Source: a virus. From it: a DNA stretch of 64,000 bases. The translations under genes and the position numbers were made by a program. This document shows positions 1-64,000 of the stretch, piece after piece; position 1 is the first letter of the stretch, and the number at the start of each line of letters is the position of its first letter. The DNA lies in the IMG/VR virus record IMGVR_UViG_3300020601_000005; one strand, given 5' to 3'. The notes beneath the pieces are model-generated. The model did no database searches, had not been told where the DNA came from, and saw only the letters and a program-made list of their open reading frames with translations.

Positions 1-378
1 CCATCAATAAATGCTAGTAACACTGACCTATGTACGGTCGGTGTATCAGGCGCAGTACAGACTCAGATACTAGGTATCTCGGGTGCCACTACTGTGCGTG
101 ATATGAATTGCGAACGATTAAAGTTATCCAAGACCCTTTACGATATGGGTATGAAGGTTGCTGCCATTTCTACATTATGCCAAGACCCAAGAGTCTTTGA
201 TGCAATGTTGATGGCAGGAACGCCATGTCCGTACGAAGGTAAGATTGGTCCTGAAGCTAAAGAAGCCTGGAAGCAAGCAGGCAAGACTAGTAGCGTAGAA
301 CCAGTTGTTGAGGATAAGAATGAAAATACTGCGTATATTGGCTGGGGTATTGTTACTCTCCTGCTTATCGGTCTCTAA
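1..378 (+). CDS. 5'-truncated conserved phage Cys-rich protein with C-terminal transmembrane anchor
   Basis: Frame 1 is open from base 1 (PSINASNTDLCTVGVSGAVQTQILGISG...NCERLKLSKTLYDMGMKVAAISTLCQDPRVFDAMLMAGTPCP). It ends in hydrophobic YIGWGIVTLLLIGL. The true start lies upstream of the window. Confidence 0.75.
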   Translation, partial: PSINASNTDLCTVGVSGAVQTQILGISGATTVRDMNCERLKLSKTLYDMGMKVAAISTLCQDPRVFDAMLMAGTPCPYEGKIGPEAKEAWKQAGKTSSVEPVVEDKNENTAYIGWGIVTLLLIGL

Positions 379-2398
379 AGCAGATACCAGCCAAAACCTC
401 ATAGATCAACAAGCTTGGGAAGGTATCACTTATGGTGCCGATCCAGGCGGCTGTTGTGCGTCTATCTCTGGCAGTGGTCCTCTATTTGATACTACGACCA
501 ATACGATTATGTTTTCGTATGGCAATGCATTGGTGTCACAGACTATTGCTATTAATCAAGCATTGAAAGCAACTGGTATTCAAGTTGATGGATACCAATA
601 CCACTGGCATTATAAGTTGATGCCAAACAATGGTGGTGGAACTGACACATTGACATTTGAAGTATCTGTAAAAGATTCTGCAGGTCAAGTGGTCGAAACT
701 TACACATACGATTACTCAGGTCCAGCCGATGGGTTGGATGTACATCAAGATGGTGTGCAACTGTTCAATCAATCGTATACGGATCCTCAAAGTATTGCAT
801 TGAAAATACGTGGTAAGGATGGTGGATTTTGGGGTGGTTACTATGGGCCTGAAATTACGTATACTGATTTACGATTGATTTACTCTGTAGATCCATGCGC
901 CGGCAACCCATTATTTGATCCAAGTTGTGCTGGTTATGCAGAAGCATTTGCCAAACAATTGTATGACCAAAATTGTGCTGCAAATCCATTGTATGACTCT
1001 GGATGTCCTGGATATACAACAGCGTATTTCAATCAGCAATGTAGTTTCAGTCCTTTATACAATCAAGCATGTCCTGGTTATACTGAGGCGTATTACGATC
1101 AACAATGTTCGGCAAACCCATTATACGATTCGCAGTGCCCTGGATATGCTCAGGCATATGAAGACCAACAGTGTTCGATTAACCCCCTTTTTTCAACCAA
1201 CTGCTCGGGATATCAAGAAGCTTACCACGCCCAACAATGTGGTTTAAATGCGCTATACGCTTCTGATTGTCCTGGTTATGCTGAGGCATATTACGATCAA
1301 CAATGTAAAAGTAATCCACTGTATGATACCGGATGTCCAGGATATGCACCAGCATTCTATAGTCAACAATGTTCCATAACTGCATTGTATGATACAGGAT
1401 GCCCAGGATATGCTGCTGCATATTATGATCAACAATGTTCGTTGAACCCTCTTTACGATAGCGGTTGTACTGGATATGACACTGCGTACTTTAATCAACA
1501 GTGTTCGTTGAACTCATTGTATGATGCCAATTGCCCAGATTATGCTACTGCATACTACAATCAACAATGTACAGCAGATCCGTTGTATGACTCAGGATGC
1601 CCAGGATACTCAACAGCGTATTTCAATCAGCAATGTTCGCTGAATCCACTATACGATGCAACATGCCCAGGATATGCTACCGCATACTATAATCAACAAT
1701 GTACTATAACCGCACTGTATGATACCGGATGTCCAGGATATCAAGAGGCATATGCAACCAAGATGTTATTAGAACGACAACAGGAGGAAACTTCCAATCC
1801 TGTAGTAGAAACTGAAACAGCATCTATTGTTTATGTCGATCCAGTTGCATCATTGACCACAATTAGTTCAACGGGTGATGCCGTCGTTGATAGTGTAATA
1901 TCGGCACCAGTAACAATAATAATGGAGGTAGCAGTTAATGAACCAATACAGGACACCAGTAGTACTGTGGACGAGCCATTGGAAGAAGCTGGGGGAGGAG
2001 ACAGTGGTGGATCGGAAGGGGAATCAGAAAGTGGTGGAGACTCTAGTTCTAATGGGGACTCCAAATCTGAATCATCCTCTAAATCAAAATCTACTAGAGA
2101 AAAAGTAAAAGAAGCTATGACTGAGAAAGCTCAGAACTTAGCTAACGAGATGAGCGGTGCTGCGTCACTTCAAGCGCAACAAGCTATACAGGCACAGTTA
2201 ACTGCGATTATGAACTATAATCCTGGATTTGCAGCATACGGACAGTTCCGTATTCCTGGTGTAGATTTTTATGCATCAGAGGAAATATACGTCAACGCCA
2301 TTGTTCCAGAAACCAAAAGGGGTTTACGGAATGGTTTGGCCCAACAAATTCTTCATAATAAAATGGTAGAATCACAATATAACAATAATAAGGAGTGA
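320..2398 (+). CDS. Secreted protein with 13 x 22-aa Cys/Tyr repeats and acidic Ser/Gly linker
   Basis: ATG at 320 after AGGA; signal peptide MKILRILAGVLLLSCLSVSKA; repeat consensus CxxNPLYDxxCPGYxxAYYxQQ. Confidence 0.85.
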   Translation: MKILRILAGVLLLSCLSVSKADTSQNLIDQQAWEGITYGADPGGCCASISGSGPLFDTTTNTIMFSYGNALVSQTIAINQALKATGIQVDGYQYHWHYKLMPNNGGGTDTLTFEVSVKDSAGQVVETYTYDYSGPADGLDVHQDGVQLFNQSYTDPQSIALKIRGKDGGFWGGYYGPEITYTDLRLIYSVDPCAGNPLFDPSCAGYAEAFAKQLYDQNCAANPLYDSGCPGYTTAYFNQQCSFSPLYNQACPGYTEAYYDQQCSANPLYDSQCPGYAQAYEDQQCSINPLFSTNCSGYQEAYHAQQCGLNALYASDCPGYAEAYYDQQCKSNPLYDTGCPGYAPAFYSQQCSITALYDTGCPGYAAAYYDQQCSLNPLYDSGCTGYDTAYFNQQCSLNSLYDANCPDYATAYYNQQCTADPLYDSGCPGYSTAYFNQQCSLNPLYDATCPGYATAYYNQQCTITALYDTGCPGYQEAYATKMLLERQQEETSNPVVETETASIVYVDPVASLTTISSTGDAVVDSVISAPVTIIMEVAVNEPIQDTSSTVDEPLEEAGGGDSGGSEGESESGGDSSSNGDSKSESSSKSKSTREKVKEAMTEKAQNLANEMSGAASLQAQQAIQAQLTAIMNYNPGFAAYGQFRIPGVDFYASEEIYVNAIVPETKRGLRNGLAQQILHNKMVESQYNNNKE
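896..1760 (+). repeat. 66-nt period tandem coding repeat (13 copies, first imperfect)
   Basis: Recurring caacaatgt...tgtatgat...ggatg(t/c)ccaggata units; boundaries approximate. Confidence 0.9.
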
Positions 2399-2404
2399 TA
2401 ACAT

Positions 2405-2839
2405 ATGTATGAATATAGAGCAAAGATTAATAGGGTCGTTGATGGGGATACCGTTGACGTCGATATTGAATTGGGTTTCGATATTGTATTAACAGGCCAA
2501 AGAGTTAGAATTATGGGTATTGATACTCCTGAGTCTAGAACTAGTGACGCAGTCGAAAAGGTATTCGGTCTTGCCGCCAAGAATCGTTTGAAGGAGTTAC
2601 TAGGTGAAACCGGCATTCTCAGAACGCAAGTTGAAAAAGACGGTGACGATGCCAAAGGAAAGTTTGGTCGTATTCTCGGTGACTTCGTTGCGCCTGATGG
2701 TCGTATGGTTACTGAGATTATGATCGAAGAAGGACATTGCGTTCCGTACTTCGGTGGATCCAAAGAAGAAGTACAAGCACAACACGCAGTCAATAGACAA
2801 AGATTGATAGCTGAGGGCATAGTTACTTTACCAAAGTAA
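2405..2839 (+). CDS. Thermonuclease (SNase family) nuclease
   Basis: RVVDGDTVDV, RVRIMGIDTPE and GKFGRILG motifs; SD AAGGAG. Confidence 0.9.
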   Translation: MYEYRAKINRVVDGDTVDVDIELGFDIVLTGQRVRIMGIDTPESRTSDAVEKVFGLAAKNRLKELLGETGILRTQVEKDGDDAKGKFGRILGDFVAPDGRMVTEIMIEEGHCVPYFGGSKEEVQAQHAVNRQRLIAEGIVTLPK

Positions 2840-2849
2840 AGGAATAATC

Positions 2850-3293
2850 ATGCTTGCTGAACTTGCCGCCGCCAATGCTGCCTTTGATGTCATTAAGCAA
2901 ACACTAGTTAATGGAAGAGAGATCTACGAAGCTGGTGAAGCTATGGCTCAGTATTTTGGTTTAAAAACTGAGATACAAAAGAAGGCTCATCAACATGGCT
3001 ATAAGAGTGACATTGCTGCTTTTATGGCTTCAGAGCAGTTAGCTGCACAAGAAGAAGAGTTAAAACAAATGATGATTTACCAGGGTCGACCAGGTATGTG
3101 GGATGATTGGTTGAAGTTCCAAGCTGAAATAAAACGTAGCAAGGAACAAGAAGAGAAGGAACAACGAACAGCAAAAGCTAAACGTAGACGAATGATTTTT
3201 AACATATTCAATTGGACAGCATTAGGTGTCTTGTTGACAATGTTAGCAATCAGTGCAGTGTATATGACACTGGCAATTTTAAAATATAATTAA
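2850..3293 (+). CDS. Conserved phage protein with C-terminal TM helix
   Basis: SD AAGGA; helical N-terminus; basic patch then hydrophobic helix. Confidence 0.75.
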   Translation: MLAELAAANAAFDVIKQTLVNGREIYEAGEAMAQYFGLKTEIQKKAHQHGYKSDIAAFMASEQLAAQEEELKQMMIYQGRPGMWDDWLKFQAEIKRSKEQEEKEQRTAKAKRRRMIFNIFNWTALGVLLTMLAISAVYMTLAILKYN

Positions 3294-3303
3294 GGAGACT
3301 TAA

Positions 3304-3645
3304 ATGGCTGAACAAAAAGAACTTACAATAGAAGCCGGAAGCGGATTAGAAGGTGCAGACACCAATGGTGACGGCCATATTAGTAAAGAAGAATTAAATA
3401 TGCACCTAGAATTCAAGCGCAGAGAACTAGAAGATGCGGATGCTCAAAGAGATGCGATGCGCAAGATGACATGGTTTGCATTGTTTGGTATGTTACTGTA
3501 CCCAACAACAATCATGTTTACTTCATGGTTGGGTTTGGACAAAGCCGCTGGCATTATTGGTGATATTGCACCAACATATTTTGTTGCCATTTCTGCTTTG
3601 GTTGCTGCCTTCTTTGGTGCTAATGCTTACGCTAACAAGAAGTAA
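3304..3645 (+). CDS. EF-hand-containing two-TM membrane protein (holin-like)
   Basis: Canonical EF loop DTNGDGHISKEE, then two hydrophobic helices and basic C-terminus; SD AAGGAG. Confidence 0.7.
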   Translation: MAEQKELTIEAGSGLEGADTNGDGHISKEELNMHLEFKRRELEDADAQRDAMRKMTWFALFGMLLYPTTIMFTSWLGLDKAAGIIGDIAPTYFVAISALVAAFFGANAYANKK

Positions 3646-3654
3646 GGAAGCAAA

Positions 3655-4158
3655 ATGTCAGACGAAAAAACAGAAATCGAATTTGGTGGAATGAAATTCT
3701 CCGGCGGTAAGATGTTTGCGCTCCTAACTGCACTATCTACTTTAGGTGGTGCAGCTTGGGGTGGTTTTGAAATATACAAAGACTATATGGATATGAAAGA
3801 GATTATCCAGAATATCGACACAACTGAAATTGAAAATCGCAATAAGATAATCGAGCAGAAGTTGGATGATGCTATTGAGTATACACGTGATATTAAATCT
3901 GGTTTAAGAGATGATATCTTGGGTATTGAAAAGCAAGGTGATAGAGTTGAAGATATGGTCCGTGCCTCGGAAGAGAAAGTGCGTGAACAGATCCAGATTG
4001 CAGAAGGTCGTTTTGAAAATAAACGTGACCAATTGCAAAATGATTATGATCAAAAGGCAAATGCATTGAGAGATGCAACTGACCAGAAGATTAAAGATGT
4101 TGAGGATAGATTGAATAAGAAACTACAACGTGCATTAGATAATCCATTAGCTAATTAA
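3655..4158 (+). CDS. N-terminal TM plus coiled-coil protein
   Basis: FALLTALSTLGGAAWGGF hydrophobic segment then a long charged heptad region. Confidence 0.75.
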   Translation: MSDEKTEIEFGGMKFSGGKMFALLTALSTLGGAAWGGFEIYKDYMDMKEIIQNIDTTEIENRNKIIEQKLDDAIEYTRDIKSGLRDDILGIEKQGDRVEDMVRASEEKVREQIQIAEGRFENKRDQLQNDYDQKANALRDATDQKIKDVEDRLNKKLQRALDNPLAN

Positions 4159-4167
4159 GGAACCGAT

Positions 4168-4548
4168 ATGAAATACATCATAGCCATATTTGCAGTAATG
4201 ACATTAACCGGATGTGCAACTATTAGTGATATCGTCCCAAGTTTCTGGGATGATAATCAATCGAAGGTAGCAATCGATATTAAATATAATATTAGTATAA
4301 TCGATTGTACATCAGACAATATTAATACTAAGCAAATATTGAGAGATGTCAATTGGTTTATTTCATATTCGGAATCTAAACAAACTAAAGACGTAATTAA
4401 AATCATCAATCCGTTAAAAGAAACATTAGTCACTTTCGACAAGAAAGTAGAAACTAATAAGATGACAAATACATATTGCGAATTAAAAAAGAAGATACTA
4501 ATTACGCAATCTAATAGATTTGCCGAATCAGTATTAGGGAGATATTAA
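4168..4548 (+). CDS. Lipoprotein
   Basis: MKYIIAIFAVMTLTGC lipobox; markedly AT-rich. Confidence 0.8.
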   Translation: MKYIIAIFAVMTLTGCATISDIVPSFWDDNQSKVAIDIKYNISIIDCTSDNINTKQILRDVNWFISYSESKQTKDVIKIINPLKETLVTFDKKVETNKMTNTYCELKKKILITQSNRFAESVLGRY

Positions 4549-4779
4549 ATGGAAGAAATTCAAAACTTAATTAATTCAGATGATGAATGGTTAATTAATA
4601 AAGGTTTATTATTAAAGCAGATCGTCGATTCATATGCATCCGGACTTCTCACTGTTGAGGAATACGTAGAGCTTCTGCAGGACATCGAGCACTCTGATGA
4701 TATGAATGAGGAAGCTACTAGCTTAGAAAATAAAACCTTGGTATTAAATATTGCATCAGCTCTGAGCTCTGTGATGTAA
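4549..4779 (+). CDS. Small acidic hypothetical protein
   Basis: ATG abuts upstream stop; GGAG upstream; followed by terminator. Confidence 0.7.
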   Translation: MEEIQNLINSDDEWLINKGLLLKQIVDSYASGLLTVEEYVELLQDIEHSDDMNEEATSLENKTLVLNIASALSSVM

Positions 4780-4784
4780 AAAAC

Positions 4785-4800
4785 TAATACTTTAGTACTA
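4785..4800. promoter_or_regulatory. 16-bp palindromic box TAATACTTTAGTACTA (copy 1)
   Basis: Exact copies at 4887, 9171 and 16902. Confidence 0.7.
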
Positions 4801-4805
4801 ATTTT

Positions 4806-4827
4806 GGGGACTTCGGTCCCCATTTTT
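4806..4827 (+). terminator. Intrinsic terminator with UUCG loop
   Basis: GGGGAC-TTCG-GTCCCC followed by ATTTTT. Confidence 0.9.
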
Positions 4828-4886
4828 GTTTCTGTGGTAGAATACCTATCTGAGTTGATGAAGATCCGATGTGGTGCATTTTTAAC

Positions 4887-4902
4887 TAATACTTTAGTAC
4901 TA
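4887..4902. promoter_or_regulatory. 16-bp palindromic box (copy 2)
   Basis: Exact TAATACTTTAGTACTA upstream of the promoter at 4947. Confidence 0.7.
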
Positions 4903-4946
4903 ATTGACATAATAGACACACAACCGGGTATACTATTAAAAAAGTG

Positions 4947-4975
4947 TGTACAGTATTTGCGAAAATGCGTATAAT
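4947..4975 (+). promoter_or_regulatory. Sigma70-type early promoter
   Basis: TGTACA(4947-4952)-N17-TATAAT(4970-4975). Confidence 0.85.
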
Positions 4976-4981
4976 ACACCT

Positions 4982-5893
4982 ATGAACACACAAAATACCA
5001 TCACCTTCGACAAGTCCTCAGGCAAATACGTTTGTAGCATTGAGGGCCAAACTTTCTCAACCAAGAATGCTTACCGTGTAGAGTACATGCATAAGCAGAT
5101 CACAGGCGTCAAGAAGTCCATCAACGAGCTGATGAACGTCAAGTCTGAGCCTAAGTCTGAAAAGTTTGGCATCAACAAGCGTTTTGACTTCGTGGAAAAG
5201 CTTGTAAAAATGGTTGCGACTGGGGTTCAACCTTCCGCAGTCATTACAGGTCAGGGCGGTTTGGGTAAAACCTACACTGTTCTGAAAACCCTCAAGGACT
5301 CAGGTCTAAACGACGTTACCTGTTTGGATGAATTCGAGATTGGTATGTCAGTTGCCCGTTCACGTAGTTTTGCGATCGTAAAAGGCTACTCTACTCCTAA
5401 AGGTCTGTACCGTACTTTGTTCGAAAATAACGGTTCAGTGATCGTGTTTGATGACTGTGATTCAGTATTAAAGGACCCAGTTGCCCTGAACCTTCTCAAA
5501 GGTGCCTTAGACTCATACGATCGTCGTTTTATCAGCTGGAATGCCGATATGCGTGATGATGACTTGCCAAAGTCTTTTGAGTTCACCGGCCGTATCGTGT
5601 TTATCTCTAACATGGGACAAGAAAAGATCGATCAGGCTATCCGCTCACGTTCAATGATGATCGATTTGAGCATGACTGATGATCAAAAAGTAGAGCGTAT
5701 GGAAGCCATTGCGTCATCAGATGAATTTATGCCTGAGTACGATACAAAAGCCAAGAGTGATGCGATTCAGTTTATTAAGAAAATCCAATCTGATGTTAAA
5801 GAGTTATCTTTGCGCAGTTTGATCAGTGTTACTAAGATTGCTTCAACCAATGAGAATTGGGAAGAACTTGCCGAATACATGCTGTGTAACTAA
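4982..5893 (+). CDS. P-loop/AAA+-type ATPase
   Basis: Walker A GQGGLGKT, Walker B VIVFDDCD, SRS arginine-finger-like motif; ATG 4982 preferred because it follows the promoter. Confidence 0.85.
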   Translation: MNTQNTITFDKSSGKYVCSIEGQTFSTKNAYRVEYMHKQITGVKKSINELMNVKSEPKSEKFGINKRFDFVEKLVKMVATGVQPSAVITGQGGLGKTYTVLKTLKDSGLNDVTCLDEFEIGMSVARSRSFAIVKGYSTPKGLYRTLFENNGSVIVFDDCDSVLKDPVALNLLKGALDSYDRRFISWNADMRDDDLPKSFEFTGRIVFISNMGQEKIDQAIRSRSMMIDLSMTDDQKVERMEAIASSDEFMPEYDTKAKSDAIQFIKKIQSDVKELSLRSLISVTKIASTNENWEELAEYMLCN

Positions 5894-5908
5894 TAATTTG
5901 GTACCATA

Positions 5909-5937
5909 TGTACAAATATGGTAGATTAGTGTATAAT
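5909..5937 (+). promoter_or_regulatory. Early promoter preceded by degenerate palindromic box (5891-5906)
   Basis: TGTACA-N17-TATAAT; TAATAATTTGGTACCA upstream (13/16 match). Confidence 0.8.
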
Positions 5938-5955
5938 GGTCTTGAGGAGCAAGTT

Positions 5956-6075
5956 ATGAGATATATTCTAATATTGAAAAACAATTCCGTGATGGTATTT
6001 AAGATTAAGGCCTGCGCAGAGCTCTATTCCACCGTGTATGGTGGTAAAATAACAGAAACTGAAATTGGAGTATGA
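5956..6075 (+). CDS. 39-aa hypothetical protein (not in ORF track)
   Basis: SD GAGGAG; MRYILILKNNSVMVFKIKACAELYSTVYGGKITETEIGV; first gene after the promoter. Confidence 0.7.
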   Translation: MRYILILKNNSVMVFKIKACAELYSTVYGGKITETEIGV

Positions 6076-6076
6076 T

Positions 6077-6268
6077 ATGAAATACAAAGATACAACTTTC
6101 ACCGACGCCTCAGGCGTTAAGGTTACAATGTGCGAATACCGAGCTCCTAAAAAAGCTCAAAAGACATTTGACGTCGATAAGTCTAAATACACAGCATGGA
6201 CTCAAGGCGTTTCAAATTATACTCGTGGTACAAATGGAGTACTTGGAACTATGGAGAATGTAAAATGA
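6077..6268 (+). CDS. Hypothetical protein
   Basis: GGAG SD before ATG 6077. Confidence 0.7.
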   Translation: MKYKDTTFTDASGVKVTMCEYRAPKKAQKTFDVDKSKYTAWTQGVSNYTRGTNGVLGTMENVK

Positions 6269-6408
6269 AATGCTGCAATAATGATTGTAATCAGGGACGA
6301 GATTGCCCAAATAGAACAGAAATGAATATTTCATATATTGATTGGAATGCAATTGCATATACCATCATTATTATTGCATTAATTGCTATTCCATTTATAA
6401 CTAAGTAG
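6265..6408 (+). CDS. Small Cys-rich membrane protein
   Basis: MKCCNNDCNQGRDCPNR plus C-terminal TM; ATGA overlap with upstream gene. Confidence 0.65.
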   Translation: MKCCNNDCNQGRDCPNRTEMNISYIDWNAIAYTIIIIALIAIPFITK

Positions 6409-6416
6409 AGGTAAAT

Positions 6417-6527
6417 ATGAGTAATGAAAAAATTCAATTTCTAGCAGATGTAGCTGATTTGATTATCGAATTGACTGTATCACTTGTAGTTATTGTTGCC
6501 GGAGTTAAATATATTTTCTGGGGATAA
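6417..6527 (+). CDS. 36-aa single-TM peptide (not in ORF track)
   Basis: SD GAGGT; MSNEKIQFLADVADLIIELTVSLVVIVAGVKYIFWG. Confidence 0.6.
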   Translation: MSNEKIQFLADVADLIIELTVSLVVIVAGVKYIFWG

Positions 6528-6529
6528 AA

Positions 6530-6910
6530 ATGATGATTACATACTCTACTAACTGGATGGGTCCGGTCAACACGGATTGGTATCGTAGTCGAAACCTTAC
6601 CATGATAAAGACTGTGGTTCAGGAAGAAGATTCTAAGTTCACCAGCCGTAAGAAAGGTGACGTCTACGAGGTAGAGGAAATAACTCAGCATTGGGCTGGT
6701 GGCCGGATCGATATTCGTGGCGAGGGTCTTGGTCCTTATGGTGACGAGATGGGCTTGCCAATTATGCGAGATGACTGTTATATTAGATTCAGTGATTGGT
6801 TGCATACCGTTAAGACGGATGATGTATGGACTCTTGCTCAGTTGGTCGAGTTGTACGAAAAAGACAACTCTAAGATAATCTGGGCTAATGATGTATTTGG
6901 AGATGTATAA
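6530..6910 (+). CDS. Hypothetical protein
   Basis: Tightly packed ORF with a Trp-containing conserved-looking N-terminus (YSTNWMGP). Confidence 0.75.
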   Translation: MMITYSTNWMGPVNTDWYRSRNLTMIKTVVQEEDSKFTSRKKGDVYEVEEITQHWAGGRIDIRGEGLGPYGDEMGLPIMRDDCYIRFSDWLHTVKTDDVWTLAQLVELYEKDNSKIIWANDVFGDV

Positions 6911-7134
6911 TGAACCAACAAATTAAAAACCTTGCTAAACAATGCTGGGATACTCGATTAGATGGTGTACATTTTGACCAAGAAAAGTTCGCCGAGTTGA
7001 TTGTTCGCGGATGTATTGACTGTGTTCGGGGTGCCGTCCTTGCTGATGATGTTGCCTTAAGAAACAATCTTGGATTCAACGATGGTATAGCCGAAGGCGT
7101 AGTTCATATCCAAAAACATTTCGGAGTTGAATGA
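6910..7134 (+). CDS. Hypothetical protein
   Basis: TAATG coupling; EKFAELIVRGC...HFGVE pattern of small phage proteins. Confidence 0.75.
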   Translation: MNQQIKNLAKQCWDTRLDGVHFDQEKFAELIVRGCIDCVRGAVLADDVALRNNLGFNDGIAEGVVHIQKHFGVE

Positions 7135-7478
7135 TGGAAGATAAACATGAACCTCTGAATCCAGAGAATGAAAAACTCATGGATGATAAGATGGCAGAAT
7201 ACATGGAAGCTAATGAAGCTTTAGCAAAATCATTTGAAGAAGCTAGGATTGCGGATGAAAAAAACGCTAACGATTTTTGGGATTCTTTATCGTATGATGA
7301 TAGGTGTAATGCTTTCCATGCTGTTGTTTCTCGTCTTTTCGATGGTGATATAAAGCAGAGAGGTTCATATCGCTACGTACTATATGATGTCTTTAAGTTT
7401 GGTCCAGACATGTATACTCGTGGTATGGATTGTGGTTACATGGCATTGCATAATAGTATTTGCACTGACAAAATTTGA
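7131..7478 (+). CDS. Hypothetical protein
   Basis: Packed ORF; GSYRYVLYDVFKFGPD motif. Confidence 0.75.
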   Translation: MMEDKHEPLNPENEKLMDDKMAEYMEANEALAKSFEEARIADEKNANDFWDSLSYDDRCNAFHAVVSRLFDGDIKQRGSYRYVLYDVFKFGPDMYTRGMDCGYMALHNSICTDKI

Positions 7479-7489
7479 GGAAAAATCAT

Positions 7490-7804
7490 ATGAGCAATAT
7501 TGAAGGAATTGGAGAAGTAATCTTAATTAGAGAAAATGAAGACGGTAGTGCAGATTACCAATTTATATTTCCGCCAGAGGTTTTAGATGCATTGACTAGG
7601 CTTGGGATCATGACTGCTATTAAAGCAGGTATCGATGAAGCTAAACAACTAAATCCAGAAGAATTCTTAAATGAGACCGACACACAAGCACGACGTGAAT
7701 GGGTTGGGCTGACTGATGAGGAAAAAGGCTGGTGTGCTGCGCCTACATATGCAGAAACAATTGAACGTGTAGAAGCAAAGCTCAAGGAAAAGAACGAGTC
7801 ATGA
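7490..7804 (+). CDS. Hypothetical protein
   Basis: SD GAGGA; RENEDGSAD and EWVGLTDEE motifs. Confidence 0.7.
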   Translation: MSNIEGIGEVILIRENEDGSADYQFIFPPEVLDALTRLGIMTAIKAGIDEAKQLNPEEFLNETDTQARREWVGLTDEEKGWCAAPTYAETIERVEAKLKEKNES

Positions 7805-8031
7805 CTCCCCAAGAAATTTTTGAATATAAATTAAAGTGGGCGCCTGGTTATATCGTGTCTATTCATTCTGATTTGGATTGGGAAGCCAAAAAGTGGTGTC
7901 GTGCACATTTAGGACAATGGCAATGGGTTCATGAATCATATACTGATGTTTACGAGCACACTTATAGATTTGAACATCAGTATCACGCAGATGAATTTGT
8001 AAATCAATTTAAGAACTGGATTACGAAATGA
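7801..8031 (+). CDS. Hypothetical protein
   Basis: ATGA overlap; SD AAGGA. Confidence 0.7.
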   Translation: MTPQEIFEYKLKWAPGYIVSIHSDLDWEAKKWCRAHLGQWQWVHESYTDVYEHTYRFEHQYHADEFVNQFKNWITK

Positions 8032-8093
8032 TAGAATTATTAATATTGCTTTGGATTGGTGGAATCATTCTAGCAATTACAACTGGAGATTGA
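8028..8093 (+). CDS. 21-aa hydrophobic peptide (not in ORF track)
   Basis: ATGA-coupled MIELLILLWIGGIILAITTGD; fills the gap exactly. Confidence 0.45.
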   Translation: MIELLILLWIGGIILAITTGD

Positions 8094-8094
8094 T

Positions 8095-8277
8095 ATGGCA
8101 ACATGGATTTTAATTTATACGTTTACGATACCCGAGAATCATTATTTTAATAGACCTGTTATCATGGATAATTTTACAACCCAAGCGCAATGCGAGTTAG
8201 CATTAGATTATATTAAAATGTCCTATGATCGTGTTAATATTACAGGTACCGGGCATTGCTGGGGAGAGGAAAAATGA
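8095..8277 (+). CDS. Hypothetical protein
   Basis: GGAG SD; MATWILI...F.T.AQCE pattern. Confidence 0.65.
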   Translation: MATWILIYTFTIPENHYFNRPVIMDNFTTQAQCELALDYIKMSYDRVNITGTGHCWGEEK

Positions 8278-8939
8278 AAGTCGAAATCGGACCATATAAG
8301 AATTGGTTTGGACCATATCATCTAGCAGAGAAGATTTGTTTTTGGGCAAAGAAATCTGTAGTCGATAAATACGGATATAAGGACTATCCCGAATACGTTT
8401 TTAAGCTAGGTGAATGGCTTGCGTGCGGCAAATGGCGTGGTATCGACGAGATTCCAACAAGCAAAAATAATTTATTTGCTGTGGACGAAGAAAAGAAAAC
8501 TTTGTTATATAAGTTCCTTCTTTGGCGCGAAAAGAAACGTTCTAGGAAAATTAATATCCATATTGATAAATGGGATACTTGGTCAATGGATACTACATTG
8601 GCAAAAATAGTATATCCTATGTTATTGCAATTAAAAGCAACTAATCATGGATATTCAAATTGCATTGATTTGGAAGATGTTCCGGAAAATCTTAGATTTA
8701 TTGATAAAAGAAATGATTATGATTATTATGGTCAACAATCATTATTTGATTATCAAGAAGAGTGTAATCCGGAATATATCAGTATTGAAGAAGAGCGTTG
8801 GAATTGGGTTTTAGATGAGATGATATATGCATTTAGTATTTTGAATGACGAAGATAAAGTCTGGGTATCCGATGATAATGATCGTGTAAATAATGGATGT
8901 AGACTATTTGGTAAATATTACCGAGCATTATGGGATTAA
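8274..8939 (+). CDS. Conserved hypothetical phage protein
   Basis: SD GAGGA; MKVEIGPYKNW, IDKWDTWSMD..LA and LFGKYYRALWD motifs. Confidence 0.85.
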   Translation: MKVEIGPYKNWFGPYHLAEKICFWAKKSVVDKYGYKDYPEYVFKLGEWLACGKWRGIDEIPTSKNNLFAVDEEKKTLLYKFLLWREKKRSRKINIHIDKWDTWSMDTTLAKIVYPMLLQLKATNHGYSNCIDLEDVPENLRFIDKRNDYDYYGQQSLFDYQEECNPEYISIEEERWNWVLDEMIYAFSILNDEDKVWVSDDNDRVNNGCRLFGKYYRALWD

Positions 8940-8942
8940 TAT

Positions 8943-8967
8943 AAGGCAACTTCGGTTGCCTTTTTTT
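8943..8967 (+). terminator. Intrinsic terminator with UUCG loop
   Basis: AAGGCAAC-TTCG-GTTGCC followed by T7. Confidence 0.9.
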
Positions 8968-8987
8968 GCCTAAAACTTCCAAAATAG

Positions 8988-9017
8988 TGTACAAAAATAC
9001 CACACATGTGGTATAAT
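8988..9017 (+). promoter_or_regulatory. Early promoter
   Basis: TGTACA-N18-TATAAT with extended TGG. Confidence 0.75.
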
Positions 9018-9044
9018 GTATCTCTGGATACAAACAAAGAATAT

Positions 9045-9173
9045 ATGTCACCACAAGATCAATATGAAGCTTTTCTAAAGTATTACGATTACAATGTTCC
9101 TAATCCAGAACAGTATCCTAAAGTATTTAAGTATTTGGTTACTATATGGAAATTATATGGAATGAAAAAGTAA
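9045..9173 (+). CDS. 42-aa hypothetical protein (not in ORF track)
   Basis: MSPQDQYEAFLKYYDYNVPNPEQYPKVFKYLVTIWKLYGMKK follows the promoter. Confidence 0.6.
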   Translation: MSPQDQYEAFLKYYDYNVPNPEQYPKVFKYLVTIWKLYGMKK

Positions 9174-9186
9174 TACTTTAGTACTA
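9171..9186. promoter_or_regulatory. 16-bp palindromic box (copy 3)
   Basis: Exact copy followed by ATAATAGACACACAA..GTATACTATTA, as near 4909-4939. Confidence 0.7.
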
Positions 9187-9218
9187 CAATAATAGACACA
9201 CAAAACAGTATACTATTA

Positions 9219-9247
9219 TGTACAACAATTCGATATTTTGGTATAAT
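9219..9247 (+). promoter_or_regulatory. Early promoter
   Basis: TGTACA-N17-TATAAT. Confidence 0.85.
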
Positions 9248-9277
9248 AGTACCATACCAACCAAACAGGACAAAATA

Positions 9278-9541
9278 ATGACTGAATTCGAATCAAAGTG
9301 CTATGGTATGTCAGAAGCCGATATCCGCGAAGAGTACATGGAATCGATCACTGCTAAGTGCGGTGGCTTGGAAATGGTCGTTATGAGCATTTTGTCAGAT
9401 GCTCAAGAGATCTTGGCTTTCCAAAGTCCTGATGGTTGGTTGAAGCCGGTAAGTCCTCGCGACGCTGACACGGCTCGCAAGCAGATGAACATTGCTAAGT
9501 TCATCCTCTCTGAAATGATCAAATCTAAGGTGGCTGCATAG
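9278..9541 (+). CDS. Conserved hypothetical early protein
   Basis: SD AGGA, ATG 9278; SILSDAQE and ARKQMNIAKFIL motifs. Confidence 0.8.
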   Translation: MTEFESKCYGMSEADIREEYMESITAKCGGLEMVVMSILSDAQEILAFQSPDGWLKPVSPRDADTARKQMNIAKFILSEMIKSKVAA

Positions 9542-9570
9542 TGTACAAGAATTCGATATTTTGGTATAAT
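9542..9570 (+). promoter_or_regulatory. Early promoter
   Basis: TGTACA-N17-TATAAT; 26 nt identical to the 9219 promoter. Confidence 0.85.
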
Positions 9571-9600
9571 AGTACTGTACTGACCAAATAGGACAAAATA

Positions 9601-9792
9601 ATGTCAAACGAAACAACCCACACTTTCGATGTCTCTTACGATTGCCCACTTCAAATTTTCCTTCAATTCCTCCACGACAACAATCTAAAATTGGAATCTT
9701 TCATCCCAATGGGTCCAGGGGGCGGAAATCCCGAAATTACCGTTTCCGGATCTTTCGATCAAATTCAATCAATACGTTCTTTCAAATTTTGA
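9601..9792 (+). CDS. Hypothetical protein
   Basis: SD AGGA; GPGGGNPEI motif. Confidence 0.75.
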   Translation: MSNETTHTFDVSYDCPLQIFLQFLHDNNLKLESFIPMGPGGGNPEITVSGSFDQIQSIRSFKF

Positions 9793-9822
9793 TTGACTTT
9801 CACTAAAAAAAGAAACTATATT

Positions 9823-9978
9823 ATGTACGAAGTAACTATTAAAACAAATACCGGTGAATTGAATTTGATTGCACGTTCGCATACTGCAATTAATAATTTA
9901 ATGGACATGTTTAAAGGTTGTGAGATTGATATTAAAGCAATCTCTGCAGTTGAAGTTAATACTACAATGGAACAGTAA
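9823..9978 (+). CDS. Hypothetical protein
   Basis: ATG 9823 in frame with the track ORF. Confidence 0.55.
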   Translation: MYEVTIKTNTGELNLIARSHTAINNLMDMFKGCEIDIKAISAVEVNTTMEQ

Positions 9979-10112
9979 TGGTAATACTCATTTATTCATT
10001 AGCCATCATTTTTTCTATTATTGGCGCAATTACAAATGATCCATCGCCAATATTGGCTGCATTTATCATGATCGCGCTCGTATCAATAAACGATTGGATA
10101 TTTAAAAAATGA
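9978..10112 (+). CDS. 44-aa two-TM peptide (not in ORF track)
   Basis: TAATG/ATGA coupled on both sides; MVILIYSLAIIFSIIGAITNDPSPILAAFIMIALVSINDWIFKK. Confidence 0.6.
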   Translation: MVILIYSLAIIFSIIGAITNDPSPILAAFIMIALVSINDWIFKK

Positions 10113-10336
10113 AAGAGTTTAACGGTAAACTATACAATAATCGTCACGGCGGTCCGTTCGATCGTGGTTCAGCTGACAGTTGGTATAATCGTGGCGTTTA
10201 TCCTCACTATTATCTTGGTGCTACATATGACTCAGTTCGAATTGAAGAGGTCGATATGAGCGAGAAGGAAGTTGCTGACTATATGGCAGGTTATGAGTAT
10301 AATGAACTGTATGGCGATAAAAAGGAATACGTATGA
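10109..10336 (+). CDS. Conserved hypothetical protein
   Basis: RHGGPFDRGSADSWY motif. Confidence 0.8.
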   Translation: MKEFNGKLYNNRHGGPFDRGSADSWYNRGVYPHYYLGATYDSVRIEEVDMSEKEVADYMAGYEYNELYGDKKEYV

Positions 10337-10608
10337 AAAAATCAGAAAAGTCATCAACTGGCGGTAAAATTGTTTATATTGAAACCGGCCTAATTCATAT
10401 TCCGCACTCAGGTGCTTACTCCGGCCGTGCGGCTGAGGAAGGCGTCGAAGTTAAGGCATATGACGCACCAAAGCGTGGTCGTGGCCGTCCTCGTCTAGAC
10501 TCGTATGCAAAATACGATTTTAGTGCTTTTACTACTGACGTGAAGGTTCCTACATGGAAAGGCCAATCGCGTGTTTACGTAAAGTTGACTGATGATGATC
10601 ACGCATAA
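10333..10608 (+). CDS. Small protein with AT-hook motif
   Basis: PKRGRGRPR; SD AAGGA. Confidence 0.7.
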   Translation: MKKSEKSSTGGKIVYIETGLIHIPHSGAYSGRAAEEGVEVKAYDAPKRGRGRPRLDSYAKYDFSAFTTDVKVPTWKGQSRVYVKLTDDDHA

Positions 10609-10999
10609 TCCAACGACGGATGTCGAAGCCGTAATTAAACATTACGGGAATAAAGACGGCGTAAATATCAAGTATTGTTGTACTACAGAGCTTAATGTAA
10701 GCGATCAGGTATTTGATATTTTTTATAGGGAGACGCCACATCCTGAATTCGGTAATAGGTATTTCGGTTTACACGTCACGCCTTCTAAAGCTGTCTACAT
10801 AACTAATGCTGATATTGTGGAAAGCTTTGATTTTGGGATGATTAAAGATGCAAAAGGAAACTATCATTATAGTAGATCTCATCACGACTTTGTTACTATA
10901 GATCGAAGCATGGTTGATGGTGGTAGAAAGTATATTCGATCTGGAGGTAGATTGACTTATTTTAAGTTAATTAATGGAATTTTGGAGAAATCAGAATGA
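10592..10999 (+). CDS. Conserved hypothetical protein
   Basis: DIFYRETPHPEFGNRYFG, SRSHHDF and DGGR.YIR motifs. Confidence 0.8.
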   Translation: MMITHNPTTDVEAVIKHYGNKDGVNIKYCCTTELNVSDQVFDIFYRETPHPEFGNRYFGLHVTPSKAVYITNADIVESFDFGMIKDAKGNYHYSRSHHDFVTIDRSMVDGGRKYIRSGGRLTYFKLINGILEKSE

Positions 11000-11436
11000 A
11001 AAAACTAATCTTTACGACATTATTAATTAGTACAGCCGCTGTCGCACAGGCCCAAGAAATATTGGACCACTATCGCACAGTCACGCGACGAGTTCCTAAT
11101 ACTCAACTAGTTTGTCAGCAAGTAAGCGTCCCAGTTTACGGTCATACGTCAGAGCCTGGTCCGGGAGGCATGATACTAGGTGCAATCGTAGGTAATGCAA
11201 TTGGTCGTGCTGCGGGAGTGAGTGGAGGTCAGACTGCTGGAACTATTATCGGCGGTATTGCTGGCAATGAAATATCTCGTGGGCAACAACGTGCACGAGT
11301 TACTGAATACCGCACTGAAGAACGTTGCACGAATCAAACTACGTACAGCATAGTTAGTGAGGAAGTATACTCCCATTCAACTATCACGTTTACTGATAGA
11401 GATGGCCGTCGACGTATTGCACGATTTAACCGTTAA
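10996..11436 (+). CDS. Exported glycine-zipper protein
   Basis: Signal peptide; GAIVGNAIG...GTIIGGIAG glycine zipper; two flanking Cys. Confidence 0.8.
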   Translation: MKKLIFTTLLISTAAVAQAQEILDHYRTVTRRVPNTQLVCQQVSVPVYGHTSEPGPGGMILGAIVGNAIGRAAGVSGGQTAGTIIGGIAGNEISRGQQRARVTEYRTEERCTNQTTYSIVSEEVYSHSTITFTDRDGRRRIARFNR

Positions 11437-11448
11437 TAAGGAAATATT

Positions 11449-11625
11449 ATGTCAGACTTCGAAACACATGAAATTGGAACCGCAACTGAGTTGCGTCTAT
11501 CACGCGCTTTGGCGAGAGAGATTGAATCGACAATACAACAATATGGTTTAGTGATTCCTGGAAACGTGTTACAATGTTATTATGCATTAATGAATCACTA
11601 CGCCAAGGCGTTACAAAATGCGTAA
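11449..11625 (+). CDS. 58-aa hypothetical protein (not in ORF track)
   Basis: SD AAGGA; MSDFETHEIGTATELRLSRALAREI... Confidence 0.7.
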   Translation: MSDFETHEIGTATELRLSRALAREIESTIQQYGLVIPGNVLQCYYALMNHYAKALQNA

Positions 11626-11779
11626 CTTAGTAATTTGCCGTATAATTAAAATCCTGAAAGAATATCCAGATCTGGATACAGAGGTTTCTATGCAATACGG
11701 TAATATTAATTCTTTATCAAATATAGAGCTACTAAATCTCTATGAATCGTTATTATGTGAGGATGATTATGAAAATTAA
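11618..11779 (+). CDS. 53-aa hypothetical protein (not in ORF track)
   Basis: MRNLVICRIIKIL...; overlaps neighbours by 8 and 11 nt. Confidence 0.55.
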   Translation: MRNLVICRIIKILKEYPDLDTEVSMQYGNINSLSNIELLNLYESLLCEDDYEN

Positions 11780-11996
11780 ATCTATTGGTGGTATGATAAG
11801 TGTATTTGTTATAGCTGTTGTATTGTATATAATTTTTGCATTGATCATGGGTGCTGTTGTGGCTATGTTGTGGAATGTCTCCATTGCTGTCGCCGTTTCT
11901 GGAATCGCAGAACTAACCTGGGCACAAGGAGCTGCAATTCTTATCCTATGCAATCTTCTATTCAATTCTTCAGCAGCAGCATTCAATAAAAAGTAA
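11769..11996 (+). CDS. Small membrane protein
   Basis: SD GAGGA; highly hydrophobic; LWN...LTWAQG motif. Confidence 0.7.
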   Translation: MKIKSIGGMISVFVIAVVLYIIFALIMGAVVAMLWNVSIAVAVSGIAELTWAQGAAILILCNLLFNSSAAAFNKK

Positions 11997-11998
11997 CT

Positions 11999-12008
11999 GT
12001 GGTATAAT
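11999..12008 (+). promoter_or_regulatory. Extended -10 promoter
   Basis: TGG-TATAAT 6 nt before ATG 12015. Confidence 0.6.
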
Positions 12009-12014
12009 AGGTCT

Positions 12015-12557
12015 ATGAAAATCTACTTAGATATGGACGGAGTACTGGCTGACTTTGAAAGCCGGTTTGAAAAGATGTTCGGCAAGCGTCCTGAAAACAA
12101 AGCCGATAAGCTTGATCACTTCAACAAGAACTGGAAGCAGTTTGTAAATACCGCCCAATTCATGGACCTAGATCTTATGCCAGGTGCATTAGAACTAATT
12201 CAAGAATGTAAATCTTTGAATGTTCCGATCGAGATACTATCATCAACAAGTAACATAGATGACCACCGGGCAGTTAGTTGTCAAAAAGCTTTTTGGCTTG
12301 GACGCAATAACATTGCTTTCAAAAGTAATTTTGTGCCCGGTGGTGATAAAAAGGCTGAGTTTGCTGCACCATGGAATATATTGATTGACGATTCTACGTA
12401 TGTGACGGAGTTGTATAGAGCTGCTGGCGGAACTACTATATTACACACCGATTTAAATACAACAGTTAAAAAGTTACACGAACTGCATTTGGAATGGAAT
12501 TCACATGAACATTTTTTATCTACACCAATCACCGCGCGAATGCGCAGAACAACATAA
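12015..12557 (+). CDS. HAD-family 5'(3')-deoxyribonucleotidase-like phosphatase
   Basis: IYLDMDGVLADF, ILSS and ILIDD motifs. Confidence 0.88.
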   Translation: MKIYLDMDGVLADFESRFEKMFGKRPENKADKLDHFNKNWKQFVNTAQFMDLDLMPGALELIQECKSLNVPIEILSSTSNIDDHRAVSCQKAFWLGRNNIAFKSNFVPGGDKKAEFAAPWNILIDDSTYVTELYRAAGGTTILHTDLNTTVKKLHELHLEWNSHEHFLSTPITARMRRTT

Positions 12558-13122
12558 TGACAAACATGTCGTTAAAATGATTTTAGAATATGCTCAACTT
12601 CTCTCTACCGCTCATCGTATTCTTGATGGCACTCCTTCTGTGATTCTCAGTAACAAAGGACGACGCAAAACAGTTCATACTTTGCCTGATCATCGTGACG
12701 TTTTACTCTATAGTGCTACTCACGCAAATCATCCGTCTGCTATTTGGGCAAGACAGTCAGATAAAAACTACGATTGGCTGTTTTCCTTATTCCAAGAATT
12801 GATGTCTGAGTATACTTACCGTTATGGTAAGGTCCACGCATCTTCTCGTTTAGAAATTGCACTATCTAGATTGCCAACCAATATTCCTCAAGCAGAATTT
12901 ACCGGTCCTACTCCGGCGATGCCTGATGAATATAAGGTATATGGTAATTCTATTGAGTCATATCACAATTACTACGTAGGATCTAAGCATGAAATGTCGC
13001 GATGGACTAACAGACCTATGCCAGAGTGGTTCGCTGAAGGTATAAATAAAAAGTACGATCATGATTGCTACATTTTTATGAAAAATAATCGTACAATATC
13101 AACCTCAACAATCCATATTTGA
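12505..13122 (+). CDS. Pyrimidine-dimer DNA glycosylase/endonuclease V-like protein
   Basis: MNIFYL...DKHVVKMILEYAQLLSTAH, H.NHPSAIW, EYTYRYGKVH and AMPDEYK motifs. Confidence 0.75.
   Translation: MNIFYLHQSPRECAEQHNDKHVVKMILEYAQLLSTAHRILDGTPSVILSNKGRRKTVHTLPDHRDVLLYSATHANHPSAIWARQSDKNYDWLFSLFQELMSEYTYRYGKVHASSRLEIALSRLPTNIPQAEFTGPTPAMPDEYKVYGNSIESYHNYYVGSKHEMSRWTNRPMPEWFAEGINKKYDHDCYIFMKNNRTISTSTIHI
13041..13048 (+). promoter_or_regulatory. T4-type late promoter
   Basis: TATAAATA upstream of the 13125/phoH/peptidase genes. Confidence 0.65.
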
Positions 13123-13124
13123 CT

Positions 13125-13355
13125 ATGCCTACATATAAATTTTATGATACTGTGACCAATGAAGAATTTGAGAAGTTCATGAGTATCTCATCACGAGACA
13201 AATACCTGAGCGAAAACCCACATATAGAATCTCGAATCAATGGTTCGCCCATGATCGGAGACCCAATTAGGTTAGGCCGGGGCGACGTCGGAGGATTTAA
13301 AGAAGTATTACAGAACATTCATCGAAGGAATCCAGGCAGCAAAATGGATATTTAA
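13125..13355 (+). CDS. FmdB-like small protein (Cys ligands absent)
   Basis: MPTYKFYD..T.EEFE, YL.ENP and GFKEVL motifs. Confidence 0.7.
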   Translation: MPTYKFYDTVTNEEFEKFMSISSRDKYLSENPHIESRINGSPMIGDPIRLGRGDVGGFKEVLQNIHRRNPGSKMDI

Positions 13356-13374
13356 ACGTAAATTAAGGATTTTC

Positions 13375-14142
13375 ATGGTAACAAAAAGAAAAACTACAGT
13401 TGATAGTGGAGCCGATGATGGCACCGCAAAGCCAAAAGTCAATCATAGTTTAAAAATTCGAATTGATGATCTTAAAACTTTTGAGCCATTGACCGATAAT
13501 CAAAGGTTATTTTATGATGCTTATAAACAAGGAGACTACTTTATTGCGTTACATGGAGTAGCTGGTACAGGTAAAACTTTTATTGCCCTTTATAAGGCAT
13601 TGGAAGAAGTGTTGGATAAATCAAATCCATTTGATAAAATAATCATTGTACGTTCAGCTGTTCCATCAAGGGAAGTCGGTCATTTGCCAGGTGACCTAAA
13701 TGAGAAAACTGAAATTTATCGCCAACCATATCAACAGATTTGTACAACACTGTTTGGTCGTCCAGATGCATATCAGCGTCTAGAAGAACAAAAGCATATC
13801 GAATTTATTTCCACTTCGTTTATTCGCGGTATGAGTTTCGATGATGCAATCATTATTGTTGATGAGATGCAAAACTTAACGTACGAAGAAATTGATACAG
13901 TTATGACTCGAGTTGGTTACCGTTCCAAGATTATTTGGTGTGGAGACTATCGTCAGACTGACTTGAATAAAAAGAAAAATGACATGTCAGGCATTTTAAA
14001 GTTCTTTGATATTGCAATGCACATGAGAGCATTCACTAGAATTGAATTTACGCCTGCTGACATTGTGCGTAGTTCCTTGGTTAAGGACTACATTTTAGCT
14101 AAACTTAAATACGAAGACCACGTAGAAGGAGTACACGAATGA
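13375..14142 (+). CDS. phoH: PhoH-family ATPase
   Basis: GVAGTGKT, GHLPG, FIRGMSF, DEMQN, MTRVG, GD..QTD and DIVRS motifs. Confidence 0.95.
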   Translation: MVTKRKTTVDSGADDGTAKPKVNHSLKIRIDDLKTFEPLTDNQRLFYDAYKQGDYFIALHGVAGTGKTFIALYKALEEVLDKSNPFDKIIIVRSAVPSREVGHLPGDLNEKTEIYRQPYQQICTTLFGRPDAYQRLEEQKHIEFISTSFIRGMSFDDAIIIVDEMQNLTYEEIDTVMTRVGYRSKIIWCGDYRQTDLNKKKNDMSGILKFFDIAMHMRAFTRIEFTPADIVRSSLVKDYILAKLKYEDHVEGVHE

Positions 14143-14603
14143 AACTATCCCCAAATTTTTCCCTAGCGGAAATGACGAAGAGCGACACCGCCCTTCGTTT
14201 AGATATGGACAATACACCGGCCGATGAAGAAATCGCCAATATGACTGCGCTTGCAGAAAACGTCTTGCAAAAAGTGCGTGATCACTTTGGTAAAGGTGTT
14301 AAGGTCAATTCTGGATTCCGTCACCCCGATGTGAACGGTGCAGTTGGAGGTTCTAAGACTTCTGATCACTGTAAAGGTATGGCTGCTGATATTGAGATCC
14401 CAGGCGTTGCTAATGCCGATCTTGCTGAATGGATTGTTGAAAACTGCGACTTCCGTCAAGTGATCCTCGAGTTCTACACACCAGGTATTCCTGATTCTGG
14501 TTGGGTACATGTATCATATAATCCGGATGATAATAAGAAGCAAGTGTTGACTGCCATGAAAGAAAATGGCAAAACTGTATATAAGACTGGATTGATTGCT
14601 TAA
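14139..14603 (+). CDS. Peptidase M15A (putative endolysin)
   Basis: LSPNFSLAEM, SGFR, SDHCKGMAAD and WVHVS zinc motifs. Confidence 0.9.
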   Translation: MKLSPNFSLAEMTKSDTALRLDMDNTPADEEIANMTALAENVLQKVRDHFGKGVKVNSGFRHPDVNGAVGGSKTSDHCKGMAADIEIPGVANADLAEWIVENCDFRQVILEFYTPGIPDSGWVHVSYNPDDNKKQVLTAMKENGKTVYKTGLIA

Positions 14604-15256
14604 TGTTCACTCATATTTCCCATGATATCGCTAAACTTAAACGTGTGGATTCCCCGGCTGGTAGAGTATATCAGACCCCGGAAGGTAAATCCTATCCATC
14701 CGTCACAGCCGTTACGGGACTTCATGGGAAACAAGCAATCCTCGAATGGAGGAAACGGGTCGGAGAAGAGGAAGCAAACCGAATCTCTGCCCGTGCTGCC
14801 AACAGAGGAACTCGTATACACACGCTCTGCGAAGATTATCTATCAAACAAAACCCCCGAAGTTTCAATGTTTGATTTAGAAGCGTATACTTCAATCCGAA
14901 AAGAGCTAGATAATATTGATAACATTCATTGCCTCGAAACTAAGCTATATTCAGACTATCTCCAGGTTGCTGGAACAGTTGATTGTATTGCCGAATATAA
15001 AGGTAAAATGTCGGTGATCGACTTTAAGACTTCTAAGCGAGTTAAGTCTCGTGAAGATATTCATAATTATTTCATGCAAACTGCTGCTTATGCAGTAATG
15101 TTTGAAGAAAGAACTAAAATACCTGTCTCTAAGTTGATCGTCTTAATGGCAGTAGATGATGAGAAAGATCCAATAGTATTTGTTGAAAATAGAGATGATT
15201 GGATTAATGGATTCATCGATCTTAGAGAGGAATATAAATCATGGAAAAATATCTAA
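14603..15256 (+). CDS. PD-(D/E)XK Cas4-like exonuclease
   Basis: YPSVT, RGT.IH, AGTVD, IDFKTS and Q.AAYA motifs. Confidence 0.9.
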   Translation: MFTHISHDIAKLKRVDSPAGRVYQTPEGKSYPSVTAVTGLHGKQAILEWRKRVGEEEANRISARAANRGTRIHTLCEDYLSNKTPEVSMFDLEAYTSIRKELDNIDNIHCLETKLYSDYLQVAGTVDCIAEYKGKMSVIDFKTSKRVKSREDIHNYFMQTAAYAVMFEERTKIPVSKLIVLMAVDDEKDPIVFVENRDDWINGFIDLREEYKSWKNI

Positions 15257-15573
15257 TAGGATTATTTGCTGCTTTCGCGTTAAGCTTTTCGCATGCAGCC
15301 AATGATGATATTAAAATTCTTAAGCAAGAGTCACAGTGCGCAACGTCAGAACTAGCACTGAGACTTTTAGATGAGTTTGAAGAATACGCGACTATCAAGG
15401 GTATGACCATTCGTAATGAAGGTGAGTACTCTATGGTGATTTTTGTTAATCCAGAATCTGGTACCTGGACCATGCTCGAAAATCATTCTGACTATTACTG
15501 TATTATTGCTAGCGGAGAAAATTTCGGAATAAATATAGATGCTATTAACCCTTCTTTAGACCCGAAGTGGTAA
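15241..15573 (+). CDS. Exported hypothetical protein
   Basis: Signal peptide; FVNPESGTWT and CIIASG motifs. Confidence 0.7.
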   Translation: MEKYLIGLFAAFALSFSHAANDDIKILKQESQCATSELALRLLDEFEEYATIKGMTIRNEGEYSMVIFVNPESGTWTMLENHSDYYCIIASGENFGINIDAINPSLDPKW

Positions 15574-15612
15574 TATGCAAATCGTGATATAATGAGAGGA
15601 TATCTTATCATT

Positions 15613-15792
15613 ATGTTCAATGATTGGATTAGGTATAATTCAATAGATGATGTAAGCACATTCGTTGCTCTTGCGGCGAATGCATTAAATCGTTCTCGAG
15701 AAGAAATACTTGAGTGCATAGAAGGAGAAATGGCTGATGAAAAAGCTAATAGTATCGATGGCGCTAATAATGGCAACTCTGACGAAGGCTGA
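15613..15792 (+). CDS. Hypothetical protein
   Basis: Follows TGA-TATAAT (15585-15593) and GAGGA; start uncertain. Confidence 0.45.
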   Translation: MFNDWIRYNSIDDVSTFVALAANALNRSREEILECIEGEMADEKANSIDGANNGNSDEG

Positions 15793-16219
15793 AGCTTTAC
15801 CAGAATTTCCACAGTACTCAGTATATACTGAAGAAGATATTACCTGGTTGACCAAGAATATATATTTCGAGGCGGCAAATCAAGCTACTGCAGGAAGAAT
15901 TGCAGTAATGATGGTAACTCTTAATAGGGTCTCTCACGATAGGTTTCCGGATAATATTAAAGACGTCGTCACACAAGGAGGCACTAGGTTAAATCGATGC
16001 CAATTCTCTTGGTATTGTGACGGTAAGTCTGATAAGGTTAGAGATTGGGAAGCATTCAACGAGATCAAAGTATTAGTATATACATATATGCAGATAGCTA
16101 GCAAAATGACTGATATTACTAGTGGTGCAATATATTACCATGCGACGTATGTAAACCCTAAATGGGCTTCAGAAAAGAAAAAGATAATCAGAATCGGTGA
16201 CCACATATTTTACAAGTGA
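15737..16219 (+). CDS. Cell wall hydrolase (SleB/Hydrolase_2 family) with signal peptide
   Basis: NIYFEA, V.LNRV, FP, CQFSW.CDG, YYHA.YVNP.W and IGDHIFY motifs; SD AAGGAG. Confidence 0.9.
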   Translation: MKKLIVSMALIMATLTKAEALPEFPQYSVYTEEDITWLTKNIYFEAANQATAGRIAVMMVTLNRVSHDRFPDNIKDVVTQGGTRLNRCQFSWYCDGKSDKVRDWEAFNEIKVLVYTYMQIASKMTDITSGAIYYHATYVNPKWASEKKKIIRIGDHIFYK

Positions 16220-16226
16220 GGATTTT

Positions 16227-16904
16227 ATGAAAAAAACTGCGATGTCAGCTGAGGAAAAAACAGTATTTAATATGCTGAATACAGGTTATATACAACCAAA
16301 ACCTATTGCACAATTCTACGAGTTGTATATTACCGGCGATATTGAAGAGGCTTCCGCGTACATCCCATGGTTCGATATGATTCGTCATGCGGATGAGGGT
16401 GATGTTGTTAAGTTGTACATCAATTCGTATGGTGGTGATTTATTCACTGCGATTCAATTCTTGCGAGTACTATCCGAGACTAACGCGACAGTGATTGCTT
16501 CAGTAGAAGGTGCTTGTATGAGTGCCGCAACAATGATTTTCTTAGGATGTTCACAATTTGAAGTGACTCCTCATTCAGTCTTTATGTTCCATAATTACTC
16601 AGGTGGAACATTTGGTAAGGGTGGTGAGATGATCGATCAGTTGCAACATGAACGTAAATGGTCCGAAGGCCTTATGAATGAGATCTACCGCGATTTCTTG
16701 TCACCGGAAGAGATCCAGAACATGTTAAATAACCGTGATTACTGGATGGATGGTATTGAGGTAGCCAAACGGTTAACTCGAAGGAATGACATCCTGAACG
16801 GAAAAACGAAAGCTACTGAAGTGAAAGCTAAGGAAAAACGTAAACCTGCCACCAAAACCGCACCTAAACCTCCGGTTACACCAGTAGATAGTACTAAAAA
16901 GTAA
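16227..16904 (+). CDS. ClpP-like serine protease
   Basis: LYINSYGG, CMSAAT (catalytic Ser), FMFH (catalytic His); basic Pro-rich tail. Confidence 0.88.
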   Translation: MKKTAMSAEEKTVFNMLNTGYIQPKPIAQFYELYITGDIEEASAYIPWFDMIRHADEGDVVKLYINSYGGDLFTAIQFLRVLSETNATVIASVEGACMSAATMIFLGCSQFEVTPHSVFMFHNYSGGTFGKGGEMIDQLQHERKWSEGLMNEIYRDFLSPEEIQNMLNNRDYWMDGIEVAKRLTRRNDILNGKTKATEVKAKEKRKPATKTAPKPPVTPVDSTKK

Positions 16905-16917
16905 TACTTTAGTACTA
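16889..16917. promoter_or_regulatory. Palindromic box (copy 4, 16902-16917) within a 10-bp inverted repeat
   Basis: TAGTACTAAA-N9-TTTAGTACTA. Confidence 0.7.
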
Positions 16918-16919
16918 TA

Positions 16920-16948
16920 TGTACATTAATCGTATATTGTGGTATAAT
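16920..16948 (+). promoter_or_regulatory. Early promoter
   Basis: TGTACA-N17-TATAAT. Confidence 0.85.
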
Positions 16949-16974
16949 AGTACCATCACAACGATTAATGTACT

Positions 16975-17208
16975 ATGGCAAATATACACTTCCTTAGAAA
17001 GATAGCAGTAGACGAGTTATGGGATACCATGTTCTTTGCTACCGGTCAACGTCCGGTCAAAGAAAAAACCCCTAACTTTTATATCCTGAAAGCCGATAAC
17101 CTTGAGCTGAAGATTCATTCTACTCGCAAGGTTATCGTCAACGGTGACACATGTCGTTCGGTACATGAAGCAAAGTATGTTGTAGCGGAGATCCTTTCAT
17201 TATGTTAA
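16975..17208 (+). CDS. Hypothetical protein
   Basis: First ORF after the promoter. Confidence 0.7.
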   Translation: MANIHFLRKIAVDELWDTMFFATGQRPVKEKTPNFYILKADNLELKIHSTRKVIVNGDTCRSVHEAKYVVAEILSLC

Positions 17209-17543
17209 TTTACACGCATCAACGTTCTAAGAAAAAAGCACGTAAACCCACCGCAGCTCAACGCGAGCTAGCAGCTTCTTGGGATGCTATCATGAATACG
17301 CATAAGCCCAAAAAACAAGTGGTATCAAAATCCGACTCATGGTCGTATTCTCTAGCGGCACCTCCAGGACGAGCCGCAACTACTAAGCACAAATCCGTCG
17401 ATACTGGTGGATTTGCAGCTAAAAAAGAATCTCCAAAATACACGGGCAGTAAAATGATTGGTATTGGAACTTTGCATAAGTCCAACGCCGTACCAGTATT
17501 TTGTGACGAAGAAGCCAAAGCAATGGCTAACATGCGCCGATAA
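17202..17543 (+). CDS. Conserved basic hypothetical protein of T4-like phages
   Basis: YTG..MIGIGTLHKSNAVPV...MRR C-terminus. Confidence 0.8.
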   Translation: MLIYTHQRSKKKARKPTAAQRELAASWDAIMNTHKPKKQVVSKSDSWSYSLAAPPGRAATTKHKSVDTGGFAAKKESPKYTGSKMIGIGTLHKSNAVPVFCDEEAKAMANMRR

Positions 17544-17567
17544 ATCTTATTTGTGATATAATACACT

Positions 17568-17825
17568 ATGAACTACCGTAAAGAACTATCCGAAGCATTC
17601 ATTGACCGTGATGCAGTTACATTAACCGAACTTAAGAACAAGCTTGTTGAAGATACCATCTTTTTAGATCAGTGGTTCGATGTCTTCATTGACAAGTTCT
17701 CAGATCTTATGGATACAGAAAAGCAAACTGCTCCAGTATGGAAAAAGTACTACCAACGATTTGATGAGTATAGTGATCTTAAGATTCAATTAAACACAGT
17801 GGAATATTATTTACAAAATGTCTGA
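17568..17825 (+). CDS. Hypothetical protein
   Basis: ATG 5 nt after TGA-TATAAT (17554-17562). Confidence 0.7.
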   Translation: MNYRKELSEAFIDRDAVTLTELKNKLVEDTIFLDQWFDVFIDKFSDLMDTEKQTAPVWKKYYQRFDEYSDLKIQLNTVEYYLQNV

Positions 17826-18072
17826 AAATCTAGAAACAGAAGCCGAACAACCATTGTTTAAGAGTGCATCACAGTTTTCAATGTATATTGAGAAGTCTGC
17901 GATAGCAAACCGAATGAGTCACATGGATGCAGTAATACAATATTGTGCTGACAACTATGTTGACCCAGATGATATTAAACACCTAATCAACAAGTCTCTA
18001 AAAGACAAGATTGAAGTTGATATGATTAATGAGAACATGCTACCAAAGCGTGCAACACTAGATATTGAATAA
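17818..18072 (+). CDS. gp33: Late transcription coactivator gp33
   Basis: FS..IE...MDAV..YC...LINKSLKDKI...N.LP motif; sits before gp59 and gp32. Confidence 0.85.
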   Translation: MSENLETEAEQPLFKSASQFSMYIEKSAIANRMSHMDAVIQYCADNYVDPDDIKHLINKSLKDKIEVDMINENMLPKRATLDIE

Positions 18073-18692
18073 TGGACGGATTTAAAGCATACAAATACTT
18101 TATGGCGGTGAGGTTACACTTCACTACTGATAAGTATGACGTATTCGAAAGTGGTGGAAGAGTAATGGGCTCTCGATCCACATTCGATAAAAGAAGGGAT
18201 CGAGGATTGTTTGAGAAGCTTGCAGAAAAGTTTTCATCAGACAAAGACTTGATTCAGTTCTTTGTTGCTAACTTTGCATACGGTAATAATGGAGTCGTTT
18301 ACTCAAGCGAATCACATGACCTATACGAATCTTGGCAAAACAGAAAGCAGTCTATCACACGTAGTTTTGAGGTCGATCTGATCGCACTATCACGAGTATT
18401 GGAGACTGAACGCAAACCATATGAATATTTGTTCGACACGGAAGATTGCTCTCCTCCTTTGTTGAATCTATATTTGAGTAAGGCAATATCATTGGAGACT
18501 ATGTCTATCATCAATGATCTAGATCCTTATCTTGACAAATGGGAACCGTTAATCATGTTATGGAAAGACGAATTTAGAATCATTCGAAAAGTTCGAAAGT
18601 TCGTAAAATATAATGAAAATGTGATACAATCAAAATATCAATCATTTAAAGAGGAGTTTTTGGAGCCAGATCATGGGACGCACATACACTAA
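18072..18692 (+). CDS. gp59: Helicase loader gp59
   Basis: AYK.FMAVRLHFT..KYD, F.KRRD..F.KL and ISLET motifs; synteny. Confidence 0.88.
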   Translation: MDGFKAYKYFMAVRLHFTTDKYDVFESGGRVMGSRSTFDKRRDRGLFEKLAEKFSSDKDLIQFFVANFAYGNNGVVYSSESHDLYESWQNRKQSITRSFEVDLIALSRVLETERKPYEYLFDTEDCSPPLLNLYLSKAISLETMSIINDLDPYLDKWEPLIMLWKDEFRIIRKVRKFVKYNENVIQSKYQSFKEEFLEPDHGTHIH

Positions 18693-18873
18693 TCAACGCG
18701 AATACGATGACCGCGATGCCCCGCGTAAAATTAAGGCAAAGCCACCAAAGCATTCGCGAAATATTTCAGGCAAAGGCATGCGTGTTATAAATAGTATGTC
18801 AGATGATGATTTCGATTTACAAGAATCAAATGAAACTAATGACAAATACGACGAATATACATCGACAACATAA
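18673..18873 (+). CDS. Hypothetical protein
   Basis: GGAG SD; basic then acidic 66 aa between gp59 and gp32. Confidence 0.6.
   Translation: MGRTYTNQREYDDRDAPRKIKAKPPKHSRNISGKGMRVINSMSDDDFDLQESNETNDKYDEYTSTT
18786..18793 (+). promoter_or_regulatory. T4-type late promoter
   Basis: TATAAATA about 100 nt before gp32. Confidence 0.65.
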
Positions 18874-18895
18874 CGTTAATACAAAGGAAAATAAA

Positions 18896-19801
18896 ATGGA
18901 TATCAATACACTTCGCAAAATGCGCAATTCAGACTTCGGTAAAATTGCTACAGCATTTGATAATGACTCTGGACCAGGCGGTGAAAAGAAGTCATATAAA
19001 GACGATCGCTTCTGGAAACTGGAAGCCGATAAAGCAGGTAACGCAACAGCCGTTATCCGATTCCTGCCTCGTCACCAGGAAGATGAACTACCTTGGGTTA
19101 AAGTTTGGAACCACGGTTTCCAAGGACCTACAGGCAAATGGTACATCGAAAATTCCCTTACAACCATTGGTAAAGATGATCCAGTATCAGAGTTGAATTC
19201 ACGTCTGTGGAATTCAGGTATTGATTCTGACAAGGATGTTGCACGCAAGCAAAAGCGTCGTTTGCAATATACCGCCAATATCTTGGTTATCTCTGATCCT
19301 AAGCATCCAGAGAATGAGGGTCAAGTGTTCTTGTTTAAGTTTGGTAAAAAGATCTTCGATAAGCTCATGGATAAAGCTAAACCAACTTTTGAAGATGAAG
19401 ATCCAATCAACGTGTTTGATTTGTGGGAAGGCGCTAACTTTAAATTGCGTATGCGCAAGGTTGAAGGTTATCCTAACTACGATCAATCCACATTCTCAGA
19501 GCCTTGTCCAGTTGCTGATAACGATGAGGATATTCTAGCTGTTGTTAACAAGCAATATGCTCTGAAAGAATTCTTGGATCCAGCAAACTTCAAGTCTTAC
19601 GACGAACTATCTAAGAAGTTGCAATCGGTTCTTAATGCCGCTCCTGCTCCAGCAATGACTGCTGAAAGTATGGATGAGGATGAAGCACCATGGACTGAGC
19701 CTAAGTCTGCACCTATTAATAAGGTCGTGGCTAGTTCTTCCGCTGATGATGACGATGAGGATGCGATGAGCTTCTTTAAGAAGATTGCTCAAGAAGACTA
19801 A
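18896..19801 (+). CDS. gp32: Single-stranded DNA-binding protein gp32
   Basis: DDRFWK, AVIRFLP, HGFQGPTGKWYIEN, FGKKIFDK, GANFKL and NYD.S.F motifs; acidic tail; SD AAGGA. Confidence 0.96.
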   Translation: MDINTLRKMRNSDFGKIATAFDNDSGPGGEKKSYKDDRFWKLEADKAGNATAVIRFLPRHQEDELPWVKVWNHGFQGPTGKWYIENSLTTIGKDDPVSELNSRLWNSGIDSDKDVARKQKRRLQYTANILVISDPKHPENEGQVFLFKFGKKIFDKLMDKAKPTFEDEDPINVFDLWEGANFKLRMRKVEGYPNYDQSTFSEPCPVADNDEDILAVVNKQYALKEFLDPANFKSYDELSKKLQSVLNAAPAPAMTAESMDEDEAPWTEPKSAPINKVVASSSADDDDEDAMSFFKKIAQED

Positions 19802-19829
19802 AAAAAAGGGGCCGCAAGGCCCCTTTTTT
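19801..19829. terminator. Bidirectional intrinsic terminator
   Basis: A7-GGGGCC-GCAA-GGCCCC-T6 between convergent genes. Confidence 0.92.
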
Positions 19830-19830
19830 A

Positions 19831-22524
19831 TTACCAAGCAGCTTTAGTAATATACTTACCAAACGACTTGTCTTGATTGCGCGTGGTCTTTGACATACCA
19901 ACATTCGTGCTACTATTATTGTTTTGTACATTAGTCGGAGCACTAACTACCACTGCTTGTTGCTGCTTTTTACCTGAAGCTTCAGCATTCTGAGCTGACG
20001 GGGTTGATATATCTGCACCAGGTACTGATGATCTAGACTTGAGTGCATTATCACGTGACCTATCTGCAATATCAGATTGCATTACTTTACTTGGTGGCTT
20101 GATTTCTCCACTTCCCACCTTATCACGATATAACATGTGCGCACGGCTTCTAGCTGCACGTTTGCTAGCTAGTGTAGCACCCTTCTTCTGTTCTTTATAA
20201 AGCTTCTGCCATTCTGGAGTCTTTTCTGCTTCACTTGCGATATACCCAGACATACCAAATGTTTTCGGCCTATTCAGGGTAGAAGTACTTTTTGAAGCAT
20301 CACTTGGAGCCGGCTGGACCGCTTCTCGTGTTTCCATTGCGCTATCGGCCTTAGCTTCTTTTTGCATTGAAACTGACTCGTCGCTTTTCTCTTGAGAGCT
20401 TACTGCCTTTTCTGCAGCCTTCTTACCTTTGTACTTAGCCATTGCTTCAGCCCAAGCTTCAGCTTCAGCTTCTCGCGCAATATTCTTGCGTGCTATGGTA
20501 GACATTCTACCCTTATATTTCTTTGCCTTCTCGTTGATAAGCTCGTTTTTACGCTTCTGGAATTCTTCGTAAGCTTTAGGATCATTTTTACGCATGTCAA
20601 TCGACATTTCAGCGTCACTCATTTCTCCAGATGCGTTAGGCTTCCAGCCAACAGTCTTAGTTCTGCCAGATCCGCCAGACTTACTAACAGCACCACCGCT
20701 AGCATCAGTTCTAGCAGAGCCAATGGCTTTGCCTAATGCAACGATCTTTTCATTTGGTAATTTGCTGATTGCCTTTAATTGATCTTCGTCAATATCTTTA
20801 AACTGACGCAATCCTTCTGCAAGAACTGTAATACCTTCACCAGCAGCCTGAACACCTGGACCAACTCTACCGATCTCGATCAGCTGTTCTACTGGTGATT
20901 TCTGACCACCGATTGCAGACAACAATCCGGATACTAAGTTAGTGACGCCTCCCACAGCATTTGCTGCACCAAATGCAACCATTGCAGCTGATAGTGCAGT
21001 CAATCCACCTGCCACGCTAAATAGATTAGATCCATCTACATCATTTAATTTTAGTATATTAGTTGCGAACGTTTCAAAAGCGTCGGCCGCTAGGTTTGCT
21101 GCGTATCCAAATGGTACTAGCGCAACACCTAATGCTCCAATAGCAAGAGCACCGGTAAACATTAATGGAGCTAGTGATCCCATGATAGCTCCTGCGGCAC
21201 CTAATGCAGTAATAGATATTGCCGCCTTGCCAAGATCTTCCCATGATAAATCACTGAATGTCTTAAGTGCGGCACCAACTCCATACAAAGCTAAAGCCAT
21301 TGCACCAAGTCCTAATGCACCTTTCAGCATCGTACCAATATTTCTACCCATCAGCTCGCCGACAGCAACTAATCCTGCTAATGCAATAGTCGCTTTTCCA
21401 ATCGATCCCCAATCGACTTCGTTAAATCCCTTAAGAGCTTTTGATAATACCCATAAAGCACCGGCAAATGCAGCGATACCTGCTGCCGCCTTTAGCATAT
21501 TTTTAAAACCACCTTTATCAAAGAAATTATTGAAGCTAGATCCAAAGCCGCCGCCAGATCCACCAGCTCCACCACCCGCTGTGCCCTTTCCACCAGAACC
21601 TCCGCCTTTGGAAATTTCTTCTCCATTAGCAGTCGCGCGAGTATTCTCTTCGATCTTTCCTAACAATGTAATTTGTTCATTGCGCCAGTCAGCATGTTCT
21701 CTTTCGGCTTCTGCTGCAGACGTCCCCTTTGGACGATCTGTGCCGGGTCCTTTCCAACCTGGTTCAAGACCTCCAGTTTTATTTTCAGTTCCTGTTTTGT
21801 CGCCACGATCAATAAGATCCTTCATTCTAGGATCTGCATTGCTCATCGTATTTGCCAACTCCTGGCGTATTGCTAGGAGTCCAGTCTTACCAATATCTTC
21901 GTCATTATATCCACGATCCTTTAGCGCTTTAATCTTCTTTTCATTGGCACGCATCTTGCGCGATGTTGCCTGTTGTATTCTAAATTCGCTAGCCGCTTCA
22001 GCTTCTGATTTTGAAGGATCGATCATTTTCTGATCTTTGATGTAATCCAATTTAGACTGTCTACGGTTAAGGGCCGTAGAAATAATACCACCTGAATCTC
22101 CCTTTACCATGCCGGTTTTATTTGCAAAACCTTTTAGCGTGAAAAAGTCTTTTACATTATCTTTAATTCCGCCAATACGTTCACCAATGGTTTTATATTG
22201 ATCACGACCAAGTGCCGTGCTAGTAATGTTGGCGGCACTACCACTAGTAAGAGCTTTGCCTAAAAACCCAGACTGCTTCTGTGTTTCATTAAGAAGCTTT
22301 CCCATGTTGGTATTGACTTTGTCGAATAAGCCAACTAGTTTTTCCATCTTCGAATTCATGGATATGCTAACCGCAACACCCGCCTGAGTGCTAAGAAGGC
22401 TTTCCCGCTGTTTATTCTCCTGAGCAGAGGTTAGAATGGAATTAGTTTTTGCGGCACGTTGGATGCCGGCAGATCTATCCACAGCAGACAAGCTTGTTCT
22501 TTGCTTTTCTAATAAGGCTTTCAT
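19831..22524 (-). CDS. Tape-measure/baseplate hub protein (gp29-like)
   Basis: 897 aa, Ala/Gly-rich helical repeats, C-terminal VVVSAPTNVQNNNS motif; downstream of gp26/gp51. Confidence 0.75.
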   Translation of the reverse strand: MKALLEKQRTSLSAVDRSAGIQRAAKTNSILTSAQENKQRESLLSTQAGVAVSISMNSKMEKLVGLFDKVNTNMGKLLNETQKQSGFLGKALTSGSAANITSTALGRDQYKTIGERIGGIKDNVKDFFTLKGFANKTGMVKGDSGGIISTALNRRQSKLDYIKDQKMIDPSKSEAEAASEFRIQQATSRKMRANEKKIKALKDRGYNDEDIGKTGLLAIRQELANTMSNADPRMKDLIDRGDKTGTENKTGGLEPGWKGPGTDRPKGTSAAEAEREHADWRNEQITLLGKIEENTRATANGEEISKGGGSGGKGTAGGGAGGSGGGFGSSFNNFFDKGGFKNMLKAAAGIAAFAGALWVLSKALKGFNEVDWGSIGKATIALAGLVAVGELMGRNIGTMLKGALGLGAMALALYGVGAALKTFSDLSWEDLGKAAISITALGAAGAIMGSLAPLMFTGALAIGALGVALVPFGYAANLAADAFETFATNILKLNDVDGSNLFSVAGGLTALSAAMVAFGAANAVGGVTNLVSGLLSAIGGQKSPVEQLIEIGRVGPGVQAAGEGITVLAEGLRQFKDIDEDQLKAISKLPNEKIVALGKAIGSARTDASGGAVSKSGGSGRTKTVGWKPNASGEMSDAEMSIDMRKNDPKAYEEFQKRKNELINEKAKKYKGRMSTIARKNIAREAEAEAWAEAMAKYKGKKAAEKAVSSQEKSDESVSMQKEAKADSAMETREAVQPAPSDASKSTSTLNRPKTFGMSGYIASEAEKTPEWQKLYKEQKKGATLASKRAARSRAHMLYRDKVGSGEIKPPSKVMQSDIADRSRDNALKSRSSVPGADISTPSAQNAEASGKKQQQAVVVSAPTNVQNNNSSTNVGMSKTTRNQDKSFGKYITKAAW

Positions 22525-22652
22525 TGATTTTGTCTTTCTAGTCGTAGTCGTTCTTCCTCCAGATACTGTAATAATAAGCTTACGTAAATCTCACGTTCAA
22601 AGGGTATCATAGATTCTAATTCTTCCAAACTATATTTATGATACTGCATCAT
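22521..22652 (-). CDS. gp51: Baseplate hub assembly catalyst gp51 (not in ORF track; frame open to 22706)
   Basis: MMQYHKYSLEELESMIPFEREIYVSLLLQYLEEE; ATGA-coupled to the tape-measure gene. Confidence 0.85.
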   Translation of the reverse strand: MMQYHKYSLEELESMIPFEREIYVSLLLQYLEEERLRLERQNQ

Positions 22653-22702
22653 GGCAAACGTACTTTTATAATAGCTTGCCAGCGTTTCATGATAAAGGTT
22701 TA

Positions 22703-23416
22703 TTAAAAAAAACTGTCGAGCCCTTTTATTACTAGTTCATGGTGGTGATTACATACTGGGCAATCAAATTTGATGTCTTGCTCCAGTTTAGGCATGGTTT
22801 CAAAGAAACTTTGAATTTTTGCAAACTGATCTTGTGTTAAATTCTCAATGAACTGAACTAGATCCTCTTTTGATTGTTCTTTAGATGCATACACTGTATC
22901 TGAATCATAAATGTATTCGATAGAATCTACGATAATGTCAAAAATTAATTCAACATTTCCTGCATTAAAGTCTTCTGTCTTCTTTAGCATCGCTAAACCT
23001 GGATAGTTCATCTTAACGCCAACACTATCAGATAGCTTAATTAAGCTGACGTGATCGGGATCAAACTTCACGTTTAACTTGGTTAAGTCAATTGGTATCT
23101 GAACCTTGGCTTTGTCATCGTTACATTCGGTGCATGAAAACACCGGTTCAACAACCTCACCAACAGATCTTGCACGTAGTTGGCAAAAGATATATTCAAT
23201 ATCAAATACTGCTAAAGTGTCTACATCGAGCTTTTCAAATGTACATGCCCTAATGACAGACTTAATAGTCTCGAGCATAGTACTTGCTTCTTCGCTCTCT
23301 TGAGCAATAAGCAAAGCTTTTTCTTCCTTCACAAGGAAAGGTCTGAATTTAATCTTTTCCTTTGTGGATGGTACAGTCAATTCGTACGTTGGGGTGTTTA
23401 TAATAGGTAAAGCCAC
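22703..23416 (-). CDS. gp26: Baseplate hub assembly chaperone gp26
   Basis: MALP...P.YEL..PST, FRPFLVKEEK.LL, LRARSVGE, two CxxC, FFETMPKL and GL.SFF motifs. Confidence 0.92.
   Translation of the reverse strand: MALPIINTPTYELTVPSTKEKIKFRPFLVKEEKALLIAQESEEASTMLETIKSVIRACTFEKLDVDTLAVFDIEYIFCQLRARSVGEVVEPVFSCTECNDDKAKVQIPIDLTKLNVKFDPDHVSLIKLSDSVGVKMNYPGLAMLKKTEDFNAGNVELIFDIIVDSIEYIYDSDTVYASKEQSKEDLVQFIENLTQDQFAKIQSFFETMPKLEQDIKFDCPVCNHHHELVIKGLDSFF
22705..22712 (-). other. Putative -1 programmed frameshift site (U8)
   Basis: AGT TTT TTT TAA at the end of gp26; the -1 frame continues into gp51. Confidence 0.7.
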
Positions 23417-23417
23417 A

Positions 23418-23858
23418 TCAATCTCCTCTTCTCATATTTTCGATCATTTTACTAAGTTCAGTTGTACTTCCAACAAATATAGCATTATTAGTTATATTTC
23501 CACCTGCTTGCGCTGTGGTTTGTTCTGTTTTCCCTCTAGATTCTAACTCCTGTCTCTTCGTATGAAGATCCACAAGTTGGTGATTAATATCGGATAGTTG
23601 TTTCATTAAACCTCCGACCACTTCGAACGCCCTAGGATGCTCAGAGCTCTGAGCAACTTCCAATGCATGTTCTAATGCAGTTTTTCCCTTGTTAAGAAGG
23701 GCATAAAGATTATTACGAGTATTCTCATAATCATCATCTATCTTGGTTTCTTTAACGACCTCTGGAGTCGTTTCAGTATAATCAACGATCTCCGTATTCT
23801 TACCTTGTATAGGTTCAACGTCAAAGACGCTACTCAAATTTTTATCAAGTTTACTCAT
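23418..23858 (-). CDS. gp16: Terminase small subunit gp16
   Basis: DYE.TR.NL, A.SSEHPRAFEV and NNAIFVGST.EL motifs. Confidence 0.88.
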   Translation of the reverse strand: MSKLDKNLSSVFDVEPIQGKNTEIVDYTETTPEVVKETKIDDDYENTRNNLYALLNKGKTALEHALEVAQSSEHPRAFEVVGGLMKQLSDINHQLVDLHTKRQELESRGKTEQTTAQAGGNITNNAIFVGSTTELSKMIENMRRGD

Positions 23859-23873
23859 ATTTAAAAACCATAG

Positions 23874-24608
23874 TTATGGGGCAATAGATAACGGATCAGT
23901 CCAAAGAGGTTCTAGTCTCTGTGGTGCGGTGTAGAATGAAGATACTATCTGTTCTGGTTTAGCACTAGTACTATATATTGTAGATTGATAATCCACGAAA
24001 TTGTTAACGAATGCGTCTTTGCCTAAAGCTGGTAGTGTATCAACAACAGTAGCATTTCCCACGGAAGTTGATGCACTATTGGCTGATTCAAACCATTCGT
24101 ATTGCATAGTAACACTTAACTTCATGATATCCCTGTTTGCATAGTCCAATTGAACTGCACCAATATTTTTTGGAAATGCATTAAACAATGTGGTAGTATA
24201 AACAGGAGCATTAGATGTGTCATACACATGGATAGACATCTGAGGACATATGTAATCAGATGGATAGTTAAAATCACGAGTAGTAATTGACTGTACAGAT
24301 TCAACCCATACGTCAAACATTCTCTTGATTAACAAATCTTTATCCATATAAAATGTCAATGTGACAGGTTCAAATATTCTCTCATAGGCAACTTCTCTGG
24401 TTTCTCCATATGAACGAACCGGGTTAGTTCCGAAAGATGTTCCTGGTAATTGCGCAGTATCACACATCAACCTAATCATTCGAAGATTTGATAGGAACGG
24501 TTCTTGCCTTGAATTTAGTGTTGGAGGAGCATTTAACTCGACCAAGAATCGATTCGATTTAGACAGACCGCTAGCGCGGATGTTGCTTTTAAATTCTTGT
24601 ATACTCAT
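23874..24608 (-). CDS. Tail tube initiator gp54-like (gp19 fold)
   Basis: NRF.V, C..AQLPG, LTFY.D, F..W, FPK and L.VT..Y motifs. Confidence 0.75.
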   Translation of the reverse strand: MSIQEFKSNIRASGLSKSNRFLVELNAPPTLNSRQEPFLSNLRMIRLMCDTAQLPGTSFGTNPVRSYGETREVAYERIFEPVTLTFYMDKDLLIKRMFDVWVESVQSITTRDFNYPSDYICPQMSIHVYDTSNAPVYTTTLFNAFPKNIGAVQLDYANRDIMKLSVTMQYEWFESANSASTSVGNATVVDTLPALGKDAFVNNFVDYQSTIYSTSAKPEQIVSSFYTAPQRLEPLWTDPLSIAP

Positions 24609-25186
24609 CTCTTAATAGACTCCGTCCAAATTTTGTTTTTATTATTTCCCACAAATCTTTCAACTGGCAGCATCATTGCTGTATGCCAATCTGATGGTGC
24701 AACTTCAATAAATTGCGATTCTACGTGACCCATCAAATAGTGTTTAACACATGGAGCAGCAAACTTAAACTTAGAGGCTCCTGATATTAAGTTCCACGAG
24801 TATTTAATCTTGGTGGTCTCATCAAAATTTTTATTATTGGCAAACTGCATCAATCTAGTCATTAGTTGAACTCTATGCCAATGCGGCAAATAGTGCATAT
24901 TCAATCCCATGAAACCATCCTTTGATTTCTGGTATGGAAATACTAATGGGAAAGTGTCGTAATGCGCTAGAGTGTCCTTTGTTTTAGGATCATAATAAAA
25001 CATATACAACTTACCAGGCATAACTCTAGAAGTCAATCTTTGCTCTGAGAAAAGCTTTCTCTCTTGTAATCGTTTAACACCCAATACTCTGGCCTGTTGC
25101 TGAAACCAAGTCTTGGAATTGTCAGCGATACTCCTATCGTATTGGTACTTTACGAAATAAGAATTTAAATCTTGTGGATTCTTCAT
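24605..25186 (-). CDS. gp2: DNA end protector gp2
   Basis: YMFYYDPKTK, YD.FPL, GLNMHYLP, CVKHYL and LP.E.F motifs. Confidence 0.9.
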   Translation of the reverse strand: MKNPQDLNSYFVKYQYDRSIADNSKTWFQQQARVLGVKRLQERKLFSEQRLTSRVMPGKLYMFYYDPKTKDTLAHYDTFPLVFPYQKSKDGFMGLNMHYLPHWHRVQLMTRLMQFANNKNFDETTKIKYSWNLISGASKFKFAAPCVKHYLMGHVESQFIEVAPSDWHTAMMLPVERFVGNNKNKIWTESIKR

Positions 25187-25605
25187 TTAATACCTAGTTC
25201 TCTTTCGGTTATAATAATAAATTCCCAGCCCCTACGCTCTGCGTAATCTCTTGCATATTGCCATTTGGCTTGGTTTACCAAATACGTTTGAGCTTCGGCC
25301 AGAAACCTTTTTGTACGTTTAGTACTTTCCGGCTTCCGGGTCTGGGCTTCAGGTTTAATCTCAACAAGGAACGTTTTACCTCCCTTGGTCTGTATTCTAA
25401 AGTCAACAAAATAACGATGTGGTTTGTTATCTATTGGAGAGATATACGGAACAATAGTTTCTTCTGATGACCATTTAACTATATCTGGATTCTTGTCACA
25501 CCAAAGCGCAAAGCGCGTTTCCCAACTAGATCGCATAACGATGTTGGTATAATCCCCTGCGTATTTCTCGGGGTATAATGGTTTGTATATCCGCTTGTGG
25601 TACAT
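25183..25605 (-). CDS. gp4: Head completion nuclease gp4
   Basis: RSSWE, WSSEE, HRYFVDF, VEIKP, NQAKW and TE.EL motifs; ATG at 25605. Confidence 0.92.
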   Translation of the reverse strand: MYHKRIYKPLYPEKYAGDYTNIVMRSSWETRFALWCDKNPDIVKWSSEETIVPYISPIDNKPHRYFVDFRIQTKGGKTFLVEIKPEAQTRKPESTKRTKRFLAEAQTYLVNQAKWQYARDYAERRGWEFIIITERELGIK

Positions 25606-25612
25606 ATAAATA
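25605..25612 (+). promoter_or_regulatory. T4-type late promoter for the gp48 operon
   Basis: TATAAATA. Confidence 0.8.
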
Positions 25613-25631
25613 GATATAGTCTTACTACTCT

Positions 25632-25639
25632 TATTTATA
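25632..25639 (-). promoter_or_regulatory. T4-type late promoter for the gp4 operon
   Basis: TATTTATA on + strand (TATAAATA on -). Confidence 0.8.
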
Positions 25640-25646
25640 TACTCCA

Positions 25647-26816
25647 ATGGCATACACTTTCGACCCCTACAACGCAGAAGGATTGGGACTAACCATGGGA
25701 AGTGGTTACGGAATGACTTCAGCCGTACCATCTTTCACATATAAAGCCACGACTTTTAGCCCCGAATATTCAGTTCAGGGTTTAACCTATCCGGAAGACT
25801 TGGATTCAAGTAAATATGGTGGGAATAAAGTTGTGTTTTATATTAATGTCTCCGTAGATTCCAAAGTCCTGCGTAACGATGCTGGCGCTCTTGCTACAGT
25901 TGAGAATGTCCAACGCGATATGCGTGGAACATTAATTGGAGAAAAAATCGGATCAAATACCGCTAGTACGGTTGCCACGGCTGTGGGCGGTGGCGTTGCA
26001 GTTGGTGCTGCAGGTAGTGCAATCGGAAGTGCGGTTGGATTAGGAAGTGGTGTTGGAATAGCTGGAGGACTTGCAACTGGAGCTACGGCAGGTTATTTAG
26101 CAGCCACCACCAATAATCAAGAAATTACTGCAGCTGAAGCTAAAGCTCCTACATTTGCACGACCACAAAAAAGATTAAAGGCTGCGGTCGCTCTATATGT
26201 TCCTAATAACTTACAAATCAGATATTCGGTTGGTTGGGGCGAAGAGGACATGATGGGATTAAGTGCTATCGGTAAACTTGGCGAAGAAGCATTTAGGGCT
26301 CAGGAACCAGGTAATCGTTCTGGAATTGGTGCAGCTACTGGAATTGCTGGTGAAGTACTGGCAAACTTGGGTATTAGTAAATCACCAATGGGGAATCAAT
26401 ATGCAACTGCTGCTGGTATTGCGGCGAACCCAAAGAAAGAACAATCATTTAAGAACGTCGATTTTAGAACGTTCACCATGGATTATAGCTTTGCTCCTAG
26501 GAATTCTGCAGAGGCATCTAACGTCATGAATATTATTCAGGCATTTAAATACCATATGCACCCGGAATTTAAATCTGAAGATAAGTTCTTATACATATAT
26601 CCATCAGAATTCGATGTGGTTTATTACAAAAACAATACAGAGAACTTAAAGATCCATCGTCATCCTTCTTGTGTATTGACCGAGATGAATGTCAATTATG
26701 CACCAAACGGAGTTTTCACAACATTTTCTGATGGTATGCCAACTAATATTAATGTTCAGTTAACATTTAGAGAGTTGCAGACCCTAACCAAAGAAACTAT
26801 CGAGAAGTATACCTAA
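25647..26816 (+). CDS. gp48: Baseplate tail-tube cap gp48
   Basis: L.YP.D, LY.P, NP..E..F, R.F, PRN..E, FK..MHP, YPSEF and L.F.EL motifs; divergent from gp4. Confidence 0.85.
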   Translation: MAYTFDPYNAEGLGLTMGSGYGMTSAVPSFTYKATTFSPEYSVQGLTYPEDLDSSKYGGNKVVFYINVSVDSKVLRNDAGALATVENVQRDMRGTLIGEKIGSNTASTVATAVGGGVAVGAAGSAIGSAVGLGSGVGIAGGLATGATAGYLAATTNNQEITAAEAKAPTFARPQKRLKAAVALYVPNNLQIRYSVGWGEEDMMGLSAIGKLGEEAFRAQEPGNRSGIGAATGIAGEVLANLGISKSPMGNQYATAAGIAANPKKEQSFKNVDFRTFTMDYSFAPRNSAEASNVMNIIQAFKYHMHPEFKSEDKFLYIYPSEFDVVYYKNNTENLKIHRHPSCVLTEMNVNYAPNGVFTTFSDGMPTNINVQLTFRELQTLTKETIEKYT

Positions 26817-26817
26817 T

Positions 26818-27582
26818 ATGTATTTTAAGAACTTTCCAGATATCTATTATGGCTTTCCCACAAATGATGGGACTGACTTTAAGCTCCAGGTCTTAAAGGA
26901 CATTACAGCCAACGTTCGTTTCAGAAAACAAATATTCGAGAATATTACTCTATATGATGAATATGACATCGAAGAAGGTGAAACTATTGAGATGATTGCC
27001 GAGAAAATCTACGGCAATCCGGAATATCATTGGATTATTATGCTACTTAATGAAAAGTATAATTATGCCAATGATTATCCAATGACCGAAGTGGAATTAA
27101 ATACATATATTGACGAGACTTATGGCAATCAGAGATATGCTGTCCATCATTATGAGTTAGATGACGAAATCGTGGTGCCTAAACAAGAATTAACGCTTCG
27201 TGCTAGTACTGCAATGAATTCATTGTTTAATCTTGCAAAAGTTGGTGATACAATTACAGGTTTAATTAGCGGAGCTAGTGGTATTATTGTGTCATTAAAT
27301 CAGCCTGAAGCTAAAATGATTGTCCAATTAGTATCTGCTCCATTTGTTGTGGACGAAGAATTACAATTTTATGGATTAAGATTTAATGAAGGTGTCGATC
27401 GATACGAATACTCATTATATGCAGTTGAATACTATGTTGGCGGAATCAGATATACTGAAAATATCATAGGTATTACTAATGAAGAAGTTGAAATGCGTAT
27501 TAATGAGAGCAAGCGTAGAATTAAACTTATTTCACCTGAATTAGCAGGTCAATTAATTACAGAGTTTGAAGATCTCCTATGA
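26818..27582 (+). CDS. gp53: Baseplate wedge protein gp53
   Basis: MYF..FP.I.Y, IA.KIYG....HWII.L.N, HHYE and NE.KR.I motifs. Confidence 0.88.
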   Translation: MYFKNFPDIYYGFPTNDGTDFKLQVLKDITANVRFRKQIFENITLYDEYDIEEGETIEMIAEKIYGNPEYHWIIMLLNEKYNYANDYPMTEVELNTYIDETYGNQRYAVHHYELDDEIVVPKQELTLRASTAMNSLFNLAKVGDTITGLISGASGIIVSLNQPEAKMIVQLVSAPFVVDEELQFYGLRFNEGVDRYEYSLYAVEYYVGGIRYTENIIGITNEEVEMRINESKRRIKLISPELAGQLITEFEDLL

Positions 27583-28850
27583 TTAACCGCGAATTAAAGT
27601 TTGCCGGCGACGTTCAAATCGATAGATTAATGTTAACGTCATTAAATGGACAAACTGTTAATATAATAAACCAAGTTCAGACCATAGAAATCTATGAGGA
27701 TATGTTATCCCCGTTTATTACTATGTCTATAGTTCTTCGTGAATCACAGGACTTCTTAAATCTATTGCCATTTATTGGTGAAGAATACATAGACATTAAA
27801 ATATATACTCCCGGAATTGATAAACACAAGATCGCAGGTAGATTTTATATCTACAAAATAGCTGATAGAATTCAAACAAAAGATCGTGAAATAATGTATA
27901 CGATCAAAGCGGCATCTGAAGAGTTCCTAAATGATGTTAATACTAAGATGACTGCTGTATTTGAGGATAAAATTTCAGATAGTGCATTAAATATTATTGC
28001 CGTGGATGGATTAAGAACTAAAAAACCTATTAATGTAGAGCCTACATTAAATAGAACAAAAATCGTTTCTAATTATTGGAGTCCAGTTAAGAGCTTAAAT
28101 GAATTGGCGGAAAGAGCTATTTCGGTATCTGGATCCCCGTCATATATGTTTTTCGAAAACAGAAGTGGATTTAACTTTGTTTCTGTGAATAAACTATTAG
28201 AACAAGCCAGTTATCAGTCATTTATTAAAGATAATTATTCTCGACAGGAGAGTGGTGGCAATAGTATGTCTTCAGTTAAAGATCCGGCCGAAGATTATAG
28301 ACGAATTATCGATGTCGATGTGCCATTGGTGACCAATTATATTGACGATATCCAAGAAGGACAGATAAAATCTGAACTTATATCATATGATATTGTCACA
28401 AAGAAGTATGTAGTTAATGATTATAACATTAAAGCGGAACAGACTCCATTTAATTTATTAAATAAGAACCTAGTATACTCTAAATACTCATTGGCAAACC
28501 CAAGATCGTTAATGATTAATAGGCCTAAGCATTATTATTCATATAATGACTATCCAGACTCTACCGATTCTGCAATGATTCAGCGTCGTATATCATTCTT
28601 TAAGAATTTAGAGCAGCATAAAGTAGAATTAGAGGTTTTAGGTAGATCGGATTACACTATTGGTCAAGTTGTTGACTTAGAATTACCTAGAATATCACAA
28701 ATTACTAAAGAAGACTTTGATCCTAAGGATAAAATGTTATCTGGTAGATATTTAATTACAGCAATTACGCATTATATTAACAGATCCCAACATACATGCA
28801 AAATGGAATTGGTTAAAAACTCTGTATTATTTGATTTAGAAAAGGTTTAA
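27579..28850 (+). CDS. Baseplate hub protein (gp27-like)
   Basis: IYEDM.SP, LP.IGEE, FFEN..GF.F and SGRYLITAI.H motifs; lies between gp53 and gp5. Confidence 0.75.
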   Translation: MINRELKFAGDVQIDRLMLTSLNGQTVNIINQVQTIEIYEDMLSPFITMSIVLRESQDFLNLLPFIGEEYIDIKIYTPGIDKHKIAGRFYIYKIADRIQTKDREIMYTIKAASEEFLNDVNTKMTAVFEDKISDSALNIIAVDGLRTKKPINVEPTLNRTKIVSNYWSPVKSLNELAERAISVSGSPSYMFFENRSGFNFVSVNKLLEQASYQSFIKDNYSRQESGGNSMSSVKDPAEDYRRIIDVDVPLVTNYIDDIQEGQIKSELISYDIVTKKYVVNDYNIKAEQTPFNLLNKNLVYSKYSLANPRSLMINRPKHYYSYNDYPDSTDSAMIQRRISFFKNLEQHKVELEVLGRSDYTIGQVVDLELPRISQITKEDFDPKDKMLSGRYLITAITHYINRSQHTCKMELVKNSVLFDLEKV

Positions 28851-28851
28851 G

Positions 28852-31554
28852 ATGTCTCAAATTTATACTGCGTGCGTAGAGAACAGACAAGACCCATTAA
28901 AACTTGGTAGATGTCAGGTTCGTGTAGTAGGTATTCATACACACGACAAAGTTGAATTGCCAACGAAGCAATTACCATGGGCATATCCAATGCAGCCAAT
29001 TAATTCAGCTGCAATTAGTGGTATCGGTATCTCTCCAGTTGGATTTGTCGAGGGAACATGGGTTATTGTTATGTTCCGGGATGAAGATTTTCAGCAACCG
29101 GTTATTTTAGGTTCAATTGGCGGAATCCCACAAGAGCAATCATCTGTAATTAATCAAGAGGAAAGTCAAACAGTCTTTTTAGACTCGGTTGAACAGCAGC
29201 CGCAGACGGATGCTTCAGGTAATATTGTGCCATCTGGACAAGGTTATACCGATGACTCGGGTAATATAACAACAGAAGGTTTAACTGCCACATCAAATGT
29301 GCCACAACCTGAACTTCCTGAACCTGGTGCTGCAAAACCACCAACCGCTGCCGCGGCACCTGGTATTAAAGCGTTAGAAAGCGCAATGGATGCTGCTGGA
29401 ATTACTGGTAAATATGGTAGAGCCGCAATCCTTGGTATTTGTGGAGGTGAATCTGGATGGATACCTCAGCTTGAAGGATATAATTATTCCGCAGAGGCTT
29501 TAGTATCAGTATTCCCACAGACATTTAAAAATAATCCAGAAGCAGTAACGCGATATGCACGTTGGAAAGGTACTAGAGAGTCTTTCTTTGATTTTTTATA
29601 CGCACCAACAAACAATGGTTCGCAATTAGGCAATACACAACAGGGAGATGGCGGTAAATATTACGGCCGTGGACTAGTTCAATTGACCGGTAGATATAAT
29701 TATACCCGATACGCCAGAGAATCAGGCGTGGATATTTTAAATAATCCGGATTTATTGGTAAATGATATCGATGCGTCGGCCGCAGTGGCGGTTGCATTCT
29801 TTAGAGACAAGGTCCCTGGAGATGGATCTGATCCTGGTTACTTCCAATCTGCACTTAAAGCGGTGGGTGGAGCTAGATCTGGTTGGGGTAAGAAGCAATC
29901 ATACTATCAATACTTCTTGGGTGAAGCAATTCCACCACAGCAGACGGATAAATCGACTAATAGCGGCGATGAAGTACAGGGTATTCCGATAGCTTCTAAT
30001 GGTTTACCTGCAGATCGTCAACAGAATTTAATATTGGGCTTTTGTGACCCTAATATGAAGTATCCACTGCGCCAATATATTGGTGAACCTGATACTAATA
30101 GACTTGCAAGAGGTCGTATTGACGGAACAATCGTCGAATTTAAAGATGAGAAGCGATTAGAAGGTGTTGCCACCGCAAATGGATTCTCATGGGACCAACC
30201 TGACATTCCATATAATGCAAAATACCCATATAATAAAGTAACAGAGACCGAGTCTGGACACATTACTGAGTTTGATGACACTCCGGGCAATGAACGTATC
30301 CATGTTTATCACCGTAAAGGTACATATACTGAAATAGATTCAAACGGAACACAGGTTAATCGCATTGTGGGCGATAATTATATGATTACCGAGCGTAATG
30401 GATACGTTTTAATTTCCGGTGAATGTAATATTACAGTGGCAGGCAAAACAAGAATCTTCTGTAAAGACGATGCGCATATCGATGCGGGATCTAATGCCTA
30501 TTTAAATGTCGCAGAGAACTTTGAAGTAAATGTAGGCGGTGAATTTAAGGTTAAAGCCAATAATATTAAAATGGAATCTAATAGTGATGTTAATATTGTG
30601 GCAGCTTCTGCAAATAAATTAACGTCCGGTGCTAATTTTGAAGTTAATGCATCTGGAAGAGCCAATATCGAAGGCTTAACTGTCCACCTTGCTGAAGGCG
30701 CCGCTAGTGCTGATGCTAGTATGCTTGATGCACCTATTGCCAAGGCCGATGTTGCACCTAGTATGACTCAATTAAAACCGCCTCCGCGTAGATTGGAAGA
30801 CGAATTAGAGTACGAGACTCCAGACGAGAACGCTTATGAGGGCGCTGAAGCATATCATGAAGAAAGAGCTACTGCTCAGACTCAAAATACGGCGACAAAT
30901 CCACCTGTTGCAACCGAATCTATTCCCGATACCGCAATTCAACCTAATAATGTACCTAAGGAAGCCGTTGATACTACATCAATTGAGTCGATGCCTTCAT
31001 ATCCAGATAGTTTAGTGTTACATACTGATGCCACTGGATATAAATGGACTTTAGGTATGCTAACTAAGGGACGTTCAATTAAAGCCGGTCGTTATTATAT
31101 GGGTCGTTCAGATAAAGTAGGCCGTGATTTAAGTGAGGCCGATATTGTTGGCAACTTAAAAGCCTTGGCTGTGAATATCTTAGGTCCAATTAATGAAAAT
31201 ATTGGTGAACACGGCAAAGTTTGGACTATGACTTCATGTTATAGGAATAATATTCCATCCGGCGGATCTGCAACCTCACAACACTTATATGGTTGTGCCA
31301 TTGATTTCGTGATGGGAGGCAATAACTTTGCTTACAAGGCTAATTATGACACAGTTCAGAAGTTGGTTAGCATATTACCATACGACCAGATCTTATTAGA
31401 GTACCGTGATCCAGGAAAGAACGGAAATAGAGGCAAACAACGTATTAATTGGGTACACGTATCATTTAATAACTATGGAAATGGTAGACAACAAACATTA
31501 ACCTTCTTAAATGATAGAACACACTCAAAAGGCTTTGCTAATTTAGGCGGATAA
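28852..31554 (+). CDS. gp5: Baseplate spike gp5 with GH19 and M15-peptidase domains
   Basis: OB fold (DPLKLGRCQVRV.G.H, LPWA); YPYN.V.ETESGH..EFDDTPG.ER; GH19 motif YYGRGLVQLTGRYNY; SQH..G.A.D/WVHVS. Confidence 0.92.
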   Translation: MSQIYTACVENRQDPLKLGRCQVRVVGIHTHDKVELPTKQLPWAYPMQPINSAAISGIGISPVGFVEGTWVIVMFRDEDFQQPVILGSIGGIPQEQSSVINQEESQTVFLDSVEQQPQTDASGNIVPSGQGYTDDSGNITTEGLTATSNVPQPELPEPGAAKPPTAAAAPGIKALESAMDAAGITGKYGRAAILGICGGESGWIPQLEGYNYSAEALVSVFPQTFKNNPEAVTRYARWKGTRESFFDFLYAPTNNGSQLGNTQQGDGGKYYGRGLVQLTGRYNYTRYARESGVDILNNPDLLVNDIDASAAVAVAFFRDKVPGDGSDPGYFQSALKAVGGARSGWGKKQSYYQYFLGEAIPPQQTDKSTNSGDEVQGIPIASNGLPADRQQNLILGFCDPNMKYPLRQYIGEPDTNRLARGRIDGTIVEFKDEKRLEGVATANGFSWDQPDIPYNAKYPYNKVTETESGHITEFDDTPGNERIHVYHRKGTYTEIDSNGTQVNRIVGDNYMITERNGYVLISGECNITVAGKTRIFCKDDAHIDAGSNAYLNVAENFEVNVGGEFKVKANNIKMESNSDVNIVAASANKLTSGANFEVNASGRANIEGLTVHLAEGAASADASMLDAPIAKADVAPSMTQLKPPPRRLEDELEYETPDENAYEGAEAYHEERATAQTQNTATNPPVATESIPDTAIQPNNVPKEAVDTTSIESMPSYPDSLVLHTDATGYKWTLGMLTKGRSIKAGRYYMGRSDKVGRDLSEADIVGNLKALAVNILGPINENIGEHGKVWTMTSCYRNNIPSGGSATSQHLYGCAIDFVMGGNNFAYKANYDTVQKLVSILPYDQILLEYRDPGKNGNRGKQRINWVHVSFNNYGNGRQQTLTFLNDRTHSKGFANLGG

Positions 31555-31555
31555 T

Positions 31556-32089
31556 ATGTCACTTGAACTTGCTATACAGTCAGAATCCGGTTGGGCAACT
31601 AGACTTGGAGCAGAGTCTCGTGGAGATACGTATTTACAGACGGTACTCGATGGAGATTCTGCAACATATAACGCAAGTATTGCTGTGTTAGCTCCTGAAA
31701 TCGAGACATGGACTATAACTGATTTTTCCAGTTCGGGCGGTGTGCCTGGATTTAATGTCTCTGTGTCCGATAAAACTATACTAATAACGGGCAAAGCATC
31801 TCAGTTGTTTACAAATCAAACTGCTGACTTTCTACTTAAGGATCTTAAAACTATAGTCACTAAACCACTATTTGATGAGACTGTAGATTTTGCAACCATT
31901 GTTAAATGGACTCCTCCTAGTCCAACTAGAAAAGAATACAGTTATTCATTTGCCATAACATATGAAACATTGTTTGAAGGGACACCATCCTATAACACGG
32001 TTAATTTGTCCCTTCAACAGGGAGTGATGTGGGATTATTATGTAGGTTCAGCTGGTTTTAGACAAGTTTTATCTAAAGGAATTATCTAA
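31556..32089 (+). CDS. Hypothetical protein between gp5 and PAAR
   Basis: Packed ORF in the late operon. Confidence 0.7.
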   Translation: MSLELAIQSESGWATRLGAESRGDTYLQTVLDGDSATYNASIAVLAPEIETWTITDFSSSGGVPGFNVSVSDKTILITGKASQLFTNQTADFLLKDLKTIVTKPLFDETVDFATIVKWTPPSPTRKEYSYSFAITYETLFEGTPSYNTVNLSLQQGVMWDYYVGSAGFRQVLSKGII

Positions 32090-32403
32090 TGCCTGGAGTA
32101 GCAAGGAACGGTGGAGTCGATACAGTTGCATCTCAAGATGGGGCTGGATATAAATGTAAATCGCCGATGACTACCGCGACGGCGGCCGGAGCTTTAAGAG
32201 TATTCTTGGATGGAAAGGGTACTGTTGTTATTTCCGGAAATCCTGTAGCATCTCATCCTACTTCAGGGTGTGGCGACGAAGCGCCAGGAATGTCTGGTCC
32301 TTCCTCTAGAGTATTTGCACAAGGAGGCGGAATTGCTAGGATTGGTGATCCATACGGAGCCAATACAATATCGTCAGCATCTTCAAGAGTTTTTGCAAAC
32401 TAA
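32089..32403 (+). CDS. PAAR-type spike tip protein (gp5.4-like)
   Basis: MPGVAR, SSRVFA.G.GIARIGD and SSRVFAN motifs. Confidence 0.85.
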   Translation: MPGVARNGGVDTVASQDGAGYKCKSPMTTATAAGALRVFLDGKGTVVISGNPVASHPTSGCGDEAPGMSGPSSRVFAQGGGIARIGDPYGANTISSASSRVFAN

Positions 32404-32411
32404 TATAAATA
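32404..32411 (+). promoter_or_regulatory. T4-type late promoter
   Basis: TATAAATA 5 nt before the gp25 ATG. Confidence 0.75.
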
Positions 32412-32416
32412 TAACT

Positions 32417-32809
32417 ATGGCAAGAAATACACGCACCTTCACGGATTTGGATTTAAACTTCTTTAGGCATCCGGTAACAAACGATATTACCGTAAAGTCT
32501 GACGAGGCGGCAATTAACCAATCACTGAGGAATTTAATCCTCACTAGAAACTTTGAACGGCCGTTCAGAAGTTATATCGGTTCGCAAGTAAATAATTTAC
32601 TATTTGAAAACATTAGTCACATGACTACTGCATTGATGCAGAGATCGATATCAGATGTCATCGAGAACTTTGAACCTAGGGTTAATCTATTAGATGTCCA
32701 GGTCATTTTCTCGCCTGATGAGAATTCTGTGCATCTTACGATCATATATTCTATTAAGAATACACAGAACCCAGTTACTGTCAACATAATTCTAGAGAGA
32801 ACTAGATGA
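32417..32809 (+). CDS. gp25: Baseplate wedge protein gp25
   Basis: DLDL.F..HP, SL.NL.LT...ERPF, LLFE and FEPRV motifs. Confidence 0.92.
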   Translation: MARNTRTFTDLDLNFFRHPVTNDITVKSDEAAINQSLRNLILTRNFERPFRSYIGSQVNNLLFENISHMTTALMQRSISDVIENFEPRVNLLDVQVIFSPDENSVHLTIIYSIKNTQNPVTVNIILERTR

Positions 32810-34641
32810 GCACTAATAATAAGATAAAAGTCACAGACCTCGATTACAATGATATTCGAGATAATCTGAAAGCATTTTTGCAGGGTCAAGACAAGTTTAG
32901 CGATTATGATTTTGAAGGTTCGGCTTTATCCGTCCTTCTAGACGTTCTTGCATATAACACTCACTATAATGCATTGTATACAAACATGGCATTAAATGAG
33001 ATGTTTTTGGATTCTGCTTCAAAGCGTAATAGTATCGTATCTATTGCCAGTAATATGGGATACTTGCCAAGATCTGCTATTACATCTAGGGCAATTTTAA
33101 ATGTCACTGTCGTGGCATCTAATCCAAATACTGCGTCAGAGACTTTAGTTATCCCTGCGTACTCTCCGTTTAGTACATCTGTTGGTGGAAATTCATATAC
33201 ATTCTACACCCTATCAGATTACTCTGCAACCAGAGACGGTGATACATACCTATTTAATAATGTCTATGTATATCAGGGAGAACCACGTGAAGTATATTTT
33301 GCGTGTAATGAAACTGGTCAGAAGTTTACTCTCCCCAATACTGACTTAGATACGGAGACTTTAAGAGTTACCGTACAACCTACGCCTGATCAACCAGAAT
33401 ACAGCAGATATACTTTAGCATCTAATGTTGTTGATTTGACATCTAGCGATGAAGTATATTACCTAAAGGAAATGGATGATAGGTATATTCAGTTATCATT
33501 CGGAACTAATGGTCTTGGCGTTGAGATTATTCCTGGTAATATTATCCAAGTTAAATATTTGACCACCAAGAAAGACGCAGCCAATGGTGCTGCACTATTT
33601 ACGTTTGGTGGTGCAAGTTTAGCTGGTACAGTATCTGTTGGAACTGTTCTTAAATCTTTTGGTGGACAGGTTGAAGAAGATAAAGAAGAAATTCGTAGTA
33701 ATGCGTCTCAGCAATATTACGATCAAAACAGAGCTGTAACTCCTACAGACTATGCCAACATTATTAAGCGCTATTACACTGATGTAGAGTCTATTAATGT
33801 ATGGGGTGGTGAAGATGCTAATCCTCCACAATACGGAAAAGTTTATATTAGTATTAAACCAGCTAGTGCTCCATATCTATCCACTGCTGAAAAGGCATAT
33901 ATTACTGAAAATATTGTCAAGAAGCGTGGTGTAGTATCAATCACTCCGGTGATCGTCGATCCTACATATAACGAGATGGAAGTTAATGTGACTGTATACT
34001 ATAATCAGTCTAGAACTACCAGATCAAACGACGAGATGAAGAACGCAGTATTATCTGGGATTCAGAATTATCGTGATTCATACTTGCAAAAGTTTGACGG
34101 AGCATTTAGATTTTCTAAGTTTGGTACGATGATTGATAATATCGACCAATCAATTGATAGTAATATTACAACGTTTACTATTTGGCAAGAGATTGCACCT
34201 CGTTATAACGTACAATCTCAATATACAATTACTATCAATAACCCAATCTATAGTGCAAACGTTCCGGAAGAATCATTCTTGACAACTGGTTTCTATATTG
34301 ATAATACTGAAACAGTTTACTATTTGGATGACGATGGTATCGGTAATATCCGGATGTTTAGTTTGGTTTCTGGTACTGGTGAAAAGGTTGTTAAAGGAAA
34401 TTATGGAACGGTAAATTATTCTACCGGTACTGTAACAATAAATAATCTTTATATAACTAATTTATCAGAACCTAATTTTTATTTTAGATTTAAGACGGAG
34501 TCATATGACGTAGTCTCTGCTAAAGATCAGATCGTAACGATTCCTGATTCTAGAATTACCATCTCATTGGTAGATAGCAGTGGTTCTAATACTTCAATTG
34601 GAAATTCTAGCAATTACACGTTTACAAGTAGCAGAGCATAA
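32806..34641 (+). CDS. gp6: Baseplate wedge protein gp6
   Basis: FSDYDFEGSALSVLLDVLAYNTHYN, QNRAVT..DY and WGGE...PP.YGKV motifs. Confidence 0.95.
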   Translation: MSTNNKIKVTDLDYNDIRDNLKAFLQGQDKFSDYDFEGSALSVLLDVLAYNTHYNALYTNMALNEMFLDSASKRNSIVSIASNMGYLPRSAITSRAILNVTVVASNPNTASETLVIPAYSPFSTSVGGNSYTFYTLSDYSATRDGDTYLFNNVYVYQGEPREVYFACNETGQKFTLPNTDLDTETLRVTVQPTPDQPEYSRYTLASNVVDLTSSDEVYYLKEMDDRYIQLSFGTNGLGVEIIPGNIIQVKYLTTKKDAANGAALFTFGGASLAGTVSVGTVLKSFGGQVEEDKEEIRSNASQQYYDQNRAVTPTDYANIIKRYYTDVESINVWGGEDANPPQYGKVYISIKPASAPYLSTAEKAYITENIVKKRGVVSITPVIVDPTYNEMEVNVTVYYNQSRTTRSNDEMKNAVLSGIQNYRDSYLQKFDGAFRFSKFGTMIDNIDQSIDSNITTFTIWQEIAPRYNVQSQYTITINNPIYSANVPEESFLTTGFYIDNTETVYYLDDDGIGNIRMFSLVSGTGEKVVKGNYGTVNYSTGTVTINNLYITNLSEPNFYFRFKTESYDVVSAKDQIVTIPDSRITISLVDSSGSNTSIGNSSNYTFTSSRA

Positions 34642-37424
34642 TGGCTAAAGTCAAATCATCTAACCTCTTTAGTAGACAGATACCCGAGAATATCCGCTCG
34701 GAGTATCCTCAATTCGTTGAGTTTATCAAAGCGTATTATCAGTTCTTACAGGAGTCTCAAGGTCAACAGCTCGAGAGTATCCGTGACGTTAATACTACGT
34801 TAGATGCATTCGTTGAGAAATTCAAGAATGAGGTAGCTAAGGACATTCCTATCAGTATGACTGAGGATCCACGTGAATATTTACGTAGGGTTCGTGAGTT
34901 TTACTTGACTCGTGGTTCAGAAGCCTCATTTAAGTTTTTATTCAATACATTATTTAAAAAAGAAGCACAAATTGTATATCCGTCAACCCAGATTCTTAGA
35001 GTATCTGACGGAAAATGGAAACAAGATGTATCGTGCTTCTTAATACCGGATGAAAGCTCTGGATTAAATCCTACCACCGGTAATCAAGACCTATTTAAAT
35101 TTAATCAGGCTTTTGCCACTATCACCACAAGTAAAAAATCATTTACAACATATGTTGAACGTGTGCAATTGTATGATGCTGAAACATATGAGTTATTCAT
35201 TCAACGAGACTATAGTGATGAGATCGAAGTTGGATCAGTCTTCTCTGTTGAAATTGACGGAGTCGCATATAGTGGTGTTGTTCAAAAGTGTCCATCAAAG
35301 TTAACGATCGATAAAGCAGGCTCAAATTTTAAAGTCGGCGATATCTTCTTCCTAAAGACTGAAAGAGGTCGCGGATGCGAGATTAAGATAACTAAGGTTG
35401 GTACCAATGGCGAAATCCGAGATCTTCAGGTTGTTGCGTTTGGTTTAGATTATGATAATACATTCTACTCCTATCTTTCTTCTGAATACGATACCGCATG
35501 GGAGTATTTCCATCCTATTAGTGAACTAATTAGAAATGGATCCGTGGCGTTTTCTTCTCCTGGTTATACTGAACAAAATTTAGGATTCATCGAATACGGT
35601 TATGCTTATAAGCAGTCCTATATGTCGTATGATTCACTATATGGAGCCGAAGGAAATAAGAACTTTTTCGTGACTGGTGACTATGTTGCTGAACCGGTTG
35701 CACAGTTCTACGAGGATAATAGTAGACGCTCAGAGATAGAAGATATCTCATCTATAGCTGTTATTAAGATTGAACTAGGTGCTGTTGCTAAGTATCCTGG
35801 TTACTATGAGACTCAGGACGGATTTATTTCAGACGAGATGTACATCCATGATGGAAGTTACTATCAGGTTTATTCGTATGTAATTAAAGTTGAAGAGCAA
35901 CTAGACAAGTATAGAAGTTTAATTAAGAACTTATTACATCCTGCCGGTATGAAATACTTTGCCGAGTACTCTATTCATAGAGACTTGGTTGTATCTTTCG
36001 AAGAGAAGATCTTCAAGCGTTTGTTTGCGCTATCTTCATTTATCGCCATGAGCGATCAAGGTACACAGTACACATATACAGAATGGGACTTAAACTTTGG
36101 AGAAGATGGTAGATTTACATACGCATCTCCAGCAGTAGGTTCTCCAATTTATGCTGTTAACAAACCATACAGCGTACAAATTAAGCCGTTATACACAACT
36201 GCAAATTTAGAAGAGAATTTCTCCAAAGGATTTGTGCTTGATAATTTTAGTAGTACATTAGATGCTCCGACCGACGAGTCAAACAATAGCTTCAACAAGA
36301 TTTACGACATTGATAGTTTGACTGCTGTTCAGAGTAATGCTGCATTCTCTATTGATCGTATATTCTTAGATACTGCGCCAATTACGGAGACTGTGGGTAA
36401 AGGGTTCTCATCTCCGCCGGTACAAGATGATATGTATTCTAGTGATCTATCTTCAAATAGCTTCACTAAATCTGCAGATTCATCAGTAGCATCTTCAGAG
36501 ATTATTAATAGCAAAGTACTCGTTAGATATAACTACGATACCGCAACCACAAGTAACGTGGTTGGTAAATATTTTAATAGAGCCAATATAGATTCTTACG
36601 CATCTGCTGCAGATGCGTCGTCTTTGTTATTTGCTCCTAAATATTATTCATACTCGACTACATCTGATACTGATCTGTATTCAATGAATAAAGCTTTGTC
36701 ATCAGAATCAGTAGTTTCTGATGAATTTGCTAGGGTTGTTGATGCAAAACGGTATTTAGCTAGCGTTATAAACATGTTAGATAATGGTAAGGAATTTGAC
36801 ATCGAACGTGCATTTGATGATTCGGCCACTGCGGATTCAGTATATGCATTGTTTAAACCATTCTTCTTTACCGATTCTAATACAACTGCGGATGTCAGCA
36901 GTTTAAATTATGGATTAAACCCGCTAGATATTGTGGGTGCAATTGAGACGGCATTTGGTCGACGACCATATAAAAATATTGATGATTCTATTGTATCTTC
37001 TGAATATCTAAGATGGGAAAGAGATTACAATTTTGTTGAAGATGTCAATTTGGCAGATCTAATCGGCAAATCATTCCCGATTAATAAAGTTGACTCAATT
37101 ACATTATTAGAATATATAGGCGCATTATTCTTTGTTAAGGGATTCAATGATACTATTACCACAGACGAAGCATTTATCTTTGCTCGTGGTATTATTATGG
37201 ATCCTGATTTTGTCAATATCCTGGATCAGTATGGAAGCGAGTTTGAGTTCGGTAAACAAGAATCCATCGGAATTCTAGATCTAGTATCTCCAATACCATT
37301 TGATAAGGATATAACTGAAACAATAAATAATAATGATTATGGACAAATTACTTTTAACCCGTACAGTATAGAAGGTTATTTTGCTGAGACGGGATCAATC
37401 CAGTCGGGAACGACTTTCACGTAA
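34641..37424 (+). CDS. Baseplate wedge protein gp7-like with acidic repeat C-terminus
   Basis: F.EF.KAYY, FY..RG...SF..LF, SDGKW, YYQ.YSYVIK and HPAGMK motifs. Confidence 0.8.
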   Translation: MAKVKSSNLFSRQIPENIRSEYPQFVEFIKAYYQFLQESQGQQLESIRDVNTTLDAFVEKFKNEVAKDIPISMTEDPREYLRRVREFYLTRGSEASFKFLFNTLFKKEAQIVYPSTQILRVSDGKWKQDVSCFLIPDESSGLNPTTGNQDLFKFNQAFATITTSKKSFTTYVERVQLYDAETYELFIQRDYSDEIEVGSVFSVEIDGVAYSGVVQKCPSKLTIDKAGSNFKVGDIFFLKTERGRGCEIKITKVGTNGEIRDLQVVAFGLDYDNTFYSYLSSEYDTAWEYFHPISELIRNGSVAFSSPGYTEQNLGFIEYGYAYKQSYMSYDSLYGAEGNKNFFVTGDYVAEPVAQFYEDNSRRSEIEDISSIAVIKIELGAVAKYPGYYETQDGFISDEMYIHDGSYYQVYSYVIKVEEQLDKYRSLIKNLLHPAGMKYFAEYSIHRDLVVSFEEKIFKRLFALSSFIAMSDQGTQYTYTEWDLNFGEDGRFTYASPAVGSPIYAVNKPYSVQIKPLYTTANLEENFSKGFVLDNFSSTLDAPTDESNNSFNKIYDIDSLTAVQSNAAFSIDRIFLDTAPITETVGKGFSSPPVQDDMYSSDLSSNSFTKSADSSVASSEIINSKVLVRYNYDTATTSNVVGKYFNRANIDSYASAADASSLLFAPKYYSYSTTSDTDLYSMNKALSSESVVSDEFARVVDAKRYLASVINMLDNGKEFDIERAFDDSATADSVYALFKPFFFTDSNTTADVSSLNYGLNPLDIVGAIETAFGRRPYKNIDDSIVSSEYLRWERDYNFVEDVNLADLIGKSFPINKVDSITLLEYIGALFFVKGFNDTITTDEAFIFARGIIMDPDFVNILDQYGSEFEFGKQESIGILDLVSPIPFDKDITETINNNDYGQITFNPYSIEGYFAETGSIQSGTTFT

Positions 37425-37439
37425 AATAGGAGAAATCAA

Positions 37440-37916
37440 ATGATTTTCAAAAAATCCGGAGTCGAATTAGACGGCTCTCTTTCAGTCGTTACGCGCGATG
37501 CCTCAGGCAAAGTGACTAACGAAATCTACGTCCCTAACCTAGTTGTTGTGGTCGGTAAGCAATATATTGCCAGCCGTATGATTGACAACAGTGCTGCGGT
37601 TATGGAATTTATGGCATTGGGTACAGACGATTCATTGTCTTCTGATGATACCGTTACAGCATTGCAAGCCGAAGTTGCACTATCTGGATACTCACGCGTT
37701 CAGGCTAGCGTAAACCAAGTTGGTACAGATAGCAACCAAGTTGAGTATGTTGCTACATTCGCGCCAGGTAATCCAGGTTCTGATGCTGCGTTGGTTGAAG
37801 CTGGTATTTTTGATGCCACAACTTCAGGTAACATGCTTTGCCGTACGACTTTCCCAATCGTTACTAAGCAAGCTGGTGATACAATCACCATCACTTGGAC
37901 TATCACAATCAACTAA
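37440..37916 (+). CDS. Putative virion structural protein
   Basis: NLVV..G, EAGIF, ML.RT.F and ITWTI motifs; SD AGGAG. Confidence 0.75.
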   Translation: MIFKKSGVELDGSLSVVTRDASGKVTNEIYVPNLVVVVGKQYIASRMIDNSAAVMEFMALGTDDSLSSDDTVTALQAEVALSGYSRVQASVNQVGTDSNQVEYVATFAPGNPGSDAALVEAGIFDATTSGNMLCRTTFPIVTKQAGDTITITWTITIN

Positions 37917-37934
37917 TTGATCGAGCGCTGAATA

Positions 37935-40553
37935 ATGGCCACTTCTATCCTAAAATCCACTTTTAGAACAAATCTTGTTAAATCGTTGCTATTCGAAATC
38001 ATTTCGAAGACTTCGCGTTACCACTATGTGTTCGGACGCAAGCAGCGGTGGCCAGCAATCGCAGATCCAGATACGGGGGAATCAATTTCTAGTGAATTTA
38101 ATCCCCCGTCTGTTAGCGACTCATTTCCATATGAGCTAGAGGCGAGAAATGATATTATCTTTTCTAAAGCTTTAGATGCTAACGATGTGGCAGCAGTTAT
38201 CGAACGCTATGATTGGTCTTCAAACATTGTTTATGACATGTATGACGAATATAGTGCAGATAATGTTGCAGCTTCAGGTGCCACATCATTAGCAACTGCA
38301 ATTTTCTATGTAGTTACTGACGAATATAACGTATATAAATGTCTCGATAATAATCGTGGCGCAAACTCTACAGTTAAGCCTACAGGCACTGCTAGAGAAC
38401 CTCAAGAGTTATCTGATGGATATATTTGGAAATACATGTATACCATCCCAATTTATCTACGTAACAAGTTCATGACGTCTTCAGTTATTCCTGTTGCCAC
38501 GTCATTGACCACGCAATTCTACTCTAACGGTAGTATTACTAGATACACGATCCAAAACCGTGGTAGTGATTATGTACGCAGAGATTCATACTCGGTTGAG
38601 AAATTAGTTCCGGTCCGTGGTGGATCTGGATACTCTGATGGCGACTTGGATATTACGTTCCCATTTCCACCTGAACAGGCAGTGGCAACTATTTCAGCAA
38701 ACGTTGACGGAACACTAGACCAGGCATCAATTGTTATTGGAAACAGTGGACACCGTTATAATGACCTATCTGCTCCATTAGTTACAATTAGTGCTCCAGA
38801 TGAAGTTGGTGGTACTCAGGCATTAGCATACGCAACTGTTGTTGATGGCGATGTTACCGCAATCACATTATCTGAAGTTGGTAGCGGCTATACACAAAAC
38901 CCGTTAATTACAATTGAAGTCCCACCTGGTGGAGTTTCAGAAGGTATTAAAGTTAGAGCCGTGGTTGATGCAATCGTTATCATTAATGGTACGGTTGAGC
39001 GAATCATCATGCAGAATTCTGGAGCAGGTTATACTACTCCACCGGTCCCAATTATCACTGGCGAAAACGGTTCTGATTTTGAAGTCAAGCCGTATTATAT
39101 AAAAGACACATTCACTGATATCGTGGTTGATGGAGATGGATATATCCCCGATAATCCGTACAGTATCAATAGTATCACTATTGAAGATGGTGGTATATTC
39201 ACTACAAAACCTGCCGGTGAAACGTTAATTACTTTCCCTAATCCAAACATTGCTGGAACAAGACCTGTTGTTAAGGTTGAATTTGGTACGATATTGGATG
39301 AAGGCGTTACGAAGTACACAGTAACTGATGTACATATTATAGATCCAGGACAAGGTTATACTTCTCCATTTTATTGGAGATCAAGTACCGCTAGGAATAA
39401 TGTCACATCAGATGCATTAACTACAGCTCCTAACGTTGAAGCTCCATTAATACTAAACCTTAACGTTGAAGCACAGCGCAATAATGCTCAATTTGCTCCT
39501 CTGATTAATAACTCAGGTGAAATCGAAGCTATTCTAGTAAATGAACCTGGTGCAGCATACACATATGCTACATTAAACGTGGTGTCTAAAATTACAACAG
39601 AGACTGGCGTCAAAACACTTGGATCTGATATTGTTGCATCGCATCCTAATTTCAGTCAAGCTACAATTCAAACTGACTTTAATGTGGGTAGTATTGACAG
39701 TAAGCAATCTGATGTAGAACTTGGTGCAATCGATGGCGCAATCTATGCGTGTAGAATTGTATCAGGAGGAAATGGATTTAGTTCAAATACAGTATTAACC
39801 GTTGATGGCGACGGATCTGGTTGTGAGCTAGTTCCAACTATTGGTCCTGGTGGTTCAATTATTGATGTTGCGGTAACCAATCCAGGTAAAAATTATAAGA
39901 GTGCATCTGTCGTGATTACTGGAAACGGTAGTGGTGCTCAGATTGTACCAATTATTGCTCCTAAGGGAGGGCATGGTAAAGATGCCATCGATGAATTGTA
40001 TGCTAGTACGTTATTATTCTCAAGCAAAATTTACAATGAGAAGATTAATAATCTAGTTCCACTGACATCAGGCTATCGCCGTGTTGCTATGTTGAAAAAT
40101 ATTCGTGAATATTCTTCAGATTCAATCTACCAAAATGCGACGGGTACTTCTCTAATTACATGTATCATTTCTAAAAATGATGTAAACATAGCTTCAGTAT
40201 CTAATATAAATATATCACTAGATCAATATTTGTATTTTGGTGATTATGCTAATGAATTTTTAATTGTTGAAAAGTACGAGACGGATGATAGTTATCATTT
40301 GTTAGTATTACCAACAAACACTTCTTATGTTCCAATTGCCGGTAGTTCTCTATCGCTATTTAAAACTTCAGAAGGTGCGTATAAAATTGATTCGTCATCG
40401 ACGATAAGCAATAGATATAACATGAGTATCACCGGTGTTATATCCCCAAATATCAATAAATACTCTGGAGAGATGATCTATCTTGAAAATAGAACTTCAT
40501 TCTCAGCTTCTGAAGACCAAGCAGTAGCAATTTCAACATCTATTAAATTCTAA
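37935..40553 (+). CDS. gp8: Baseplate wedge protein gp8-like, enlarged
   Basis: YVVT.E.NVYKCLDN, DGYIWKYMY, P.GGHG and YSGE..Y.ENR motifs; internal GSGY repeats. Confidence 0.85.
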   Translation: MATSILKSTFRTNLVKSLLFEIISKTSRYHYVFGRKQRWPAIADPDTGESISSEFNPPSVSDSFPYELEARNDIIFSKALDANDVAAVIERYDWSSNIVYDMYDEYSADNVAASGATSLATAIFYVVTDEYNVYKCLDNNRGANSTVKPTGTAREPQELSDGYIWKYMYTIPIYLRNKFMTSSVIPVATSLTTQFYSNGSITRYTIQNRGSDYVRRDSYSVEKLVPVRGGSGYSDGDLDITFPFPPEQAVATISANVDGTLDQASIVIGNSGHRYNDLSAPLVTISAPDEVGGTQALAYATVVDGDVTAITLSEVGSGYTQNPLITIEVPPGGVSEGIKVRAVVDAIVIINGTVERIIMQNSGAGYTTPPVPIITGENGSDFEVKPYYIKDTFTDIVVDGDGYIPDNPYSINSITIEDGGIFTTKPAGETLITFPNPNIAGTRPVVKVEFGTILDEGVTKYTVTDVHIIDPGQGYTSPFYWRSSTARNNVTSDALTTAPNVEAPLILNLNVEAQRNNAQFAPLINNSGEIEAILVNEPGAAYTYATLNVVSKITTETGVKTLGSDIVASHPNFSQATIQTDFNVGSIDSKQSDVELGAIDGAIYACRIVSGGNGFSSNTVLTVDGDGSGCELVPTIGPGGSIIDVAVTNPGKNYKSASVVITGNGSGAQIVPIIAPKGGHGKDAIDELYASTLLFSSKIYNEKINNLVPLTSGYRRVAMLKNIREYSSDSIYQNATGTSLITCIISKNDVNIASVSNINISLDQYLYFGDYANEFLIVEKYETDDSYHLLVLPTNTSYVPIAGSSLSLFKTSEGAYKIDSSSTISNRYNMSITGVISPNINKYSGEMIYLENRTSFSASEDQAVAISTSIKF

Positions 40554-40565
40554 TAAGAGAGTAAT

Positions 40566-43500
40566 ATGGCAATCGACTTCAACACTGAACCGTTTTTTGA
40601 TGATTATAACGAAGACAAGAAATTCTATAGAATTCTGTTTAGACCAGGTACTGCTGTACAGGCTCGTGAATTAACTCAGTTGCAGACTATTCTCCAAGAG
40701 CAAATTAAGCGCCATGGAGATCATATCTTTAAAGAAGGTTCGATGATCATTCCTGGTCAGGTTGCCTATGATTTAGATGTTAGCTATGTTAAGTTGAAAG
40801 ATGACCCTACGGTTGACTTTGCTGCTACGTTTGCCGCAATGAAAGACCAGATCATTCAGGATAGTAATGGTACATTAGCCAAGGTCATCGACTATACTCT
40901 GTCCGAAGCAAACTCAGAAGGCACGATTGAACCTAATACATTGTTTGTTAAGTTCGTTGCTTCAGGTTCAGATGAACTAGGCAATCCACTATCTGAATTC
41001 TCTCCTAATGAACAATTAACTTTGATTGATGGTTCAACTCCGTATAATATCTTTGTAGATGATCCGGATGAAATCCAGGCGGCCATTGTTGGAAAAGCAG
41101 GTATCGCTTCTGTTCAGCGTGGTGTATATTACATTCGTGGTCACTTTGTATTAGTTCCTGAACAGTCAATCATATTAGACAAATACAGTAATACTCCAAG
41201 CTATCGCATTGGTCTTCAGCTAGTTGAAGAAGTTATTTACCCAGAATCAGATGAATCATTATTGGATAATGCTTTAGGCTCTCCTAACTATTCTGCGCCA
41301 GGTGCCGCTCGATACTTTATCGACTTACAATTGACAAAATTGTCATTGACCACTACCGCGGATACTGATTTCATCGATCTATTGAGATTGTCAAATGGCC
41401 GTGTTATTTTCAAGGTAGAAAGAACCGAATACGCAGAAATTGAAAAGACACTAGCTCGTAGAACGTTTGACGAGTCTGGCGATTATACATTATCTCCATT
41501 CCCAATTAAACCACGTGACTACCGCAGTAACGATCGTGGTGGATGGTCTGCCGCAGAAAAATATATTTTTGGCGACATGATTAGTATCATCACGAATGGT
41601 ATTAACCTAAATTACTTCATGTGTACAGATGATGGCACATCAGATGCTGCCACTGAGCCTACATGGAGCACGACTGCAGCATCCATTAGCGACGGTACCA
41701 CGACATGGGAGTATATGCCTTACCCAATCTTTAATGATGGCGTATATAAATTCGAGTCTGGTCAATACGACTTCACATTGGATGACCACAATCGTCTAGC
41801 GGCTATGGTTGCATACGCAATTGAGCCAAGTAAAGCCTATGTTAAAGGTTACGAGATTAGCAAGATTACAACTGAATATGTACCGGCGTTTAAGTCACGA
41901 TACATTCCAGCAGGAAGTAATAACTTATGTGATTACTTTGGCGTTGAACACGGCTCATTAGTTGAAATTGATCAATCAGTCTCTGCCGAAAAGACCGCAA
42001 CATTGGACCTATCTATGGGTTCATATGTTATTGCTGAAAATCTTTTATTTGCACCAGATCTATCCACCTTTGAGAAAGTTACATTGCGCAATGTTGCACT
42101 TTCTAGTGGTACAATTGGTAGCACTAGCTCTGTCATCGGTACGGCTCGTGTCCGCGGTCTAGAGTTACATGATAAAGGCGCAACTGTTGCTGAAGACCAA
42201 TACAAAGTATTCTTGTTTGACATCCAAATGAATGGATTAAACACATTTGATCAGGTTGCTGCCATCTATGATAGCTCTACTAAATTCAAGTGTGACATGG
42301 TTGCCGGAGTTGATAACTTTACGGTGCTAAATGATCCAAATAATTTCTCTTTGATTCACCAATTACCTGATTATGCAATCAAAGAAGTTATTGAAGCTAA
42401 TTACGACGTTGTTTACCCATTAACAATTACTGGTACAGAACAAATCGTCAGTCCTCCAGCAGGATTCTCTTTTGACTCAGTGAGTGGCATTGGTAACTAT
42501 GTACTTATCATGAAGTCAGGCGGTTCAGAAAACGGTTCTTACATTGAATATAATACTTCTGGCCAACCGCAAATTGCTATTAATGGTTCAGGACAATTGG
42601 AAGTTACCGCTCTAGAATCAAGCGTGGTTTACACTCTATTTGCAACGCTTATTTCTAATGGAAATAGTGGATTTAGCACTGCATTATCTATCCCTGAGGA
42701 TAGGGTAGATTATTTCATGACTGAAGAATTGGCTGCTCCAGTTTCTAGGGTTCTAACTTTACAGAAATCGTATGTTGCCCGATTGATTTCTGTTATGCAA
42801 GATACAGGCGACTTTGATAATCCAACCGGAACTTACGGAGTAGACATCACTAACCGCTACACGCTAGATAGCGGCCAACGTGATACACATATTTCCGTTG
42901 GTAAACTATCATTGGCACCAAATGCTCCAGCCCCGACTGCACCGCTTAAGGTAACATATGAATATATTATGCCATCTGGTGATTCAGGCGGCAAGCTATT
43001 CACTGTTGATTCATATATAGCAGAAAATTCTAATATCTCATATGCCAGCATTCCTAGCTTTAGCTTAAATCAATTAAGAGACTGCTTAGACTTTAGACCA
43101 TATGCATTAGATTCTGCTAATACATTCTATACACGTTTCATGCCTAAATTTGGCAGAAATGCAGTATTCAAGTATCATGCATACTTAGCTCGTGTCGACT
43201 GTTTGTCTTTGAACACGAAGGGTCAATATGTAGTTTCATACGGCATTCCTGATGATATTAATCCTCAAGAGCCAACAATTCCAACCGAAGCAATGAAGCT
43301 AGCGGTAGTGAACGTTGAACCATACACATTCTCTAGCGACGGCCTAGAAGTAAGTCGTGTTGAAAACAAACGTTACACCATGCGCGATATCGGTAAGCTA
43401 GAGCGTCGAATTAAAGATCTAGAATATTACACATCGTTGTCTATGCTAGAAGCTGATACCAGCAACATGCGTATTGTCGATTCAAATGGACTTGATAGAT

Positions 43501-46500
43501 TCCAGAACGGTTTCTTGGTAGATACATTTGATGGACAAGGTATTGGTAACACTGCTTCTAATGAATGGAATGCATCAATCGATTCTAAGAAGAAAGAATT
43601 GCGCCCATTCTTTGCTCAAAGACAAGTTGATTTGTTAGAAAACGTAGATAAAGCAACACGTGATTACTCCATCTTAGGTGACATCATCACGATGCCAATT
43701 TCTTCTGAAATTGACATGATTAGTCAATTACGTGCAAGTAAAGACATCTCAGTTAACCCATATGATTTGTTTACCTTTAAAGGTATCATGTACTTGAACC
43801 CATGGTCAGACACATGGTTCTCTACAGATCGTCGTCCAGATATTATTATCAACGACGATGGTCAATATAACGCGTTGGTTGCTAAAGCTGAATCCGATGG
43901 AGTATTGGGTAGTGTTTGGAATGCATGGCAACTAGTATCTCAGGGCGAACCAGTTACAATTGGCAGTAAACTAGATGTTATTTCTAGCAATGCTCAAAGT
44001 AATAGATTTGCAAAAATTGATACTGATTTGATTAACTCCGGTGGTAGTGGCGTTGGTAATGGTCCATATTGGAGATCACGTGCGTCATTTACATCTGAAG
44101 AATTAGGTGCGATTGGATTAAATCCAGCTCAAGCAGGAAATTGGGGATACTTAAGATCATCAACTGCTTCTTCAGTTGCAGGTTCACGCGTGTTGACAAT
44201 TGAAACTGATGCAGTGGAAACAATCAGCTCACGTTCAGGTAAGAGAACATTTATTGAGGATAAGATCGACTCAAGAGTTGTTGATGACAAGGTTGTGGAA
44301 ACACGCGTTGTTCCATATATCCGTCCAAGAGCGGTTCTATTTACCGCTAGCGGCTTGAAGCCATCCACAGAAGTTAATGGTTTCTTTGATGGTATTAAAG
44401 TTGATCAGTATATTACACGTGCACAAACTATTCGTGTTCAGTTAATCACTGGTTACGGAAGCACATTCGATACTGCAAGAAACTGTGGTTCAGACGTTTC
44501 TAAAATAGAACGTTTGATCGAACAACCAGCCTATGGTCAAGGCACAATTAATGTTGTTAATAACTCAACCGCTGTTGTTGGTTATACTACAGGATTTTTG
44601 AGTGAATTCATCGCGACAGACTTTATCATCATCGATGGTACTGAATATCGTATTGCTGAAGTTACCGATAATACAAACTTAGTATTGGAAACTCCGTATA
44701 CTGGACAAACTGCAGACGAGATTGCATATAAACGTCGAATTCCAGGCGTTGCAAACTCTGAAGTTGAAGTTGCGTTTAACCACGGCGAAGTCATTCGCGA
44801 TAGTGTAACTGGTGCAACAGCCATCGTCGTTGGACAAGAAGCGCATAAGATCAATGCAACAACTACACATTATTACCTACATATTTTAAACATTAAAAAG
44901 GGAAATAGCAGTAGCGCCTTTAGTACAGCATCAGCTGCATTCTTAGAAGGACAGTATACAAATACTGATGGCAACGGTGGAAGAAAGCCACGTGTTAAGT
45001 ATGTTAATACACCGAGCGCAGAAAATCCAGCTAGAAAAATTAAAACTTCATTGACAGGTCAGTTGCATGGTATCTTTAGAATTCCAAATAACCCTAAAGA
45101 TCGTTTTAGAACTGGCGTGCGTGAGTTAGTATTCACCGATTCTGGAAATCCTAAAGAAAGCGGAAATACTAGCACTACCGCAGTATACGAAGCAAACGGC
45201 GTGGTTACAGTTAAACAGCGTACCGTGATTTCTACTAGAACTGGTTCACTGAAGGTTGAAGACTTAGATCCAGAAAGCAATGCAATCATCACAACAACTG
45301 ATAGATTAACGCGTGACACCGGATGGTTTGACCCATTGGCTCAGACATTTATGGTTCAAGAAGAAGGAGGAGCGTTTATCTCCTCAGTCGATTTGTTCTT
45401 CTCTGCCGTTGATACTAACATTCCAGTTCGTATCGAGATTCGTGAAGTTGTTAACGGTTATCCAGGTCAGATTGTTTTACCATTCTCTAGAGTGTTTAAG
45501 AAACCTGCTGATGTGTATACATCCGCAACTGGTACAGTGGCAACAACGTTCAGATTTGAATCACCGGTGTACGTGCAAGAAGGTACTGAATATGCTTTGG
45601 TTGTCTTGTCAGACTCTGCTGCATTCCGTGTGCACATTGCAGAAACTGGTGCAGAAGATTACAACGGCAATAAGATTTCGTCTCAGCCATATAATGGCGT
45701 TTTCTTCAAATCACAGAATGCTTCCACTTGGACCGCATCTCAGATGGAAGATTTGAAATTTGTGATGAAAAAATCACAGTTTACTTCAGGAACATACGAA
45801 GTTGAATTGGTTCCGCCTAAGACAAACTTGAGAAACTTGGATTACCATCCATTTGCGTTTGTACAGGGTTCTAAGAAAGTTCGCGTTGCCCATAGAAACC
45901 ATGGTTTTGTAGTTGGAGAAACTGTCGAGATCTCAACTCGCCAGACTATCACTGATATTAATGGTTTCTTAGCTGCTGATATATTCAAGACCCATACAAT
46001 CATTTCCGCAGAAGAAGATTCATATGTGATTGAATTGACATCTTCTGCAACTGCTGCTGATGCAACTGGTCGCGAAGGTGGAGCATACATATACGCAACA
46101 GAGAATTATGAATTCTCTACGGCAATGTTGAATGCGGCAGTTACAGCAGTTTCAGGTACATCAATTAGTTATGTTCTTAAAACTGTAGATCATGCCGGTC
46201 AGTCTTACTTCAATACATTAGTTAATGGAGAAAACACTAGCTTTAATACACCACGTGTATTAACACACTCTCTAGAAAATACTACTGATGTTGTTGTAAC
46301 TGCAAAACTAAGTAGCACAAATCCTAACGTATCTCCAGTCTTAGACGTAGGTAGAATTGCGCTAACGATGGTTAATAACAAGGTTGATAGTCCGCGTGCA
46401 TTGACAGTAAATGATCCAGATTTGGACGAGTACATCTTGGCCAATACTACCACGATCAATGATACTACTGCGCCAATGAGTTTGACTGGTACTAATACGA

Positions 46501-47114
46501 TCACTATTGCTGCTTCGGAAACAGAATTGTTTAACACATTCAGTGAATTGCAAGTTGGCAATACAATTCGTTTTAGATACACCAATCTAGATAATTCCTT
46601 GGCAACTAAGATTGTATTCGTGGCTCAACACTTCGTTGATCCGGATGGCAATTTGGTTATTGAATTTGATACCGAAGACTTTACTGATCCAGGTTTAATG
46701 GAAACCCCATCTGGTAGAACTGTAGATATCCATTGGTTATCACATTACAATTCTGAAATTGGCGTCAATAACGGGTCAGTCACTTCTAAGTATGTTACCA
46801 AGAAAATTAACTTGGCACGTCCTTCAGAAATGTTGAGAATTATGATGGCAGCATCTATTCCTAATGATGCAGACATCGAAATTTACTACAAAACCGGTCA
46901 ATCGATCGATAGCGATTTTATTGCATCTAGATATTACCGTGCGGCTCCAACTAGTGGATATGTTAAGTCAGATTCACAGTGGACAGACCTATCATTTGAT
47001 GTTGAAAACCTAGAACCATTCACCAGCTTGATTGTTAAGATAGTGATGCGCTCGAGTAATATTGCCAAGGTTCCACGCATTAAAGACTTTAGGACAATAG
47101 CATGCGCAGCGTAA
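40566..47114 (+). CDS. Very large virion structural protein (VrlC/DUF4815-like)
   Basis: PFFDDY, ILFRPG.AVQARELTQLQ, LARRTFDESG, YTMRDIG.LE.RI, DPLAQTF, FKSQNASTW and FR.IA motifs. Confidence 0.88.
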   Translation: MAIDFNTEPFFDDYNEDKKFYRILFRPGTAVQARELTQLQTILQEQIKRHGDHIFKEGSMIIPGQVAYDLDVSYVKLKDDPTVDFAATFAAMKDQIIQDSNGTLAKVIDYTLSEANSEGTIEPNTLFVKFVASGSDELGNPLSEFSPNEQLTLIDGSTPYNIFVDDPDEIQAAIVGKAGIASVQRGVYYIRGHFVLVPEQSIILDKYSNTPSYRIGLQLVEEVIYPESDESLLDNALGSPNYSAPGAARYFIDLQLTKLSLTTTADTDFIDLLRLSNGRVIFKVERTEYAEIEKTLARRTFDESGDYTLSPFPIKPRDYRSNDRGGWSAAEKYIFGDMISIITNGINLNYFMCTDDGTSDAATEPTWSTTAASISDGTTTWEYMPYPIFNDGVYKFESGQYDFTLDDHNRLAAMVAYAIEPSKAYVKGYEISKITTEYVPAFKSRYIPAGSNNLCDYFGVEHGSLVEIDQSVSAEKTATLDLSMGSYVIAENLLFAPDLSTFEKVTLRNVALSSGTIGSTSSVIGTARVRGLELHDKGATVAEDQYKVFLFDIQMNGLNTFDQVAAIYDSSTKFKCDMVAGVDNFTVLNDPNNFSLIHQLPDYAIKEVIEANYDVVYPLTITGTEQIVSPPAGFSFDSVSGIGNYVLIMKSGGSENGSYIEYNTSGQPQIAINGSGQLEVTALESSVVYTLFATLISNGNSGFSTALSIPEDRVDYFMTEELAAPVSRVLTLQKSYVARLISVMQDTGDFDNPTGTYGVDITNRYTLDSGQRDTHISVGKLSLAPNAPAPTAPLKVTYEYIMPSGDSGGKLFTVDSYIAENSNISYASIPSFSLNQLRDCLDFRPYALDSANTFYTRFMPKFGRNAVFKYHAYLARVDCLSLNTKGQYVVSYGIPDDINPQEPTIPTEAMKLAVVNVEPYTFSSDGLEVSRVENKRYTMRDIGKLERRIKDLEYYTSLSMLEADTSNMRIVDSNGLDRFQNGFLVDTFDGQGIGNTASNEWNASIDSKKKELRPFFAQRQVDLLENVDKATRDYSILGDIITMPISSEIDMISQLRASKDISVNPYDLFTFKGIMYLNPWSDTWFSTDRRPDIIINDDGQYNALVAKAESDGVLGSVWNAWQLVSQGEPVTIGSKLDVISSNAQSNRFAKIDTDLINSGGSGVGNGPYWRSRASFTSEELGAIGLNPAQAGNWGYLRSSTASSVAGSRVLTIETDAVETISSRSGKRTFIEDKIDSRVVDDKVVETRVVPYIRPRAVLFTASGLKPSTEVNGFFDGIKVDQYITRAQTIRVQLITGYGSTFDTARNCGSDVSKIERLIEQPAYGQGTINVVNNSTAVVGYTTGFLSEFIATDFIIIDGTEYRIAEVTDNTNLVLETPYTGQTADEIAYKRRIPGVANSEVEVAFNHGEVIRDSVTGATAIVVGQEAHKINATTTHYYLHILNIKKGNSSSAFSTASAAFLEGQYTNTDGNGGRKPRVKYVNTPSAENPARKIKTSLTGQLHGIFRIPNNPKDRFRTGVRELVFTDSGNPKESGNTSTTAVYEANGVVTVKQRTVISTRTGSLKVEDLDPESNAIITTTDRLTRDTGWFDPLAQTFMVQEEGGAFISSVDLFFSAVDTNIPVRIEIREVVNGYPGQIVLPFSRVFKKPADVYTSATGTVATTFRFESPVYVQEGTEYALVVLSDSAAFRVHIAETGAEDYNGNKISSQPYNGVFFKSQNASTWTASQMEDLKFVMKKSQFTSGTYEVELVPPKTNLRNLDYHPFAFVQGSKKVRVAHRNHGFVVGETVEISTRQTITDINGFLAADIFKTHTIISAEEDSYVIELTSSATAADATGREGGAYIYATENYEFSTAMLNAAVTAVSGTSISYVLKTVDHAGQSYFNTLVNGENTSFNTPRVLTHSLENTTDVVVTAKLSSTNPNVSPVLDVGRIALTMVNNKVDSPRALTVNDPDLDEYILANTTTINDTTAPMSLTGTNTITIAASETELFNTFSELQVGNTIRFRYTNLDNSLATKIVFVAQHFVDPDGNLVIEFDTEDFTDPGLMETPSGRTVDIHWLSHYNSEIGVNNGSVTSKYVTKKINLARPSEMLRIMMAASIPNDADIEIYYKTGQSIDSDFIASRYYRAAPTSGYVKSDSQWTDLSFDVENLEPFTSLIVKIVMRSSNIAKVPRIKDFRTIACAA

Positions 47115-47347
47115 ATATTCAATATTTACAGGTAGAAGATAATACGTCTCTGATACGGGACGTATCTTCCAATGCTGTTATAAATAATAATGACGTTGAG
47201 TATGAGCAATACCGACGTAGAAAAGATGTATTGGTACGTCAGAACACACAGATCCAGAATCAAGTGAAAGAGATCGATTCTCTTAGACGTGATATGACAG
47301 AAATAAAACAAATGTTAAGTGCACTACTATTAAAGGCCGATAAATGA
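47102..47347 (+). CDS. Small coiled-coil protein
   Basis: L.RD..S.A.IN and EIKQML motifs; start uncertain. Confidence 0.7.
   Translation: MRSVNIQYLQVEDNTSLIRDVSSNAVINNNDVEYEQYRRRKDVLVRQNTQIQNQVKEIDSLRRDMTEIKQMLSALLLKADK
47179..47186 (+). promoter_or_regulatory. T4-type late promoter
   Basis: TATAAATA upstream of the 47344 gene. Confidence 0.6.
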
Positions 47348-49785
47348 CAGCTATCTTAAACCCAGTTAAAGTTGCTACCAATGCGCCACTTTCTGCAACA
47401 GCTTATGTGGAAGGCAACTATATTGATTCGCCATTAAGAATTGATGACGTCAATATCTACCTTGATGATAGAGTTTTATTTAAATCTCAGACCAGTGCGG
47501 TAGAAAACGGAGTATATGTTGTAGCATCCGTTAGTTTAACTGAAATAGTTGGTGGTGCAACTCAACTTCGTAATGTATTAGTTCGAGCGGATGATATGTT
47601 GGCAGATGCAGATGTTTTTGCATCCACTATTGTGTTTGTTCAAGAAGGCACTCTATTTGCAGATACTGGTTGGGTTATTACTTCGGCTCCTGCTGCCGGT
47701 GATACGCCACTTACGGTTGGAACAAATACATTAACGTTTGTAAGATTTACTATTAATCCAAACGTAGCTCTTGGCGATGCCGTATTATCTACTTTAGTAT
47801 TACGTAGAGACAAAGGTTATCCACTAACCAACGATGAATTAGATAATAACTTTAAATATTTAGGATTATCCTTATCAGAAAAAGTAGATATTGAAAACTA
47901 TACTCCCGAAGTTATCGTTGGTAAAATCGCAGAGTTAACTTATGCTCAAGCGAATATTGATGCCAACCGCGTGCATGGTTATTACCCGTCAGAAGCTGCT
48001 TTAGACATCAACTATCCAGAGCAAACTACAGTTGCTTTAAGAACTGCAAACAGCGAGATCTTTGCAAATACATTCATTGGCGATTTGGATGGAAGTGCTG
48101 CCTTGTTAGAAGGCGAAGACAAGATATTCTACACTAACGTTAATAATATTACATCCGGCCAATTGGCAATTGAACATGGTGGAACTGCAGCAACCAATGC
48201 AGCAACTGCGCGTACAAACTTATTAGTATTAGGTACCCAGGGTACTGAGGCGATGACTGGCAAGTTAACTCTTGCCGCGGCGACTGCTGATAGAGCCTCT
48301 ATTAATATGACTAGCGGCACTGCTCCAACACTAAAAGTGCATGGTGACATGTATGCTGAAAATAATCAGCTCAAATATACTAATGCAGCTCTCCAAACTA
48401 AGACTGTTGCATTCTTAGAGTCGCCAGTAATCGTAACTCCAACACTATTGGATAATCCAGCTTCTAGTAGCGATAGTAAAGCCGTAGCCACTACACATTT
48501 TGTTAAAAACAATTTAGATATGGTAGAGTCTGGATTACAGACACAAATAAACACTAAAGCACCTATCGCGTCTCCAACTTTGACTGGTGTTCCAAAGGCT
48601 CCGGATATTGGAAAAACTTCAACATCTCAGATTGCCACAAAGACTTACGTTGATGGTTCAATCGTCACTAATAATAATTTTTATTATACTAAGGCACAGA
48701 TTGATACAACATTCTCAAATCTAAAGGGCGGATCAACCAGAACCCTTGAACAAATCGACAATGATGTACAAGATGCTTTAGCTAATGTTGGAATTCCTGT
48801 CGGTAGTATAGTATACTTTGCCGCTAATTCAGTACCATATGGTTGGTTAGAGGCTAATGGTGCATGGCTTTCACAATTAACATATCCTAGATTATATGAA
48901 GTTATTGGTGGAACATATGGACGAACTACGACTAAGTTTAGACTCCCAGATTTAAGGGGCGAGTTTATTCGAGGTCATGACAACGGAAGAGGCGTTGACC
49001 CTAGTCGTATATTCGGATCAAATCAACTTGATGAATTTAAGTCACACACTCATACTTTATGGGGAAATGATCGCGGTACAGCTAGTAATCAAAAATACGC
49101 ACCTGGTTTGTACAAAGACGATGCCGAAGGATTTACAGGAAACGCTTCGCAAATTGGAGAACCAAATACAATTAGACCAACAGGTGGAGTTGAAACACGC
49201 CCTCGCAACGTTGCAATGAAAGCGTGTATTAAGGTTTTCGGCGAGGTGGATGACGCGGATCAAATTTTAGCTGCTGCTGTTATTGGAGATGTAAATAACA
49301 AGCTAGATAAAGCCGGTGGTTCTATGACTGGATTTTTGACGCTTCATTCAAATCCAACATCATTATTGCACGCAGCAACAAAAAGCTATGTTGATACTTC
49401 TATTGACAATGTCTCGTTGTTGCCAGGTCCTAGAGGTCTTACTGGACCAACAGGCCCTCAGGGAGCACGAGGACCAACGGGTCCGGCCGGTCCATCTATA
49501 AAAATCACATCTGGTTATAATTATACTGCTAGTTATACGAATATAGTAGGAAACTGGCATAATTCCTATAACTATTTTGATGTGTATCCACCATCTGGGT
49601 ATTCCATGTCAAATTTGCGTGGTTTTATTGCATCAATTCACGTTATTCATTATGCCGGTGGTGTTGATGGTAACGATTCAATACGATGCGTATATCAATA
49701 TTACTCAAATAGAATCCGGGTATGGGTGCAAGGCACAGAACAAAGATCAAATCCTGCAGCAAACTGGTTTGCTGCTTGGTCCTAA
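47344..49785 (+). CDS. Tail fibre with collar domain and short collagen segment
   Basis: P.GW..ANG, F.LPDLRGEFIRG.D.GRG.D, HTH and ETRPRNVA motifs; about 7 GXY triplets. Confidence 0.88.
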   Translation: MTAILNPVKVATNAPLSATAYVEGNYIDSPLRIDDVNIYLDDRVLFKSQTSAVENGVYVVASVSLTEIVGGATQLRNVLVRADDMLADADVFASTIVFVQEGTLFADTGWVITSAPAAGDTPLTVGTNTLTFVRFTINPNVALGDAVLSTLVLRRDKGYPLTNDELDNNFKYLGLSLSEKVDIENYTPEVIVGKIAELTYAQANIDANRVHGYYPSEAALDINYPEQTTVALRTANSEIFANTFIGDLDGSAALLEGEDKIFYTNVNNITSGQLAIEHGGTAATNAATARTNLLVLGTQGTEAMTGKLTLAAATADRASINMTSGTAPTLKVHGDMYAENNQLKYTNAALQTKTVAFLESPVIVTPTLLDNPASSSDSKAVATTHFVKNNLDMVESGLQTQINTKAPIASPTLTGVPKAPDIGKTSTSQIATKTYVDGSIVTNNNFYYTKAQIDTTFSNLKGGSTRTLEQIDNDVQDALANVGIPVGSIVYFAANSVPYGWLEANGAWLSQLTYPRLYEVIGGTYGRTTTKFRLPDLRGEFIRGHDNGRGVDPSRIFGSNQLDEFKSHTHTLWGNDRGTASNQKYAPGLYKDDAEGFTGNASQIGEPNTIRPTGGVETRPRNVAMKACIKVFGEVDDADQILAAAVIGDVNNKLDKAGGSMTGFLTLHSNPTSLLHAATKSYVDTSIDNVSLLPGPRGLTGPTGPQGARGPTGPAGPSIKITSGYNYTASYTNIVGNWHNSYNYFDVYPPSGYSMSNLRGFIASIHVIHYAGGVDGNDSIRCVYQYYSNRIRVWVQGTEQRSNPAANWFAAWS

Positions 49786-49804
49786 TTAAACAATTGAGGT
49801 AAAA

Positions 49805-50164
49805 ATGTATTACGTATACTTAGAAGATTCGCAAATTACTTCGATATTAAATTACGAAGCAAATGTCCCGGACACGATAACGGCCGTACAAATTAGTGAT
49901 GAAGATTATGATGAAATGCATCAGCAGTATCCAACCAAGAAGTTTGACATAGCTACTCTTAGCGTGGTTCCAGTTGATAATTCTGCGCAGGAGGCATTAG
50001 ATAAATCTAATGCCCAGAATAGAGAAATATTAAATTCTACTGATTGGAAAGTGATGCGCCATATTCGTGAACTAGCACTTGGACTAGATACATCATTGAG
50101 CGAAGAAGAATACTTGTCGTTAGAACAAGAGCGTGCCGCAGCTGCATCACGAATCGTTCAATAA
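49805..50164 (+). CDS. Putative tail fibre assembly chaperone
   Basis: Follows the fibre; L.STDWKV.R motif; SD GAGG. Confidence 0.7.
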   Translation: MYYVYLEDSQITSILNYEANVPDTITAVQISDEDYDEMHQQYPTKKFDIATLSVVPVDNSAQEALDKSNAQNREILNSTDWKVMRHIRELALGLDTSLSEEEYLSLEQERAAAASRIVQ

Positions 50165-50168
50165 GCTG

Positions 50169-50176
50169 TATAAATA
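50169..50176 (+). promoter_or_regulatory. T4-type late promoter
   Basis: Intergenic TATAAATA. Confidence 0.8.
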
Positions 50177-50202
50177 GTAATAACCGAATTCAGGAATATT
50201 AG

Positions 50203-51027
50203 ATGGCTTACTTAAATTTTAGAACCGCTGCACCGCACTTAATTAATACACAAGATGTAGTTAAGGATAACGGTCTCGGCAATGCCGATATTGATAATAA
50301 CTTTAATACTATTAACCAACTTAAGTTGGAAAATAACGGCTATGATGTAGCGGATTTACTATACGCGGGTAGTGATGGTGAGTTGACGACTCTCAGCAAG
50401 GGAAGTGGCGGACAGTATCTAGTAATGAATCAAAGTGGTACTGCTCCAGAGTGGACGGACAATGTTATATCTTGGACCGGTATTACGGATAAACCTACTG
50501 AATTTCCTCCTACAAAAGCCAGTAATGTAACTATTGGCGGAGTTAAGGCCGACGTGGTAGGAAACACTACGTTTATTGATGAAAATGGCGTAATTGTTGC
50601 CAACATTCCATCTTTAGTTGAAGAAGATGTAATAGTAAAAAGCTTGTACACAAATAGTGTACAGGAAAAAATTAACTATAAAACAAATGCAACTGGAACG
50701 GTGCAACATAACTATACTAGTGGTACTATTTGGTATCACACTTTGTTATCTTCTAACTTCACTGCTTCATTTACTAATGTACCAAACACCGCTAATACAA
50801 GTACGGTATTTGTTTTAATATTAGATCACACTGGTCCGGTAAAAGCAAGACCTGTTGCGGTTCAAATTAACGGAACTACTAGAACTGTTTATTGGTTAAA
50901 CGGTAGATTACCGGATGAAAATCCAGGAGGATATTTAACGGTATCTTTTACATTACTAAATACTGGAACAGATACTAGCCCGGTATGGCTAGTATTTGGA
51001 CAGGGATTAGCGCATACGACAGTTTAA
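50203..51027 (+). CDS. Putative fibre/structural protein
   Basis: L...DIDNNF attachment-like motif shared with the 47344 protein (LTNDELDNNF); W..ITDKP. Confidence 0.7.
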   Translation: MAYLNFRTAAPHLINTQDVVKDNGLGNADIDNNFNTINQLKLENNGYDVADLLYAGSDGELTTLSKGSGGQYLVMNQSGTAPEWTDNVISWTGITDKPTEFPPTKASNVTIGGVKADVVGNTTFIDENGVIVANIPSLVEEDVIVKSLYTNSVQEKINYKTNATGTVQHNYTSGTIWYHTLLSSNFTASFTNVPNTANTSTVFVLILDHTGPVKARPVAVQINGTTRTVYWLNGRLPDENPGGYLTVSFTLLNTGTDTSPVWLVFGQGLAHTTV

Positions 51028-51039
51028 TAGGAATATATT

Positions 51040-52410
51040 ATGCCATTTTTAGATTCTATCAGTAGCACTTCTTCATGGTGGGCACCAGGTACCGCAGAGG
51101 ATATACCTGATGAATTATTGGTTTTCCCTGAAGGTACGGTGTTTTTAAGCGTGTTTAAAAATATTACTCCTACTAGCACCCCGCCTGAGTCAGATATACC
51201 CAACGAATATTTTTCTTATAACTACTCAGTAGGAGTTAGATATAATTATGTGACTACGTATAGTTTGCCGTCCCATTATTATATTGGGGGTGATTCTCAA
51301 AATAATACTTTTACTATAAATGTCGATAATAATAGGGGCTACGGCGCGCAAGTTGGAAATGCCTATGTAAACGCTACTACGAATAATAGCGGGGGTCATT
51401 CTGGGGGCAATTTGAGCAGCTATCAAACACCAGCGACCAGGTATTCCATCAACAGCTATGTGTATACTACAAATTACGCGTCGAGCTATCACAGTCATTC
51501 TCATTCATCCTGGAAATTTCCTAGTATAACATATCAAACATTGTATACTAAACCTAAAAGGCTTAGAGCCCCGACAAAATATGGTCCTCCGGGGGCAGTG
51601 ATAATGAGCGCTAATTCAAATTCTAGAGGCAAACAATTGAGAGAGTTATATCCGGATATGATCGGAGATTTTTATGTAGCATTTACCCCAGGAGATGACA
51701 CGATATGGAATAAAGGCGATTCTAATCATTATGTGTCATCAGATGACGCAAATTCAATACAATATACCACTCTGATTAATTCAGCTGATAGCAATACCAC
51801 AGCAATATCGCATATTCATACCTATGCATCTGGTAATTACTATGGGTTCCGTCAAACGTACTCGTATGCCTATTACAAGTCAGGTAGCAACGAGAGCTAC
51901 GCTGGCGCCCACGAACATCAAGCCACTGGATCTTATCAAGTAAAACATGTAAATGCCACTAGAATATGGAAGGCATTTGTACAGGACGAATATTTTAGAC
52001 CTTCTCCAGACATGATTGTATTATTTGATGGAGACATTACTGACTTGCCGAGAAACTGGAAAGTTTGTAACGGATTAAATGGTACTCCAGATTTAAGAGG
52101 TGGCATAATGTGTTGGAATTCTGAAAATAGATATGCAAATGATACTAAACGCAGTGCTTCTGGTTACTCGTACGCACAGCTTGACGATCCTACCCCAATT
52201 AAAACTAGCCATGCTCATACTGGATCTTATTATTCATTTTATGCAGGCAATGTGCAGCTACAGTACACGAGCCAACGCACGTTTCATAATTCCATAAATT
52301 ATGACCACCAGCATACCAGGTCCAGCACCACCGCAAATATCTCGGTAACTGATCCATTAACGACAAAAAAATACCAATTCAAATATATACAATTTAAGTA
52401 TCCACTATAA
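51040..52410 (+). CDS. Putative receptor-binding fibre with collar and HxH motifs
   Basis: P.NW..CNG.NGTPDLR; HSH, HIH, HEH, HAH and HQH motifs; Ser/Tyr-rich. Confidence 0.7.
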   Translation: MPFLDSISSTSSWWAPGTAEDIPDELLVFPEGTVFLSVFKNITPTSTPPESDIPNEYFSYNYSVGVRYNYVTTYSLPSHYYIGGDSQNNTFTINVDNNRGYGAQVGNAYVNATTNNSGGHSGGNLSSYQTPATRYSINSYVYTTNYASSYHSHSHSSWKFPSITYQTLYTKPKRLRAPTKYGPPGAVIMSANSNSRGKQLRELYPDMIGDFYVAFTPGDDTIWNKGDSNHYVSSDDANSIQYTTLINSADSNTTAISHIHTYASGNYYGFRQTYSYAYYKSGSNESYAGAHEHQATGSYQVKHVNATRIWKAFVQDEYFRPSPDMIVLFDGDITDLPRNWKVCNGLNGTPDLRGGIMCWNSENRYANDTKRSASGYSYAQLDDPTPIKTSHAHTGSYYSFYAGNVQLQYTSQRTFHNSINYDHQHTRSSTTANISVTDPLTTKKYQFKYIQFKYPL

Positions 52411-52420
52411 AGGAATAGCA

Positions 52421-53086
52421 ATGGAATCCGAAAACGATATTATTGAGGGTCTTCCTCCAATAGAAGAAAGAAGTCTATCATTTACATTTGATGCTGATAC
52501 CTTGCAATTTATGATGTCAATTGTAGGCCACAGATTTAATTGCAATGCGGAAGTGTTTTATCAAAAATTTCCTGATTTTAAATATGCGAAGAATGTGGTC
52601 TACATTCAGTACTATGAAATTAGAGATGAATTTGTAGTTCATAGAAAATATCCTGATAATCCAATAATAGACCAAGATACTTCTAGAATATGCATTGAGT
52701 GGGATTGGATCCAAGAAAATAAAGATGCATTGAAGCGCGTTTGTTATGAGGAGGTTTTATTCCAAATACAGGATATTCAATATGGAGTAGAAAAGAGAGT
52801 TATAGCGACATTAGATGAAACAGATTATCTAGTGACTCGTCATGCTGAGGAATCATTGGCTGGCAGCGATACTACGATTACTGCAGAAGAATTTACTCAG
52901 ATTGTTGAATATAGAAAAGCTCTCAGAGCCGCAATGAAAGAAGAAAGGGCGTTGGGTAAAGAATTACACTTATCCGAAATGGTATTGCCAGAACCTCCTC
53001 CAATATTGCAAGATAGAGTTTTTACTACTGAAAAAGCTAGAGAAGAAGCTGAATACTATAAATTACAACAAGCACAAATAGAGTGA
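52421..53086 (+). CDS. Putative fibre chaperone
   Basis: L.ETDY..R...YRKALR...P.PP C-terminal motif. Confidence 0.6.
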   Translation: MESENDIIEGLPPIEERSLSFTFDADTLQFMMSIVGHRFNCNAEVFYQKFPDFKYAKNVVYIQYYEIRDEFVVHRKYPDNPIIDQDTSRICIEWDWIQENKDALKRVCYEEVLFQIQDIQYGVEKRVIATLDETDYLVTRHAEESLAGSDTTITAEEFTQIVEYRKALRAAMKEERALGKELHLSEMVLPEPPPILQDRVFTTEKAREEAEYYKLQQAQIE

Positions 53087-53098
53087 TTGTTTAAATCA

Positions 53099-53106
53099 TA
53101 TAAATA
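53099..53106 (+). promoter_or_regulatory. T4-type late promoter
   Basis: Intergenic TATAAATA. Confidence 0.8.
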
Positions 53107-53129
53107 TTAGAAAGAATATCGGAGTATAA

Positions 53130-53462
53130 ATGGCTGTATCATCCAACCTTTATGTAGATCAGGGAACTGATTTTACGGCAATCGTGAACCTGCAAAATAT
53201 TTCGGGAGGGGCATTTGACCTCTCTAATTATTCTTTGCGCGCTCAAATGCGCAAAAATTATACTTCAACCACGTATATTGAATTTACGACTATTATTAGC
53301 GATGCCTTTAACGGTGTTTGCGAAATAAGATTGTCACCTACTGATACCGACGGTCTAAGACCTGGACGTTATGTATACGACGTGGAAGCAGTTTCACCTC
53401 AAGGGACGGTATACCGTGTTGTTGAGGGTATTGTGGAAATCATACCTAACGTAACGAGATAA
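53130..53462 (+). CDS. Conserved structural protein (BppU-N-like adaptor)
   Basis: NL.VDQG.DF, AQMRK.Y, GRYVYDVE, RVVEG and P.VT motifs. Confidence 0.8.
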   Translation: MAVSSNLYVDQGTDFTAIVNLQNISGGAFDLSNYSLRAQMRKNYTSTTYIEFTTIISDAFNGVCEIRLSPTDTDGLRPGRYVYDVEAVSPQGTVYRVVEGIVEIIPNVTR

Positions 53463-53464
53463 AA

Positions 53465-53719
53465 ATGGCTACACAGAATATTACAGCTACGGTAACACAG
53501 GGTAATGCATTATCTGGGCTAGCTAGCCCAGGTTCGACGGTAGATGTCGCAGGCATTGCAATCGGAGGGGTAAGATTGTCAGAATTGTCGGATGTTGTTA
53601 TTGACGATAAAGATAAAAAAACGGGAGCATTAATGACATACGATGCAAGTACTGGGGGATTTAAAGTACTGACCGAAATAAACGCACCAGCATTAAAATT
53701 AACCGGAGGGGCATTCTAA
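53465..53719 (+). CDS. Small structural protein
   Basis: L.ELSDV repeat; ends GG.F like the next gene. Confidence 0.7.
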   Translation: MATQNITATVTQGNALSGLASPGSTVDVAGIAIGGVRLSELSDVVIDDKDKKTGALMTYDASTGGFKVLTEINAPALKLTGGAF

Positions 53720-56578
53720 ATGACCGGAACAGTAATCAAGATTAAGTATAGTACCGTAACAGCCCAACCGGCAGACGATACATTAGAAATTGCAGAATTA
53801 GCGTATTCCTATATATCAGGATCCAATACGTTATTCATTGGCGCAGATGACGGCGCTGGTGGAACTACTGCCATTAAGATTGGCGGTCAAAAATACGTAA
53901 ATTATTTAGACCATGCCAAAGGCACACTAACCGCTAGTGCAGCAATCCTGGTAGACTCCAATAAGTGGGTCGATGAGATCATCACTGGAGGATTAACACT
54001 AACAACTTCTGGTGGTTCGGGTACTCAAAAGGTTACTTCAATCAGTACGGAAATCGACGGGACTTCCACAAACGGTCAGCTAATTACTGCTCTTGCCGTT
54101 AAGAACTACGTTGATACTACCGCAGCAGCAGTTGATCTTGGTGAACTAAATGACGTTACGATCACTAATGCCACCGGCGCTCAGATTCTTTTATACGATA
54201 GCATTAACAGCGAATGGGTAAACCGTGGTTTATCTGGTGATGTTACTATCAACGAAAGTGGCGTTGCAGATATTGCAGCAACTGGCGTTACTACTGGTTC
54301 CTTTGGTTCGGCCACATCTATTCCAACATTTACTGTTGCCGCTGACGGTCGATTGACTGCCGCTGGTTCTGTTAATGTTGCAACAAGTTTAAATGTTCGT
54401 GGTGATGATTTAACTACCACGACAGTAGATCTTTTAACTGATACACTTTCTATCGGTGGTGGCACTGGTATTAGTACAACCACTAGCGCAGATAAAATTA
54501 CCGTTAAGTTAAATGACACTTCAGTTATTGCTGGGGCATATGGTTCTACTAGTGCTATCCCAACTTTCACGGTTGATCAACAGGGTCGTTTGACTTCTGC
54601 TGGTAGTGTATCCATTACAACATCATTGAGTATCCAGGGTGATACAGGCACTGATACTGTATCACTTGCCAATGATACGTTAGACTTTGCTGGCGGAGTT
54701 GCTTTAACCAGTAGTGTTACTGATAATGTAGTAACATATAACTTAGTTAATACTTCGGTTACTGCAGGTGCTTATGGTTCAGCGACAACCATACCAACAT
54801 TTACCGTTGATGCGCAAGGTCGTTTAACTGCTGCAGGAAGCGCATTAGTTTCTACAACCACATCATACGCTGGCGATAGTGGCTTAGGTAATATTACTAC
54901 TGGCAGTGCACTAACAATTGCTGGTGGAGTTGGTCTAACAACTGAATACGATACCGGTACATTAACAGTTGATCTAGATAATACAGCTGTAACTGCTGGA
55001 TCTTACGGTAATGCAACAACCATACCAACGTTTACAGTTGATGCACAAGGTCGTTTAACTGCCGCTGGAACTGTGCTTGTTTCAACTACTACTTCTATTG
55101 CCGGTGATACTGGTTCAGGTAGTGTTGCAACAGGAAGTGCAATCACTTTTGCCGGTGGAACTGGTTTAACTACTGATTGGGACACAAATAACGATACGTT
55201 GACAGTCACACTAGATGATACCGCAGTTACTGCTGGTACATATGGTGCGGCCACGACGATTCCTCAATTTACTGTTGATGCTCAAGGTCGTATTACAAAT
55301 GCAACCACGGTAAGCATTAATGCTAACTCATATGGAACGTTCTCGGTCGATCAGGCCGGCACATTCACTTGGGCAGATTCTGGTACTACTGTTGCTTCCG
55401 GTAATGCCGATACAGTTAGATTTGTTTCTGGTGAGGGTATCAACCTATGGGTAGATGGTACCAATGATGCAGTTAAGTTTGATAACACCGGCGTTCTTTC
55501 GAATGTTGCTGGTACTCATATTACCGTTTCTAGCTCAACCGGCAACGTAACAATTGGTACTGATGCCACTTCAGCAAATACTGTATCAACAATTGTTGCC
55601 CGAGATGCTTCTGGTGACTTTGCTTCTAATAAAGCAACATTAAATGAATTGCAAGTTGATGATATTAATATCAACGGCAATGTTATTTCAACGACCACTA
55701 CTGATGAAAATCTTCAGTTGACCGCTAACGGTGATGGTATTGTTGAAATTACTTCAGATACCAATATTACTGGTGGTCTTACTATCACCGGCGATTTGAC
55801 TGTAACTGGTACATCTACTCAGATTAATGTACAAGAATTGGTGGTTGAAGACCCGATCATTTACTTAGCGTCTGCTCAAACTCCTGGCGTTGATACAACA
55901 ACCGATATCGGTTTTGTTGGAAACTATATCTCTGGTGGTGTTTATGCTCACACAGGTTTGGTACGTCATACGGCAGACGGCATTTGGTATCTATTTGACC
56001 AATACACGCCAGAAGTTGACGAGAATGGTAACGTTGTAGATATTGCAGATGCATCGTTTAACATTGCATCACTTAATGCTAACGTTGTTGGTACACTTAC
56101 TGGTGTCGCTGAAACAGCCACTAAACTTCTAAACTTACGTACAATCTCACTATCAGGTGATGTCGTTGGTTCATTAGAATTTGACGGTAGTGCTGATGCA
56201 AATATGGCTGTCACAATCCAGCCAAACTCAGTAGCCCTAGGAACAGATACTACAGGCAACTATGTTGCAACACTTGCCTCATCTAACGGTGGTCTAACAG
56301 TTACTGATTCTGGTTCAGAATCTTCTGCAGTTTCAATTGAACTTGATACCACAAATTCTACATTCACCAATGGTGCAAAAGATGCATTTGGTGCAAGTAT
56401 TAATGGCGGAACATACACCAACATTGCACTTTCATACAATACCGGAACTAAAGTTGTCACTGGATCAGTCAATACTGCCACAACAGCCGTTAAAGGTATT
56501 GCATCGTTTAGTGCTGATAATTTCACCGTCACTTCAGGCGTAGTAACTGTTTCTAGAATTGAAGGTGGAACGTTCTAA
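53720..56578 (+). CDS. Long fibre protein with five repeats
   Basis: N-terminal IKIK.S...P...L...ELAY motif; (G.YG....IP.FTVD.QGR.T.A) x5; VEDP.I.L; ends EGGTF. Confidence 0.85.
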   Translation: MTGTVIKIKYSTVTAQPADDTLEIAELAYSYISGSNTLFIGADDGAGGTTAIKIGGQKYVNYLDHAKGTLTASAAILVDSNKWVDEIITGGLTLTTSGGSGTQKVTSISTEIDGTSTNGQLITALAVKNYVDTTAAAVDLGELNDVTITNATGAQILLYDSINSEWVNRGLSGDVTINESGVADIAATGVTTGSFGSATSIPTFTVAADGRLTAAGSVNVATSLNVRGDDLTTTTVDLLTDTLSIGGGTGISTTTSADKITVKLNDTSVIAGAYGSTSAIPTFTVDQQGRLTSAGSVSITTSLSIQGDTGTDTVSLANDTLDFAGGVALTSSVTDNVVTYNLVNTSVTAGAYGSATTIPTFTVDAQGRLTAAGSALVSTTTSYAGDSGLGNITTGSALTIAGGVGLTTEYDTGTLTVDLDNTAVTAGSYGNATTIPTFTVDAQGRLTAAGTVLVSTTTSIAGDTGSGSVATGSAITFAGGTGLTTDWDTNNDTLTVTLDDTAVTAGTYGAATTIPQFTVDAQGRITNATTVSINANSYGTFSVDQAGTFTWADSGTTVASGNADTVRFVSGEGINLWVDGTNDAVKFDNTGVLSNVAGTHITVSSSTGNVTIGTDATSANTVSTIVARDASGDFASNKATLNELQVDDININGNVISTTTTDENLQLTANGDGIVEITSDTNITGGLTITGDLTVTGTSTQINVQELVVEDPIIYLASAQTPGVDTTTDIGFVGNYISGGVYAHTGLVRHTADGIWYLFDQYTPEVDENGNVVDIADASFNIASLNANVVGTLTGVAETATKLLNLRTISLSGDVVGSLEFDGSADANMAVTIQPNSVALGTDTTGNYVATLASSNGGLTVTDSGSESSAVSIELDTTNSTFTNGAKDAFGASINGGTYTNIALSYNTGTKVVTGSVNTATTAVKGIASFSADNFTVTSGVVTVSRIEGGTF

Positions 56579-56585
56579 AATATGA

Positions 56586-56593
56586 TATAAATA
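56586..56593 (+). promoter_or_regulatory. T4-type late promoter
   Basis: Intergenic TATAAATA. Confidence 0.8.
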
Positions 56594-56615
56594 TATGTAA
56601 GTAATTTGTTGAAAC

Positions 56616-56643
56616 AAAAGGGGTTCTCTTTAGAACCCCTCTT
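56616..56643. other. Stem-loop in leader of late transcript
   Basis: GGGGTTCT-CTTT-AGAACCCC; U-tract weak on +, stronger on -. Confidence 0.6.
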
Positions 56644-56659
56644 ATAAGGTCAATACCTA

Positions 56660-57157
56660 ATGGCAACCAGTATTATACATAAGAAGTCTTCCGTTCCTGG
56701 GAAGATTCCATCAACTACTCAGCTCGAGTATGGTGAACTTGCCGTAAACACGGCAGACGGCACGATTAGCCTCAAAAATGATCCAGGTACAGGTGAACAA
56801 ATCACCACGATTTATTCCGCAACGGAAAATACAATCGCAATCGATACCACCGGATACTCAAACTCCACAGCATCAACTTTAAAAGACGTACTAGACGATC
56901 TAGACGGAGCAATATCCAATGTTACTAGTGGAGGAGTCGTAGTAGACCCTAATAGTATCTTGGGAAGTGGAACTGCAATCGATCCGTATTATGTAACACT
57001 AGACTCTGTGCTGTCTGCAGGTAATACCACACAATCAAATTTAACGGTTAATGACTTAACGGTCGAAGGAACATTTACCGTTGATGGTATATCAGTTACA
57101 CAGATTGACGGCGCAACTCTAGATGATATCGTTGCGCTCAGTATAGCCTTAGGATAA
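56660..57157 (+). CDS. Fibre adaptor protein (Mtd-N-like N-terminus)
   Basis: KKSSV.GK.P....L.YGELA.N.ADG; ends ALSIALG. Confidence 0.75.
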   Translation: MATSIIHKKSSVPGKIPSTTQLEYGELAVNTADGTISLKNDPGTGEQITTIYSATENTIAIDTTGYSNSTASTLKDVLDDLDGAISNVTSGGVVVDPNSILGSGTAIDPYYVTLDSVLSAGNTTQSNLTVNDLTVEGTFTVDGISVTQIDGATLDDIVALSIALG

Positions 57158-57164
57158 TATAAAC

Positions 57165-57503
57165 ATGGCAAATAAATTTAAACTTCATACATTTGACGGT
57201 TCTTCTACGTTTGCAAATACGCAGATGGCAGTATATACCGCACCAGCATTAACTACTACAGTTGTTATAGGCTTAACGATAAGCAATATTACACAAGCAA
57301 CTTTAGTGTATATTGATGTAAAAGTAAATAACGTCGATGGTGATCAAGTATTTTTAGTTAAGGGCGCGCCTGTTCCTCAAGGCGGTTCGATTGAAATCAT
57401 GTCGGGAAACAAGATAACACTGGAAGAAGGTGATGGCATCTTGGTATATTCAGATACAGCATCATCAATAGATACAATCGTAAGCGTAATGGAGCAGTCA
57501 TAA
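57165..57503 (+). CDS. Small beta-rich structural protein
   Basis: MANKFK, YT.P...T..VIG and KI.LE.GD motifs. Confidence 0.75.
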   Translation: MANKFKLHTFDGSSTFANTQMAVYTAPALTTTVVIGLTISNITQATLVYIDVKVNNVDGDQVFLVKGAPVPQGGSIEIMSGNKITLEEGDGILVYSDTASSIDTIVSVMEQS

Positions 57504-57504
57504 T

Positions 57505-60500
57505 ATGGCACAATATATCGGTAATTCACCAGCAAATATTCTCTTACAAACTAAGAGACAGACATTTACTTACATTGCTACTGCTGGTCAAACAATTTTT
57601 TCCGGAACTGATGCGTTCTCTCAGTCCTTCGTAGCTCCATCATTAGCGCAAATATTGGTTTACGTTAATGGATCATTGATTGAACCGCATGAATATTCTA
57701 ATACAACATCCACTCTAACACTAAACGCTGGTGTTAGTGCCGGTGATACTGTAGTTGTTTTCACTGAAATAGAAGCTGCTTTAGTATCGTCGTATACTCG
57801 CGAAGAGACGTTAGATTTAATCAACTTGACTCTTTCTAGTGGATTTGATACATTATTTTCAGCAAAAGATACCGATGATCTCGCAGAAGGCACTAACCTA
57901 TACTATACCGACGCTAGAGCGCAAGGTGCTATCTCAACAGATGCAACACTATCATATTCAGATGGTGTAGTTTCTATGCCTCTATCTGGCGTTACTGCCG
58001 GGGAATATGGTTCTGCAAGTACAGTTCCTGTTATTACAGTTGATGCTCAGGGTCGCATTACATCCGCATCTACGACCAATGTTGCTGGAGTTAGCGGGTT
58101 CTCATATGTACCTTCAACTAACACATATACTATCACAACTTCAGCCGGAACTAGTTTCGATGCTACTGGTGATTTAACTTCATTCGATACTGGTGATCTT
58201 GCAGAAGGCACTAACTTATATTATACTGATGCGCGTATTAACGATTTCCTTGCCACCAATGGATACGATTCTGCCATTGCTGCCAAAATTAACTCAGCTG
58301 ATTTTACTTCAACAGCAGATACTTGGATTAATACTAAAAATTCTGACGTCCTCGATGAAGGCGTTACTAATTTATACTATACGGATACACGAGTTGGTGA
58401 TTACCTTGACAACAATGGATATGATACTGCGGCAAATATTGTAGCGTCAATCGTAGACACTGCTCCTACTACACTAGATACTCTAAACGAACTTGCGGCA
58501 GCTTTGGGCGATGACCCTAACTTTGCAACTAGTATCAGTGATGCTATCGGATTGAAGGCTAACACTGCTGATTTAGGAACTGCCGCAGCACAAAATGTTG
58601 AATACTTTGCAACTGCTGCTCAAGGTACTCTTGCTGATAGTGCATTGCAATCAGTTGCATTTACTGATCTTACAACAACTCCAACGACAATCTCTGGATA
58701 CGGTATTACTGATGCGTTCGATGGTGCTTATGCAAGTTTAACTGGCGTTCCTACTTTAGGAACAGCTTCTGCTGAAAATGTAGAATACTTTGCCAGCGCA
58801 GCGCAAGGTGCATTGGCGGATAGCGCATTGCAATCAGTTGCATTTGCAGATCTTACTTCAACCCCAACGACACTTGCAGGATATGGTATCACTGATGCAT
58901 TTGATGGTGCATATTCAAGTCTAACAGGTACTCCGACGACACTTGCAGGATATGGTATTACTGATGCTCCAGCATCATTGACTGATCTTGGAATCACAGA
59001 TGGTACTATTGGTCAGATCCTCACCACTGACGGAGCTGGTGGATTTACATTCGAAGATGCTGCAGAACCTTTAGTAGTTTCAGGTACTGCACCAGCATCA
59101 CCAGAAGAAGGTGCATTGTGGTTTGATAATGTCACTACTGGTCAACTCTACGCATATGTAGGTACTTCATGGTTGTCAACAGCTGGATTGACAACGTTAA
59201 GCTTCTCAAGTGTTGGTGATCTATCTGATGTAGATATTACGACATCTACTCCAACTGCAGGACAAGCGTTAGTTTGGGATGCAGTAAATTCTAAGTTTAT
59301 TCCAGGAGAGTCTTTCAGTCAATCTGATTTTAATACCGCATTTGCAGCTAATAGCACAGATGATTTGGATGAAGGTACGACTAACCTATACTATACGGAT
59401 ACTCGTGCAGACGCTAGAATTACTCTTGCATCTAGTAATTATGCCACCGCTGCGCAGGGTGTATTAGCAGATACTGCTTTACAGACAGTCGCATTTGCGG
59501 ATCTCACGACAACTCCAACCACGATCGCTGGTTATGGTATCACTGATGCCTTTGATGGTGCGTACTCAAGTCTGACTGGCACTCCAACCACGATCGCTGG
59601 TTATGGTATCACTGATGCCTTTGATGGTGCGTATTCAAGTTTAACTGGCACTCCAACTTTAGGAACAGCTTCTGCTGAAAATGTCGAATACTTTGCTACA
59701 GCTGCTCAAGGCGCTTTGGCAGATACTGCTTTACAGACAGCTGATTTAACTGGTTATGCCACTGAAACATTCGTGAATAACGCAGTAGCTGCAAAAGATA
59801 ATACAGACGAGATTACAGAAGGCACGACTAACCTATACTATACAGATGCACGCGTCGAGACAAAGATTGATGCATATGTAACTGGTGGAACTGGTGTTAC
59901 AGTTACATCTGGCGAAATCGCAATTGGTCAAGACGTTGCAACTACTGCTGACGTTATCTTCAACGACATTTCTGCCAACGGAAACGTTGTTATTGACGGC
60001 AACTTAACTGTTTCTGGCACAACTGTTACTATCAATGCTACCGACCTTGCCGTTGAAGATAACATGATATATCTCAACTCAGGTAGTGCCGTTGCCAATC
60101 CTGATCTTGGTATTGCTGGTAACTATAATGATGGTACATACGCACATGCAGGCGTCTTCCGCGATGCTACTGATGGAGTATGGAAGTTCTATGATGGATA
60201 CACACTAGAACCAGATGCATCTGTTTTCATTGACACATCACATGCCTCATTCAATTTAGCATCAGTTCAGGCAAGTTCTTTTATTGGCGATGTTACTGGC
60301 ACAGTTTCATCTTTATCTAATCATACCACTACAGATCTAACCGAAGGAACTAATCTTTATTATACTGATACAAGAGTTGGTACATATCTAACAACAAACT
60401 CGTACGCGACAGAAACGTTTGTTGGTTCTGCGATCACAACTGCATCTAGTAACTACGCTACAGCTGCACAAGGTGCATTAGCAGATAGTGCACTCCAAAC

Positions 60501-62895
60501 AGTTGCTTTCGGCGACCTCACATCGACCCCAACAACATTGGCTGGATATGGTATCACGGATGCGTTTGACGGTACTTATGCAAGTTTAACTGGAGCTCCA
60601 ACTGTTCCATCTGCATTGACGGATCTTGGAATTACTGACGGTACTATCGGACAGATTCTTACTACAGACGGTGCCGGTGGATTTACATTCGAAGATTCTA
60701 CTGGCGGTGTTGTCGTATCAGCAACAGCCCCTACATCACCGGCAGAAGGTGCACTATGGTTTGATAATGTTACAACCGGCCAACTATATGCGTATGTTGG
60801 AACTTCCTGGCTATCAACTGCCGGTCTAACGACGTTAAGTTTCTCAAGTGTTGGCGATTTATCTGATGTAGATATTACTTCAGCCGCTCCTACTGATGGT
60901 CAAGCATTGGTTTGGGATAATGCCAATTCTAAGTTTATTCCTGGCGATGTTTCTGTAGACTTTACTGGTTATGCAACAGAAACATACGTTGGTACAGCAA
61001 TATCTACAGCATCTAGCAATTACGCTACAGCTGCACAAGGAACTCTTGCTGATAGTGCATTGCAAGCAGCCGATTTGACTGGATATGCTACAGAAACTTA
61101 TGTCGGTACAGCAATATCTACAGCATCTAGTAATTATGCGACTGCGGCTCAAGGTACACTTGCCGATAGCGCATTACAGGCTGCCGACCTAACTGGTTAT
61201 GCCACGGAAACATATGTTGGTACGCAGATTGCTAACTTGGTTGACACTGCGCCATCAACATTAGATACATTGAATGAGCTTGCTGCAGCATTGGGAGACG
61301 ATCCTAACTTTGCTACAACAATTACAACTTCATTGGGAGAAAAAGTAGATCTTACTGGAACTACTACTGCTGTTATTCCATTCTATTATGCAGATCAGAC
61401 ATCATTCCCAAGTGCAGCAACATATCATGGCGCCATAGCACACAGTCATGCAGATGGTGCAATGTATTTTGCGCACATGGGAACGTGGGTTGAACTTGCA
61501 AATTCAACTGATTTAGTTTCTGATGTTAGCGGATTATCCGATGTCGATCTAACAACCACACCTATCGCAGACGGAAATACTTTGGTGTGGAATGCTTCTT
61601 CTGGAACATTTATTCCAGGAGATCATGCAATCTCGGCAGTAGGTTACTCCAACGATTACGATGATCTAGATAACAAACCAACTCTATCAACAGTAGCAGG
61701 AACTGGTGACTATAATGATCTGATCAATACACCTACTGTTCCAGCTTCTATCGATGACTTGACTGATGTAGATACTTCTACATCGGCTCCTTTAGATGGT
61801 CAGTCTTTGGTTTGGAGTTCGACAACTTCTAAGTGGAGACCAGTTACCGTATCCGGTGGCACTGGTGGTGGTTCTAGTTTAGTTCCTACTCAAGACACGG
61901 CACCTGTAGGTCCTGCTGATGGTCAGTTATGGTATGACACAGACTCTGGAACATTGTTTGTATATTACGACGATGGTTCTACTGCACAATGGGTCCAGGT
62001 CGCAAACCCATCTTCTGGTGGTACTGTTTCAATTTATCTCAATGATCTACATAACGTAGACACAGAAACCAATCCTGCTGCTGATGGACAGGCATTGATT
62101 TGGGATGCTGCTAATTCCATGTGGATTCCTGGAGACTCATTCAGTGAGACTGATTTTAATACTGCATTCGGTATCAAGAGTATCGGTGGATTGGGTGATG
62201 TCGATTTAGCGACGACTCCTCCTGCAGATGGTGACACACTAGTTTGGGATGGTATCAACTCTAAGTTCGTTCCAGGAGCCGGTGGTGGCGGTGGTGGTGG
62301 TGCATCTATCACCACATCAGAGACTGCTCCTACAGAACCAGTAGAAGGTGACATGTGGTTCAACTCTGCGACATTCGCATTGTTCTTATATTATAACGAC
62401 GGTGATTCTACTCAATGGGTTCAGATCAACGATGCTGGTGGTGCTGCTGGAAATGGTCTAGTTCAGATCTCTTCCACTCCTCCTGCAAATCCTTCATCTG
62501 GTGATTTGTGGTACGACGATGCATCTACTGGAACTTTGTTGATATACAACGGCGAAGTATGGGTATCTACCGCAGATGGTGGCGGTGCTGGTAATCAATC
62601 AGGTTACTGGAGTGAAATTAATACCACTACTTTCGATGCGATCAGTGGATCTAAGTTGTTTGTGGATAGTTCTACTAATCCAGTTCAAGTTAATCTTCCT
62701 GCTAATCCTTCTATGGGTGAAGAAGTTTATATCGTTGATGCGACGGGAACTGCTGAAACAAATGCAATCACGGTGTCAAGAAACGGAAGTAAGATTCTAG
62801 GTCTTGACGAAGACTTGATCATGGATGTTAACAATGCAGCTGTTCTACTTGCATACTATAACACAACTCGTGGTTGGATCGTGTTAAGCAAATAA
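57505..62895 (+). CDS. Giant mosaic repeat fibre/virion protein
   Basis: YIGN.P and ATAGQT.F start; repeats L.EG.TNLYYTD.R, YATAAQG.LAD.ALQ, PTT.AGYGITDA, LDTLNELAAALGDD, L.DVD and G.LW.D. Confidence 0.88.
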   Translation: MAQYIGNSPANILLQTKRQTFTYIATAGQTIFSGTDAFSQSFVAPSLAQILVYVNGSLIEPHEYSNTTSTLTLNAGVSAGDTVVVFTEIEAALVSSYTREETLDLINLTLSSGFDTLFSAKDTDDLAEGTNLYYTDARAQGAISTDATLSYSDGVVSMPLSGVTAGEYGSASTVPVITVDAQGRITSASTTNVAGVSGFSYVPSTNTYTITTSAGTSFDATGDLTSFDTGDLAEGTNLYYTDARINDFLATNGYDSAIAAKINSADFTSTADTWINTKNSDVLDEGVTNLYYTDTRVGDYLDNNGYDTAANIVASIVDTAPTTLDTLNELAAALGDDPNFATSISDAIGLKANTADLGTAAAQNVEYFATAAQGTLADSALQSVAFTDLTTTPTTISGYGITDAFDGAYASLTGVPTLGTASAENVEYFASAAQGALADSALQSVAFADLTSTPTTLAGYGITDAFDGAYSSLTGTPTTLAGYGITDAPASLTDLGITDGTIGQILTTDGAGGFTFEDAAEPLVVSGTAPASPEEGALWFDNVTTGQLYAYVGTSWLSTAGLTTLSFSSVGDLSDVDITTSTPTAGQALVWDAVNSKFIPGESFSQSDFNTAFAANSTDDLDEGTTNLYYTDTRADARITLASSNYATAAQGVLADTALQTVAFADLTTTPTTIAGYGITDAFDGAYSSLTGTPTTIAGYGITDAFDGAYSSLTGTPTLGTASAENVEYFATAAQGALADTALQTADLTGYATETFVNNAVAAKDNTDEITEGTTNLYYTDARVETKIDAYVTGGTGVTVTSGEIAIGQDVATTADVIFNDISANGNVVIDGNLTVSGTTVTINATDLAVEDNMIYLNSGSAVANPDLGIAGNYNDGTYAHAGVFRDATDGVWKFYDGYTLEPDASVFIDTSHASFNLASVQASSFIGDVTGTVSSLSNHTTTDLTEGTNLYYTDTRVGTYLTTNSYATETFVGSAITTASSNYATAAQGALADSALQTVAFGDLTSTPTTLAGYGITDAFDGTYASLTGAPTVPSALTDLGITDGTIGQILTTDGAGGFTFEDSTGGVVVSATAPTSPAEGALWFDNVTTGQLYAYVGTSWLSTAGLTTLSFSSVGDLSDVDITSAAPTDGQALVWDNANSKFIPGDVSVDFTGYATETYVGTAISTASSNYATAAQGTLADSALQAADLTGYATETYVGTAISTASSNYATAAQGTLADSALQAADLTGYATETYVGTQIANLVDTAPSTLDTLNELAAALGDDPNFATTITTSLGEKVDLTGTTTAVIPFYYADQTSFPSAATYHGAIAHSHADGAMYFAHMGTWVELANSTDLVSDVSGLSDVDLTTTPIADGNTLVWNASSGTFIPGDHAISAVGYSNDYDDLDNKPTLSTVAGTGDYNDLINTPTVPASIDDLTDVDTSTSAPLDGQSLVWSSTTSKWRPVTVSGGTGGGSSLVPTQDTAPVGPADGQLWYDTDSGTLFVYYDDGSTAQWVQVANPSSGGTVSIYLNDLHNVDTETNPAADGQALIWDAANSMWIPGDSFSETDFNTAFGIKSIGGLGDVDLATTPPADGDTLVWDGINSKFVPGAGGGGGGGASITTSETAPTEPVEGDMWFNSATFALFLYYNDGDSTQWVQINDAGGAAGNGLVQISSTPPANPSSGDLWYDDASTGTLLIYNGEVWVSTADGGGAGNQSGYWSEINTTTFDAISGSKLFVDSSTNPVQVNLPANPSMGEEVYIVDATGTAETNAITVSRNGSKILGLDEDLIMDVNNAAVLLAYYNTTRGWIVLSK
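59512..59649 (+). repeat. Near-identical 69-nt tandem duplication
   Basis: Copies start at 59512 and 59581 and differ only near the 3' end. Confidence 0.9.
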
Positions 62896-62909
62896 TCTAG
62901 GATAATAAA

Positions 62910-64000
62910 ATGCCATCATATTCAAATATAGTTTCTACAGCACTAAGTTCGTCGAATGTCGCAGGAAAATCTCTGGTATTTTCCACAATCGCTCAATTAC
63001 CGCTGAGTGGAAATGAGGCGGGGTCGATAGCATATGTACAATCAAATGGCAGATTGTACATATGGAACAATGGATGGTATTCTATTGGTATCGTTAATAG
63101 TAGTCCTATCGTGACTGGTAACTATGACCCATTTACTGCATTTGAGAAAGATGGAACTCCAATTGTTTTGGAGTTAGAAGCTACTGACCCAGAAGGAATT
63201 CCATTAACTTGGTCATACTCAATTACCAAAGGATCTCTTGGGGATACCGCAACAGTTGTTCAAGATGATAATATATTCACCATAACTCCTAGTCAAAATG
63301 AATCCGATGAAGGTGAGTTTGAAATAACTTTTGCAGTGTCAGATGGAGTAGCGATTACAGCTCTTCCATTAACATTCAGATTAATCTTTAAAGATAACTG
63401 GCGTCATGGAGCTTCAGAATATGATACTACCACATACCCTAGCGGAGTACAATTTGGTGGATTGAATGAAGCTAGAGCGATGGATATAGACGGTAATAAT
63501 ATTATTATAGGCGATAGTGGTACAAGTTCAGGTGCTGGAAAGGCTTGGATATATTCCAGTGATCCATTCGTACAAGTCAGAGAATTGATCTGCCCTAGCC
63601 CAGGAGCATACACAAGCTTCGGATTTGCTACCGCAATATCTGGAGACTATTGCGCTGTGGGACAATATGGTTATAGCTCCAATTCAGGCAGAGTTTACAT
63701 ATATGATGTAGATACGGGCACGTTAATTCATACATTAGAAAATCCAAATGATTATTACACAACTGCAAATGATTATTTTGGATTTACCCTTTCATTAGAC
63801 GGTGACACGCTTGCAGTATCAGCACCTTTTGAAGATGATGCAACTAGTTCGACTAGTGGTTCAGGCAGAGTTTACATATATTCAGTTTCTTCTGGCGAAC
63901 TAGTTCATACTCTAAATAATCCCAACCCTACTGGGACTACTGTTGACGACAATTTCGGCAGAAACTTAAAGGTAACTGGTAATTATGTAATTGCATCTTC
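62910..64000 (+). CDS. 3'-truncated virion protein with Ig-like domain and FG-GAP-type propeller repeats (not in ORF track)
   Basis: ATG 62910, open to the window end: ATDPEG.P...SDG, then FG...AISGD...VG...SGRVYIY repeats. Confidence 0.82.
   Translation, partial: MPSYSNIVSTALSSSNVAGKSLVFSTIAQLPLSGNEAGSIAYVQSNGRLYIWNNGWYSIGIVNSSPIVTGNYDPFTAFEKDGTPIVLELEATDPEGIPLTWSYSITKGSLGDTATVVQDDNIFTITPSQNESDEGEFEITFAVSDGVAITALPLTFRLIFKDNWRHGASEYDTTTYPSGVQFGGLNEARAMDIDGNNIIIGDSGTSSGAGKAWIYSSDPFVQVRELICPSPGAYTSFGFATAISGDYCAVGQYGYSSNSGRVYIYDVDTGTLIHTLENPNDYYTTANDYFGFTLSLDGDTLAVSAPFEDDATSSTSGSGRVYIYSVSSGELVHTLNNPNPTGTTVDDNFGRNLKVTGNYVIAS

Follow-up and report, generated by a model that had tools for sequence, protein, structure and literature searches.

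The window, a 64,000-nucleotide stretch of DNA from an uncultured marine T4-like phage, carries on its minus strand what we read, with a probability of roughly 80%, as a T4-like tail assembly chaperone gene pair expressed via a programmed -1 ribosomal frameshift. Judged from sequence comparison, the gp26-like gene very probably gives rise to two proteins, a short form (TAC-N) and a predicted 298-aa long form (TAC-NC) in which an extension adds 61 residues to the 237-aa form. The features are collected in Table 1.

Table 1. Features of the predicted frameshift locus, in window coordinates
Feature	Position	Strand	Remarks
gp26-like gene, short chaperone form (TAC-N)	22703..23416	-	237 aa; GTG start, TAA stop
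Weak Shine-Dalgarno (SD)-like AAGGG, possible stimulator	22721..22725	-	8 nt upstream of the heptamer
Slippery heptamer U UUU UUU, X XXY YYZ phase	22706..22712	-	Direct reading; T-run of eight at 22705-22712
0-frame TAA directly 3' of the heptamer	22703..22705	-	Stop 0-1 codons past the heptamer in 156/159 unique junctions
-1 frame extension, gp51-like C-terminal module	22521..22712	-	63 codons, the re-read FF among them, then TGA
43-aa ORF called separate "gp51" by gene callers	22521..22652	-	Taken here as the last part of the extension
Probable tape-measure protein, presumed client	19831..22524	-	897 aa; phrog_4372 tail length tape measure, E 3.4e-10

The first-pass annotation had proposed a gp26-gp51 fusion of roughly 298 aa, and its reading of the letters holds. 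The 3' end of the gp26-like ORF is GGG CTC GAC AGT TTT TTT TAA, with the eight T and the in-phase heptamer that had been described, and the 0-frame TAA beside the heptamer may act as a pause that aids the slip. Translation in the -1 frame begins FFLINLYHETLASYYKSTFAMMQYHKYSLEE and, as had been claimed, stays open until the TGA at 22523-22521 (63 aa). The tape-measure ATG (22524) overlaps this TGA as ATGA, in agreement with the coupling noted earlier, and a tape measure is annotated at the same position in Pelagibacter phage HTVC008M. The first ATG of the -1 frame lies at 22652 and corresponds to extension residue 21; the offset between the two ORFs is 764 nt (mod 3 = 2), which places the second in the -1 frame. 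Upstream of the locus, at 23877-24608, a conserved tube-fold protein is encoded.

The 0-frame product matched PF12322 (T4_baseplate) with an E-value of 8.8e-64, residues 9-237 aligning to profile positions 2-218 of 219, and phrog_150 with an E-value of 1e-69. Homologues of 237 aa cover 100% of it, and by these matches it is a true gp26 homologue. Two Cys pairs of the gp26 domain, C95/C98 and C219/C222, are invariant among the aligned sequences. The -1 product matched phrog_634, the gp51 family, over residues 2-62 (E 1e-23), so that the residues preceding the first ATG are included in the match. The separately called 43-aa ORF, which is without the 18 conserved residues upstream of its ATG, has a weak precomputed match to PF28602 (Gp51_C) and is called as a gene in nine assemblies. 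Both T4 gp26 and T4 gp51 match PF12322, and T4 gp51 is composed of PF12322 (residues 1-201) followed by a phrog_634 C-terminus. A single BLASTP HSP joins the conceptual fusion to T4 gp51 residues 64-244 and crosses the junction (E 8e-6); on this alignment T4 gp51 is the single-gene equivalent of the predicted fusion, colinear with it across the junction.

IMG/VR was scanned with four single-protein profiles, and the comparison set consisted of 186 complete related loci with 159 unique junctions. T TTT TTN was in phase in 186/186 loci, far more often than chance would allow, and was followed by a -1 extension of 58-70 aa. On the 5' side of the slip site the -1 frame stays open for a median of just 8 codons, compared with 58-70 codons downstream. 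In 22 lineages with <50% identity, the first Phe codon is without exception TTT (background 67%) and the wobble base before it without exception T (background 70%), giving a joint P of about 6e-8 for these fixed synonymous sites. The heptamer, the -1 frame relation and the pre-ATG residues are all kept in relatives down to about 25% identity, and the junction alignment suggested as a check by the first-pass annotation therefore came out in its favor. A premature stop at one locus (L018), seen on naive reading from the tblastn start, was removed by HMM-based ORF assignment.

Across the family, an SD-like GAGGG is enriched at a distance of 8-9 nt on the 5' side of the heptamer. Where Glu occupies this position, its codon is GAG in 15/21 cases versus a 24% background (GAG vs GAA, P 7e-6), Gly GGG is likewise enriched (P 1.5e-4), and GGAG or GAGG occurs in 17/35 cluster representatives. 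The window has only AAGGG, a weak match because Lys-Gly (AAA GGG) is encoded here. Downstream of the heptamer, RNAalifold gave 0 conserved pairs on 35 representatives, and a conserved dnaX-type stem-loop or pseudoknot at a distance of 5-9 nt was not found. The only hairpin in the window starts 24 nt downstream of the heptamer (z -1.5), and the window folds were not significant. Together with the weak AAGGG, these negative folding results weigh against the frameshift reading. A candidate helix in which the SD-like GGAGGG pairs with a downstream CCUCU and encloses the slip site was rejected, with 63.8% of cells paired vs 60.9% in shuffled sequences and slid controls performing as well.

These data bear on whether the ribosome or the polymerase slips. 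If RNA polymerase added an extra U on the T-run, the fusion would be read in one frame and the same protein would result. We consider this unlikely. The run of eight T in the window would suit such transcriptional slippage, and run lengths vary from T6 to T8, but eight T were found in 35/159 junctions and only six in 113/159, and six T is short for polymerase slippage. A ribosomal mechanism is instead favored by the GAG GGN codon bias 8-9 nt 5' of the heptamer. Furthermore, one paper citing Vladimirov et al. 2022 takes the "other mechanism" to mean two separate genes, as in T4.

It is even less probable that recoding is absent altogether and that gp26 and a free small gp51 (43 aa, from the ATG at 22652) are translated separately, the U-run merely encoding a conserved Phe-Phe. 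Gene callers and GenBank records do annotate two genes, as the first-pass annotation had anticipated in calling the fusion missed, and many relatives (114/159) have an ATG 4-6 codons past the gp26 stop and slip site, so coupled re-initiation could also yield a free small protein. However, the 18 residues preceding the first ATG of the -1 frame are conserved as protein while lacking a start codon. H8, L11, Y14, Y15 and F19 of the extension are 80-90% conserved with third-position periodicity, and the codon-position entropy of the pre-ATG region is 0.88/0.60/1.29; the earlier suggestion that these codons are coding is thereby corroborated. The same applies to 41 unique junctions (17/35 clusters at 70% identity) with no ATG, GTG or TTG before extension residue 11. 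No GGAGG-like motif was seen in the window sequence upstream of the ATG at 22652, which agrees with the absence of an obvious SD reported at first pass. Separate translation also leaves the fixed synonymous positions of the heptamer unaccounted for, and in T4 gp51 the module is fused to a gp26-like domain. In a tblastn search with the extension, 536 GenBank phage records matched, each from residue 1 and straddling the gp26/gp51 boundary; among 60 inspected rows of these records, none had a joined gp26-gp51 CDS.

A homopolymer sequencing or assembly error, with one continuous in-frame gp51-like ORF as the true gene, is scarcely credible: some sequencing platforms are prone to errors in long T-runs, but nine independent metagenome assemblies agree on the T8 run, which answers the concern raised at first pass, and the 186 relatives, T6 to T8, all have the -1 offset and an early 0-frame stop.

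The fold of the shared N-terminal domain is consistent with a chaperone. An AF2 model of the gp26-like protein (pLDDT 86) had as its best three structural matches among 48,161 chains 3fgx (Z 7.9), 2ob9 (Z 6.7) and 3klu (Z 6.7), followed by a next match at Z 5.1; the matches cover about model residues 1-95, and the tool rates Z <8 as middling. All three are small phage or prophage proteins. 2ob9 is the HK97 tail assembly chaperone (rmsd 5.6 over 84 residues), and 3klu is YqbN, which we take to be an XkdN-type protein. A Foldseek search of the PDB with the same model returned no match with E <0.1. In the model, the N-terminal ~90 residues appear most like tail assembly chaperones of the HK97 and YqbN type, at modest scores.

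Under the frameshift reading, most ribosomes would stop at the gp26-like TAA and release the short form. A minority would shift one base backward at U UUU UUU, with tRNA-Phe in both the P and A sites or, alternatively, with tRNA-Phe in the P site and the stop codon in the A site. The slipped ribosomes would continue with UUA and a further 60 codons of the -1 frame, giving a long form with the junction ...GLDSFF-LINLYHE..., the predicted junction peptide GLDSFFLINLYHETLASYYK and the domain order of T4 gp51. If lambda G/GT is a guide, the N-terminal chaperone domain common to both forms may coat the tape-measure protein encoded just downstream, and the extra C-terminal module may dock the complex on a hub or tube component, upon which assembly would start. 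Observed here are the anatomy of the locus and its conservation, the constraint on the heptamer at codon level, the homology to the two T4 proteins and the resemblance to chaperone folds, whereas the occurrence and frequency of the slip and the binding partners of each form are inferred.

T4 gp26 (208 aa) and gp51 (249 aa) are described as hub assembly chaperones (Leiman et al. 2010, PMC3004832, Table 2). The window phage resembles T4 in that PF12322 is present in both forms, phrog_634 (Gp51_C) is matched by the C-terminal module, G-L-x-x-F-F is again the motif that closes the short form, and T4 gp51 aligns colinearly with the long form. The arrangement differs, as T4 has two diverged paralogous genes, 26 and 51, on opposite strands, whereas the window phage has one gene and a predicted frameshift. 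In T4, genes 27 and 28 intervene before the tape-measure gene, while the pair in the window adjoins it.

In lambda, gpG and gpGT are reportedly produced by a -1 frameshift that is said to be conserved among tail assembly chaperone genes (Levin et al. 1993; Xu, Hendrix and Duda 2004, Mol Cell 16:11). Shared with that system are two products (here predicted) with a common N-terminus, an X XXY YYZ heptamer close to where the short ORF stops, and a position directly upstream of the tape-measure gene. A possible further likeness is the N-terminal domain, whose modest structural matches include the HK97 chaperone (2ob9). The first-pass proposal that gp26 and the fusion are the G/GT equivalents is supported by conservation, the T4 gp51 architecture, tape-measure adjacency and the best, if modest, structural matches, and we retain it as a predicted equivalence. 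In contrast to lambda, the window genes show no detectable sequence similarity to G/GT, the gp26 domain is larger (237 aa) and has the two Cys pairs, the family heptamer reads U UUU UUN where lambda has G GGA AAG, and the phage tail is contractile.

The E. coli dnaX frameshift is likewise -1 and is said to have an upstream Shine-Dalgarno-like stimulator. The SD-like GAGGG of the window family, favored by synonymous codon choice, may be a counterpart, but the family is without the conserved 3' stem-loop, the window itself has only AAGGG, and the shift site uses tRNA-Phe in the window and tRNA-Lys in dnaX.

According to PMC10885494 and PMC12846349, gp26/gp51 were identified as T4-like tail assembly chaperones by Vladimirov, Gautam and Davidson (Virology 2022;566:9-15), and PMC12846349 credits that work with describing poly-T signals for -1 frameshifting in the short-form genes of T4-like phages. 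A literature search for gp26/gp51 and frameshifting gave no primary report in the collection searched. Given these citing papers the chaperone identity is not new, and with the idea in print since 2022, what the present analysis contributes is confirmation, quantified conservation and annotation correction rather than discovery.

It is conceivable, though we lean against it, that the 2022 work is sequence-only or does not include the marine (pelagiphage/cyanophage-like) branch, in which case the locus would belong to a very large, unverified and almost universally mis-annotated recoding event. The minimal signal would then consist of U6-8, a stop next to it and an SD-like element on the 5' side, without RNA structure, and the SD-like codon bias would be a new observation on stimulation.

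A frameshift at this site would explain why hundreds of T4-like genomes seem to carry only a short gene 51 stub. Annotators could then apply a simple rule and fuse gp26 with the gp51 stub by a -1 shift at T TTT TTN. The predicted frameshift would also tie the contractile-tailed T4 group to the short-form/long-form chaperone logic of lambda, P2 and Mu.

The region directly upstream of the tape-measure gene is predicted to contain a -1 ribosomal frameshift, at a probability of about 80%, which would fuse gp26 and gp51 in a lambda G/GT-like manner. The gp26-like ORF (237 aa, the short form) ends GGG CTC GAC AGT TTT TTT TAA, and its T-run contains the heptamer T TTT TTT in X XXY YYZ phase. Read in the -1 frame from the T-run, the sequence gives FFLINLYHETLASYYKSTFAMMQYHKY... 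and stays open for 63 codons (the extension, numbered from the re-read Phe-Phe) up to a TGA at 22523-22521, which forms an ATGA overlap with the ATG (22524) of an 897-aa ORF. The earliest ATG of the -1 frame is at 22652, extension residue 21, and no Shine-Dalgarno (SD)-like motif was seen 5' of it in the window sequence. When the sequence was re-read, the junction as described in the first-pass annotation proved fully accurate, down to the 298-aa length of the fusion.

The slippery heptamer and the -1 frame relation proposed for the window are kept across its relatives. With the 63-aa -1 product as tblastn query, 536 phage records were matched, among them cyanophages, KVP40-like Vibrio phages, Sinorhizobium phiM9, Pelagibacter HTVC008M and Methylophilales, Pseudomonas and Paraglaciecola phages. 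All 60 matches listed begin at residue 1, the Phe-Phe of the slip site; most of these straddle an annotated gp26/gp51 boundary, and a single gene is annotated in the remainder. Hand inspection of nine named phages showed a gp26 3' end of NNT TTT TTY/G and a -1 frame running on into a gp51-like module in each. Further, 178 IMG/VR loci were fetched with four gp26 queries, and gp26 was placed by HMM in each locus. The heptamer was in phase in 186/186 complete loci, representing 159 unique junctions (TTTTTTC, n = 109; TTTTTTT, n = 46; TTTTTTG, n = 4), its last base being free to vary as expected for the Z position. In 156 of the 159 junctions, a 0-frame stop comes 0-1 codons after the heptamer. 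The -1 extension measures 58-70 aa across the complete loci; upstream of the site, the -1 frame extends for a median of only 8 open codons. In every one of 22 lineages with <50% gp26 identity, the first Phe is encoded by TTT (67% among the other Phe codons in the same genes) and the Ser/Asp/Asn codon before it has T at its wobble position (70% background), a joint probability of ~6e-8 for the two fixed synonymous sites, or 1e-12 with 35 lineages at 70% identity.

The residues before the first gp51 ATG, which had been thought to look coding, are conserved as protein. Counting the window, 41 unique junctions from 17 of the 35 clusters at 70% identity lack any ATG, GTG or TTG ahead of extension residue 11; despite the absent early start codon, H8, L11, Y14, Y15 and F19 are 80-90% conserved. 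Coding periodicity is seen in the -1 frame, with nucleotide entropies of 0.83, 0.67 and 1.25 at codon positions 1, 2 and 3. At position 6, where there are relatives with Met, the window, S-CAM4 and HTVC008M have Leu (CTT, CTC and TTA, none of them a start codon).

Most family members encode Glu-Gly five codons 5' of the first Phe. The Glu codon there is GAG in 15/21 versus 24% in the rest of these genes (P 7e-6), and GGG is enriched for Gly (P 1.5e-4), which yields a GAGGG or GGAGGG sequence 8-9 nt 5' of the heptamer. This SD-like codon bias, with a spacing that resembles that of the dnaX stimulator, would argue for a ribosomal event. Polymerase slippage on the T-run may occur at the window's own run of eight, but is a poor general explanation, as the run is only six long in 113/159 junctions. 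A homopolymer sequencing error is excluded, since nine independent metagenome assemblies have the identical junction with eight T. As for stimulators of the predicted ribosomal slip, the window has Lys-Gly (AAA GGG) at the upstream site, only a weak SD-like match, and the directly adjacent 0-frame stop codon is another plausible pause signal. Downstream of the heptamer, the family showed no conserved RNA structure, and the window's own hairpin, which begins 24 nt after the site, was not significant. Pairing of the SD-like element with a downstream CCUCU into a helix was no better than controls.

The 237-aa product is clearly a gp26 homologue (PF12322 T4_baseplate, E 8.8e-64; phrog_150, E 1e-69). 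The -1 product matches phrog_634 ("baseplate hub assembly catalyst", gp51; E 1e-23) over residues 2-62, a match that therefore takes in the pre-ATG part, and also phrog_150 at its C-terminal end. PF28602 "Gp51_C" is named in precomputed annotations of gene 1381-1512 in the nine assemblies (L189-L197), and the existence of this family means that Pfam already gives the gp51 C-terminal module a domain entry of its own.

T4 genes 26 and 51 lie next to each other in divergent orientation, and their products are weakly similar to each other. In T4 gp51 (249 aa), PF12322 covers residues 1-201 (E 3.9e-52) and the C-terminal stretch after it matches phrog_634; T4 gp26 ends ...GLKEFFELL, sharing a G-L-x-x-F-F motif with the short form of the window. 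A conceptual fusion of the two window frames aligned with T4 gp51 in one BLASTP segment across the junction (74-281 vs 64-244, E 8e-6). Thus, the products that T4 makes from two genes are predicted to come from a single gene in the window phage. This colinearity, the conserved site and the pre-ATG conservation support the frameshift interpretation of an observation that was itself confirmed. Two Cys pairs, C95/C98 and C219/C222 (gp26 ORF 22706-23416, minus), are invariant in 28 homologues and suggest that the chaperone has a zinc site. Of the first pair, one Cys is retained in T4 gp26, along with the C-terminal CPxC; in T4 gp51 the first CPxC is retained and the second is replaced by C-x-x-C.

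AlphaFold2 modelled the 237-aa form with confidence (pLDDT 86), and Foldseek found no match to the model in the PDB. In an exhaustive VIA-align search, the top three matches were small proteins, all aligned to model residues 1-95: 3fgx, an uncharacterised Bacillus protein (Z 7.9, rmsd 3.9, 87 aligned residues); 2ob9, "bacteriophage HK97 tail assembly chaperone" (Z 6.7, rmsd 5.6, 84 residues); and 3klu, B. subtilis YqbN (Z 6.7, rmsd 4.8, 84 residues), an XkdN-type prophage tail chaperone. The next best match had Z 5.1. For this predicted model, the agreement among top matches, at modest scores, fits the chaperone assignment.

Features of the window around the junction and elsewhere
Feature	Position	Strand	Basis or remark
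gp26-like ORF, 237 aa	23416 (GTG) to 22705-22703 (TAA)	minus	read from sequence
Run of eight T	22712-22705	minus	read from sequence
Heptamer	22712-22706	minus	read from sequence
Small-terminase-like gene	23418-23858	minus	PF11053 E 1.4e-11; phrog_445 E 2.6e-38
Tube-fold protein upstream of gp26, probably gp54-type	23874-24608	minus	PF23849 / T4_gp19-like
gp4-like head-closure ORF	25183-25731	minus	divergent from gp48-like ORF
gp48-like tail-tube-cap ORF	25647-26816	plus	divergent from gp4-like ORF
697-aa ORF	305-2398	plus	without PHROG family
Very large ORF, 2182 aa	40566-47114	plus	baseplate/fibre region
Very large ORF, 1796 aa	57505-62895	plus	baseplate/fibre region

The neighbouring genes (homologues of gp2, gp4, gp48, gp5 and gp6, a gp32-like SSB, a small terminase and a tube-fold protein) are T4-type and therefore place the window in a T4-like phage; at the DNA level it is closest to marine cyanophages and single-cell marine viruses. 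The 897-aa protein matches tape-measure family phrog_4372 (E 3.4e-10). The tube-fold protein had 157 tblastn matches among 187 fetched loci, and the block of tube-initiator, gp26, extension and tape measure is therefore conserved. The small-terminase-like gene lies inside the tail-gene block, with the tube-fold gene on one side and gp26 on the other; among named relatives, several (CZ01, HTVC008M, phiM9) have a tube-initiator-type gene that adjoins gp26 directly or nearly so. The GTG start of gp26 lies one base past the stop of the small-terminase gene. The called start is an internal ATG (P0002, 209 aa; region concerned 23333-23416, minus) and is probably 28 codons too short; 237-aa homologues span the whole GTG-started ORF. 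As listed, the 5' ends of the divergent gp4-like and gp48-like ORFs share 85 nt. The gp4-like profile match begins at residue 43, so the true start of that gene is probably further downstream.

Both gp26 and gp51 were already given as hub assembly chaperones by Leiman et al. 2010 (PMC3004832). The work of Vladimirov, Gautam and Davidson (Virology 2022) is cited in PRFect (PMC10885494) for some T4-like phages having one short and one long fused gene, not frameshifting, and in the 2025 phage Adele paper (PMC12846349) for "polyT-containing ... -1 frameshift signals" in T4-like short-form genes. On this evidence, and as far as these citing papers convey that work, the concept is already in print, and the window adds a further instance that annotation has missed. 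Little of this is new, and its practical use is for annotation.
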